A stretch of DNA of 52,618 nt from Acidobacteriota bacterium (GTDB taxonomy: Bacteria; Acidobacteriota; Terriglobia; Acidiferrales; UBA7541). The stretch spans positions 1 through 52,618 of the forward strand of contig JAYVMO010000002.1 of the NCBI GenBank assembly GCA_043758915.1, in the 5' to 3' direction. Positions 1-52,618 of this stretch are shown here, one piece after another. The position numbers were made by a program, and so were the translations under genes. Below the pieces are notes generated by a model. The model saw only the letters and a program-made list of their open reading frames with translations, did no database searches and was not told where the DNA came from. How positions within the stretch are numbered: position 1 is the first letter of the stretch; every line of letters starts with the position of its first letter.

Positions 1-358
1 CCTCGAACTTCGGCTTCTGCTCCGGCGTCAGTATCGCCCGGATTCGTTCGCGTCCTTTTTGGTGGAGCTGATCGATCTGCGGATCGGTGGTCTTGCGGAT
101 GGCTCTGTACTGCGCCCGCACATCGGTCAAGACGACGTCCAGTTGCTGTTTCTGTTCGTTGGAGAGGCCTAGCTCCTGGGCCAGGTGCTCTACCTTCTGC
201 TGTCTCTTTGCCTGATCCGTCATCGCGGGCGTCATCGCCGCATCCGCATAGCTGCGGTGAGCGAAGACGTAACCAAGCATGCCGCCGAGAGCCGCGCCCA
301 GAAGAAACACGACACCGAGCCATAGGGCAGCCTTCTGGCGCGGAGTTGCTTCACTCAT
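1..358 (-). CDS. Spy/CpxP-like (LTxxQ) membrane-anchored periplasmic helical protein, partial (3' end outside window)
   Basis: Manual translation from ATG 358, which overlaps the upstream TGA as ATGA: MSEATPRQKAALWLGVVFLLGAALGGMLGYVFAH...LAQELGLSNEQKQQL...IRAILTPEQKPKFE. It has an N-terminal TM and two LS/TxEQ motifs. Not in the ORF track. Confidence 0.75.
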   Translation of the reverse strand, partial: MSEATPRQKAALWLGVVFLLGAALGGMLGYVFAHRSYADAAMTPAMTDQAKRQQKVEHLAQELGLSNEQKQQLDVVLTDVRAQYRAIRKTTDPQIDQLHQKGRERIRAILTPEQKPKFE

Positions 359-870
359 TGTGGCCTCTCCGCCAAACTGATTAGCATGTCGTCTTGATTC
401 GCCGGCGGCGGCGAAGTTTCAAACAGAGTTTCCTGTGCCGTGTCCGCAGCGGAGACTCCTGGGGGCGCAGTATCGGGCCGTTTATAAATCCAGGCGCTGA
501 CGACCAGCAGCAACGCCGCGGAAGCCAATGCCAGCCTCGACGCCAGCTTCGGCACAGCGGCCCAGGAAGTTCCCGCGCGGCGGACTTCCGCTTCCTGAGC
601 GGCTATTGCAGCCATCACCCGGGGGGCAAACCACGCCTCCCGAGTTGCCGCCTGTGCGGGCAAGCCCCTCAGAAGTGCGCGCACCGACAGGAGTCCCTCC
701 GCTGCCGCCAGGCATTCTTGGCAGGAAGCGGCGTGACTCTGCATCTGTGCGGGCAACGCCAAAAGAAGCGCTTCCCGCGTTTCCGCAGGTGGCGCGGCAC
801 CGGCAGCCGCCTCAAGAACTTCTCGAAACTGGCCGCATTCTTCCCGATGCTTCTTCAGCAGGTTCCACAT
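355..870 (-). CDS. Membrane anti-sigma factor (zinc-binding ZAS type)
   Basis: HxxxCxxC motif (SHAASCQEC), one TM (LALASAALLLVVSAWIY), directly downstream of an ECF sigma. Start placed at MWNLLKK (870) behind a purine-rich AGGAGG. Confidence 0.75.
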   Translation of the reverse strand: MWNLLKKHREECGQFREVLEAAAGAAPPAETREALLLALPAQMQSHAASCQECLAAAEGLLSVRALLRGLPAQAATREAWFAPRVMAAIAAQEAEVRRAGTSWAAVPKLASRLALASAALLLVVSAWIYKRPDTAPPGVSAADTAQETLFETSPPPANQDDMLISLAERPQ

Positions 871-948
871 ACCCGCCTCCTTACCGCGCCTTCGCAATCC
901 TTCCACGCCGTACGCGAAATCACAAAATCCTTGTTCCCTTGTCTCCGC

Positions 949-1599
949 TCAAGTGCCGCGCTTGCGAGCCAGCGCCACGATCCGCTGGCGCGCCCGGAAA
1001 AGCCGAACCTTCACGGTGTTCGCGTTCAGGTCCATGATCTCGGCGATCTCCACGATCGCAAAACCTTCCACTTCCTTCAAGATCAGCATCAGCCGGTCGC
1101 GCTCGCCCAATCCCTCCAGCAAGCGTTCCACGCGCTGCCTCGCTGCCAGCCGATCGCTGATGTCCAGCTCCGTGCTTCCCTTCTCCGCGGAAGCCAGCAC
1201 TTGATGAGCCTGCTCCTCACTCAGGTCCGACTCGTAAAGCAGGGGCCGTACTTTTTTCTTCCGCAGCAAGTCCCAGCATTCATTCACCGTGATCTTATAC
1301 AACCAGGTGCTGAATGCCGCGCGCTGATCGAAGCGCTTCAGCGAGAAATATGCTTTTACGAACACCTGCTGCGCAATATCTTCCACATCCTCCCGCCTCC
1401 GGAGAATCCTTCCCGCCACGGCAAGCACGCGTTGCTGATGGCGCCGGAGCAGTTCCTCAAAGGCATCCTTATCGTCCGCTTGCGCAGCGCGCACCAGTTC
1501 GCGGTCATTGGCAGCGCCATGCCGCGGTCCGGGACGCTCCTCAGCCACCCGTGCCGAGGGGGGTGCCGCCGGGGGCTCTAGTTTTGGGACGCGTGCCAT
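949..1599 (-). CDS. ECF (sigma-70 group 4) RNA polymerase sigma factor
   Basis: Region 2 (EDIAQQVFVKAY...FSTWLYKITVNECWD) and region 4 (EIAEIMDLNANTVKVRLFRAR) signatures. Confidence 0.93.
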   Translation of the reverse strand: MARVPKLEPPAAPPSARVAEERPGPRHGAANDRELVRAAQADDKDAFEELLRRHQQRVLAVAGRILRRREDVEDIAQQVFVKAYFSLKRFDQRAAFSTWLYKITVNECWDLLRKKKVRPLLYESDLSEEQAHQVLASAEKGSTELDISDRLAARQRVERLLEGLGERDRLMLILKEVEGFAIVEIAEIMDLNANTVKVRLFRARQRIVALARKRGT

Positions 1600-1610
1600 G
1601 GGGTTTCGGT

Positions 1611-1636
1611 TACGTACTATACCCTTCCCGGTTTCC
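1611..1636 (-). promoter_or_regulatory. Putative autoregulated ECF-sigma promoter GGAAAC-N16-CGTA
   Basis: Minus strand reads GGAAAC cgggaagggtatagta CGTA, 11 nt before the sigma ATG. This matches the SigW-like ECF consensus TGAAAC-N16-CGTA. Confidence 0.65.
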
Positions 1637-1680
1637 TTGGATGCACCAGGTAGTTCATCCGGCGGCCAGCAAATTCGTAC

Positions 1681-1710
1681 TTGCTATATGTCTTATCGAC
1701 ATGGGATAAT
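1681..1710 (+). promoter_or_regulatory. Sigma70-type promoter (TTGCTA-N18-GATAAT, extended TG) with ATGTC-N5-GACAT palindrome in the spacer
   Basis: -35 at 1681-1686 and -10 at 1705-1710, 6 nt before ATG 1717 (leaderless geometry). Inverted repeat at 1688-1692/1698-1702. Confidence 0.5.
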
Positions 1711-1716
1711 ACCGCC

Positions 1717-2088
1717 ATGATTATTGGCGACCGTCTTCGCGCACTCCGCGAAGAAAAGAAACTTTCCCAGGGCGACATCGAAAAGCGCACCGGACTACTC
1801 CGTTGCTACATCTCCCGCGTTGAAAATGGCCATACCGTTCCGGCCATTGAAACACTGGAGAAACTGGCGCGCGCGCTCGAGTGCCCACTCTATCAACTCT
1901 TTTATGACGGTGAGGAACCGCCGCAATTGCCGAATCTGCCCAAGCGCAAGTCATCCGATGACATCGTGTGGGGCAGCGCCGGTAAAGATGCCCGCTTTCT
2001 TAACAAGCTCCGCCGCCTGCTGAGCAAGATCGAGGAAGGCGATCGCAAGCTCGTTTTGTACATGACCCAGAAAATGGCCATCCGCTAG
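1717..2088 (+). CDS. XRE-family helix-turn-helix transcriptional regulator
   Basis: MIIGDRLRALREEKKLSQGDIEKRTGLLRCYISRVENGHTVPAIETLEKLARAL is an HTH_3 pattern. Confidence 0.9.
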   Translation: MIIGDRLRALREEKKLSQGDIEKRTGLLRCYISRVENGHTVPAIETLEKLARALECPLYQLFYDGEEPPQLPNLPKRKSSDDIVWGSAGKDARFLNKLRRLLSKIEEGDRKLVLYMTQKMAIR

Positions 2089-2145
2089 TTTCGCGATCAT
2101 GCCGCTACTGCTGTCGCACTTCGAATGAAGTGCAACCAACGGCAA

Positions 2146-2180
2146 AGGCCGCGCTACCCCGCAACGCGGCCTATCTTTTT
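2146..2180 (+). terminator. Putative intrinsic terminator between convergent XRE gene and guaA
   Basis: AGGCCGCG-N11-CGCGGCCT followed by ATCTTTTT. Confidence 0.5.
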
Positions 2181-2256
2181 GGACAGCTCTAGCTCTGAGC
2201 GGAACCACGCGTTCGTATCCGCTCTGTTCCAATTTGAAACAGTTGTGGCCACTTCG

Positions 2257-3873
2257 CTATTCCCACTCAATCGTGCTCGGAGGTTTCGAGCTGATGTCAT
2301 AGACCACGCGGGTCACACCGGGGACCTCATTCACTATGCGCGTCGAGATGCGCTCCAGGACATCTCCCGGCAACCGTACCCAGTCCGCGGTCATGGCGTC
2401 TTCCGACTCGACGACACGTACCGCGACGGTCAGTCCATAAGTGCGTCCGTCGCCCATGACCCCAACGCTGCGAACGGGTAAGAGAACGGCGAAGGCCTGC
2501 CAGACTTTTTCGTAAAGCCCCGCGCGCCGAATCTCCTCAACGACAATGGCGTCGGCTTCCTGCAGGGTAATTAGATGCGGGCGAGTGATTTCTCCAAGTA
2601 GCCGGACGGCCAATCCGGGGCCAGGAAACGGGTGTTTCAAAAGAATTTCATCCGGGAGGCCGAGATCCCTGCCAATGCGGCGAACTTCGTCCTTAAATAG
2701 GTCGCGCAGAGGTTCGATGAGCGCAAACGGCATCCTTTCCGGCAAGCCGCCGACGTTATGATGCGTCTTGATGGTCGCCGAAGGGCCTTTCACGGAGACC
2801 GACTCGATCACGTCGGGATAGAGAGTCCCCTGCACGAGGAAGCCAATTTCGTCGTGCGCTTCCCCAGTTTGGAGCTTCCGCGCTTCTTCCGCGAATACGG
2901 CGATGAATTCCCTGCCGATGCATTTGCGTTTCTCCTCCGGGTCGGTCACACCTTTTAGCGGGGCTAGAAACCGGTCCGTGGCATCCACGCCGATCACGCG
3001 CAATCCCAGGCGGTCGCGCAGCATCTCCAGAGTGTCCGCGAACTCATTCTTCCGCAGCATGCCGGTATTGACAAAAATGTTTGTAAGCCGGTCGCCCATG
3101 GCGCGGTGCACCAGTACGGCCGCCACGGTGGAATCCACGCCGCCGCTCAGCGCGCAAATCGCGCGGGTATTCCCAACCTTTTTGCGAATGGCTTCGGTCG
3201 TTTCTTCAATAAAGGCCGCGCCGCTCCACTTGGCCTCGGCTTTGCAAACACGAAATAGAAAATTCCGCAGCAACTGCGTGCCGCATTCCGTGTGATTTAC
3301 TTCCGGGTGAAACTCGACGGCATAGATTTTTCTTTGCGCATCCTCGACCGCGGCAATGGCATTTTCCGTGAGTCCGACGGTGCGAAATCCTGCTGGGAGA
3401 GCGCGGACGTGGTCGCCGTGGCTGTTCCACACCCTCAACGATCCTGGCACGCCGGCAAATAGCTCGGATTCGGTTTGCCCGTTGGCCTTTTCAATATTTA
3501 GCTGGGCGCGGCCATATTCTCGCCGCTCCGCCTTTTCTACTTTGCCGCCGAGGGCATGGGTAATCCACTGCATCCCGTAACAGATGCCCAATACAGGCAC
3601 GCCGAGCGCCAGCACTTGGGGGTCGCATTTTGGCGCTTCCGCGTCATACACGGAACTGGGACCGCCGGACAGGACGATGCCCACAGGCTGCAATCTCTGA
3701 ATTTCTTGAACGGACGAAGTGCAGGGCAAAACGGCGGAGAACACCTGCTGCTCGCGGATGCGCCGCGCAATCAGTTGCGTGTACTGACCGCCAAAATCCA
3801 GCACCACCACGCCGCCGCGTTCCGCTGTCATGATGCCCCCTTGCTCCGGTGCTTGCTTGGCCGCGCTCTCCAT
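2257..3873 (-). CDS. guaA: GMP synthase (glutamine-hydrolysing)
   Basis: LDFGGQYTQLIARR, GICYG, FHPEV, SGGVDS, IKTHHNVGG, and the C-terminal KPPSTIEWE. Confidence 0.98.
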   Translation of the reverse strand: MESAAKQAPEQGGIMTAERGGVVVLDFGGQYTQLIARRIREQQVFSAVLPCTSSVQEIQRLQPVGIVLSGGPSSVYDAEAPKCDPQVLALGVPVLGICYGMQWITHALGGKVEKAERREYGRAQLNIEKANGQTESELFAGVPGSLRVWNSHGDHVRALPAGFRTVGLTENAIAAVEDAQRKIYAVEFHPEVNHTECGTQLLRNFLFRVCKAEAKWSGAAFIEETTEAIRKKVGNTRAICALSGGVDSTVAAVLVHRAMGDRLTNIFVNTGMLRKNEFADTLEMLRDRLGLRVIGVDATDRFLAPLKGVTDPEEKRKCIGREFIAVFAEEARKLQTGEAHDEIGFLVQGTLYPDVIESVSVKGPSATIKTHHNVGGLPERMPFALIEPLRDLFKDEVRRIGRDLGLPDEILLKHPFPGPGLAVRLLGEITRPHLITLQEADAIVVEEIRRAGLYEKVWQAFAVLLPVRSVGVMGDGRTYGLTVAVRVVESEDAMTADWVRLPGDVLERISTRIVNEVPGVTRVVYDISSKPPSTIEWE

Positions 3874-3886
3874 CGTGAAATCTCCC

Positions 3887-6388
3887 CTACGCTACGACGA
3901 GGTTCAGCAGCCGATCGGCTACGAAAATACGTTTTACCATGCGCTTCCCGTTAGTGTGCTGGGCGATGGCGGCATCCGCGAGCGCCAATTTGACGGCCTC
4001 TTCCTCGCCGGTTCCGACCGCCACTTTCAGCTTGCCGCGCACTCGACCGTTGACCTGCACGACGATTTCGACTTCTTCATCGCGCGCCAAGTCCGCATTG
4101 AAAGCCGGCCAGCTCACCGTCCACTGACCACCGCTATGGCCGAGCATCTCCCATAATTCCTCGGAAACATGCGGCGTCATGGGCGCAAGCATGAGCGTCA
4201 GGAGTTCGAGCACTTCCTTGCGCACTTCCGGACGCACCCCTTCTTCGAGAGGCTCCTGCGCGTAGATTTCGTTGGTCAGCTCCATAATGAGGGCAATCGC
4301 GGAATTGAAGTGCCAGCGCGTTTCGAAGTCCTGCGTGACGCGACGCAGGGTCTGGTGCGCTTTGCGCAGCAGAATCTTTTCTTTTTCCGATGCGGTCACG
4401 GAAGGCATGTTCCCTGCTATTACGCCGCGCACGGCTTCCGCGTGCCGAACGACAAGACGAAACACGCGGTTCAGGAAGCGCCAGGAGCCTTCGATGCTCT
4501 CCTCGCTCCATTCCAGGTCCTTTTCCGGGGGCGCCGCAAACAGCGTGTACAGTCGTCCCGTATCCGCTCCATATTTCTGCGCCATATCAATCGCGCCGAC
4601 GACATTGCCACGGTTCTTTGACATGGCTACACCACCCTTGAGCACCATGCCTTGCGTGAAGAGCCGCGCCGCAGGTTCGGTGTGCTTGATTAGGCCAAGG
4701 TCATGCATCACCTTGCACCAGAACCGCGAGTAGAGCAGGTGCAGAATCGCGTGAGTGATTCCGCCTATGTACTGGTCAATCGGAAACCAGTAGCTTACTT
4801 TTGACGAATCGTAGGGTGCCTTGTCGTTGTGCGGGTCGCAGTAGCGATAGAAATACCACGACGAATCTACGAAAGTGTCCATGGTGTCTGCTTCGCGCCG
4901 CGCCGGTCCGCCGCATTTCGGACACGTGGTGTTCACGAATTCCGGAGTGGCTGCCAGCGGCGATTCCCCCATGCCCGTCAGCTTGGGATTCGCTGGCAGC
5001 AGGACCGGCAGGTCCTTGTCCGGCACCGGCACCATGCCATCCTTCGTGCAATACACCACTGGAATAGGCGTGCCCCAATAACGCTGCCGCGAAATGCCCC
5101 AATCTTTCAGACGGAAAATTGTTTCGCGTTTGCCAAAGCCTTTGGATTCCGCCTCCGCGCCCATCTTGGCGATGGCTTCCATCGGAGAAAGTCCGTTATA
5201 GGGTCCAGAGTTTACGAGAGTTCCCCGCTCCTCTTCGCCAAAGGCGGCAGTCATTTTCGCCGGGTCGAGCTGTTCACCCTCCCGCGGCTGCACGACGACG
5301 CGCACCGGCAGGCCGTACTTCCGGCAGAACTCGAAGTCGCGCTGATCGTGCGCCGGAACAGCCATGATGGCGCCCGTCCCGTACTCCATCAGGACGAAGT
5401 TGCCGACCCAAATGGGCAGCTTTTCGTTATTGAAGGGATTGACCGCGTAACGGCCGGTGAAAAAACCTTCTTTTTCGGCAGTGGCCAGATCTTCGGCCTT
5501 GACCGAAGCTTGGCGCATGGCGGCGAGTTGGTGTTCGGCCGCGGCGCGTTCGGGCGAGCCTTCGAGCAGTCTGCTTACGAGCGGATGATTGGGTGCGAGG
5601 ATGATGACGGTGGCGCCGTAAATGGTGTCAATGCGCGTGGTAAAAATTTCGATCGCATCAGCGACGACGACATGCGCAACGGCAAACTTCACCTTGGCGC
5701 CCTGCGACTTGCCAATCCAATTCCGCTGCATGGTGATGACGCGGTCGGGCCAAACGCCTTCCAGCAGTTTTAGGTCATCGAGCAGCTGGTCGGAGTAGGC
5801 CGTCGTCTTCAGAAACCACTGTGCGATCTCGCGCGCCTCGACCAGGGTATCTTCATGCCGCCAGCAGTAGCCGTTGACGACCTGCTCGTTGGCCAGCACC
5901 GTCGCGCACTTGGGACACCAGTTCACACGGCTCTTCTTGCGGTACGCCAGGCCGCGCTCCAGCATGCGCAGAAAAAACCACTGGTTCCAGCGGTAGTATT
6001 CCGGCTCGCAGGTGGAGATTTCCCTGCGCCAGTCGTAGCTGAAGCCGAAGCGGCGTAGCACGCGCTGAAATTCGGCGATGTTGTTATTGGTCCAGGTGCG
6101 CGGGTGGGTGTTGTTCTTGATGGCCGCGTTCTCGGCAGGCAGGCCGAAAGCATCCCAGCCCATGGGATGCAGCACGTTGAATCCCCGCATGCGCTTCACA
6201 CGGGCGACGACGTCGCCGATGGTGTAATTGCGCATGTGGCCCATGTGCAGCGTGCCCGAAGGATAGGGCAGCATTTCCAGAACGTAATACTTGGGCTTTG
6301 CGGGGTCCGCCTCGGTCTCGAAAACGCGCACCTCTTCCCAGCGCTTCTGCCACTTGGCCTCGATTTCTTGTGGGTTGTAGTCCGGCAC
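3887..6388 (-). CDS. leuS: Leucine--tRNA ligase
   Basis: [26 protein letters not shown], editing-domain TTRIDT and [23 protein letters not shown]-terminal VQVNGRVRG. The KMSKS motif reads AMSKN. Confidence 0.98.
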
Positions 6389-6394
6389 GCCCCG

Positions 6395-7624
6395 CTAACC
6401 CTTCTTCCGCGCTTTTCTTGGCTTGCTGGTTGCCTTTGTTTTCTTGGCCGCCGGCTTGCGAGCCTTGATCTTTGGTCTTGGTGCTAGCGGCGCGGTTAAA
6501 GCTTCGGCATGCTTCTTCCTGCTCTCCGCTTTCCTGGCCGTTGCCGCCGTTTTAGCCTGGATCTTTTTGATGGCCGCGGTCAGCATGGAGAATCCCTTCT
6601 CCGCGGGCGGTGCGTTTTCCGCCAAACTGGCCAACTCCCACAATTTCGCTACGTTACGGCGGTCATCGCCAGGCTCATCAATCGGTGTCTCCAGCACGAA
6701 CGCTCGCCCGGGGAGTCCCTCCGGCGCGGCAGCAGCGAGTCGCGGATGCCTCAGTATCCTCTCAAACGCCTCGGCTCCAATCTTGCCAAGGCCGATGTGC
6801 TCATGCCTGTCGACCCGTCCGCCGAGCGGAATCTTCGAATCGTTCACGTGGAACACCGGCACGCGGTGCAGTCCGATGTTGCTTTCGATCTGGCCGATTG
6901 TGGCTGCCAACCCGGCTTCACTCTTGATGTCGTACCCCGCCGCGAAAAGGTGGGCGGTGTCCAGGCACGCACCGACGGGTAACGATTTCAGGCCCGCGAC
7001 GATCTCCGCAACCTCTTCCAGGCGCGCCCCGACGGCCGAGCCCATTCCAGCGGTGTTCTCGATGAGAATCTCCAAACCATCCAACGGCACGCGCCGCGCC
7101 GCCTGTTTCACGGACTCGATGATCGTGGCCACCGCTTGTTGCGAAGAAGATTCGCCCCGGGAACCGGGATGCACGACCAGAAAATCCGCTCCCAGCGCCC
7201 GGGCGCGCACGAGTTCATCATGGAACGCCTGGATCGAACGCGTTCGCAGCATGGGCTGGGCTGATGCCAGGTTGATCAAATAATTGGCATGAATCACCAG
7301 CGGTCCCAGACGCAGCTCTTCGCGTCGTGCGCAAAATGCCTTGGCATCCACTTCCGGGATGCGTGCGGAGCCGCTTTGCCACATGCGCGGGCTGGCGGAG
7401 AAAATTTGCAACGCATTGCAGCCGAGCTTCCGGGCGGATTCCAGCGCATTCAGGTAGCTCCCGGCGATGGAGGTGTGGATGCCGATGCGCAGGCTGCCGT
7501 CCATCCACGAGGGTGGCTGCGGCTCAGGCTCCGGTTCCGGAAGGTATTCGTCTTCCGGATCGAACTCTGGCGCAGGAGTGAGAGGCTCTTCTGGGATGCC
7601 TGTTGAGAAATTCTGATCGGTCAT
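6395..7624 (-). CDS. nfo: Endonuclease IV (AP endonuclease) with acidic N-extension and Lys/Ala-rich C-tail
   Basis: HANYLINLAS, HPGS, ENTAG, CLDTAH, HVNDSK, DRHEHIG and LETP zinc-ligand motifs. Confidence 0.95.
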   Translation of the reverse strand: MTDQNFSTGIPEEPLTPAPEFDPEDEYLPEPEPEPQPPSWMDGSLRIGIHTSIAGSYLNALESARKLGCNALQIFSASPRMWQSGSARIPEVDAKAFCARREELRLGPLVIHANYLINLASAQPMLRTRSIQAFHDELVRARALGADFLVVHPGSRGESSSQQAVATIIESVKQAARRVPLDGLEILIENTAGMGSAVGARLEEVAEIVAGLKSLPVGACLDTAHLFAAGYDIKSEAGLAATIGQIESNIGLHRVPVFHVNDSKIPLGGRVDRHEHIGLGKIGAEAFERILRHPRLAAAAPEGLPGRAFVLETPIDEPGDDRRNVAKLWELASLAENAPPAEKGFSMLTAAIKKIQAKTAATARKAESRKKHAEALTAPLAPRPKIKARKPAAKKTKATSKPRKARKKG

Positions 7625-7633
7625 AAACTCCCT

Positions 7634-7642
7634 ATTCTACCA
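7634..7642 (-). promoter_or_regulatory. Extended -10 element (TGgTAGAAT) for nfo-leuS-guaA
   Basis: Minus strand reads TGGTAGAAT, 9 nt before the nfo ATG. Confidence 0.45.
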
Positions 7643-7784
7643 CACGCGCCAACTCGGCATTCCCGGTGTCTTGGAGACGCGAAGCCAGCGCCGCTCGAGA
7701 CGTACAGTTGCCGAATGTGGATTTGCGGCGGTGTTCCACCATGCCGTAAACTGAACTGTTGCTTCACGCGCTGGGGAGCCATCG

Positions 7785-8813
7785 ATGCTGGTTGTCATGC
7801 AGTCGCACGCCACCGAGGAACAGATTCGCACCGTCTGCCAGCGGATCGAAAGCCTCGGACTGAAGGCCCACCCGATTCCCGGCGCAGTCCGCACGGCCAT
7901 CGGCATCACCGGCAACAAAGGTGCGATCGACCTCGGCGTACTCGAATCGCTGCCTGGCGTCGTCGAGTGCATCCCCGTCAGCAAGCCTTACAAGCTGGTC
8001 AGCCGCGACGCCAAGGCCGAAGACAGCATCGTGCGCATTCCCACTCCGGGGGGAGATGTGCTCGTTGGAGGCAAGCATCTCGCGCTTATCGCAGGACCGT
8101 GCGCGGTAGAAACCGAAGAACAGTGTATGGCCATCGCCGAAGGCGTGATGAAAACCGGCGTACGACTCTTTCGCGGCGGCGCTTACAAGCCGCGCACTTC
8201 CCCGTACAGCTTTCAAGGCCTCGGCGAGCCGGGCCTCAAGATTCTCGCCAAGGTCCGCGAAAAATATGGCTTCGGCATCATCACCGAGGCCATCGACAAC
8301 GAAAGCCTCGACCTTGTTGAGGACTATGCCGATGTCATCCAAATCGGCGCCCGCAACATGCAAAATTTTTCGCTCCTCAAACGCGCCGGCCGCGCCAAGA
8401 AACCCGTGCTCCTGAAGCGCGGCATGTCCGCCACTCTCGACGAATTTCTGATGGCCGCGGAATACATCCTCTCCGAAGGCAACTACAACGTCATGCTTTG
8501 CGAGCGCGGCGTGCGCACCTTTGCCGACCACTCCCGCAATACGCTGGACCTGAGCATTGTCCCCGCGGTCAAAAAGCGCAGCCACCTGCCGATCCTCGTG
8601 GACCCCAGCCACGGCACCGGCCGCCGTCATAAAGTCCTCCCGCTCTCCCGCGCCGCCGTCGCCGTGGGAGCCGACGGCTTGCTCGTCGAGGTTCACCACC
8701 AGCCGGATCAGGCGCTCTCCGACGGCATGCAATCGATTCTCCCGGAAGAGTTCGCCGCGCTCGTCGAGGAAGTGCGCCAGATCGCCGCCGTCCTGCACCG
8801 CGAAGTCAATTGA
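7785..8813 (+). CDS. aroF: DAHP synthase, type I-beta with N-terminal ferredoxin-like/ACT regulatory domain
   Basis: [48 protein letters not shown]. Confidence 0.95.
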
Positions 8814-8882
8814 GCGCACCATGAAGTTTACCCTGCGGCCGCTGGCCAATTCCCCAGCCAGCGTGTAACAATCCCCGCACCC

Positions 8883-10052
8883 ATGAACCGTCCGCGCAAT
8901 TTCCGTGTACGATTCCTGCTCATCATCCTCCTCGTAGCGGGGCTTGTGGAGTTGCTGCGCGAGCATCGCCCATCGTTCCTGCGTCCGGGGCTGCGGCTGA
9001 ATGCCTACGTCACGGCCGCCGATGGCAGCCTGACGGTTGTCGATTTGGTGAAGCTCCGGAGCGCGGGCCGTATCGTGATTGGAGCAGGCCTTTCCGGAAT
9101 GCGCGCCCACCCGGTACGCCCTGAAATCTGGGGAGTAAGTTCCGTCGGGGGTTACGTCTGGGTTCTAAACGCGCGCTCCAATCAGATCAGCGCGCGCATT
9201 CCGGTAGGCCCGCTTCCCTATGCCATCGATTTTTCCCCCGATGGCCATCGTCTCTATACCACCTCTTCCGGCAGCGACACGCTCGTGGCCATCGATTGCC
9301 AGTCCCACGCCATCCTGGCCCGCGCCAAGACCGGGCGTGACCCGGTTCTCGCCCACATCACGCCCGACGGAAAAAGCATTCTGGTCGTCAACCGCCGCGA
9401 TGCCACTCTTGGCATTCACGACGCTGCCACGCTAGCGCTCCGTGGCAGCGTGCCGGTCGTTCGGCAACCCGAGGACGTGGCCGTCTTGCCAGACAGCTCG
9501 GTAGCCTTTGTTCTAAGCCGCAGCGAGCATCGCATCTCCGTCGTGGACTTGCGCCGCGGCCTCCTGCTCACCAATCTCGAGCTTGCCGGCCGTCCAACGC
9601 AGATGCTTCTCAAGCCCGACGGCGGCGAACTGTACGTCATCTCTCCGGAATCGCATGGCCTGCAAGTCATCAATACCTGGACACATGAAGTTGGGGATTA
9701 CATTCTTCTCGGCTCCGCCCCTTCCTACGCCGCACTCCTTCCGGATGCCAGCGAACTCTTTGTCTCGGACACCGCGGCGGGGCGTATCACCCCTGTCGAT
9801 ATCATCAATCGCCGCGTCGGTCGTCCCATCCCCGCAGGACAGTCTCCAGGCATGCTGGCCTTCAATCCCGGCGATAAACCGAGTCTGCTGTTGGTGGTCA
9901 ATCAGGGTTCAGGTGATCTAGCGGTGATTCGCGTTTTAGCGAACCGGCAAAACCTGGTAACGATGATCCCCGTTGGGGATCATCCCCAAGACCTCGCGGT
10001 CAAATTGTTTGCGCCCGGAAAGTCTTTCCTGTCTGGCAGCTCCGATAAGTAG
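8883..10052 (+). CDS. YncE/YVTN-family beta-propeller protein with N-terminal membrane anchor
   Basis: Repeated IPVGxxP...F/LSPDG..LY units and a hydrophobic N-terminus (FLLIILLVAGLVELL). Confidence 0.8.
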   Translation: MNRPRNFRVRFLLIILLVAGLVELLREHRPSFLRPGLRLNAYVTAADGSLTVVDLVKLRSAGRIVIGAGLSGMRAHPVRPEIWGVSSVGGYVWVLNARSNQISARIPVGPLPYAIDFSPDGHRLYTTSSGSDTLVAIDCQSHAILARAKTGRDPVLAHITPDGKSILVVNRRDATLGIHDAATLALRGSVPVVRQPEDVAVLPDSSVAFVLSRSEHRISVVDLRRGLLLTNLELAGRPTQMLLKPDGGELYVISPESHGLQVINTWTHEVGDYILLGSAPSYAALLPDASELFVSDTAAGRITPVDIINRRVGRPIPAGQSPGMLAFNPGDKPSLLLVVNQGSGDLAVIRVLANRQNLVTMIPVGDHPQDLAVKLFAPGKSFLSGSSDK

Positions 10053-10054
10053 GT

Positions 10055-12250
10055 TTACACATCCGCGGGCCAGCCGAATTGTTCTTCCCCAAGACTTACC
10101 TCAAGAAATCCCTCTGCTGGCAATACATCCACCGGCAGACCGCCGTGCCAGAGGGCTACGCCGATGCGCAGCTTGGTCTTCCCCTTCAGATTGATCTGGT
10201 CGCGCCGGATGGCCACTTCCAAAATCCGGTCAAAAGCCGCTTCCGCCACATCTTTGGGATTTAAAAGGCACACGCGATCTTTTTCCACCGCGAATTCCCG
10301 CAGGTGCCCGCGATGGAGCTTCACCATCAGCGTTATCTCTTCCGCGCCGCCGATGGTGATACGGAACTCGGGATCTTCCAGCTCTGCAAGCGCTTCCGAA
10401 AATGGATCCACTCGCAAGCAAAAACGCTCCTCTTCAAAACCATAGCGCAGTTCGTGAAGGTAGAAAATGCGCCCGTGCATCGAGCCTCCGCGGCGTTCCG
10501 GGGAATACAATGCGGCGCTGAGCCATTCGAAATACGAAGTGTCTCTTCCGTCCACGGAGACCTTTAGGAAACCCGATGGCGCAAGCTGCAAGGCATGCTC
10601 GGGCTTTCGTTTGATGGGTTTGGCCAGTTCCTCGGGCGCGGGTTGCCCGATCGCCAGGTAGATTGCCGTTAGAAATTTGCGGAAAAGCGCGTCAAAATCC
10701 CGATCGTTTGCCGTGCTGTGCTCCGGCCCGAACCACCAGCACCAATCGCTGCCCTCGGCGGCCAGCAGCCATTCGTGGGCCTGCTTCAGCGCGGTTTCGC
10801 TGGGCGCGTCCGCGCGTCCCTGGGCCACCGCGCCTTCAGCCCGCGCAAAAGCTTCCCGCGCGTCCCACAACAATTCCCAAGCCGCCACATCTTCGCCGTG
10901 CCCGATCCACACATCGAAATTCGCATTGATCCACGAGGCCGGAAAAATTCCCCCGGTCACGGGGATCTCGCCCGCTGCCGCAAGCGCCTCGCTCGCCGTC
11001 AGCGCCCGGAAGTCCTGGTCACCCTGGATGCGCCCGTAGAATTCACGCAGAAATTCCCGCCCGTTCTTCGGGTAATATTCCCAGGCATTTTCTCCGTCGA
11101 GGAACAGGCAAATCGTCAGCGGCTGCGCGCTCTGCACGCGCTCCCCGAGAAACCGTAATCGTCCGTGGAGATCCGCTGCGGCGGCTTTCCCATCCATGCG
11201 GCTGTAGACGAAGCCGATCAAATCCGAAAGATGGTGATCGCGAAATAGTCCCGCGATGCCTTTGCTGCCCATCTGGATGCGCCACGGCTTGTACAGCCGC
11301 TCCGCGTTCGCGGGAAGCCCCTGGCCATCGCGAAAAAAGCCTACATTGAGCGTTCGCCCCAGGACACCTTCATCGGTTCCGAACCACTGGAAACCTTCTT
11401 CCGCGGCAATTGTCAGCGCCTGATCCGACACCGATCCCTCCGACGGCCACAGCCCGGCGGGCTTCACCCCAAAAACTCTCTCGTGGTACTCCATCGCGCG
11501 CCGCAACTGTTCCCGTGCATCCTCCGGGCGCCGGAAGGCACGCCGCGGCAACGGCGTGCCTGGATTCGCCACGCGTGCAATATCCGAATCACAAATCAAC
11601 GGCAATATCGGGTGATAGAAAGGAGTTGTGCTGAGTTCGATTTGGCCGCGTTGCGCCGCTTCGCGATACGCGGGCAGCACCATCCTGAGCAATTCCAATT
11701 GTTTCGCTCTCAGTGCGGCTTTGTCGATCTCCGTAAAATCCTTGCCCTTGGTTGCCAGCGAACCGGCGACCTCGTCCTTCTCCAGCCAAGACTCCTCCAT
11801 CCAGGCCAGTTGCGACCAGACCTGCAGGTCGCGCCAGTCGCGCAGCGTGAAGGTGACCAGCGCCTGCGCTCCCCCCGCGGGCTGCGCCCATTCATAGAGC
11901 TCCACGAACCGTGGCCAGCGCGACATCAGCCGCTCGTGGTTCACTTGAAAGGCCCTCGCCAGAATCTCCGATTTGTCCTCGCGCGTCAGTTCGCTGGCAT
12001 TCTTGAACGCCAGATCGAACCACGGTTCGTGGAAGTTTCCGCTGCCATAGTCCTCGAGCTGCATTCCCAGCGAAGGCACCACGTTGAACGTCGCGTGAAA
12101 CCCGGGAAATTCCTCGAGCGTCTTCACCATGCCCCAGTAATCCTTCATAGCATGCAGCCGCGTCCACGGCAGCACGTACCGCCCGTTCTCCGGATCGCGA
12201 TACTGCGGCTGATGCATGTGCCACAGCACAACCAAGTGCACCCGATTCAT
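10055..12250 (-). CDS. Glycoside hydrolase family 57 (amylopullulanase-like)
   Basis: LWHMHQP, TPFYHPILP, WPSEGSV (nucleophile), LDGENAWEYY (acid/base), AEGSDWCWW. Confidence 0.93.
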   Translation of the reverse strand: MNRVHLVVLWHMHQPQYRDPENGRYVLPWTRLHAMKDYWGMVKTLEEFPGFHATFNVVPSLGMQLEDYGSGNFHEPWFDLAFKNASELTREDKSEILARAFQVNHERLMSRWPRFVELYEWAQPAGGAQALVTFTLRDWRDLQVWSQLAWMEESWLEKDEVAGSLATKGKDFTEIDKAALRAKQLELLRMVLPAYREAAQRGQIELSTTPFYHPILPLICDSDIARVANPGTPLPRRAFRRPEDAREQLRRAMEYHERVFGVKPAGLWPSEGSVSDQALTIAAEEGFQWFGTDEGVLGRTLNVGFFRDGQGLPANAERLYKPWRIQMGSKGIAGLFRDHHLSDLIGFVYSRMDGKAAAADLHGRLRFLGERVQSAQPLTICLFLDGENAWEYYPKNGREFLREFYGRIQGDQDFRALTASEALAAAGEIPVTGGIFPASWINANFDVWIGHGEDVAAWELLWDAREAFARAEGAVAQGRADAPSETALKQAHEWLLAAEGSDWCWWFGPEHSTANDRDFDALFRKFLTAIYLAIGQPAPEELAKPIKRKPEHALQLAPSGFLKVSVDGRDTSYFEWLSAALYSPERRGGSMHGRIFYLHELRYGFEEERFCLRVDPFSEALAELEDPEFRITIGGAEEITLMVKLHRGHLREFAVEKDRVCLLNPKDVAEAAFDRILEVAIRRDQINLKGKTKLRIGVALWHGGLPVDVLPAEGFLEVSLGEEQFGWPADV

Positions 12251-12306
12251 CGTCCGCCGTCCCCCCATCACCGGCCCGCGACCATGCTACACTCACGGTT
12301 CGCGCC

Positions 12307-14625
12307 ATGCGCATCCTGGACCGCTATATTGTCCGCGAAGTTTTCCGCCACGCACTCCTCGGACTCGCCGTCTTTACCTTCGTATTTTTCGTGCCGCAGC
12401 TCGTCCGCTTGATGGAACTGTTCGTGCGCCACTCCGGCTCCGGCGCTCAGATCCTGAAATTATTCCTGGGCATCTTTCCGGGCGTACTGACTTTCACCAT
12501 TCCGATGGCCATCCTCGTCGGCGTGCTGCTGGGCCTGGGGCGTATGTCCGCCGATAGCGAGATCATCGCGCTCACCGCCCTGGGCATCGGCCGCCGCCGC
12601 ATTCTCTTCCCCGTCGGAGTTCTGGCACTCGCCGGCGCCGCCGTTACCCTGACGATGACCCTCGTGCTCGGCCCGCTCGCGCTGCACACCTTTCGCTCCA
12701 CCGAAGCCAGCTTGATCACCTCGCAAGTTTCCTTTCAGGTGCAGCCGCGCGTCTTCGACGAACGCTTCCCGCGGCTGGTCCTGTACATCAACGACCTGGC
12801 AGCCAGCGGCACCCAATGGCACGGCGTTTTTCTCGCGGAGGCCGGCGGAGAGAACGGCTCGCGACTCACCCTGGCGGAGAACGCGATTGTAATTGCCGAA
12901 CCGAAAGAGGGCAAGCTGGAGCTGCATCTCCAGGGCGGCACGACGCACGAGTTTTCCCGCGCGGAACCTGACCGCTACTCAGTCACGGCGTTCGGGCAAA
13001 GCGATTTGCCGATCGAGGTGAATGGGCTGGGGCCCGCACAGCCGCGCCAGCCAAGCAATCCGGAGCGCTCCCTGCATGACCTCATTGCCGACAACGGCCC
13101 AGGCTGGCGCGAGGCCCGCGTCGAACTGCATCGCCGCTTCGCCTTTCCCTTTGCCTGCTTGGTCTTCGCGCTGGTAGCTGTCCCGCTGGGAGCACAGCCT
13201 CGCCGCGGTGGCCGCGCCGCAGGGGTTCTTCTTGCCGTAATTCTGATTGCCGCTTATTACTTACTCTTCGTCATGGGCGCAGGCCTCGCGCGCGAGGGCG
13301 CGCTATGGCCCTCCGTCGGCATCTGGATCGCCAATCTCGTTCTCGGTCTGCTGGGACTCGCCCTGCTCCCGCGCATGGAGCAGTTCCGCGGCGAGAGCCG
13401 TTGGCTAGAGCCGATTCTCCGGGTCCGGCGCTGGATTCGCCTGCTCCGGCGCCGCAAAATCCGCGCCCACGCCGCGGCCGCCCGTGCCACGAATGGCAAC
13501 GGTCAACCTGTGCCCCTCGAGCAGTACAGCGGCAGCTTCCCCCGCCTGATGGATATCTATCTCCTGCGCCGCTTCTTCTTCTATTTCGCCCTGCTGATGG
13601 GCGCCTTCGTCTTCCTTTTTGAAATCTTTACCTTCTTCGAACTTCTCGACGACATCGCCCGCCATCGCGTGCCCTTTCTCATCGTCCTGAATTACTTCCG
13701 CTACCTTTCGCCATACCTGCTTTACAACCTCGCTCCGCTGGGCGCGCTCATTGCCGTGCTCATCACCCTCGGCATCATGAGCAAGAACAACGAAATCGTG
13801 GCCATCAAGGCCAGCGGCATCAGCATTTATCGTTTAGCCGTGCCACTCCTCCTTGCCGGAGTGACCATCGCCGCCGCCATGCTCCTCCTCGACGATACCT
13901 ATCTCCCCTACGCCAACCAGCGCCAGGATGCGCTGCACAATCAGATCAAAGGGCGGCCACCGCAAACCTACACCCATCCCCAGCGCTGGATCTTTGGCGA
14001 AAACTACAAAATTTACAATTACGACCTGTTCGACCCCGCGCAAAACCTCTTTGGCGGTCTCAGCGTGATCGAACTCGATCCCGCGACCTTTCAGATACGC
14101 CGGCGCATCTTCGCTTCCCGCGCACAGTGGTCCGATTCGCAAAAGACCTGGCTGCTCGAATCCGGCTGGATTCGCGACTTCGTGGACGGCAGGATTTCCC
14201 GTTACGAGCGCTTTCCGGTTATCGCTCTTCCTGAGCTTTCCGAACCGCCCAGTTACTTCAATCGCGAAGTCCGCCAGGCCTTTCAGCTGAATTGGAGCGA
14301 GCTGCGCAACTACATAGATGGTTTACACCGCGCCGGATTCGATGTCGCCAACCTGACGGTGCAGTGGCACGTGAAGATCGCCTACCCCGTCATCGTGCCC
14401 ATCATCATGCTCCTCGCCATCCCTTTCGCTTTCCTGGTCGGCACGCGCGGCGCCATCAGCGGCGTCGCTTTGGGCGTCGCCATCGGGATTGTCTATTGGA
14501 GCGCTTCGCGGCTCTTGGAGGCCATGGGCGGCGTCGGACAGCTTCCGCCATTCCTCGCGGCATGGTCGCCGGACATCATCTTCTTTTTTCTGGGTCTCTA
14601 CTTTTTCTTTAAGATGCCCACTTGA
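12307..14625 (+). CDS. lptFG: Fused LPS export permease LptF-LptG
   Basis: Two tandem YjgP/YjgQ modules in one 772-aa frame: ILDRYI...GRMSADSEIIALTALGIG and LMDIYL...GIMSKNNEIVAIKASGIS. Confidence 0.9.
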   Translation: MRILDRYIVREVFRHALLGLAVFTFVFFVPQLVRLMELFVRHSGSGAQILKLFLGIFPGVLTFTIPMAILVGVLLGLGRMSADSEIIALTALGIGRRRILFPVGVLALAGAAVTLTMTLVLGPLALHTFRSTEASLITSQVSFQVQPRVFDERFPRLVLYINDLAASGTQWHGVFLAEAGGENGSRLTLAENAIVIAEPKEGKLELHLQGGTTHEFSRAEPDRYSVTAFGQSDLPIEVNGLGPAQPRQPSNPERSLHDLIADNGPGWREARVELHRRFAFPFACLVFALVAVPLGAQPRRGGRAAGVLLAVILIAAYYLLFVMGAGLAREGALWPSVGIWIANLVLGLLGLALLPRMEQFRGESRWLEPILRVRRWIRLLRRRKIRAHAAAARATNGNGQPVPLEQYSGSFPRLMDIYLLRRFFFYFALLMGAFVFLFEIFTFFELLDDIARHRVPFLIVLNYFRYLSPYLLYNLAPLGALIAVLITLGIMSKNNEIVAIKASGISIYRLAVPLLLAGVTIAAAMLLLDDTYLPYANQRQDALHNQIKGRPPQTYTHPQRWIFGENYKIYNYDLFDPAQNLFGGLSVIELDPATFQIRRRIFASRAQWSDSQKTWLLESGWIRDFVDGRISRYERFPVIALPELSEPPSYFNREVRQAFQLNWSELRNYIDGLHRAGFDVANLTVQWHVKIAYPVIVPIIMLLAIPFAFLVGTRGAISGVALGVAIGIVYWSASRLLEAMGGVGQLPPFLAAWSPDIIFFFLGLYFFFKMPT

Positions 14626-14722
14626 GCGAGGAAAAGTTGGCAAGCCGGCAGAAAGTTTGGCACTGTCTGCCCGCCGGCGGCTTAGAGTATTACTTTAAGT
14701 TTTCTGAATTCGCCTTCCGCGC

Positions 14723-17419
<2,697 letters not shown>

Positions 17420-17560
17420 TGGTCGCCTCGTTTTGGATTTTTGTTATAAAAACTTTCAACACCCGTGCCGCAAGCACTCGCGCGGATTCTGTCGGCGCGC
17501 CGACGCTCCGCTCGGGAATCCTGGAAGCAAAAACAAAATTTAAAGCAAAACTTTAAATAA

Positions 17561-19714
17561 TCAGCGGCGCTCTTCTGCGCCAATCTCGGAAAAATCGGCG
17601 ACCGTGGTGAACTCCCGCAGCAGTTCTGACAGCAGCGTCAACCGATTCGCGCGCACCGCTTCATTCTCCGCCATCACCATCACTTCTTTGAAGAAGCGGT
17701 CCACAGCGCCGCGCAATCCAGCAATCACCTCCAGCGCCTCCTTGTATCGCCCGGCGCGCTTTTCCGTCTGAACTTTGGCCGCCGCTCCCCGAACCGCCGA
17801 GAATAGTTCCCGCTCCGCATCGTTCTCGAACAGATCGGGCTGCACGTGCCTGCCATCCTTCGCGGAAAGATTCGCCTTCTCGATGATCTTACGAATGCGT
17901 TTGAAGGACACTGCCAGCGGCTCGAAGTTTTTCGATTTGCGGATGAGTTTGAGAGCCGCGAGACGCTTCTCAGCGTCCACGAGATCGTCCGCCCCGGCGC
18001 GAAGCACCGCACTGACTTCGTCATACGCGTAGCCGTCCCGCTCGCGAAACACGAACCGTACGCGGTCCAGCAGGAAATCCAAAACCTGCGTTTCCTGCTC
18101 GGGAGTCACACCGCGCTTCGGCTTGTGGATTAGCAGCGCCTTCGCCGCCGCCCCAATGGACAGGGAGAGCGAGACCGGGAGTTTTTTCACCAGGATGATC
18201 TTCACGATGCCCAAGGCCGCGCGGCGCAAAGCGTAAGGATCGCTGGAACCCGTGGGCACGATTCCCACCGCGAAACACCCCGTGATGGAATCCAGTTTAT
18301 CTGCCAGCGCCACCGCACACCCCGTGAAATTGCGCGGAATGGGGTCTTCCAATCCCACGGGACGGTAGTGGTCGTATACCGCGTCGGCCACTTCGTCGGG
18401 TTCGCCCTGCGCGCGCGCATAAAGCCCGCCCACGATTCCTTGCAACTCCGTGAATTCCCGCACCATCTCCGTGGCAAGATCGCACTTGGCAAGCTCCGCC
18501 GCACGATCCGCCTCGGCAACATGCGCTTGCAGGATTCCGCTATTGAACCACTGCTCCGTCAGCCAGCGCGCGATGGCTCTCACGCGCTCGACTTTGTCCC
18601 GATAGCTGCCGAGCCGCGACTCGTAGGTCACGCGATCGAGCTTCGGCAAATAGTCGGCGAGCCGACATTTCTGGTCCGCCTCCCAGAAGAATTGTGCGTC
18701 GGCGAACCGTGCGCGCAGCACGCGCTCGTGTCCCGCCCTCACCAAACCCTTGGGATCCTTCGCAAGATTAATCACCGCCAGAAAATGTGGCGCCAGCTCC
18801 CCGCCCCTCTTCTCCACTGCAAAATACTTCTGATGCCCGCGCATCACGGTCACCAGAATTTCGTCCGGCAGATTCAGGTAGGCCGGATCGAAGTTTCCTT
18901 CGATGACTGTCGGATATTCGTTGAGGTAGGTAACCAGCTTCAGAAGCTCGGCGTCTTCATGAACTCTGTAGCCGCCCTTCCTCGCATGCGCCGCGAGTTC
19001 TTTCTCAATCTTCGCGAGCCGCTCTGCCGGACGCACAATCACTCCATTGGCGCGCAGCTTTTTTTCGTAGTCGGCGAAGGTCTTCACGCGAATTGTTCCC
19101 ATACCGAGGAACCGGTGTCCGCGCGTGGTATCTCCCGCGGCAATTCCGCCAAACGAAAACTTCAGCGGCTTGCCATCCAGTACCGCCACAATCCACCGGA
19201 TGGGCCGGATAAATCGCGCGCCGTCCAGGCCGGTCCAGGTCATGGACCGCGGCCAGGTCAGGTCGTGAATCACTCGCGGCAGAATCTCGTTCAAAATCTG
19301 CTCCGCCGTTCTTCCCCGCTTAACTTGCTTCGCGGCGAGGTATTCCCCCTTGGGCGTCTGCACAAAATAAATTTCGTGGAGGGCTAGTCCCTGCTTTTCC
19401 GCGAAGCTCACCGCCGCGCGTGTCGGCGCGCCGACAGAATCGTAGGCCACGGATTTCGGTGGCCCGGTCACTTCATTCACCACATCCGCTTGCTTCGCCC
19501 TTAGCCCGCGCACCGACGCCGTCAATCTTCGCGGCGCGCTGTAGGTTTCCACGCTCACGCCCTCCGCAAGGTTCTCCGCCGCCAGCAATTTCTCCAAATT
19601 TGTCCGCAGCTCTTCCTGCGCTCGCGGCAGCATCCCGGCCGGAATCTCCTCGCAACCAATCTCGAAAAGCAAATCAACCCGGCGTTCAACCGCCTTCTTC
19701 ATGGCAGCCTTCAT
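17561..19714 (-). CDS. glyS: Glycine--tRNA ligase beta subunit
   Basis: [42 protein letters not shown]-terminal DALR domain (NRLTLL). Start at 19714 overlaps the glyQ stop (ATGA). Confidence 0.96.
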
Positions 19715-20655
19715 CCCCGCACCTCGCGCCGCAGCGCCGGACCGCCAATTTGCTCCAGGTACGCCGCCGCGGTGCGGCAAGCCGAGGCGCGCACGCGTGC
19801 CATCAGCGCCGCGCGCTCCGTCGTCGAAATGACGCCGCGCGCATCCATCAAGTTAAACAGGTGGGAGCATTTCAAGCAGTGATCGTAAGCGGCCAGCAAC
19901 GGAAAGCGCACGCGCGCCGTTCCTTCCACACCCGCGTAACCTTCAAGCAACTCTTTCGCTTGCTTCTCGTGCAAATCAAACTCGCCACGAATCGCCGCGG
20001 CATCGCTGCGATTGAAGCTGTATTCCGATAGCTGCTGCTCTTCCGCGAGCCGGATGTCCCCATAGGTCTTGTCGTCCGACCAGCGCAGATCGTAAACGCT
20101 CTCCACTCCCTGGAGAAAGGCACAGATGCGCTCCAGCCCGTAGGTCAGCTCCACGGAGATGGGATCGAGATCGATCCCTCCGCTTTGCTGAAAATAGGTG
20201 AACTGGGTAATCTCCAGTCCGTCGAGCAGAATCTGCCAGCCGATCCCCCAGGCACCCAGGGTGGGCGACTCCCAGTTGTCCTCTTCAAATCGAATGTCGT
20301 GTTCCTTGAGATGGATCCCGATCGCCGCGAGGCTCTTCAGGTACACGTCCTGCACATCCACGGGCGAGGGCTTGAGGATCACCTGAAACTGCGTGTGCTT
20401 GTACAACCGGTTGGGATTTTCACCATAGCGGCCGTCGGCCGGCCTGCGGCTAGGCTGCACGTAGGCCACACGATACGGAGAGGGCCCCAGCACGCGCAGA
20501 AATGTTTCCGGGTGCATCGTGCCAGCGCCGACTTCCACGTCATAGGGCTGCTGCAGCACGCAACCTTGCCGCACCCAGAAGTGCGAGAGTTTCAGAATTA
20601 AATCTTGAAACGTGAGTCCCGCATTTCGTTTCTCAAGTTTTACTTTAAGTGTCAA
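19711..20655 (-). CDS. glyQ: Glycine--tRNA ligase alpha subunit
   Basis: [57 protein letters not shown]. Confidence 0.98.
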
Positions 20656-21392
20656 GTCGCCTCCAAAAAGGCTCTAGTTCCCAGCCGTTTTTCCGTGTGA
20701 TGCTCGATCCAGTTTAACGCGGCTTCGCGAAGTTCCTTCACGCTCATCTGGCTCGCGGTCTCGCGCTCCATGCGATCCAGTCGCTCTCCTGTAAATCGTT
20801 CGGCCAGATGCCGAGCCTCATGATGCAGCGTCTTCGTCCCCGGCCGACGGCATTTCTCGCACAGCAAACCTGCATCCCACGCCGCATGGTAGGCCGGTTT
20901 CTCGCCGAGCGGGCTGTCGCACGAGCCGCAGCGATCAAACCGCGGCAACCAGCCTCCCAGCCGCACCGTCCAGAACGCGAAGTAGCTGAGTGGCAACGCC
21001 CAGTTCCCCGTCCGCTCGATCTCGCGGGCCGTGAGCAGGATCAGCCGGAACATGGGTTCCGCCGCTTCGTGTTCCGGCAAAACCAGCTCGGAAACCTCGC
21101 TTACCACCGCCAGCCCGGTACTCAGCTCGTAGTTGCTCTGGGCTTTGTGAAACGATTCGAGCAACTCGCATTGCTGGATGCGCACCAGTTCGCGCGTCTC
21201 TTTTTCAACATACCAGATTTGTACGTGCGACAAGACTTCCAGCGTTGACCCGTAGCGGTTTTTCAGCCGCCTGGCGCCCGATGCCACGCCACGCACGCGC
21301 CCGGACGTACGCCCGAGAAAGCTCACTAGGCGGTCGGCCTCGCCCAGCGGAAAAGTCTTCAGGATAATGGCTTCCGTTTCCCGGGCGGGCAT
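20652..21392 (-). CDS. recO: DNA repair protein RecO
   Basis: [25 protein letters not shown], zinc finger CGSC...CEKC. The recO-glyQS order is conserved. Confidence 0.93.
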
Positions 21393-21779
21393 GAGTGGTC
21401 GGCGTGCCGACGCCGCGCCGGTAACCACACTCTTTCCAACCGAATCACGCGCGCACGCAGAACTAGTTTAATTACCACACGCGCCCTCAACGCGCAATCA
21501 TTCCCTCGAAAAACTTACGACGTCTCCGCGATCCACAAGTCGCGTTTTTCAAAGCGCTGGCACCCCATGCGCTCCTGCCCCAACACCTAACCCGAACCGG
21601 CTCGCATCCCCTAACTTCCTCAAATGCTGCTTTAGCCTTGAAATATCGACACCATTCGGCGCTCCTGGATTCTGTTAACCAGGACCTTTTACTGCCAATC
21701 ATTATAGGACGCAGTAGGCTTGCTCTTCCCTGCCTTTTCATTTCTCCGGTTTTTCGCTACTCTCCGCGAGGACACTGGA

Positions 21780-22436
21780 ATGTTCATCCCCCTCAAGGAC
21801 CTCAATCCCCACCGCACCGTTCCCGTCATCAACATCACTCTGATTCTCGCGAACACGGCCGTCTTCCTCTTTCAGCTCACCCTTCCGCCTCACGCCTTCA
21901 AAATCTTCGTCCTGGCAAACGCCACCGTCCCCACCCGCTTCCCTGCCTTCTTGAGTGGCCATACCGGCTTCGAAGTGGCTTTCCTGCCCCTGCTCACCAG
22001 CATGTTTCTCCACTCCGGCTTCCTACACCTCGCCGGCAACATGCTTTTTCTCTGGATCTTCGGGGACAACGTCGAGGACTGTTTCGGGCACTTCGCGTAT
22101 CTGCTTTTCTATCTTGTATGCGGAGTAGGAGCTGGACTCCTCCACGTTCTTTTCAACCTGCATTCCAGCCTTCCCGCGCTGGGCGCCAGCGGCGCCATTT
22201 CCGGCGTCATGGGCGCTTACCTCATCCTCTATCCGCGCGAACGCATCCTTACCCTGGTTTTCATTTTTCTCGTGCCCATCCCTGCTATTTTCATCCTTGG
22301 CTATTGGTTCTTGCTGCAGTTTCTCTCCGGGGTTAGCACGCTGGGTGCGACCGCCTCTGGAGGAGTCGCTTGGTGGGCGCATGTTGGAGGCTTCCTGATG
22401 GGAGCGCTTCTGGCTACAGTTACTCGCAAGCGGTAA
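21780..22436 (+). CDS. Rhomboid-family intramembrane serine protease
   Basis: SMFLHSGFLHLAGNMLFLWIFGDNVE, GASGAISG (catalytic Ser), AWWAHVGG (catalytic His). Confidence 0.93.
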   Translation: MFIPLKDLNPHRTVPVINITLILANTAVFLFQLTLPPHAFKIFVLANATVPTRFPAFLSGHTGFEVAFLPLLTSMFLHSGFLHLAGNMLFLWIFGDNVEDCFGHFAYLLFYLVCGVGAGLLHVLFNLHSSLPALGASGAISGVMGAYLILYPRERILTLVFIFLVPIPAIFILGYWFLLQFLSGVSTLGATASGGVAWWAHVGGFLMGALLATVTRKR

Positions 22437-22498
22437 CCCGCCGTAACGAGCCGCAAGGCTATGATGGCAAGCCGAAATCCACTACATGAAGTATTACC

Positions 22499-23602
22499 TT
22501 AAGTTGCGTTCGTAGCGTTCTTTGCAGCAAAGTTCGCAAGCCAATCGCCCACTTCGACTGTTCGTTTATTCCCGCCAAGGTCCGGCGTAACCATGTTCTC
22601 CCGCAAGGCAGCTTTCACAGCCTCGCGCAACACTTGAGATTCTTTCTTCCAGCCCAGAAACTCGAGCATCATCCCGGAAGCAAGCACCGAGCCTAGCGGA
22701 TTCGCTAAGCCCTTCCCGGCAATATTCGGTGCCGAGCCGTGAACCGGCTCAAACAGCGAGGTCTTGCCCGGATGAATGTTCGCCGAAGGCGACAGCCCGA
22801 GCCCGCCCGCCAATTGCGCCCCGAGGTCGCTGATAATGTCCCCGAACAAGTTACAGGTGACGATGACATCGAATTGCCGCGGGTCACGGACGATTTCCAT
22901 CGCCAGCGTATCGATATAGAGATGCCGCGATTCGATCTCCGCGTACTCCTGGCGCACTTCCTTGAAGACGCGCTGCCAGAGGTCATGGGCAAAGGTCATG
23001 GCGTTGGACTTGTCGCTCATGCACACGCGTTTCAAGCCATTCGCCCTGGCATGCTCAAACGCATAGCGGATAATGCGCTCGACACCCTTCCGTGAATTCA
23101 CATCCTCCTGGACGGCAATTTCATCCGCAGTGCCCTTCTTAAAGAAACCGCCCACGCCGACGTAAAGCCCTTCGGTGTTTTCACGGAAGACCACCAAGCG
23201 GATGTCGCGTTCCGTGCGCTCGCGTAGCGGAGTCAGCCGCTCGTGCAGAAGTTCAACCGGCCGCACATTCACGTAGAGGTCCAGCTTGAACCGCAGTCCG
23301 AGCAGAATATCGGCGGCGTGCTGGTTCGAGGGCACGCGCGGGTCACCCAGCGCCCCGAAAAGGATGGCATCAAACTCATCGCGGAGCATTTCGACGGCGC
23401 CCGACGGCAAAGTCACGCCGTCGCGCAAATAACGATCCGCGCTCCAGTCGAACTCCACAAACTCCAGCGGCCTCTTCGCGGGTGCAGCCACCGCCCGCAA
23501 CACTTTCACGGCCTCCGGCGTGACCTCTTTGCCAATGCCGTCGCCGGAAATCACCGCGATCCGGGCTGCTGGACCGCCATTACGCATGGGAATACCAGAC
23601 AA
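22499..23602 (-). CDS. Isocitrate/isopropylmalate dehydrogenase family (LeuB type-2 or tartrate/D-malate dehydrogenase-like)
   Basis: GDGIGKEV, FRENTEGLY, NLFGDIISD, FEPVHGSAPNIAG. Substrate cannot be resolved from sequence alone. Confidence 0.88.
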   Translation of the reverse strand: MSGIPMRNGGPAARIAVISGDGIGKEVTPEAVKVLRAVAAPAKRPLEFVEFDWSADRYLRDGVTLPSGAVEMLRDEFDAILFGALGDPRVPSNQHAADILLGLRFKLDLYVNVRPVELLHERLTPLRERTERDIRLVVFRENTEGLYVGVGGFFKKGTADEIAVQEDVNSRKGVERIIRYAFEHARANGLKRVCMSDKSNAMTFAHDLWQRVFKEVRQEYAEIESRHLYIDTLAMEIVRDPRQFDVIVTCNLFGDIISDLGAQLAGGLGLSPSANIHPGKTSLFEPVHGSAPNIAGKGLANPLGSVLASGMMLEFLGWKKESQVLREAVKAALRENMVTPDLGGNKRTVEVGDWLANFAAKNATNAT

Positions 23603-23736
23603 GTTCTACTCTCCTCCACCGGTGCCACCGGAACGACCAGACGCATCGCCGAAATGACCCGAACCGACGCTATTCTTCCACCAAAGCGTGACGCGCGCCA
23701 CCACTACCGCCCATAGCTCCTAACATACCGCGCTTC

Positions 23737-24717
23737 TTAGGCGTTACCGGGATTACCCTCAGGATTCTGCTCCCTGCCGGATTCGACCCAATAGAGCCCG
23801 CCGAGGGCGACCATTCCGCCAAAAGTCTGTCCCCAGGAGCCACGTTCGCCGAGCCATACGATCCCCAGAATTGTCGCCAGGATAGGCAACACATACGAGA
23901 ACGCACTGAGTTGCGTGGCTTCCAGATAGCGCAGCAGCCAGAAGTAGAAGACATACGCCAGCGCCGAACTGAATAGCGCCATATAAAGCAGGGCCTCCCA
24001 GGCTCCCCAGGGTATCGCTCGCCAATTCGCAGTCGCGCCAATTTCCCGCGCCTGATGAATCGCCAGCGGCAGAACCAGCAACGCACCCGCGAAGTGGTTG
24101 AACGCCGTCATCGTCAGCGTGTCGTACTTCTCCGCCACGCGCTTTCCCAGCACGACGTACATCGCGAAACCGAGCGAGCCGGTCATGGTGATGGCATCGC
24201 CCAGGAGCGAAGGCGAGCGCGGCGAAATGCCATTCTCCGACGCCAGCACCACAATTCCGCTGAACGCCATGGCCATGCCGACAGCCTTGCGCCAGGTCAC
24301 CCGTTCCAGCCGGAATAGCGCCGCAAGGATGAGCGTATAGATTGGGCCTATGCCGACGATCACCGCCGCATGACCGACCGACGTGTAGTGCAGGCCGATG
24401 GTGAAGCACATCTGGTTGACAGTAACGCCGAAGAAACCGAGGTAGAGAAACGCCCAGCCATCCCGCCACGAAAAGCCTTGTCGGCGCGCTTCGGCCGCTT
24501 CGGCAAACGCAGGGAGCCGCGAGCAGAGGACGTAAGTGGGAATCATGATCGCGCCGGCAAGGACCACACGAAAAGAAGCCATGGTCAGCGCCGGCAGATA
24601 CCGCAAACCGATCTTCGCGGCAATGAAATTCACCGCCCACACCACGGCAAGCATTCCGATGGATGCCGCAATTACTCCGCGGCTGGGCGCATACCCTTTG
24701 GAGGTTTCGACGCGCAC
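23737..24717 (-). CDS. EamA/DMT-family transporter
   Basis: About ten hydrophobic segments and two EamA repeats (WAVNFIAAK...PIYTLILAALFRLER; LAYVFYFWLL...PILATILGIVWLGE). GTG start chosen just after the menC stop. Confidence 0.9.
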   Translation of the reverse strand: MRVETSKGYAPSRGVIAASIGMLAVVWAVNFIAAKIGLRYLPALTMASFRVVLAGAIMIPTYVLCSRLPAFAEAAEARRQGFSWRDGWAFLYLGFFGVTVNQMCFTIGLHYTSVGHAAVIVGIGPIYTLILAALFRLERVTWRKAVGMAMAFSGIVVLASENGISPRSPSLLGDAITMTGSLGFAMYVVLGKRVAEKYDTLTMTAFNHFAGALLVLPLAIHQAREIGATANWRAIPWGAWEALLYMALFSSALAYVFYFWLLRYLEATQLSAFSYVLPILATILGIVWLGERGSWGQTFGGMVALGGLYWVESGREQNPEGNPGNA

Positions 24718-24721
24718 AAGT

Positions 24722-25828
24722 TCAGGCCAGCCGCTCTTTGCGCACGGTGAGCTTTTCGATGCGCTCGCGCCGCGGCTCGTAACCGATGCCCGGCCCGTTT
24801 GGCACACGGATCGTTCCCTGAGGTGTGACCACTACTTCCGGCTCGATGATGTCTTCTTCCCAGTAGCGCTTGCTCGCCGTGACGTCACCAGGCAGCAGGA
24901 AGTTCGGTAGCGTGGACAGCGCGATGTTGTGCGCCCGCCCGATGCCGGATTCCAGCATCCCGCCGCACCACACCGGAATGCCGTTCGTTTCGCAGAGATC
25001 GTGAATCCGCCGCGCCACCGTGAACCCGCCCACGCGCCCCAGCTTGATGTTGATGATTTTGCACGCACCCAGCGCGATGGCTGCCCGGGCGTGCTCCTCG
25101 GTGTGAATGCACTCGTCCAGGCAGATCGGTGTTTCCAGTTTCTTTTGCAGTTCGACGTGGGCGTAAAGATCGTCCCAACCCAGCGGTTGTTCGATCATCA
25201 TCAGGTAAAAGCCTTCAAGCTGTTTCAGCAGCGGCCAATCCTCCATGCGGTACGCCGAATTCGCGTCCACCATCAGCTTGATGAGCGGGAACTCCTGCCG
25301 CAGCCGCTTCACCGGCTCCCAATCGATACCCGGCTTGATTTTGATCTTGATCCGCTGATACCCCGCGGCGAGTTCATTCTTCACCGCTGCCACCAGCTCA
25401 TCCAGCGAACCCTTGATCCCGATGGAAACGCCGCAGGCAATCTCTTCGCGTTTTCCGCCGATCAACTTCCACAGCGGCATTCCCTTCTGTTTGGCCTCGG
25501 CGTCCCAAATCGCGGCCTCCAAAGCGCCCTTGGCCATATTGTGCCCCCGGACAGGCCCCAGCAGTTCCCACACTTCCGCCGCTGTGGCGAATTCTTTGCC
25601 CCTCACCAATGGCCAGAGATGATCGCGCAGTACGTGCCAAGCGGTCTCGACCGTCTCCGGGCTATAGGATGGAGATTCGCCCGCGACGCATTCGCCCCAT
25701 CCGCTCACCCCCTCCACATCCGCTTCGACCAGCAAGATGCGCCGCGACACCATCCGATCCATGCTGGTTTCGAACGGCGTCACCAGCTTCATGGGAACTT
25801 CCCGCAGGGTCAACTCTCGTACGCGCAT
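24722..25828 (-). CDS. menC: o-succinylbenzoate synthase / N-succinylamino acid racemase (NSAR/OSBS subfamily, enolase superfamily)
   Basis: KIKIKPG, VDANSAY, IEQPL, CLDECI, NIKLGRVGG, WCGGMLESGIGRA, PGD motifs. Confidence 0.9.
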   Translation of the reverse strand: MRVRELTLREVPMKLVTPFETSMDRMVSRRILLVEADVEGVSGWGECVAGESPSYSPETVETAWHVLRDHLWPLVRGKEFATAAEVWELLGPVRGHNMAKGALEAAIWDAEAKQKGMPLWKLIGGKREEIACGVSIGIKGSLDELVAAVKNELAAGYQRIKIKIKPGIDWEPVKRLRQEFPLIKLMVDANSAYRMEDWPLLKQLEGFYLMMIEQPLGWDDLYAHVELQKKLETPICLDECIHTEEHARAAIALGACKIINIKLGRVGGFTVARRIHDLCETNGIPVWCGGMLESGIGRAHNIALSTLPNFLLPGDVTASKRYWEEDIIEPEVVVTPQGTIRVPNGPGIGYEPRRERIEKLTVRKERLA

Positions 25829-25858
25829 CGTTGTTCGTCTTCCCCTCGCCCCGAAATT

Positions 25859-26599
25859 CTAGAAATCACTCCACGGCGCCAGCACGTAGGTGCTTCCCGC
25901 GGCGCTCGTGCGCATGGAAACGGCCGCGTAACCCTTCGCGAACCATTTCAGGAAACCTTCGCGCACATGCGTCTGTACTCTTGCCAACTCCTCCGAGCCT
26001 TCCTTTTTCCAGCGTTCCAATTCCGCCGGCAGTTCCAAGACAGCGGGCTCTTCCCTCGGATCTTTGGCGAGGCCGCCAATCGCGGCGATCACCCTCGGCG
26101 AATCCAGTTGCCATTCGGCAACCAGGCGGTCGGTGGCCAGCCCGCGATGCAGAGGGCTGGTCGTTACTCCATAAAGGTTCGGCAGGTAGCGCCGGCAAAT
26201 CGCTCCCAGACGATTCAAGTTGAAGTGCGCATTGCGGGTCTCCAGCGGATCGAAGGTCCATTCGATTAAACGAATTCCTCGCCCCAAAGCTTCTTCGCGC
26301 TGCAACAGCTTCAGCATGCGGCCAACGCCGCGGTCACGGTACGCCTCGTAAACTGCGGTCATGTGCGAATGCAGGTAGACCTTCTCGTTCCGCACGCCGG
26401 CCACCGCCAGCGTATAACCCACCAGCTTTTCGCCGTCGAACGCTCCCAGCACCTGCCCGCCGGTGTGCGCAGCCACCACGAACATGGTGGCCGGCTCGAC
26501 TTCCAGATCCGCTTCGCCCCAAACATCGCGCTGCAGTGCCACGCAATGGTGGAATTCCTCGAGCGACGTGCACTTTCGAACGCTGATTCCCTCGCTCAT
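25859..26599 (-). CDS. GNAT acyltransferase, likely D-amino acid N-succinyltransferase type
   Basis: HSHMTAV...RDRGVGRMLKLLQR, WTFDPLETRNAHFNL..LG, NLYG, TDRLVAEW. It lies immediately upstream of NSAR/OSBS. Confidence 0.8.
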   Translation of the reverse strand: MSEGISVRKCTSLEEFHHCVALQRDVWGEADLEVEPATMFVVAAHTGGQVLGAFDGEKLVGYTLAVAGVRNEKVYLHSHMTAVYEAYRDRGVGRMLKLLQREEALGRGIRLIEWTFDPLETRNAHFNLNRLGAICRRYLPNLYGVTTSPLHRGLATDRLVAEWQLDSPRVIAAIGGLAKDPREEPAVLELPAELERWKKEGSEELARVQTHVREGFLKWFAKGYAAVSMRTSAAGSTYVLAPWSDF

Positions 26600-27546
26600 C
26601 GCTTTGGCAGCACGTCAACCGCCACCGGCTGCGCGCTGGGCTTTTCTCCTCGCTTGGCGGCTTCCCAGAGTTGTTCCATCTCCTCACGCGAAATCCCCGC
26701 CAGCTTTCGTCCGCCCTGCGCCGCCCGCTGCTCCATCTCCCGGAACCGCCGCGAAAATTTCGCGTTCGCTCTCTTCAGCGCAATCTCCGGATCAACCTGC
26801 AGAAAACGCGACAGATTCACCGCGGCAAAGAGCAAGTCACCCACCTCTTCCTCGATTCTCCGCTGCTCTTTCGTCCGCAGCGCGTGCCGGACTTCCGCCG
26901 TCTCCTCGCGCATCTTTTCCAGGATGCCCTCCGCATCCCTCCAGTCGAATCCAATGCGCGCAGCCTTGCGTGTGAGCTGATAGCCCTCCAGTGTCGCCGG
27001 AAGCCCACGCGATACGCCGTCGAGCAATGACGCAGGTTTGGACTCCACTGCCTCGCCAGCTTCTTGGCCATCTCCATTCTTCGCTTGCCGTTCCTGCGCC
27101 TTGATTCGCTCCCAATTCTTCAGCACTTCCGCGGCATCCTTGGCCCGCTTCGTCCCGAACACATGCGGATGCCGCCGCACCATCTTTTCGTGGATTTCCC
27201 GGATCACCTCCGCGACCGTGAATCTTCCCTCTTCCGTGGCGATTTGCGAATGAAACACCACTTGCAGCAGCAGGTCGCCCAGCTCCTCCGCAAATTTCGC
27301 GTCCTCCCCGCTTTCCAGCGCGTCCAGGACTTCGTAGGCCTCTTCGATCAGGTAAGTGCGCAGCGTCGCATGCGTTTGCTCGCGATCCCACGGACACCCG
27401 TTTGGCGCGCGCAGCCTCCGCTGCAATGACACCAGCTTCTCGAACCACTCGCCCGCGCTCAAGCTCTCGAGCTGCGCTCTTTTTTGGGACACTGCTTTGC
27501 GCTTACTTGTCGTCTTTTTCTTTGGTTTTTTTGCGCCACTGGCCAT
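26596..27546 (-). CDS. mazG: Nucleoside triphosphate pyrophosphohydrolase MazG (tandem domain)
   Basis: GCPWDREQT, EEAYEV, EELGDLLLQVVFH, RRHPHVF, GFDW, EEVGDLLFA. Confidence 0.95.
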   Translation of the reverse strand: MASGAKKPKKKTTSKRKAVSQKRAQLESLSAGEWFEKLVSLQRRLRAPNGCPWDREQTHATLRTYLIEEAYEVLDALESGEDAKFAEELGDLLLQVVFHSQIATEEGRFTVAEVIREIHEKMVRRHPHVFGTKRAKDAAEVLKNWERIKAQERQAKNGDGQEAGEAVESKPASLLDGVSRGLPATLEGYQLTRKAARIGFDWRDAEGILEKMREETAEVRHALRTKEQRRIEEEVGDLLFAAVNLSRFLQVDPEIALKRANAKFSRRFREMEQRAAQGGRKLAGISREEMEQLWEAAKRGEKPSAQPVAVDVLPKR

Positions 27547-27709
27547 GATCGTTTCGAAGCCATCCCGAGTGCAACAAGCGTCCCACTTTACGGTGCGTTC
27601 CCCTCTTTTACAAGCGCCCTGCCGCGCGCTCCGTTCCGGCCGTGCCGCAGCAGCCCAATCCGGCAACCCGTGCTAAACTTGAATGAGTACTAAACATAGA
27701 GGATTGGCC

Positions 27710-28180
27710 TTGTCCGACAAAAAGCAGGAAGAATCGTTCCGCGTCATCGACCGGCGCCCCTTCACCGCCGAGGGCGAGCTCCGCAAAGAAGCTATTGAAG
27801 AGAAAGAGCGCGAAGCCGCGCAACATCCGCCAGCACTCGCGGAAGCCCCCAGTGCGGCAGCTCCTGCACCACCGGCAGAGACGCCAAAGCGCTCGCCTGG
27901 TTTCGAAAATCTTGTCCGTATGCTCGGCAGCAACGCCGCGATGGTTCTCGGCGCCTACGCCGATCCGAACACCGGCCAGCCCATACTCGATCCCGATGCC
28001 GCGCGCGAGCTAATCGACATGCTCGACGCCCTGCACGAGAAGACCAAGGGCAATCTCGCGCCGGAAGAAGACACTCTCCTGCTCGATCTCCTTGGCAAAT
28101 TGAAATTGACGTTTCTCGAGATCAATCAGGCGTTGGCCAAGCAGGCGGCCCAGGCTGCCAAAGCCAAGACTCGGCCGTAG
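27710..28180 (+). CDS. DUF1844-like hypothetical protein
   Basis: FRVIDRR N-terminal motif and ARELIDMLDALHEKTKGNL..EE..LL..L..LK..F. TTG start with GAGGA RBS; alternative ATG at 27683. Confidence 0.75.
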   Translation: MSDKKQEESFRVIDRRPFTAEGELRKEAIEEKEREAAQHPPALAEAPSAAAPAPPAETPKRSPGFENLVRMLGSNAAMVLGAYADPNTGQPILDPDAARELIDMLDALHEKTKGNLAPEEDTLLLDLLGKLKLTFLEINQALAKQAAQAAKAKTRP

Positions 28181-28237
28181 CAGTCTCCGCGCAATGCAGC
28201 ATCCATTGGCGCCGCCTTTGCGCAGAACTTTCCGATC

Positions 28238-30094
28238 ATGTCTTCCGCCCCGCTAAAGCTTACCGTCCTCGGCTCCGGCACTTCCATGGGTGTTCCCACG
28301 CTGGGCTGCCATTGTCGCGTTTGCACTTCGAACGATCCTCACGACAATCGTCTCCGCCCTTCCCTGCTTCTCTCCCGCAACGGCCAAAACGTGGTCATCG
28401 ACACCACCCCCGATTTCCGCCAGCAAGCCCTGCGCGCCAGGCTCGACCGCCTCGACGCCATTCTGCTCACTCATAGCCACGCTGACCACATCCTCGGTTT
28501 CGACGACATCCGGCCCTTCAATATTCGCCAGCGATCCGCGCTCCCCGTTTACAGTACCGACGAAACGTTCCAAGTGATCCGCCGCGCCTTCGCTTATGTT
28601 TTCGACGAGTCTCCTACTCTTAGCACCGTTCCAAGCGTCACCCTGCATCTCGCCAAAGAGCCGTTCGAATTGCTCGGCGTGCCTTTCATCCCCATACCGC
28701 TAGTCCATGGCCCGATGGAGGTTCTCGGATTCCGCTTCGGCCGCGCCGCTTATCTCACCGACTTTAGCTCCGTCCCCGATGCATCGCTCGCGTTGCTCGG
28801 CGGCCTCGACGACCTCATCCTCGACGCCTTGCGCGACATTCCCCATCCCATGCACCAAACCGTGGAACAGGCCCTCGCCCTGATCGCACAGCTTCGCCCG
28901 CGCCGCGCCTGGTTTACGCACATCGCCCACGATTTGCCTCACGCCGAGACCAATGAACGCCTCCGCAAATTGGGCCTCCCTCACGTCCAGCTCGCCTTCG
29001 ATGGTTTGCAATTCGACGTCCACGTGGATGGAACGACGCTACCTGCCCACCCCACGGCGGCGCAAGATTTGGCCACCCGCGGCGACCCCGTCACCATCCA
29101 CAGTTCATCACCACCCGCGCTCGCAATGTTCACTTCAACTGCGGCATGGAATGTGCACTACTCCGCATCCGCTCGCGGCAGTCTTCTCGCCATCGGCAAT
29201 TTTGACGGCATCCACCTGGGCCACCAATCGATCCTGCGCGCCGTGGTCTCGCGTGCGCAGGCCACCAACGCTGTCGCGACCGCTCTGACGTTCGACCCTT
29301 CGCCCCGCAAGGTCTTGCACCCCGAATCCGCTCCACTGCGCCTCTCCACCAACGCCCAGCGCATGCAATGGTTTCATGCGGGGGGCCTCGAAGCCGCCGT
29401 CGTGATGCCGTTTACCCTCGAGTTGGCGCGCCTCGCTCCGGAAGAATTCGTCGAACAATTCCTGGTACGCGATCTGCACGTTCGTGCCGTTCTCGTCGGT
29501 GAAAACTTCCGCTTCGGCCACCATCAGGCCGGCGATGTGCTTCTCCTGCGAGAGCTTGGCGCCCAGCACAATTTCCAAGTGACGATCATTTCACCAATCG
29601 CCTATCGCGGCGAGGTTGTCTCCAGCACCATCATTCGCCGCGCGGTTGCCGCCGGCGACATCACGCATGCCGCGCGCTTGCTGGGACGCCCGTTTGCTCT
29701 CACCGGAGAAGTCGTCACAGGCACGGGCACGGGCCGCCGCTTCACTTTTCCAACGCTGAATCTGGTTGTGGAGCAGGAACTCTTGCCGGCGCGGGGCGTT
29801 TATATCACGCGCACACTCTTCGATGGCCAGACGCGGAGCCACCGTTCGGTCACCAACATCGGCATGCGCCCCACATTCAACGGCTCCGCCCTCAGCGTGG
29901 AAACCCACCTATTGGATTTTCCAAAAGAACCCGCTCCGAAGCGCATCGAGGTCCGCTTCTGGAAACGCCTGCGCGCGGAAAAAAAGTTCAGCGGCCCCGA
30001 AGATTTACGCGCGCAAATCGCCCGCGACATCGCCATCGCAAACTCATTCTTCTCCCGCCTCCGCCACTTCCGCTCTCTCCGCGAGCCCGCCTAG
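28238..30094 (+). CDS. ribF: Fusion: PhnP-like MBL-fold metallohydrolase plus bifunctional riboflavin kinase/FAD synthetase
   Basis: N-part has LGSGTSMGVP, CHCRVC, THSHADH, YLTD, THIAH. C-part has GNFDGIHLGH, VSSTIIR, FPTLN, NIGMRPTF, ETHLLDF. The frame is uninterrupted over 618 aa. Confidence 0.9.
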   Translation: MSSAPLKLTVLGSGTSMGVPTLGCHCRVCTSNDPHDNRLRPSLLLSRNGQNVVIDTTPDFRQQALRARLDRLDAILLTHSHADHILGFDDIRPFNIRQRSALPVYSTDETFQVIRRAFAYVFDESPTLSTVPSVTLHLAKEPFELLGVPFIPIPLVHGPMEVLGFRFGRAAYLTDFSSVPDASLALLGGLDDLILDALRDIPHPMHQTVEQALALIAQLRPRRAWFTHIAHDLPHAETNERLRKLGLPHVQLAFDGLQFDVHVDGTTLPAHPTAAQDLATRGDPVTIHSSSPPALAMFTSTAAWNVHYSASARGSLLAIGNFDGIHLGHQSILRAVVSRAQATNAVATALTFDPSPRKVLHPESAPLRLSTNAQRMQWFHAGGLEAAVVMPFTLELARLAPEEFVEQFLVRDLHVRAVLVGENFRFGHHQAGDVLLLRELGAQHNFQVTIISPIAYRGEVVSSTIIRRAVAAGDITHAARLLGRPFALTGEVVTGTGTGRRFTFPTLNLVVEQELLPARGVYITRTLFDGQTRSHRSVTNIGMRPTFNGSALSVETHLLDFPKEPAPKRIEVRFWKRLRAEKKFSGPEDLRAQIARDIAIANSFFSRLRHFRSLREPA

Positions 30095-30145
30095 CGCATT
30101 TCTCGCGACAGAATCGAGCAGCGTCAGAGGCTGCCTCGCTGCTCC

Positions 30146-30216
30146 TGTCATCCTGAGCGAAGCGAAGGATCTCGACTCATCTACGTTTCGGGAACATTGA
30201 GCGGGTGAGATCCTTC
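30146..30216. repeat. REP-like interspersed palindromic element (TGTCATCCTGAGCGAAGCGAAGGATCTC...GAGATCCTTC), right arm degenerate
   Basis: GAAGGATCTC (30164-30173) pairs with GAGATCCTTC (30207-30216). The element lies between convergent genes. Confidence 0.6.
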
Positions 30217-30262
30217 TCATCAGTGCACCACCTGCGCCTACAACCGTGGCGCGGAATCACCG

Positions 30263-30397
30263 TTAGCGAGTGAGTCCCGGTGTTGCGGCGCTCATCACTC
30301 GATGAAGAATCGGCCACAATACCGCAGCCAATGCGATCGCCCCCAGGAAGAGGTAACGTGATTTGGAAGAACGAGGTGTTTCGAATCGGAGGTCCAT
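30263..30397 (-). CDS. Putative 44-aa single-pass membrane protein
   Basis: Manual translation MDLRFETPRSSKSRYLFLGAIALAAVLWPILHRVMSAATPGLTR*: a basic stretch followed by a hydrophobic helix, 60 nt downstream of the fur-like gene. Confidence 0.45.
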   Translation of the reverse strand: MDLRFETPRSSKSRYLFLGAIALAAVLWPILHRVMSAATPGLTR

Positions 30398-30457
30398 ACC
30401 GATTTAGACACCGCTGCGATAGCGGAGTTCCCATTTTCTTCGGCAGAGATCAACCAG

Positions 30458-30952
30458 CTACTGTTTTATTTTCGGAAGGCATTCCTCGCAATAACCGCCA
30501 ACTTCCGTGCGCGAAACGGTGACCTTCATGCGGAAGTCTCTCGCGATCTGCTCTTTCAATTGCTCGTAAAGTTTGCTTTCGAACTCGCGCACTTTCCCGC
30601 AGCGCAGGCACGCCACGTGGATGTGATCGCGCGGTCCATGGCTTTCGTAGTAGTGCCGGTCGCCGCGCAAGTGCAACAGATCCAGTTCGTCGATCAGCCC
30701 CTGTTTTTTGAGAAGATCGATGGTCCGGTAGACCGTGACCAGGTGCACCGCGGGATCAATCTTCCTCGCCCGCTCCAGGATCTGATCCACGTCCAGGTGC
30801 CGCTCGGCATTGTCCATCACCTGCAGAATCACGCGCCGTTGCCGCGTCAGCCGGATGCCGCGCCCGCCCAGTGCTTGTTGCAGCTTGCCTGTCGTTTCCG
30901 CGGTATTGATGCGCTCACCGGTGGAAACCCGGTGCGTTGGAGATGCAGCCAT
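30458..30952 (-). CDS. Fur-family metalloregulator
   Basis: RLTRQRRVIL, TVYRTIDLL, HIHVACLRCG and C-terminal CEEC. Confidence 0.92.
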   Translation of the reverse strand: MAASPTHRVSTGERINTAETTGKLQQALGGRGIRLTRQRRVILQVMDNAERHLDVDQILERARKIDPAVHLVTVYRTIDLLKKQGLIDELDLLHLRGDRHYYESHGPRDHIHVACLRCGKVREFESKLYEQLKEQIARDFRMKVTVSRTEVGGYCEECLPKIKQ

Positions 30953-30984
30953 TCGTTGTGCCCCGAGGCGCGGCGCCCAGCGCC

Positions 30985-32319
30985 CTAAGAGTGGATCGGC
31001 AGCAGCCGCGCTACATCGTTATACATCACGATCGCAAACAAGACCAAGATGAACACCAGCCCGACCTGCACGAAGCGTTCTTTGAAGCCCATGCTGAAAT
31101 CGCGCCGTCGGATGCCTTCGAGCGTGAGCAGCAAAATGTTTCCGCCATCCAGAATTGGAATCGGCAGGAGATTAAGGATCCCCAGGTTGAGACTGATAAT
31201 GGCCATGAGGTTGATTACCGCGAACGCGCCTTCCTTGACGGCTTGTCCCGCCTGATCGATGATTCCCACAGGTCCTAGCAATAGCTTTACGGACTGCCTG
31301 CCGGTGAAGAGCCTGCCGACCAGCCCCAACAACTGCTTCAAACCAGACCATGTCACCGCCGAGGCATTTTGTGCGGCGGTCTCAAGCGTCATTTTCTTGT
31401 AAGACCAGCGCTCTTCTGGTCCTACCCCAAGCATGAAATTGGCTTTACCATCTTCGCCAACGATCGATTGGGGTTCGAGCTTCAGCGTGACGAGTTCTCC
31501 CTTGCGCTTTACCACCGTCACCAGCGGGTTGCCGTTCGAATTCAAGATCATGTCCTTGAACTCTATCCAGTTTGCAATCGCCGTGCCGTTCACGGAAACG
31601 ATCAAGTCCCCGCTCTTCATTCCTCCCCGCTGGGCACCGAAGCCGCGAATCGGCTGGGTGATGACCGGTTTCACGAAAGCATAGTGTCCGGGAGCGTCCG
31701 CTTGGACAAGTTCCTTGCCGGTGACTTCAACAATTCGCGTTGTTCCCTGATGCTCAACTGCCACGCGATAATGAGTGTCAGGCCGCTCCTCATTGAAATT
31801 CTCGTAAACTTTGTCCCAATTCGGCGTGGCTACCCCGTTGATCTCCGTAATTCTATCTCCGACCGCTACGCCAGCCTCCGCCAGCGGGTCATTCGCTTTC
31901 ATGGTCGTAATGACCGGAGCATCATCCAGGTACGAGGGATACGGCAGGCCCTTGATCCAGAAAAAAGAGCCCAGCAGCAAGATCGGCACGACCAGATTCA
32001 CCGCGGGCCCCGCAAAGGAAATTAACACCCGCTGCCACCGCGGCTTGCTCATCAACTCATCCGGCCCACCTGCCGGCGGCGCTTCGCTGGAATCGATTTC
32101 GGAAAGGTCCTGCCCGGCCATGCGCACGTAGCCACCCAGCGGCAGCGCACTAACGCGATAATCCGTCGCACCGCGTTTCCAGCCAAACAGCCGCGGCCCG
32201 AAACCAATCGAAAAAACGTCCACGCGTACGCCGAACAAACGGGCCATCGCAAAGTGACCCAACTCGTGCACCAGAATCATCAATCCCAACACCAGCACGA
32301 CGCCCAGTATCCAACTCAT
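30985..32319 (-). CDS. rseP: RIP metalloprotease RseP (site-2 protease with two PDZ domains)
   Basis: HELGH, FSIGFG, PLGGYVRM, AGPAVN, NLLPIPILDGG. Confidence 0.96.
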   Translation of the reverse strand: MSWILGVVLVLGLMILVHELGHFAMARLFGVRVDVFSIGFGPRLFGWKRGATDYRVSALPLGGYVRMAGQDLSEIDSSEAPPAGGPDELMSKPRWQRVLISFAGPAVNLVVPILLLGSFFWIKGLPYPSYLDDAPVITTMKANDPLAEAGVAVGDRITEINGVATPNWDKVYENFNEERPDTHYRVAVEHQGTTRIVEVTGKELVQADAPGHYAFVKPVITQPIRGFGAQRGGMKSGDLIVSVNGTAIANWIEFKDMILNSNGNPLVTVVKRKGELVTLKLEPQSIVGEDGKANFMLGVGPEERWSYKKMTLETAAQNASAVTWSGLKQLLGLVGRLFTGRQSVKLLLGPVGIIDQAGQAVKEGAFAVINLMAIISLNLGILNLLPIPILDGGNILLLTLEGIRRRDFSMGFKERFVQVGLVFILVLFAIVMYNDVARLLPIHS

Positions 32320-32374
32320 GAATCGCTTGCTTCCCTTCCCTTGCAGATAATCTCTCGGTCTAGCCTAAATCCTT

Positions 32375-33565
32375 CTACGACACCGTTGCTGTCGCCACCG
32401 ACAATCGACCCACTTCTTCCTTGGCCATTCGACGCGCCTCGGCATCCGCCGCAAGCACATCCTCCATCTTCTCAAATCGCATTCGAGGCGTGCGGCCTAA
32501 TACTCTCTCAATCACTTCCGGGATACCCAGGAACGGCAGCCGTCGCTCCAGAAACGCCGCCACCGCAATCTCATCCGCCGCGTTCAACGCACACGGCAGC
32601 GCCCCGCCCTTCTTCATCGCTTCCCGTGCCAACTTCAAGCAAGGGAACCGCCTTGTCGAAACCTTTTCGAAGTCCAACCTCTTCAGTTTGGACCAATCGA
32701 GCGTCACCTGATTCGATGCCACCCGCTCCGGATAGGTTAACGCATATTGGATGGGCATGCGCATGTCCGTCGGCCCCAGTTGCGCCAAGATGGAACCGTC
32801 CACATACTCCACCATCGAGTGCATCGTTGATTGCGGATGGATGACCACATCGATTTGGTCCGGGCGCATCCCGAAGAGCCAGCGCGCCTCGATCACCTCG
32901 AACCCCTTGTTCATCATCGTCGCGGAATCGATCGTGATGCGGTTTCCCATCCGCCAGTTCGGGTGCGCCAGGGCTTGCTCGATGGTCACATTTTCCAGCG
33001 CCTTCAGCGGTGTCTTTCGAAACGGCCCGCCAGAAGCCGTTAGCACCAGTCGCCGCACTTCCGTGTGCTTTCCGCCTCGCAGGCACTGGTGCACTGCGTT
33101 ATGTTCGCTGTCCACCGGCAACAGTTCCTGCCCCGCGTGTTTCGCCGCGGCCATCACCAGCTCACCCGCCGCGACCAGCACTTCCTTGTTCGAAAGCGCA
33201 ACGCTCTTCCCCAGTTTCAGCGCTTCGTACGTGGCTTCCAGACCCACAACGCCCACCGCTGCCGACACCACAATATCCGCTCTCGCATGCGTCCCAACCG
33301 CCCGCATTCCTTCGCGGCCATGATGAATCGCCGGCATCGGCGCAATGCCTTTGGCTCTCAGTTGCCGCGCCAGTTCATCCGCCTTCTGCGCGTCGCCCAC
33401 CGACACCACTTCCGGCCGGTGCCGCTCGATCTGCCCCGCCAGTTCCTCCAGGTTCGCTCCCGCCGCCAGCGCCACTACGCAAAAGCGTTCTGGCAGGGAC
33501 TCCACCACCGAAAGACATTGCCTTCCGATGGAGCCCGTCGAACCCAATATGGAAAGTTGTTTCAC
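32375..33565 (-). CDS. dxr: 1-deoxy-D-xylulose-5-phosphate reductoisomerase
   Basis: ILGSTGSIG, NKE, PVDSEH, TASGGPF, HPNWRMG..ITIDSATMMNKG. Alternative GTG start at 33577. Confidence 0.97.
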   Translation of the reverse strand: MKQLSILGSTGSIGRQCLSVVESLPERFCVVALAAGANLEELAGQIERHRPEVVSVGDAQKADELARQLRAKGIAPMPAIHHGREGMRAVGTHARADIVVSAAVGVVGLEATYEALKLGKSVALSNKEVLVAAGELVMAAAKHAGQELLPVDSEHNAVHQCLRGGKHTEVRRLVLTASGGPFRKTPLKALENVTIEQALAHPNWRMGNRITIDSATMMNKGFEVIEARWLFGMRPDQIDVVIHPQSTMHSMVEYVDGSILAQLGPTDMRMPIQYALTYPERVASNQVTLDWSKLKRLDFEKVSTRRFPCLKLAREAMKKGGALPCALNAADEIAVAAFLERRLPFLGIPEVIERVLGRTPRMRFEKMEDVLAADAEARRMAKEEVGRLSVATATVS

Positions 33566-33610
33566 GAAGTTCCGCACTTCCCTTTTTGTCGGTTGGAAAC
33601 GCCCGTGGCC

Positions 33611-34486
33611 CTACACTTTGGGCGAATAGATCAACATCCAATAGTACCAGACAACCGGAATCGCCAGAATCAATGCATCAATGCGGTCCAACACTCCGCC
33701 GTGCCCCGGCAGCAGCCCACCCGAATCCTTCACTCCCGCACTCCGTTTGTACGCCGACTCCAGCAGATCCCCGGCTTGCCCCGCAACGTTTCCCAGCGCC
33801 GCCATGGCCAATAAATGCGGCAGCGGCGCACTCAGCCATCGTGTAAACGCAACCGCCACCAGCAGAGACCCAACGAAGCTCCCTACCACCCCTTCCCAGG
33901 TCTTTTTCGGACTGAGGTGCGGTGCCATGGGATGCTTTCCAATCGCCCGGCCCACAAAATACGCCACGGTATCCGCTGCCCAGGTAATCACCAGTGCAAA
34001 CAGCAGTAAACGCGGACCTTCTGTTCCCGCCCCGTGCAACCGGATCGCATAGGTAAGCGGAAATGCCACCAATAGCAGCCCGCTAGCGCTGATTCCCGCC
34101 GCAGGCAACGTTTCGACCAGCGGCCGCTTGGTCCATAGCGTAATCACCGCCACGCCAAGAACAAAAACAATCAGCGCATCCTCAGCGCGGGGGAAAAACC
34201 GCACGAGCAGCCACGCCAGGCGCGGAGGATACGTGATCCCGCCGAATTCGCCCCACTTCACCGCCGTCGTAAGCCATTGCAGGTAAACGATGAATAGCGC
34301 ACATGCCGCCGTCCAGAAGCGGTACGCCCGGTGCCCAATTGCCTCGCCAAGCGAGAAATACTCAAACAGCGCCAGCAGCATCACCAGCGCGACCGCCAGC
34401 GACACCACCGCCGTCGATGCCCATAACACCAGCCCCACGACAAACGGTATCAGCACTGCCGCCGTGGCTACCCGCTTCCAAGTCAT
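33611..34486 (-). CDS. cdsA: Phosphatidate cytidylyltransferase
   Basis: DTVAYFVG, SPKKTWEG, GDLLESAYKR..GVKDSG..LPGHGGVLDRID. Confidence 0.96.
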   Translation of the reverse strand: MTWKRVATAAVLIPFVVGLVLWASTAVVSLAVALVMLLALFEYFSLGEAIGHRAYRFWTAACALFIVYLQWLTTAVKWGEFGGITYPPRLAWLLVRFFPRAEDALIVFVLGVAVITLWTKRPLVETLPAAGISASGLLLVAFPLTYAIRLHGAGTEGPRLLLFALVITWAADTVAYFVGRAIGKHPMAPHLSPKKTWEGVVGSFVGSLLVAVAFTRWLSAPLPHLLAMAALGNVAGQAGDLLESAYKRSAGVKDSGGLLPGHGGVLDRIDALILAIPVVWYYWMLIYSPKV

Positions 34487-34601
34487 AGAACGGAGATCCC
34501 CTAAAGAACTGCTGGCTCCATCTCATCACATCAAAGGAAAGAAATCACGCAGGTGGGTCAAAAAAATCAAAGCATTCGTGAGCCGCGGAAAACCGTAACC
34601 G

Positions 34602-35447
34602 TCATTCACCTGCCACGCGCGCGGAATTCTCCGTCGCAGGCGCTCCTTCGCGGATTCCCCCATAGCGCCGCTCGCGCTTCTGGAATTCCACCAGCGCCTC
34701 CAGCAGCCTGGCTCGATTGAAATCCGGCCACAGCGTCTCGGTCACGAAAATCTCCGCGTACGCGATCTGCCACAGCAGGAAATTGCTTACCCGCATCTCC
34801 CCGCTCGTGCGGATCAGCAGGTCCGGATCCGGCAACCCGCCCGTATACATGTGCCGCGCCAACTGCTCTTCCGTGATCGCCCCGCGCAAACTGTGTCCGT
34901 TGCTTTCCGCCAGCAGCGCGTTCATCGCATCCACGATTTCCGCTCGGCCGCCGTAATTCAACGCCACCGACAGGACCATGCCGCTATTCCCCGCCGTCTT
35001 CTCCGTGGCATCGCGAACATCATTCTGCACACCCGCGGATAGCTCTTCCGTCCGGCCGATAAACCTCATGCGAATATTATTTTTCTGCAACAGCGGCATT
35101 TCCTTGCGCAGATATTCACGCAGAAGCTGCATCAGGAAATCGATCTCCGCCTTTGGCCGCCGCCAATTCTCCACCGAAAAGGCATACAGGGTCAGCGCCT
35201 CGATGTTCAGCCGCGCGCAAGTCTCAATGGTCGTGCGTGCCGCCTTGGTCCCCGAGCTGTGGCCGGCCACGCGCGGCAGGTGTCTCCGCTGCGCCCAGCG
35301 CCCGTTCCCATCCATGATCACCGCAACGTGCCGGGGCAGCCGCTTCAGTTCCAGCTTTTCGAGCAGCCGCGACTCCTCGGCCGTGATCGGACCGAGCGCT
35401 CCCGGAGCTGCTACCGCTATCGTTGTGTGTGCTTTGCTGTTCGCCAC
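34602..35447 (-). CDS. uppS: Undecaprenyl diphosphate synthase (cis-prenyltransferase)
   Basis: HVAVIMDGNGRWA, YAFSVENWRR, NYGGR, DLLIRTSGEMRVSNFLLWQ, RRYGG. GTG start at 35447 preferred. Confidence 0.96.
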   Translation of the reverse strand: MANSKAHTTIAVAAPGALGPITAEESRLLEKLELKRLPRHVAVIMDGNGRWAQRRHLPRVAGHSSGTKAARTTIETCARLNIEALTLYAFSVENWRRPKAEIDFLMQLLREYLRKEMPLLQKNNIRMRFIGRTEELSAGVQNDVRDATEKTAGNSGMVLSVALNYGGRAEIVDAMNALLAESNGHSLRGAITEEQLARHMYTGGLPDPDLLIRTSGEMRVSNFLLWQIAYAEIFVTETLWPDFNRARLLEALVEFQKRERRYGGIREGAPATENSARVAGE

Positions 35448-35531
35448 GGCGTTCCTGCGGCTATGTCCTTTATGCCGCAAAGTTAACACACGCCTCACCC
35501 GCTGCGCAATCCCAGGTTGCCTTGTCGGGTA

Positions 35532-36866
35532 TCAGCCCACCGGCCCAGGCGAACCGCCGGCGCTCGCGGGGAAAATCGAGGTATAGACCAGCACCAGCGT
35601 CAGCACGATCATCGCAATGGCCGTCACCCACGCCACCACGTTAAACGTCAGCGTGTTCACATGCTCGCCCATCAGGTCCCGCCGGTTCACCAGCAGCAAA
35701 ATAAAAATCACCACCACCGGCAGCCAGATGCCGTTCCCCACTTGCGAAAAGATCAGAATCTTCCACAGTGGTGCGTGCGGGATCAGAATGATTCCTGCCC
35801 CCGCGGCGATCAAAATCGTATACAGCCCGTAAAAAATCCTCGCTTCGCTGAACTTGTGATCGATCCCCGCCTCGAACCCCAACCCCTCGCAGATCACGTG
35901 CGCCGTCGATAGTGGCAGGATCGTCGCCGCAAACAGCGAGGCATTCAGCAGCCCGAAGGCAAACGTAAACCCAGCCCACTTCCCCGCCAGCGGAATCAGC
36001 GCTTTGGCCGCGTCCGCCGCGTCCGTGATGTTTCGCTGCCCCGAGACGTACAGCGTCGCCGCCGTGCACACGATGATGAAGAACACGATCACCATGCAAC
36101 TGATGCTTCCCACCAGCACGTCCGCGCGCGCCTGCGGGTAGTTCCTCGGCCCCACTTTCTTCTCCACGAATCCCGCCTGTAGATAGAAAAATTGCCACGG
36201 CGCGATGGTCGTCCCCACCAGCGCCGTCAACGTCAGCAAGTATCCCGCTTCAAAATGAAGATTTGGAACCACCACGTGCTGCGCGGCCTGCAGCCAATCC
36301 GGCTTCGCCAGCACCGCGGAAATGATGTATGTCACGTAGAACCCGCAAGCGACGAGAAAAATCACTTCCACCTGCCGGTACGTACCTCGCATCACCAGCA
36401 CCCACACCAGAATCGCCGCAAGGGGCACGGCGATGTATTTGCTCACGTGAAAAATCTCCATCGCCGCCGCCACGCCCGCAAATTCCGCCACCACGTTCGC
36501 CAGATCCACGAAAAAGCCCACCACCATCACGAAAAACGTGGACCGAAACCCGAACTCTTCCCGAATTAAGTCCGATAGCCCTTTTCCCGTAATCACTCCC
36601 ATGCGCGCGCACATCTCCTCCGTCACGTACAACGCGATGGTCATCGGAATCAGCGACCACAGCAGCGCATAGCCGTAGTGCGCCCCTGCTTGCGTGTACG
36701 TCGAGATGCCGCCCGCGTCATTGTCCACGTTGGAAGTAATCAGCCCCGGCCCCACCACCGCCAGCAGCAGCGTCAGACGCCGCCGCAAACCGCGAATGCG
36801 CTGCTGCAACGTCGCGCCGCGCGTCCGCAGTCCCTCCAGGCCGTTCGTGATGGTTTCCCAATTCAT
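35532..36866 (-). CDS. Nramp-family divalent cation transporter, NRMT (Mg2+-permeable)-like
   Basis: TM1 GPGLITSNVDNDAGG (not DPGN), EEMCARMG..TGKGL, TM6 GTTIAPW (lacks the MPH methionine), about 11 TMs. Confidence 0.85.
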   Translation of the reverse strand: MNWETITNGLEGLRTRGATLQQRIRGLRRRLTLLLAVVGPGLITSNVDNDAGGISTYTQAGAHYGYALLWSLIPMTIALYVTEEMCARMGVITGKGLSDLIREEFGFRSTFFVMVVGFFVDLANVVAEFAGVAAAMEIFHVSKYIAVPLAAILVWVLVMRGTYRQVEVIFLVACGFYVTYIISAVLAKPDWLQAAQHVVVPNLHFEAGYLLTLTALVGTTIAPWQFFYLQAGFVEKKVGPRNYPQARADVLVGSISCMVIVFFIIVCTAATLYVSGQRNITDAADAAKALIPLAGKWAGFTFAFGLLNASLFAATILPLSTAHVICEGLGFEAGIDHKFSEARIFYGLYTILIAAGAGIILIPHAPLWKILIFSQVGNGIWLPVVVIFILLLVNRRDLMGEHVNTLTFNVVAWVTAIAMIVLTLVLVYTSIFPASAGGSPGPVG

Positions 36867-36887
36867 CTTTGCGCGCGAATCCTCTCC

Positions 36888-38129
36888 CTACTTCTTCATC
36901 AGCTTTGAAACCACGTCATCCACCGTAATCGTCCCGAGCGGCCGCTTCTCTTCATCCACCACCGTCAGCATTCGCAGGTTGTACTTGTCGAAGAGTTCGA
37001 ATACTTCGTCATCCTCTGCGGTGGGCTCCACGCTCAGCAGCGGCTCCGTCTTCAACTCCGACATCTTTTGCTCCGGAGCCGCCAGCAGCAGCCGCGCCAC
37101 TGCCACCGTCCCGGAATACTGCGCCGCACTGTCCAGCAACACGATGGTGTCCAGTTGGTCCAGGTTCAGGTCTTGCCCCCGCATCCACGCCAGCACCTCA
37201 TCCCGCTCCGAAGTTTCTCCCACAAATGCAAATTCCGGATTCATCATCCCGCCAGCCGTCGCCGGGTCGAATGCCAGCAACTCGCGCACTTCGTTGGCTT
37301 CATATCCGGGCATCTCTTCCAGTAATTCATCCGAAGTTTCCTTCGGCAGGTCGCCCAACAAATCCGCCGCCGCGTCTGGTGCCATCTCTTCCAGAATGTC
37401 CGCCGCCTTCTCCGGGTCCATTTTTTCCACGATCTGGGTCGTCAGCCGCTCATCCAGCTCCGCCAGAACCGCCGCCGCCGTCTCTTCATCCAGCGAAGCG
37501 ATAATCCCCTGCCTCTCGGCCGCGGAGAGGTCTTCCATAATCTCCGCCAGATCCGCGGGGTGCAGGTCCTCGAGTTTTTCGTGCGTGATGCGCAGCTTCA
37601 CGCGCCGCAGCGGGTCCGGCTCGATCAAGTTCACGAACTCCCACCGAATGGTCTTCGGCGGCAACTTGCTCTGCAACTTGCGAATCACGCTCGGAGCCAG
37701 CGCGCCCTGCAACAACCGGCGCACCGCTCCCGGCAAGCCCACGTCGACCTGTGTCAGCCGCAATTCCACATTGCCGTTGGTGCGCAGTTCCGTGAGGTCC
37801 ACGTCATTCACCCTCACCACCTTCCGCCCGCGCGTATCAATAATTTGCTGGTCCAGCAAATCCTTTTTCACTGCCAGCCACCCCTCGTTCGGCTGGTACA
37901 GCTCCAGCGCTCGTTCGTTGACGTTTAACCGCAGTTTTCCCGGCTCCACGGACGCCACCTGATCGTGCTTGGCCACCAGCGGCTGAAAATGTCCGCGCGA
38001 AATCAGGAAATGCGAGATGCGATTCGGGGCTTCCGCCGGTTCGATAAAAAACTCGCGCACCTTGCCAACAAAATTTCCCTGCGGGTCGTATGCTTTCGCG
38101 CCCATCAATTCCGTCGCGTAGAGTTCCAT
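36888..38129 (-). CDS. Soluble MgtE-like regulatory protein (PRC-barrel-like N-part, MgtE_N, CBS pair; no membrane domain)
   Basis: DLLDQQIID.RGRKVVRVNDV, LHPADLAEIMEDL, MAPDAAADLL, TAGGMM, G.ITVDDV, then a stop a few residues later with no TM segments. ATG 38129 has a GGGGG/GGAAGG RBS. Confidence 0.85.
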   Translation of the reverse strand: MELYATELMGAKAYDPQGNFVGKVREFFIEPAEAPNRISHFLISRGHFQPLVAKHDQVASVEPGKLRLNVNERALELYQPNEGWLAVKKDLLDQQIIDTRGRKVVRVNDVDLTELRTNGNVELRLTQVDVGLPGAVRRLLQGALAPSVIRKLQSKLPPKTIRWEFVNLIEPDPLRRVKLRITHEKLEDLHPADLAEIMEDLSAAERQGIIASLDEETAAAVLAELDERLTTQIVEKMDPEKAADILEEMAPDAAADLLGDLPKETSDELLEEMPGYEANEVRELLAFDPATAGGMMNPEFAFVGETSERDEVLAWMRGQDLNLDQLDTIVLLDSAAQYSGTVAVARLLLAAPEQKMSELKTEPLLSVEPTAEDDEVFELFDKYNLRMLTVVDEEKRPLGTITVDDVVSKLMKK

Positions 38130-38200
38130 GAACACCCCCTTCCCATCCTTGCAAGATGGTCTTTCTTGCCGTCGTCCCTTGCTACAGGGTCTCAGCCAAC

Positions 38201-38236
38201 AAAAAAACCCGCGCGCCGAACAACCTCGGCCGCGGG
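38201..38236 (-). terminator. Intrinsic terminator inside the leader of the MgtE_N/Nramp operon
   Basis: Minus strand reads CCCGCG-GCCGAG-gttg-TTCGGC-g-CGCGGG-TTTTTTT, about 70 nt upstream of the MgtE_N start. Confidence 0.8.
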
Positions 38237-38264
38237 CAAGTACCTCATACAAATGGACTTACCG

Positions 38265-38414
38265 CTAGCCAGGCGTGCCTCCTCCCCACCCGACTGCCTG
38301 CGCCAATCCCTGCGCCTCGCGAGGCTTCGCGCACACCTGTCGTCGAGCCGCTGGCCTCGGCACGTGCCCTGAAAACAAGCCTCTAGGGCCAGGTTCGAGT
38401 TCGCTGCTTGTCAT
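38265..38414 (-). CDS. Putative Pro-rich leader peptide (49 aa) of a transcription attenuator
   Basis: MTSSELEPGPRGLFSGHVPRPAARRQVCAKPREAQGLAQAVGWGGGTPG* with 6 Pro and AGA/AGG/CGA codons. Its TAG abuts the antiterminator arm. Confidence 0.5.
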   Translation of the reverse strand: MTSSELEPGPRGLFSGHVPRPAARRQVCAKPREAQGLAQAVGWGGGTPG

Positions 38415-38421
38415 CGAGAGA

Positions 38422-38445
38422 AATTTCACTCCCAATTTCACTCCC
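38422..38445. repeat. Perfect 12-bp tandem repeat (AATTTCACTCCC x2)
   Basis: Directly visible. Reads GGGAGTGAAATT x2 on the minus strand. Confidence 0.9.
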
Positions 38446-38451
38446 ACCGTA

Positions 38452-38480
38452 GTGATAAGCCGGGTGCGTCGCATTGTCAA
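38452..38480 (-). promoter_or_regulatory. Sigma70 promoter TTGACA-N17-TATCAC for the leader/MgtE_N/Nramp transcript
   Basis: Perfect -35 at 38475-38480, 17-nt spacer, 4/6 -10, and an AT-rich upstream region. Confidence 0.6.
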
Positions 38481-38526
38481 GAAAAGAATGGCTTTCTCAC
38501 GAAAATAATTTGCTGTTCCCCTCTCG

Positions 38527-39186
38527 CTACCGCTTCTTGGCTTCCTCGAACACCATATCGCGCGGTTCGACGCCCTTCCGCCGGCATTCCTCCACATACA
38601 GCGCCAAATAGTTTTTCAAAATGTAGTCCCGCTTCGAAAACCCCAGCTCTTCGGCAGCCCGGTCAATCGCCTCGGGCGGACCTTCCAGTTCCACAAACGT
38701 TCCGATCGGCGTTTCATCCACTTCGATCAAAAGGCCCTTCCCCCATCGCTGCGCGGCAGGCAATCGGTACGTGGTCCGGTACTTTTCATAGTGAAACCAC
38801 CCCTTCATCCCCAAACCCTCGAAAATCTTCGTCAAATTCTCCGCCTCCGCCACTTCCACTTCGAGCTCTTCCCTCACCTTGTATCGCTCCGCCGGCGCGC
38901 CCACCGCCATCGCCTCGGCCCGCTGTTCCACCGGACGCTTAAACGTCACCACAACCCGTGTCTTAGCCGCTGCCCGCTGCTTCGAACCCCTCTCCGGCGT
39001 CTCCGTCCGAATGCGCAGCAATTGCCCGTGCTTGGCAAGCCCGCCCTGTGGCGTATCAAAAATTACATTCCACTCATGCACACGCCCGCCGCCCCCAGCG
39101 CACGCCCGCGCTCCCCAGCGCTTCAGCGCACGCCGAAACGCCTTCAAATCACCGATTCTCAGCTTGATTTCCGTCTCTTGTGCCAT
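38527..39186 (-). CDS. CYTH-domain protein (class IV adenylate cyclase/triphosphatase-like)
   Basis: ETEIK (ExExK), LLRIR, TFKRP, REELE, YEKYR, DETPIGTFVELEG. Confidence 0.88.
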   Translation of the reverse strand: MAQETEIKLRIGDLKAFRRALKRWGARACAGGGGRVHEWNVIFDTPQGGLAKHGQLLRIRTETPERGSKQRAAAKTRVVVTFKRPVEQRAEAMAVGAPAERYKVREELEVEVAEAENLTKIFEGLGMKGWFHYEKYRTTYRLPAAQRWGKGLLIEVDETPIGTFVELEGPPEAIDRAAEELGFSKRDYILKNYLALYVEECRRKGVEPRDMVFEEAKKR

Positions 39187-39310
39187 GATTTCCCCGGCTG
39201 TCGGGGCGCCTCGCTTTCACTCCCCGCTGCAATCCGTGTAGTATAACGGACGCACACGATTCAACTCCGCCCGGCGCCCACCCAGCCGCGCGCACCACTC
39301 AGAGAGACTC

Positions 39311-41449
39311 ATGCACCCGGACGAGAAGACTGCCTCGACGACCGTTGCTAACCAGACCACCGAAGCCGCAACTCCGTTACCGCCAACTGCTCGCCGCGAG
39401 CCCCTTGAGCACACCTTCCACGGTGATCGCCGTATCGACGACTACGCCTGGCTCTGCAACAAAGAAAATCCCCAAGTCTTCGCCTATCTCAACGCCGAAA
39501 ACGCCTACACCGACGCAATTCTCCGCCCCACGGAACCTTTCCAGGAAAAACTCTACCAGGAGATGCTCGGCCGCATCCTCCAGACCGACCTCTCCGTTCC
39601 CTACCTTCTTCGCGGCTACCAGTACTTCACCCGCACGGAAGAAGGCCAGCAGTATCCCCTCTACAGCCGCCGTCCCGACAAAGAAGGCTCCCCGGAAGAA
39701 CTTCTACTCGACCTCAACGGCCTTGCCGAGGGCCACTCTTTCCTCGGCCTCGGCTCCTTCGACGTCAGTGACGACAACCACCTTCTCGCCTATTCCACCG
39801 ACATCACCGGCTTCCGCCAGTACACGCTCCACATCCAGGACCTTCGCACCGGCGAAACTTTCCACGAGAGTATCGAGCGCGTCACCAGCGTCGCGTGGGC
39901 CGCCGGCCAACGCACGCTCTTTTACACCATCGAAGACGCAACCACGAAGCGTTCCTACCGCCTCTATCGCCACGTCCTCGGCACCACCGAACCCGACCCG
40001 CTCCTTTTCGAAGAAACCGACGAACGCTTCCGCATCGAGATTAGCCGCACTCGCAGCGGCTCCTTTCTTCTCCTAACCTGTGCCAGCCACACCACCAGCG
40101 AAGTCCGCTATCTCCCAGCCGGACAGTCCTCCGGCGAGTTTCGCCTCATCGCTCACCGCGAAGACAATCACGAGTACTACGCCGACCACCACCCCGGCCC
40201 CGCGGCCAATCCCGCGGATATTTTCTACATTCGCACCAATTCCGGCGGCCGCACCTTCCGCTTGATGACCGTTCCCGTCGCCGACCCCCGCCGAAAATTT
40301 TGGCGCGAACTTATCCCCAATCGCCCCGCCGTCATGCTCGCCGCCGTCGAAGCCTTTAAGACCCACCTGGTCCTCTTCGAACGCGAAGGCGGCCTGCCTT
40401 ATCTCCGCATCGTGGACCTAACCATCGTTGCCCCCACCGCCCTCGAATCCTCCCACCGCATCGAGTTCACCGAGCCTGCCTACAACGCCTCCCTCGGTGC
40501 CAACCCCGAGTTCGCAACCAATCACCTCCGATTCCAATACGAATCTTTCATCACGCCCCGCTCCATTTTCGATTACGAACTCGGTACCCACAAACGCACT
40601 CTTCGCAAGCAGCAACCCGTCCTCGGCGGCTACGACCCCGCTCAGTACACCAGCGAGCGTCTGCACGTCGCCGCCTCCGACGGCGCTCTCATCCCCCTCT
40701 CCATCGTCTACCGCCACGACACGCCTCGCGATGCCTCTGCGCCTCTTCTCCTCTACGGTTACGGCAGCTACGGCATCTCCATCCCGGTCTCCTTCAGCTC
40801 CAACCGTCTCAGCCTCCTCGACCGCGGCGCCATCTACGCCGTCGCTCACATCCGCGGCGGCGGCGAACTCGGCAAACCCTGGCACGACGCCGCCCGCATG
40901 CGCAATAAACGCAACAGCTTTACCGACTTCATCGCCGCCACTGAACACCTCATCGCCGAGCGCTACACTTCCTCACAAAAACTCGTCATCGAAGGCGGCA
41001 GCGCCGGTGGTCTCCTGATGGGCGCCGTCACCAACATGCGCCCAGAACTTTTCCACATGGTCATCAGTCACGTCCCTTTCGTCGATGTGTTGAATACCAT
41101 GCTCGACGCTTCGCTTCCCCTCACCGTCGGCGAATACGAGGAGTGGGGCAATCCGCGGCTCGCGGACGACTACTTCTACATGAAGACCTACTGCCCTTAC
41201 ACCAACCTCGAGCGCAAGTCCTATCCCACGCTGCTCGTCAAAACCGGCCTCAATGACAGCCAGGTCATGTACTGGGAACCCGCGAAGTACGTCGCCAAAT
41301 TGCGCGCCCTCAAAACCGACACTAATCCCCTGCTCTTCAAGATCAACATGGGCGCGGGACACGGCGGCGCTTCCGGCCGCTACGACTATCTACGCGAGAT
41401 CGCTCTCGACTACGCCTTTCTCTTGACGCAACTCGGAATCTCCGAATAG
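39311..41449 (+). CDS. ptrB: Oligopeptidase B (S9A protease II)
   Basis: DDYAWL, LYGYGSYG, HIRGGGELG..W, GGSAGG, NDSQV, AGHGG catalytic triad context. Confidence 0.93.
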   Translation: MHPDEKTASTTVANQTTEAATPLPPTARREPLEHTFHGDRRIDDYAWLCNKENPQVFAYLNAENAYTDAILRPTEPFQEKLYQEMLGRILQTDLSVPYLLRGYQYFTRTEEGQQYPLYSRRPDKEGSPEELLLDLNGLAEGHSFLGLGSFDVSDDNHLLAYSTDITGFRQYTLHIQDLRTGETFHESIERVTSVAWAAGQRTLFYTIEDATTKRSYRLYRHVLGTTEPDPLLFEETDERFRIEISRTRSGSFLLLTCASHTTSEVRYLPAGQSSGEFRLIAHREDNHEYYADHHPGPAANPADIFYIRTNSGGRTFRLMTVPVADPRRKFWRELIPNRPAVMLAAVEAFKTHLVLFEREGGLPYLRIVDLTIVAPTALESSHRIEFTEPAYNASLGANPEFATNHLRFQYESFITPRSIFDYELGTHKRTLRKQQPVLGGYDPAQYTSERLHVAASDGALIPLSIVYRHDTPRDASAPLLLYGYGSYGISIPVSFSSNRLSLLDRGAIYAVAHIRGGGELGKPWHDAARMRNKRNSFTDFIAATEHLIAERYTSSQKLVIEGGSAGGLLMGAVTNMRPELFHMVISHVPFVDVLNTMLDASLPLTVGEYEEWGNPRLADDYFYMKTYCPYTNLERKSYPTLLVKTGLNDSQVMYWEPAKYVAKLRALKTDTNPLLFKINMGAGHGGASGRYDYLREIALDYAFLLTQLGISE

Positions 41450-41599
41450 TCTCTGAGCGCACCAGCAATGCGTCTGCACGCGTTCTTACAGGGGAACGCC
41501 TCAATAACGCGTGCGAAGGAATTTTACCAAAGGAAGCCAGGGTTTCCGTTCCTGAAATGGAACGGCAGAAACTGAATTCCCACAACTGAAAACTTCCGC

Positions 41600-44314
41600 A
41601 TGAGCGAACCCACTACACCCCTGATGCAGCAGTATCATGCAATCAAGACGCGCTACCCGCACGCCCTGCTGCTCTTCCGTCTCGGCGATTTCTACGAACT
41701 CTTCCACGAAGATGCCATCATCGCCGCCCGCGAACTGCAAATCACGCTTACCTCTCGCAATCGCGAAAAGGGCCAGCCTATCCCCATGTGCGGCGTCCCG
41801 TATCACGCCGCCGAAGGCTACATCGCGCGCCTCATTCGCGCCGGCTTCAAAATCGCCATCTGCGACCAGATGGAGCAGCCCGGCCCCGGCAAAAAGCTTG
41901 TCCGCCGCGAAGTCGTCCGCGTCATCACCCCCGGCACCGCCACCGAGGCCGCCGTTCTCGACGCCCGCGAAAACAATTTTCTCGCCGCCGTCTCCCGGCA
42001 CTCTTCCGGTTCACCCGTCGGTCTCGCCTTCGTCGATCTTTCCACCGGCGAGTTTCAAGCCACCGAATTTTCTGGCCCCAGTGCCGACGATGATCTTCGC
42101 GATGAACTCCAGCTCCATCGCCCGCGCGAAACTCTCCTTCCCCGTCCGCAACAGCTCTTCGAAACCGCCAAGACCTCGCTTCTTGAAGGCGCTGGCGGCC
42201 TCGAGTCTCGCCTCGAAGACTGGGTCTTCCAGCACGACTATGCCGAGCGCATCCTCCGCGAACAATTTGGCGTCGCCGAGCTTACCGGCTTCGGCCTCGA
42301 CGGCCACGCCCAGTCGCTGGCCGCCGCCGGCGCCATCATCCACTACCTCCGCGAAAATTCTGCCCGCGGCGATGACGCGCCCAGCGTGGAAGCCCTGCGC
42401 CATCTCGACCGCGTTCGCTACTACCAGCAGCACGACGCGCTGGTGCTCGACCCCGTTTCCGTTCGCAATCTCGAGCTCCTCACGCCCATCTTCACCGAAG
42501 AAACCGGCCGCACCGGCCCCGCAACACTCCTCGCCTGCCTCGACGTCACCGTCACCGGCATGGGCGCCCGCCTTCTCCGCTCCTGGATTCTCCGCCCGCT
42601 CCTCCGCCAAGATGCCATCGAAGCCCGCCTTGGCGCGGTTACTCATCTTGTCCAGCAAACCGTGGTTCGCGGCGAAATTCGCAAGGAATTGAAAGGCATT
42701 CTCGACCTTGAGCGCCTTACCAGCCGCATTACCCTGGGTCTCGCCACGCCCCGTGAGCTTGTCGCACTGCGCAAATCCCTCGCGCAGCTTCCCACCCTGA
42801 AAAATTTTCTCACTCCGCCCCCCATTGGCGGCAGCGAACTACTTCGCCATCTCCACCACGAACTCGACGAACTCTCCGATGTCCGCGAACATCTGGAACG
42901 CGCCATCACCGATGAGCCGCCGGCCCTGGCCACCGATCCCGGCATGATTCGCAACGGCTATCACGGCGAACTCGACGAGCTTCGCAACCTCAGCCAGCAC
43001 AGCAAGCAGATCATCGCCGCGATGGAAGAGCGCGAGCGCAAGCGCACCAACATCGCCTCCCTGAAAATTCGCTTCAACCACATCTTTGGCTATTACATCG
43101 AAATCTCGAAAGCCAATCTCCATCTAGCTCCCGCCGATTACGAACGCAAACAAACTCTCGTCAACGCCGAGCGTTTCACCTGTCTGGAACTCAAAGACTA
43201 CGAGCGCAAGATTCTCGCCGCCGATGAGCGCATCCTCGAAATCGAACGCCAGCTCTTCGTCGAGATTCGCTCCGGCGTGGCGGCCCACGCCGCCCGCCTC
43301 CGCCGCACCGCTGCCGCCGTCGCCCAGCTCGATGTGCTAACCTCGCTGGCAAAACTCGCCGCCGACCGCGGCTACGTCCGCCCTGAATTCAATTCCACCG
43401 GCGAACTCCTCATCATCGGCGGCCGCCATCCCGTTATCGAAGAACTCCTGCGTCAGAAAGGCGAGCGCTTCGTCCCCAACGATCTTTTTCTCGAACCCGG
43501 GCGTCAGCAGCTTCTGCTCATCACTGGCCCCAACATGGGCGGAAAGTCCACCTACCTCCGCCAGGCCGCCCTCATTATTTTGATGGCGCAGATTGGCTCG
43601 TTCGTTCCTGCTCGCCAGGCCAAGCTGCCCATCACCGACCGCATCTTCACGCGCATCGGCGCCAGTGACAATCTCGCTCGCGGCCGCTCCACCTTCCTCG
43701 TCGAAATGAGCGAAGTTGCTGTCATCCTCAACCATGCCACGCCCTCCAGCCTCGTCCTCCTCGACGAAGTCGGACGAGGCACCGCCACTTTCGACGGCCT
43801 CTCCATCGCCTGGGCCGTCGTCGAGCATCTCCAGAAGCACATCCGCGCGCGCACCCTCTTCGCCACGCACTATCACGAGCTCACCGAGCTTGCCGGCCTC
43901 CTCCCCGCCGTGAAAAACGTCCACGTCTCCGTCAAGGAAACTCCCAGCGAAATCATCTTTCTCCGCCGCGTCGAACCTGGCTGCGCAGATAAAAGCTACG
44001 GCATCGAAGTCGCCCGCCTCGCCGGCCTCCCCCGCAGCGTCATCGAGCGCGCCCGCGAAGTCCTCAAAAAACACGAACAAAGCGAGCATCAGCTCAGCGA
44101 AACGCTCTCCCCCGGCGCTCTCGACGACCCCGCTGCCACCGCGACGAGCGGCGCAGCCGCGTCGTCCTCCTCTCGCCGCAACGGCCACCAGGAAGTCCTC
44201 TTCACTCCCCTCGACCGCGCCGTCCTCGACAAACTCCGCGATGCCGACCTCGACCAGCTCAAGCCCCTCGACGCCCTCAACCTCCTCGCCGAACTAAAAA
44301 AACAAATCTCCTGA
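41600..44314 (+). CDS. mutS: DNA mismatch repair protein MutS
   Basis: TPLMQQY, FRLGDFYELF, TGPNMGGKSTYLRQ, STFLVEM, LDEVGRGT, FATHYHEL, SYGIEVA. Confidence 0.98.
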   Translation: MSEPTTPLMQQYHAIKTRYPHALLLFRLGDFYELFHEDAIIAARELQITLTSRNREKGQPIPMCGVPYHAAEGYIARLIRAGFKIAICDQMEQPGPGKKLVRREVVRVITPGTATEAAVLDARENNFLAAVSRHSSGSPVGLAFVDLSTGEFQATEFSGPSADDDLRDELQLHRPRETLLPRPQQLFETAKTSLLEGAGGLESRLEDWVFQHDYAERILREQFGVAELTGFGLDGHAQSLAAAGAIIHYLRENSARGDDAPSVEALRHLDRVRYYQQHDALVLDPVSVRNLELLTPIFTEETGRTGPATLLACLDVTVTGMGARLLRSWILRPLLRQDAIEARLGAVTHLVQQTVVRGEIRKELKGILDLERLTSRITLGLATPRELVALRKSLAQLPTLKNFLTPPPIGGSELLRHLHHELDELSDVREHLERAITDEPPALATDPGMIRNGYHGELDELRNLSQHSKQIIAAMEERERKRTNIASLKIRFNHIFGYYIEISKANLHLAPADYERKQTLVNAERFTCLELKDYERKILAADERILEIERQLFVEIRSGVAAHAARLRRTAAAVAQLDVLTSLAKLAADRGYVRPEFNSTGELLIIGGRHPVIEELLRQKGERFVPNDLFLEPGRQQLLLITGPNMGGKSTYLRQAALIILMAQIGSFVPARQAKLPITDRIFTRIGASDNLARGRSTFLVEMSEVAVILNHATPSSLVLLDEVGRGTATFDGLSIAWAVVEHLQKHIRARTLFATHYHELTELAGLLPAVKNVHVSVKETPSEIIFLRRVEPGCADKSYGIEVARLAGLPRSVIERAREVLKKHEQSEHQLSETLSPGALDDPAATATSGAAASSSSRRNGHQEVLFTPLDRAVLDKLRDADLDQLKPLDALNLLAELKKQIS

Positions 44315-44330
44315 CAAAGTTACCCGCGCC

Positions 44331-44426
44331 CTTTGCGCATCCGCCGCCCTCGCAGCGTTAATTCTTTCTCTCCGTCTTCTTCTATGTCCACTGTGTTCTG
44401 CGCGTACTCTGTGCTTAAATCCCTTC
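44331..44426. repeat. Two degenerate copies of a short 'CTCTG(T/C)G...CTCTGTGTTAAATCC' interspersed repeat
   Basis: 44331-44371 (...gcgttaattc) and 44391-44426 (ctgtgttctgcgcgtactctgtgcttaaatccc) resemble the copy at 45771-45815. Confidence 0.45.
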
Positions 44427-44433
44427 ACACACG

Positions 44434-45699
44434 ATGCCATCGAAATCCACCCTCATCCTCGGCCTTATGTCCGGAACCTCCGCCGACGGCATCGACGTCG
44501 CTCTCGCGCGTATCTCCGGAGCGCCCCCGCATCTCAACGCTAAGCTTCTCGGCCACACTTCGATCAGTTTTCCGCCCGCCGTGCGCAAAGAAATCCTCCA
44601 CGTCGCCGAGCAATCCCCAATCACCGCGGGCGCCCTCAGCCAGCTCAATTTTCGCTTGGGAGAACTTTTCGCCGAAGCCGTGCTCACCGCCTGCCGCCGC
44701 TTCCGCATCTCGCCATCGCGCATCTCGCTAATCGGCAGCCACGGCCAGACCGTCTTTCATCAAGGCCGCCCCGTTCCGTGCCTCGGCCGCGCCACGGCTT
44801 CCACGCTGCAAATCGGCGAACCCGCCGTCATCGCCGCGCGCACTGGCATCACCACCGTCGCCGACTTTCGCCCCGCCGATATCGCCCTCGGCGGCCAGGG
44901 CGCGCCCCTCGTTCCTTACGCCGACTATCTTTTGTACCGCCACCCAAAACTCGGCCGCGTCTCCCTTAACCTCGGTGGCATCGCCAACATCACCGTCATC
45001 CCCGCTTCGGCCAAGCCGTCGCAAATCCTCGCCTTCGACACTGGCCCCGCCAACATGCTCATCGACGCTCTCGTCTCCCACTTCACTCACGGCCGCCAGC
45101 GCTTCGACAAAAACGCCTGCCTCGCCGCGCAAGGCCGCAGCTTCCCCGCGCTCCTCGACGATCTCATGCGCGACCCGTACCTGAAACTCCCGCCTCCCAA
45201 ATCCACCGGCCGCGAATACTTCGGCAGCGCCTGCCTCAAGAAGCTCCTGGCTCTCGGCCGCCGCCACCACGCCAAGCCCAACGATCTAATCCGCGCCGCC
45301 ACCATTTTCACCGCCCTCTCCGTCGTCGACGCCCTCCACCGCTTCGTCCTCCCCAAAACAAAAATCCATCAACTCATCGTCTCCGGCGGCGGCGCCCAAA
45401 ACCCGCTACTCCTAGCCCAACTCTCCGCTGCCCTCCGTGCCACGGATTTATACCGCGTCCCCTCTTCGGCCGTAGGGGCACGATACATCGTGCCCTCTGA
45501 AGCCAAAGCCGCCCGTGCGTCCGCCATCGATATTCTTCCTTCCTCCGCCGTCGGCATCTCCGAATCCGCCAAGGAATCCTTCGCCTTCGCTCTTCTTGCC
45601 TACGAAACCTTTCACCAGCGCCCCTCCAATCTCCCTTCGGCCACCGGCGCCCACGGCCCCGCCATTCTGGGTAAAATCTCCTATGCCCCTCCGCGCTAA
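44434..45699 (+). CDS. anmK: Anhydro-N-acetylmuramic acid kinase
   Basis: GLMSGTSADGID, GSHGQT, DFRPADIALGGQGAPLVP, NLGGIAN, FDTGPAN, PKSTGRE, SGGGA.N, AKE..FA.L. Confidence 0.96.
   Translation: MPSKSTLILGLMSGTSADGIDVALARISGAPPHLNAKLLGHTSISFPPAVRKEILHVAEQSPITAGALSQLNFRLGELFAEAVLTACRRFRISPSRISLIGSHGQTVFHQGRPVPCLGRATASTLQIGEPAVIAARTGITTVADFRPADIALGGQGAPLVPYADYLLYRHPKLGRVSLNLGGIANITVIPASAKPSQILAFDTGPANMLIDALVSHFTHGRQRFDKNACLAAQGRSFPALLDDLMRDPYLKLPPPKSTGREYFGSACLKKLLALGRRHHAKPNDLIRAATIFTALSVVDALHRFVLPKTKIHQLIVSGGGAQNPLLLAQLSAALRATDLYRVPSSAVGARYIVPSEAKAARASAIDILPSSAVGISESAKESFAFALLAYETFHQRPSNLPSATGAHGPAILGKISYAPPR
45472..45496 (+). repeat. GTAG-type REP palindrome within anmK
   Basis: GTAG-GGGCACGAT-ac-ATCGTGCCC-T with a perfect 9-bp stem. 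Confidence 0.7.
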
Positions 45700-47344
45700 T
45701 CAACCGCATCAATCGCTCAACTGCGCTCGGTGCGCATCTCGCTCGGCAGCGCCGCCACCTTCCTTCTCTTCTCTGTGCCCTCTGCGTCTCTGTGCCCTCC
45801 GTGTTAAATCCTTTTCTTCGTTTTTCTTTGCCCTTACTATCACCTTCGCATTTATCTCTAGCTGCTCTCGCCCAGTCAACAACGATCCCTCTTCTCTCAC
45901 CTTCCTCATCGAATCCAATCCCACCAACCTAGACCCCCGCTTCGCCACCGACGCCAACTCCCAGCATATCGACGGCATCCTCTTCAGCAGCCTTCTCCAG
46001 CGCGACGCTCTGATGAATCTCCACGGCGACCTCGCCGAGTCCTGGGACACTCCCGATCCCCTCACCTACGTCTTCCATCTCCGCCGCGGCGTCCGCTTCC
46101 ACGACGGCCGCCCCCTCACCTCCGCCGACGTCAAAGCCACCTTCGATTTCATCCTCAATCCCGCCAACCGCTCCCCCAAGCGCGGCGGCTTCCGCATGAT
46201 CTCTTCCATCGCGGCGACCGAGGACACCACCGTCATCTTCCATCTCAGCGAGCCTTACGCCTCCTTCACCGCCAATCTCATTCCCTCCGCCCTCGGCATC
46301 GTCCCCGCGAACGCCGGCGCGGACTTCTCCCGCCATCCCATCGGCTCTGGCCCCTTCCGCTTCGTCAGCCAATCGCAAGACGACGAAGTCGTCGTCGAAC
46401 GCAACCCCGATTATTTCCGCGGCGCCCCGCAAATCACCCGCGTAAAGTTTCGCGTCGTCCCCGACGCCATCGTTCGCGCCCTCGAACTTCGCAAAGGCTC
46501 CGCCGACCTCGAAGTCAGCACCCTTGCGCCCGACATGATCCCCGTCCTCGCCAAAGACCCCCATCTCGCCGTCACTCAGCGCCCCGGAACCAACTTCACC
46601 TATCTCGGTCTAAATCTCGAAGACCCCATCCTCGCTCACCGCGAAGTTCGCCAAGCCCTCGCCTTCGCCACCGACCGCGAAGCCCTCATTCACTATCTAC
46701 TCCACGGCCAGGCCCGCGTCGCCGCCGGCATTCTCCCGCCCAACCACTGGGCCTACGAACCCAACGTCGCGCAATACGCTCTCGACACCGCCCGCGCCGA
46801 AAAACTCCTCGACGCCGCCGGCTTCCCGCGCCAACAAAACGGCATCCGCTTCCATCTCATGCTGAAAACCTCCACCGACGAACAATTCCGCCTTATCGGC
46901 GCCGCCCTCCAGGAGCAGTGGCGCAAAGTCGGCATCGACCTCGAACTCCGCCCCCTCGAATTCGCCACCCTCCTCTCCGACGCCATCAAAGGAAACTTCC
47001 AGCTCAATCTCCTCCGCTGGGTCGGCGCCAACACCGATCCCGACATCTTCGAATTTGTCTTCTCCTCGAAACGCTTTCCTCCCGACGGCGCCAACCGCGG
47101 ACACTACCGCAACCCGCGCATCGACGCGCTAACCGACCAAATTCGCGTGGAAATGAATCCCGAAAAAAGAAAAGCCCTCTGCAGCGAAGCCCAAAAAATC
47201 CTGGCCGTCGATCTCCCCTATCTCCCCCTCTGGTTCACCGACGCCGTCTCCGTCCACCGCCGCTCCCTCGGCGACCTGCCACTCTCCCCCACCGGCGACT
47301 TCGACTTCCTCGCCACCCTTCCAGCCCCCAACTCGACCCGCTAG
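45683..47344 (+). CDS. Peptide/nickel ABC transporter substrate-binding lipoprotein (family 5)
   Basis: Lipobox-like FISSC, LDPR, DLAESW, FHLRRGVRFHDG.PLTSADVKATF, PIGSGPF, VRQAL..A.DR. Start uncertain. Confidence 0.9.
   Translation: MPLRANQPHQSLNCARCASRSAAPPPSFSSLCPLRLCALRVKSFSSFFFALTITFAFISSCSRPVNNDPSSLTFLIESNPTNLDPRFATDANSQHIDGILFSSLLQRDALMNLHGDLAESWDTPDPLTYVFHLRRGVRFHDGRPLTSADVKATFDFILNPANRSPKRGGFRMISSIAATEDTTVIFHLSEPYASFTANLIPSALGIVPANAGADFSRHPIGSGPFRFVSQSQDDEVVVERNPDYFRGAPQITRVKFRVVPDAIVRALELRKGSADLEVSTLAPDMIPVLAKDPHLAVTQRPGTNFTYLGLNLEDPILAHREVRQALAFATDREALIHYLLHGQARVAAGILPPNHWAYEPNVAQYALDTARAEKLLDAAGFPRQQNGIRFHLMLKTSTDEQFRLIGAALQEQWRKVGIDLELRPLEFATLLSDAIKGNFQLNLLRWVGANTDPDIFEFVFSSKRFPPDGANRGHYRNPRIDALTDQIRVEMNPEKRKALCSEAQKILAVDLPYLPLWFTDAVSVHRRSLGDLPLSPTGDFDFLATLPAPNSTR
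45771..45815. repeat. CTCTGTGCCCTCTGCGTCTCTGTGCCCTCCGTGTTAAATCC repeat unit within the SBP 5' region
   Basis: Internal 8-9-nt periodicity, similar to the copies at 44331-44426. Confidence 0.55.
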
Positions 47345-47353
47345 CGCTTCTTT

Positions 47354-47376
47354 GTAGCGCCAGCATCCTGCTGGCG
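47354..47376 (+). repeat. GTAG-type REP palindrome
   Basis: GTAG-CGCCAGCA-tcc-TGCTGGCG immediately after the SBP stop. Confidence 0.65.
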
Positions 47377-47451
47377 GGTTTCGCTAAAGCCCACTACCCT
47401 TATAGCGGTAGATCAAACTTCGTTGCGCTCAGCGGCATGCGACGGCCTGTT

Positions 47452-47661
47452 ATGTTGAAAAAACTCGGCTTATATGTCAGCAAGGGTGTCACTCTCGCCG
47501 GTACCCTGCTTTGGTTCTTTTTTCCGCTTCGCCAGCGTTCCGGCTGGGTCTGGTTTTTCGGCTTGACCGCGTTGATAGGTCTTTCATTTCTTGCATGGAA
47601 GCGGCTGGAAACCGGCGATAACCGTGGCTGGAGCCAGGAAACACCCCGCACGAAATCTTAA
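47452..47661 (+). CDS. Small 2-TM hypothetical membrane protein (69 aa)
   Basis: MLKKLGLYVSKGVTLAGTLLWFFFPLRQRSGWVWFFGLTALIGLSFLAWKRLE.... It fills the intergenic gap and is more T-rich than its neighbours. Confidence 0.6.
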   Translation: MLKKLGLYVSKGVTLAGTLLWFFFPLRQRSGWVWFFGLTALIGLSFLAWKRLETGDNRGWSQETPRTKS

Positions 47662-47687
47662 CTACGTGAAATAGAAAGCTGCAGCTT

Positions 47688-47710
47688 GGAGTGCGGCGGC
47701 TTGCCGCCGC
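47688..47710 (+). repeat. GGAG-type REP-like palindrome
   Basis: GGAGT-GCGGCGGC-tt-GCCGCCGC between convergent genes. Confidence 0.6.
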
Positions 47711-47716
47711 AGTGTT

Positions 47717-48382
47717 CTAACCCAGCGCTCGCTCAATCTCCGCCACGGGAATCGCCCCCTCCCGCACAATCTTCCAATCCTCTCCATGCAGCTCCACGAT
47801 CGTCGAAGGCAGCGTCATTCCCGTTTCCCCCGCGTCCAGCACCAGCGGAAGCCGCTCGCCCAGTTGCTTCATCACCTGCTGCGCGCTCGAACACGGCGGA
47901 AATCCCGATATATTCGCGCTCGTCCCCGTAATCGGCCCGTCAAACTCCGCGATCAACTGCTCCACTACGGCGCTCTTCGGCCAGCGCAGCGCCACTTTCC
48001 CCGTGTTGGCCGTCACCTTTAGTGGCACGCGGTTCGACGCCTCCATCACCAGCGTTAGCCCGCCCGGCCAGAACGCCTCCGCCAATTTCAGAAAACTTTT
48101 CGGCGGATGCTCCATCCCCAAGCGCAAGTGGTCTCGCTCCCCGATCAACAGCAATGCCTGCTCCACGGAATTCACCAAGATCGGCAGCGCCCGCGTTTCC
48201 GGACGCCCCTTCACGCGGTAAATTTCGTCCACCGCCGCGAGATTAAAAGGATCCGCAGCCAGTCCGTACAAAGTATCCGTGGGAATTCCGATGACACAGC
48301 CCCGCGCAAGAAAATGCGCCGCATAGCGCACCAAATCCAGCTCCGGGGATTGCGCATTCACGCGCAACAGTTCTGCCGGCAA
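47717..48382 (-). CDS. tsaC: L-threonylcarbamoyladenylate synthase (YrdC/Sua5)
   Basis: PTDTLYGL, KGRP, FWPGGLT, TSANISG, PSTIV, REGAI. Confidence 0.93.
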   Translation of the reverse strand: MPAELLRVNAQSPELDLVRYAAHFLARGCVIGIPTDTLYGLAADPFNLAAVDEIYRVKGRPETRALPILVNSVEQALLLIGERDHLRLGMEHPPKSFLKLAEAFWPGGLTLVMEASNRVPLKVTANTGKVALRWPKSAVVEQLIAEFDGPITGTSANISGFPPCSSAQQVMKQLGERLPLVLDAGETGMTLPSTIVELHGEDWKIVREGAIPVAEIERALG

Positions 48383-48554
48383 TTTTTTGGCCTTCGGCGA
48401 AGTCGTAATCCCGTCCTCCAGCGCTCGCCCGCGCCCCCGCTCATTCCGGCGACGCTACCACACGCCCGCACGGGGCGCAATAAAAGCTTACGGTTCCTAA
48501 GGCTTGTCCCTGGTGTTAGCCTCTGAGACAAGAAATTTGCTACGCTCCCTTGTG

Positions 48555-49523
48555 ATGGCTACGCCCGGAAAATCCGCTCGTAACACTCGCTCCGCCGATG
48601 AACCGGCGCTCCTCACCAGCCGCGACAATCGCTGGCTTAAGGAATTTCGCATAGCCCTTCGCGGCGGCTTGCCCACGGAGTCCGGTGCAGTAGGCGTCGA
48701 AGGCGTCCGCCTGGTCGAGGAAGCACTCCGCTCCGGCTGCCCCATCCAAGCCGTGCTCTTCAGCGAATCCGGAGATCGCCATCGCGAGCGCCTCGCTCCC
48801 TTCATCCACCGCCCAGAAATCGCCTTCCCCGTCCTCCGCACCACCGATCGCCTCTTTGAAGGCCTCGCCGACACTGAGCATCCACAAGGCGTCGCTGCTC
48901 TAGTTCAGCCGCGCGTCACCACATTCGACGACCTCGTCCGCACGCCAGACGGTGCATGCTCGCCTCTGCTTGTCGTTCTTGCCGGCGTCCAAGACCCCGG
49001 CAACGTTTGCACCATCCTGCGCACCGCCGCCGCCTTCGGTGCCACCGGTGCAGCCACTGCCGCTTCCGGAATCAGCGGCACCGCCAGCCCTTTCTCCCCG
49101 AAAGCTCTGCGCGCCTCCGCCGGTGCAGCTCTGCATCTTCCCATCCTCGCGGGAATGTCTCTCTCCATCCTTCTCGCTCAACTCAAGATCACCGGTATCC
49201 GCACACTCGCATCCAGCGCGCACGAACCTCATGCAGGAGACCCGCCCCGATCCGATCTCGACCAGCCGCTCCTCGCCCCCTGGGAAGTTGATTGGTGTCA
49301 ACCTGTAGCACTCCTCGTCGGGAACGAAGGCGCGGGCCTCCCCGAAGAAGTCGAGCAAAGCGCCGACGCGCGCATCCGCATCCCCATGGCCAGCGGCATC
49401 GAATCGCTCAACGCCGCCGCTGCCGCTGCCGTCCTCTTCTACGAAGCCGCGCGCCAAAGAAACTCCAGCAGCGCCAAAGACATCCAATCTCCGGTAGCCT
49501 CTCAGTCATTCAAACTAACGTGA
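48555..49523 (+). CDS. TrmH/SpoU-family RNA 2'-O-methyltransferase
   Basis: VEGVRLVEEAL, HPQGV.A, QDPGNV.TILRT, VGNEGAGL, IPMASGIESLNAA. Confidence 0.92.
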   Translation: MATPGKSARNTRSADEPALLTSRDNRWLKEFRIALRGGLPTESGAVGVEGVRLVEEALRSGCPIQAVLFSESGDRHRERLAPFIHRPEIAFPVLRTTDRLFEGLADTEHPQGVAALVQPRVTTFDDLVRTPDGACSPLLVVLAGVQDPGNVCTILRTAAAFGATGAATAASGISGTASPFSPKALRASAGAALHLPILAGMSLSILLAQLKITGIRTLASSAHEPHAGDPPRSDLDQPLLAPWEVDWCQPVALLVGNEGAGLPEEVEQSADARIRIPMASGIESLNAAAAAAVLFYEAARQRNSSSAKDIQSPVASQSFKLT

Positions 49524-50899
49524 GCCTCTTCTCCAAACTCCCGCATCCCGCCGAACCTGACATTCCCTCGGCCCACCAGCCTCTTGCCGAGCGCATGCGC
49601 CCCCGCACGCTCGATGAATTCATCGGCCAGGAAAAACTTCTCGGCCCCGGCAAACCCCTCCGCATCCAGATCGAAAACGACGACATCGGCTCCATGCTCT
49701 TATGGGGCCCGCCGGGCTGTGGCAAGACCACCCTCGCGCGCCTCATCGCCCGCCTCACAAGCTCGGAGTTCATCTCCTTCAGCGCCGTCCTCACCGGCAT
49801 CAAGGAAATCAAGGAAGTCATGGCCGCCGCCGAACACAAATCCCGCTCCGGCCATCGCACCATAGTCTTCGTCGATGAAGTCCACCGCTTCAATAAAGCT
49901 CAGCAGGATGCCTTCCTCCCTTACGTCGAAGCCGGCCACATCATCTTCATCGGCGCGACCACCGAGAATCCTTCCTTTGAAGTCATCTCACCGCTCCTCT
50001 CGCGCACCAAGGTTTACATCCTCGATGCGCTCCCCACTCCGCTCATCGCCGAACTTCTTCGCCGCGCTCTCCACGACAAAGAATGCGGTTTGGGTGTCGC
50101 GCGCTTCGCGGGCGTACATGAAAACGATCCGCTCGAAGCTTCCGACGACGTCCTCTTCCGCATCGCTTCCTTCGCCAACGGCGACGCCCGCTCCGCCTAC
50201 AACACGCTCGAGCTCTGTGCGCGCAGTGCAAAACCGGACACTTCCGGCGCGCCACACATCACCTCCGAACTCCTCGCAGATGTCTTGCAAAGAAAACTTC
50301 TGCGCTACGACAAAGCTGGCGAAGAGCACTACAACCTTATTTCCGCGCTCCACAAATCCGTCCGCAATTCCGATCCCGACGCCGCCCTCTATTGGCTCGC
50401 CCGCATGCTCGAATCCGGAGAAGACCCCCTGTATCTCGCCCGCCGCATGGTGCGCATGGCCAGCGAAGACATTGGCCTCGCTGAGCCTGGCGCGCTCGCC
50501 GTCACGCTCGCCGCCAAGGACGCCTTCGACTTCCTCGGAGCGCCCGAAGGCTATCTCGCTCTCGCCCAAGCCGCCGTATATCTTTCCCTCGCGCCAAAAT
50601 CAAATGCTCTGTACACCGGCTATGGGGCTGTCTCCGAAGACGTTCGCAAAACCGAAGCCGATCCCGTCCCCCTGCATCTCCGCAACGCCGTCACCGGCCT
50701 CATGAAACACGCCGGCTACGGCGAAGGCTACCAGTACGCCCACAATTCCGAGGAAAAAGTCACCGGCATGACCTGCCTCCCCGAAAATCTCGCCAACCGT
50801 GTCTACTACCAGCCTACCGACCAGGGCTTCGAGCAACGCCTCCGCCTGCGCCTCGAAGAAATTCGTAAAATCAAATCCCGCGTCGTGGCAAAATCTTGA
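49520..50899 (+). CDS. rarA: Replication-associated recombination protein A (AAA+)
   Basis: PLAERMRP, GPPGCGKTT, VDEVHRFNKAQQD, GATTENPSF, ISALHKSVR.SD, ASEDIGLA, VPLHLRNA. GTG start overlaps the upstream TGA. Confidence 0.96.
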   Translation: MSLFSKLPHPAEPDIPSAHQPLAERMRPRTLDEFIGQEKLLGPGKPLRIQIENDDIGSMLLWGPPGCGKTTLARLIARLTSSEFISFSAVLTGIKEIKEVMAAAEHKSRSGHRTIVFVDEVHRFNKAQQDAFLPYVEAGHIIFIGATTENPSFEVISPLLSRTKVYILDALPTPLIAELLRRALHDKECGLGVARFAGVHENDPLEASDDVLFRIASFANGDARSAYNTLELCARSAKPDTSGAPHITSELLADVLQRKLLRYDKAGEEHYNLISALHKSVRNSDPDAALYWLARMLESGEDPLYLARRMVRMASEDIGLAEPGALAVTLAAKDAFDFLGAPEGYLALAQAAVYLSLAPKSNALYTGYGAVSEDVRKTEADPVPLHLRNAVTGLMKHAGYGEGYQYAHNSEEKVTGMTCLPENLANRVYYQPTDQGFEQRLRLRLEEIRKIKSRVVAKS

Positions 50900-50908
50900 G
50901 TGCATCCC

Positions 50909-51013
50909 ATGAAACGAACCGCTAATTTCGCCGCTGCCGCCCAGCTCTCCCTGCCGCTCGCCGCGCAGCTGCTGTTCCGCAACCCCTATACTGGTTCTCA
51001 GCCGAAGCCATGA
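50909..51013 (+). other. Possible 34-codon small ORF or signal-peptide remnant coupled (ATGA) to the downstream gene
   Basis: MKRTANFAAAAQLSLPLAAQLLFRNPYTGSQPKP*. Its TGA overlaps ATG 51010. Confidence 0.3.
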
Positions 51014-52173
51014 CCTTTCCCCGTTTCCGCAAGCAGTCCTCTTGGCTCCGCCGATGTCTCCGCACCCTGCTATGTTTCGTCGTGGGCTTCTGCTCTTTCA
51101 CTCCAGGGCGCGCTCAAACCATCAACCTCGAAAAACCTCTCCAGTCCATCAACGAAGACGTCACCGCCTTCGCCTTCTCCCCCGATGGCCGCATCGTCTA
51201 CTCTGTCCGCCAGCTAGTGAAAACCAAAAAGTACGATTTCCAGCGCGACGATATCTGGCTCCAGGAATCCAATGGTAAGCGCCGCCGCCTCCTCCAGGGC
51301 GACAAGCTCGCATACAGCAACCCTCTCTTCAGCTATAGCGTCGAATCCTTCCACTGGGCGCCCGACGGCCATACCATCCTTGCCGAAATTTTCCTCGCCC
51401 TGGCCACCGGCGACAGCGGCAACACCACCGACAGCCGCATGGCTCTGCTCCTCGCGGACTCCGGCAAAACCATCAAGGTCGCCGACAGCAAAGACCTCTT
51501 CTTCGAAGCCACCGACCCTGGCTGGCTCTCCGACAACTCCACCGTCGCCTATCTATCCGAAGTCGTGAAGCCGCACGTGCTCTTCAGCATGTTCTCCCTC
51601 CGCTACGCGACGGGCCGCGCCCGCCCAGCCTTTGAAGGCCGCACCTTTCTCGATGCCGCCTGGCTTCCTCGCACCAACATCGGCATCGCCGTCGAACGCG
51701 GCCGCAACACGGACGGCCCGCCCCGCCTCCAGCGCCTCGATCTCGCCCTGGACACCGATCGGGAGCTTGCCACCCTCGACGGCTACACCGGCGGCCTCTC
51801 CCTTTCTCCCAGCGGAAAATTCGCCGCCTACTACATCGATAACGAAGTCCTCGAAGTCCGCGACCTCACTTCACCCAATCGTATCGCCCGTCTTCGTATC
51901 GGCCTCGGCGTCTTCCAATGGTTGCCCGGCGAAACGCGCCTCCTCCTCAAGCGCGCCATCGAAAAAAAATCCGGCGACCTCGTCTGGATCGACCTCCCGC
52001 CGCTCGCCGCCGTCACTCCTGGCAAGGAAATTCCCGTCCTCCAGCCCACCCCTGTTCCGCTTCTTCACAACCTCGCTTTCCGCGATTTCGCCATCTCTCC
52101 CGACGGCCGCTTCCTCGGCCTCGTCGCCCCCGGCAAGCACAACCTCCAAATCTTCCCCCTCCCCAGCCGCTAG
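51010..52173 (+). CDS. Secreted TolB/WD40-like beta-propeller protein
   Basis: Signal-peptide-like N-terminus (...GRA-Q) and repeated FSPDG, WAPDG, LSPSG and ISPDG blade motifs. Confidence 0.75.
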   Translation: MTFPRFRKQSSWLRRCLRTLLCFVVGFCSFTPGRAQTINLEKPLQSINEDVTAFAFSPDGRIVYSVRQLVKTKKYDFQRDDIWLQESNGKRRRLLQGDKLAYSNPLFSYSVESFHWAPDGHTILAEIFLALATGDSGNTTDSRMALLLADSGKTIKVADSKDLFFEATDPGWLSDNSTVAYLSEVVKPHVLFSMFSLRYATGRARPAFEGRTFLDAAWLPRTNIGIAVERGRNTDGPPRLQRLDLALDTDRELATLDGYTGGLSLSPSGKFAAYYIDNEVLEVRDLTSPNRIARLRIGLGVFQWLPGETRLLLKRAIEKKSGDLVWIDLPPLAAVTPGKEIPVLQPTPVPLLHNLAFRDFAISPDGRFLGLVAPGKHNLQIFPLPSR

Positions 52174-52263
52174 ACCACAGCAACACCCACTCCGTCAATT
52201 TTGTGGTTGCTTTGCACCATTCCATGCATTGCTATGATATTCTCAGCTTGGAAGTGGGGTTTC

Positions 52264-52488
52264 ATGATGCCGGACCGAGAGAGTGTAATTGTTCAAGACC
52301 CCGATATCCGTAGCGGAGACCCGGTTTTTCGCGGTACCCGTGTGCCGTTTCAAACCCTATTGGACTACTTGAAGGGCGGGGAAACTCTGGACGAGTTCCT
52401 CAAGCAATTTCCCGGTGTTTCCCGCCAAGCCGCTATCGCCGCCCTTGAAGAAGCGAAGGCGCTCGTCCTTGCCCGCTTCGCAAAATGA
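52264..52488 (+). CDS. DUF433-family antitoxin
   Basis: DPDIRSGDPVFRGTRVP...LLDYL.GG.TLDEFL..FP.V. Confidence 0.9.
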   Translation: MMPDRESVIVQDPDIRSGDPVFRGTRVPFQTLLDYLKGGETLDEFLKQFPGVSRQAAIAALEEAKALVLARFAK

Positions 52489-52618
52489 AAATTCTTATCG
52501 ACGAATGTCTTCCCGTCGACCTAAAACCACATTTTGCATCTTATGGCCACGATTGCCAGACCGTTCGGGAAGCCGGCTTCGGTAGCAAGAAAAACGGTGA
52601 GCTTCTAACTCTGGCGGA
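52485..52618 (+). CDS. DUF5615 (PIN-like) toxin, partial
   Basis: Manual translation MKILIDECLPVDLKPHFASYGHDCQTVREAGFGSKKNGELLTLA..., with an ATGA overlap to DUF433. Confidence 0.85.
   Translation, partial: MKILIDECLPVDLKPHFASYGHDCQTVREAGFGSKKNGELLTLA

Follow-up and report, generated by a model that had tools for sequence, protein, structure and literature searches.

A conserved leader peptide upstream of an MgtE_N/NRMT operon in Acidobacteriota: a probable transcription attenuator with a candidate ribosome-based magnesium sensor

We found a conserved leader upstream of a two-gene MgtE_N/NRMT operon in an acidobacterial genome, and it is very probably an attenuator under translational control. 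The more specific reading, to which we give a probability of roughly 0.6, is a leader peptide transcription attenuator in which low Mg2+ is sensed via aborted translation at the acidic/proline start of the peptide. On this reading magnesium is probably sensed by the ribosome itself, a task that falls to a magnesium riboswitch in related bacteria. We observe the anatomy of the leader, its conservation, the coding signature of its upstream open reading frame (uORF) and compensatory base pairs; the switch is predicted by folding. The window is the whole stretch of DNA that was analyzed, 52,618 nucleotides of contig JAYVMO010000002.1. The leader and the operon lie on its minus strand, with the following features.

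38452..38480, minus strand: candidate sigma70-type promoter, TTGACA-17-TATCAC (-35 TTGACA at 38480-38475, 17 nt, -10 TATCAC at 38457-38452), identified from sequence and found at the same place in relatives
38429..38432, minus strand: Shine-Dalgarno (SD)-like GGAG of the uORF, 14 nt 5′ of the ATG
38265..38414, minus strand: uORF (leader peptide) of 49 codons plus TAG, with 6 Pro; frame and stop position conserved
38385..38402, minus strand: acidic/Pro motif ELEPGP, codons 5-10, the predicted ribosome-destabilizing sensor (from dN/dS and the intrinsic ribosome destabilization, or IRD, rule)
38278..38287, minus strand: internal SD-like purine run about 18 nt 5′ of the stop, kept in relatives
38220..38280, minus strand: antiterminator, in which the last codons, the stop and the next bases pair with bases before and in the 5′ arm of the terminator
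38201..38237, minus strand: intrinsic terminator hairpin and T7 run (folding, RNAalifold)
36888..38129, minus strand: PRC-barrel/MgtE_N/CBS protein without the MgtE membrane domain, 413 aa (PF05239, PF03448, PF00571)
35532..36866, minus strand: Nramp-related transporter of the predicted NRMT (NrmT) type, 444 aa (PF01566)

A first-pass annotation, made from the letters of the window, had described the promoter-like site, a 49-codon uORF with six prolines and a strong intrinsic terminator ending at 38201, and all three are present. The -35 box is conserved among relatives and reads TTGACA in 82, TTGACT in 17 and TTGACC in one of 100 leaders, a match to TTGAC having been required by the script. 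A weak -10 box occurs at the same place in the relatives' leaders; because the -10 lacks a T at position 6, the promoter-like site is absent from the list produced by the consensus scan. A 12-nt tandem duplication (38445-38422) has the SD of the uORF in its second copy. Among 47 representative leaders, 31 have this SD 13-14 nt from the ATG, whereas at the downstream gene the spacer is 5-7 nt in 29; the uORF distance is kept where the relatives' 5′ UTR is longer. The longer 5′ UTRs have 25-100 nt of extra sequence inserted between promoter and SD; the insertion in leader L101 is a tandem repeat. The terminator stem (about 38237-38208) has a folding energy of -24.4 kcal/mol and is followed by the T7 run that reaches 38201. 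It was revealed by folding, having been missed by the automated terminator scan, and no second copy of its pattern was found in the window's own genome. The first gene of the operon starts downstream of it, at 38129.

A gene with a CYTH domain lies upstream of the leader (38527-39186, minus strand) and is the same neighbor in 116 of 121 loci. Since no terminator is seen in the 47 nt before the promoter, read-through from the CYTH gene into the leader is possible. At three loci from other families (L162, L170 and L177) the CYTH gene directly adjoins the MgtE_N gene and the leader is absent.

The first gene of the operon was found in 145 of 150 genomes of the window's family. The leader DNA is matched in 44 of 60 genomes of the Ca. 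Acidiferrum genus and in none of 40 that belong to other families. We collected 146 distinct upstream regions and retained 135 with a promoter and terminator call; 124 of these have an acid-Pro start, which was picked blind to where the frame stops. In 119 of the 124 the stop falls 15-35 nt short of the terminator, with all three stop codons in use (TAA 66, TAG 37, TGA 16) and with uORF lengths of 20-78 codons (50 codons in 58/119). The five exceptions comprise three mis-anchored leaders, one with a wrong ATG and one, L012, that is frameshifted and whose stop is still 8 nt before the terminator. Twelve leaders (L038, L049, L054, L073, L142, L150-L154, L156 and L159) have lost the usual stop, and their frame ends two codons on, still inside the 5′ strand of the antiterminator.

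A census blind to the peptide gave the same picture. An ATG frame of at least 40 codons that ends 5-36 nt before the terminator occurs in 94 of 135 leaders and in 4.7% of 2700 dinucleotide shuffles. The misses are mostly terminator calls mis-anchored inside the uORF. The automated censuses drop leaders by pattern misses (11/146 without a terminator call and 11 without a start; 27/162 and 35/135 in the peptide-blind census), and the folding and substitution analyses used 121 leaders, with the three mis-anchored ones re-anchored and L020 left out. Read in the two alternative frames, the variable middle of 120 leaders has 125 and 69 stop triplets; when the same control is run over the whole uORF, 5 and 10 of 119 are open, a result skewed by stops that are conserved in the start block. 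Over 23 pairs, dN/dS is 0.26 for codons 2-11, 0.91 for codons 12-41 and 0.57 for codons 42-50. The middle of the uORF thus evolves near neutrally, and it is freely variable in length and composition. In its conserved short ORF the leader agrees with a ribosome-dependent attenuator. Lack of conservation of the uORF and the antiterminator had been named in advance as grounds for abandoning the idea; both are conserved, as judged by stop position, N-terminal coding substitutions and compensatory pairs.

Some leaders of the family lack the acid-Pro motif. Another leader, L046 (genome G127), is far shorter and has no ATG; a 15-codon TTG frame that reads ...PDPKPDP... ends just upstream of the terminator, and this leader is nearer to MgtL in look.

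The annotation had placed the antiterminator in a hairpin that begins at the G of the TAG stop (38265-38232). That hairpin does fold (-11.1 kcal/mol), and it is the inner half of a longer structure at 38280-38220 with an energy of -24.8 kcal/mol, vs. -24.4 for the terminator. For the stop region of the 47 representatives, pairing with the terminator arm of the same leader gives -18.9, vs. -16.3 ± 0.4 with permuted arms (0/20000). The stop region is also the best partner of the arm among all 26-nt windows tried along the uORF; in only 4/47 leaders does no other arm pair better than the leader's own. In alignment A1, 74% of the cells of the antiterminator structure are paired, vs. 68% when shuffled and at most 47% when slid. 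There are 42 double changes vs. 19, among them nine from G-C to A-U and four from C-G to G-C, and these may represent few independent events among kin. The consensus pairs of the terminator carry double changes as well (RNAalifold). From covariation and folding, the antiterminator and the intrinsic terminator are predicted to be mutually exclusive, as the annotation had it, and to overlap the path of the ribosome.

Folding also predicts how a ribosome would act on the switch. With the 3′ arm of the terminator absent, the core of the 5′ arm pairs with the stop region with probability 0.56 if there is no ribosome, 0.44 if one is present early in the uORF and 0.18 if one has reached the stop; the window's own values are 0.95, 0.93 and 0.00, and its antiterminator is also lost with the ribosome edge at stop-40 (0.01). 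At equilibrium the mean probability of the terminator is 0.77 for free RNA, 0.65 for an early stall (0.96 in the window) and 0.97 for a ribosome at the stop. Because the terminator mostly wins at equilibrium even without a ribosome at the stop, the switch must be kinetic, i.e., co-transcriptional.

We propose that the uORF would be translated in vivo as follows. When Mg2+ is sufficient, a ribosome coupled to the polymerase would get past ELEPGP, cross about 40 neutral spacer codons and arrive at the stop, where it would cover the 5′ strand of the antiterminator; the terminator would form and the operon would be off. Low Mg2+ would instead make the ribosome come apart at codons 5-11 by IRD, as shown for MgtL. 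The freed stop region could then pair with the 5′ arm of the terminator before the 3′ arm exists, which would allow transcription of the transporter. A second ribosome may be kept from catching up by the long spacer and by the wide spacing of the SD. The annotation had a ribosome at the stop causing termination, which fits the folding; it had a stalled ribosome giving read-through, and here abortion by IRD fits better than stalling.

The target is likely a magnesium-uptake operon. The 413-aa protein falls below the cut-off of TIGR00400. The 444-aa transporter has its best PDB match in EleNRMT (7QIA, E 7.5e-99; the best MntH match is 1.4e-29) and carries the EleNRMT site residues, Asp and Gly in helix 1 and Thr, Ala and Trp in helix 6. 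These residues and the MgtE-fragment neighbor point to a transporter of the NRMT/NrmT type. Other Mg2+ importers are scarce in the family: CorA passes the cut-off in 6/61 genomes, MgtE in 3/61 and MgtA in 22/61, and 33/61 have none of the three. The element is wholly absent at three loci (L141, L240 and L230), and the few, related genomes that these come from all carry CorA. Two leaders lack the motif (L231 in genome G116 and L157 in G128) although their genomes have no other known Mg2+ importer. Following the operon on the same strand (30458-35498) are what we take to be cdsA-, dxr- and rseP-like genes and a Fur-family regulator, along with uppS (by Pfam) 3′ of the operon. Farther on, on the plus strand (28238-30094), is a 618-aa frame that is presumably a fusion of a metallo-beta-lactamase-fold hydrolase and a riboflavin kinase/FAD synthetase.

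The same attenuator could respond to Mn2+, or to general ribosome stability (pH, osmolarity, antibiotics), and not to Mg2+ specifically. We consider this unlikely, with several observations in its favor. EleNRMT transports both Mg2+ and Mn2+, according to the accessible part of PMC8806188. Gene pairs of an MgtE fragment and nrmT are known from Shin et al. (2014; PMC4072509), and in the part of that paper available the NrmT of A. capsulatum, a homolog from another family than that of the window, rescued Mn2+ uptake fully and Mg2+ uptake only at low mM. The window's transporter is the only Nramp-family gene found in its own genome, which is 75% complete; corA regulation responds to Mn2+ (PMC11552253, as far as its accessible text goes); and a simple scan found a similar leader before 0/20 mgtA-like genes of the family. 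Against this stand the NRMT site of the transporter, the absence of other Mg2+ importers from about half of the family's genomes, and the M-boxes that hold the same position in another family of the class (f7, see below). The link to Mg2+ gains indirect support from these M-boxes.

The conserved part of the peptide is its start only, E-x-E-P-x-P after small residues, within codons 2-11. Starts were chosen by the SD, since those picked by acid-Pro (36/47 of which satisfy the IRD rule) are circular. In the 46 leaders with SD-chosen starts, position 8 is E in 32, and acid-Pro occurs within the first 12 residues in 42, vs. 18 of 1426 windows further in. An IRD-prone segment has four D/E/P within six residues; its effect is greatest close to the N-terminus and is opposed by bulky residues ahead of it, and MgtL employs such a segment, EPDP, as a Mg2+ sensor (10.1101/2021.02.02.429294, accessible part). 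The four-of-six rule holds for 32 of the 46 leaders, the window's own included, and fails for 14; it holds for 8/362 N-termini of the own genome and for 0/129 windows further into the leader peptides. Residues 2-5 are small, with a mean volume of 88.8 vs. 104.7 for the genome, figures that use a residue volume table and kin that are not independent. Judged by sequence, then, the leader qualifies as a candidate IRD sensor, with at least four of six D/E/P at the N-terminus and few and small residues before them. Of the acidic, PxP and Arg clusters that the annotation had singled out, the N-terminal acid/Pro motif is conserved; the PRP, the six prolines and the Arg codons are not common to the relatives' peptides. 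A point against the IRD model is that the motif follows 4-5 small residues, whereas that of MgtL comes directly after Met.

Proline is the most conserved residue of the start (38/46 at position 9, 30/46 at position 11), and the ribosome might instead stall at E-P-x-P when EF-P, Pro-tRNA or ABCF is limiting. The attenuator would be the same, its input would be proline or elongation stress, and Mg2+ would act indirectly. By folding, a stall at E-P-x-P likewise leaves the antiterminator free, and Pro-codon control of mgtL and mgtP has already been published. We nonetheless regard this as rather improbable: PP occurs in only 11 of 121 peptides, and the conserved acidic residues and small preceding residues are not explained by proline supply.

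The annotation had also allowed for a new metal-sensing riboswitch formed by extra stems inside the uORF. Such G+C-rich stems can be drawn, and they are not conserved in relatives. The body of the uORF folds no better than its shuffles (z +0.87 in the window; mean -0.24 over 47 leaders, with 5/47 below -2), and the terminator is the sole consensus helix of the leader's 3′ part. We tried two candidate pairings and rejected both. One joins a GAACC block at the N-terminal end to the C-terminal block; it recurs in 15 of 58 folds of 50-codon uORFs, and the own blocks pair at -11.9, vs. -12.9 for permuted ones. The other, an internal GGAGG as a second antiterminator, is without covariation with the terminator-side tract (own -9.5, permuted -9.8). 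GGAG or GAGG is nonetheless found at -26..-9 of the stop in 43/47 leaders vs. 33/205 middle windows, and this purine run could serve ribosome retention at the stop, or it could be a relic of the 3′ strand of an M-box. Rfam has zero matches in the whole window at the gathering score and none for 38050-38600 at E ≤ 10, and the M-box (RF00380) is found in 0/61 genomes of the window's family by the same model that detects M-boxes in family f7, which bears out the annotation's view that the leader has no M-box consensus.

A metal-binding riboswitch or an independent small RNA with an incidental frame is therefore very improbable, and the riboswitch alternative is largely refuted. The recurring helix in 15/58 and the GGA codon 6 before the stop, fixed at the nucleotide level in 84/85, speak in its favor. 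But the unstructured body and the start and end blocks without covariation argue against a new aptamer, conservation does not extend to the inner stems, the PRP or the Arg codons, the leaders show no covarying aptamer fold upstream of the expression platform, and the frame, the synonymous changes and the stop-codon swaps require translation. It is just as hard to credit that the peptide is a functional small protein, e.g., a transporter regulator, with a terminator that just sets a fixed ratio: the lengths do cluster at 50 codons, but the middle is near neutral and free in length and composition, and the constraint on the C-terminal Gly acts on the RNA, since its codon covaries with the terminator arm (GGC/GCC vs. 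GAC/GTC).

The leader invites comparison with MgtL/mgtA of E. coli and Salmonella, CorL/corA and MgtQ/mgtB, in which a uORF likewise precedes a Mg2+ importer. In all three, efficient translation switches the gene off (10.1101/2021.02.02.429294, PMC11552253 and PMC8092293, from their accessible parts). The motifs, EPDP in MgtL and ELEPGP here, are both N-terminal and acidic/Pro. The MgtL group differs in its output, which is Rho loading or RBS occlusion; mgtA and corA act via Rho (PMC11552253) and mgtQ via RBS occlusion (PMC8092293), again as given in the accessible text. The leader described here has an intrinsic terminator and antiterminator, with the stop inside the antiterminator, and, judged from the conserved intrinsic terminator, its output would not be Rho-dependent. 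It also differs from MgtL in its uORF of about 50 codons with a neutral spacer, and from the MgtL group in its target, an NRMT operon. No homology to MgtL or to the mgtA leader RNA was found, either by Rfam or with 20 leader peptides, none of which matched NCBIfam, or Pfam over cut-off. The leader may thus work like MgtL without being homologous to it.

Classical trpL-type amino-acid attenuators consist of a leader peptide, an antiterminator and an intrinsic terminator, and full translation favors termination. Such attenuators, also mentioned in PMC8092293, resemble the present leader in these three parts and in that complete translation would lead to termination. They differ in that here there is no codon run for one amino acid, the target is a metal transporter, and a ribosome at the stop would itself cover the antiterminator; we saw no conserved counterpart of the upstream 1:2 hairpin.

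The closest counterpart by target is the M-box (ykoK, RF00380) on MgtE-fragment/nrmT operons, which has the same two-gene operon and control by an intrinsic terminator (PMC4072509, accessible part). Its aptamer is absent here, and the predicted sensor is the translating ribosome. Within the class, the M-box occurs in 18/151 genomes, 14 of them among the 20 genomes of family f7. At the 20 M-box loci (L202-L221, mainly f7), the gene immediately downstream is the homologous MgtE_N gene in 12 and an Nramp-like gene in 5, and in f7 the M-box precedes a terminator with a similar CCCGYG 5′ arm.

A third arrangement is found in family f9, where 10 of 14 genomes have the MgtE_N gene (leaders L242-L251), followed by the Nramp gene in 9 of 10 loci. 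All ten leaders have a -10 box, a GG(A/G)GGC SD and an AUG with an immediate stop (TAG 8, TAA 1, TGA 1), then a spacer of 61-180 nt and a terminator that starts GCCTCC; the start-stop element is about 100-330 nt upstream of the MgtE_N gene. The GCCTCC with which the terminator opens is complementary to the SD, so the element looks like a start-stop attenuator, and we infer that a ribosome sitting on the start-stop would hide the antiterminator. In one of these leaders (L243, genome G082) the -35 is missing and an unrelated sequence that resembles the end of an insertion element precedes the -10, with the SD, the AUG-stop and the terminator intact. It is quite possible, and we put it forward tentatively, that one class carries three interchangeable Mg2+ sensors on the same MgtE_N/NRMT operon with a similar terminator: the M-box aptamer in f7, the ribosome-destabilizing leader peptide in the window's family and the SD-AUG-stop in f9, where the SD would itself serve as the antiterminator strand. 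A ribosome sensor would then have replaced the riboswitch twice, once without a peptide.

In the main text of papers mostly outside subscription journals we found no description of the element. The accessible parts of PMC4833913 and PMC2965389 mention Acidobacteria only in general, and the supplements of these papers and of PMC4072509 (Fig. S5) may list acidobacterial leaders. Shin et al. (2014; PMC4072509, accessible part) asked which ion, Mg2+ or Mn2+, is served by NrmT operons that lack an M-box, and the leader bears on that question. As a test system the leader is simple and portable, with one start codon, six codons and one hairpin, and the start-stop leader of f9 offers a route to ask if initiation or recycling alone reports Mg2+. 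Within the literature examined, Mg2+ sensing by ribosome destabilization has been tested only in enterobacteria. If our reading is true, a non-homologous acidobacterial version that acts on a plain intrinsic terminator would make it a general, convergent way to read Mg2+.
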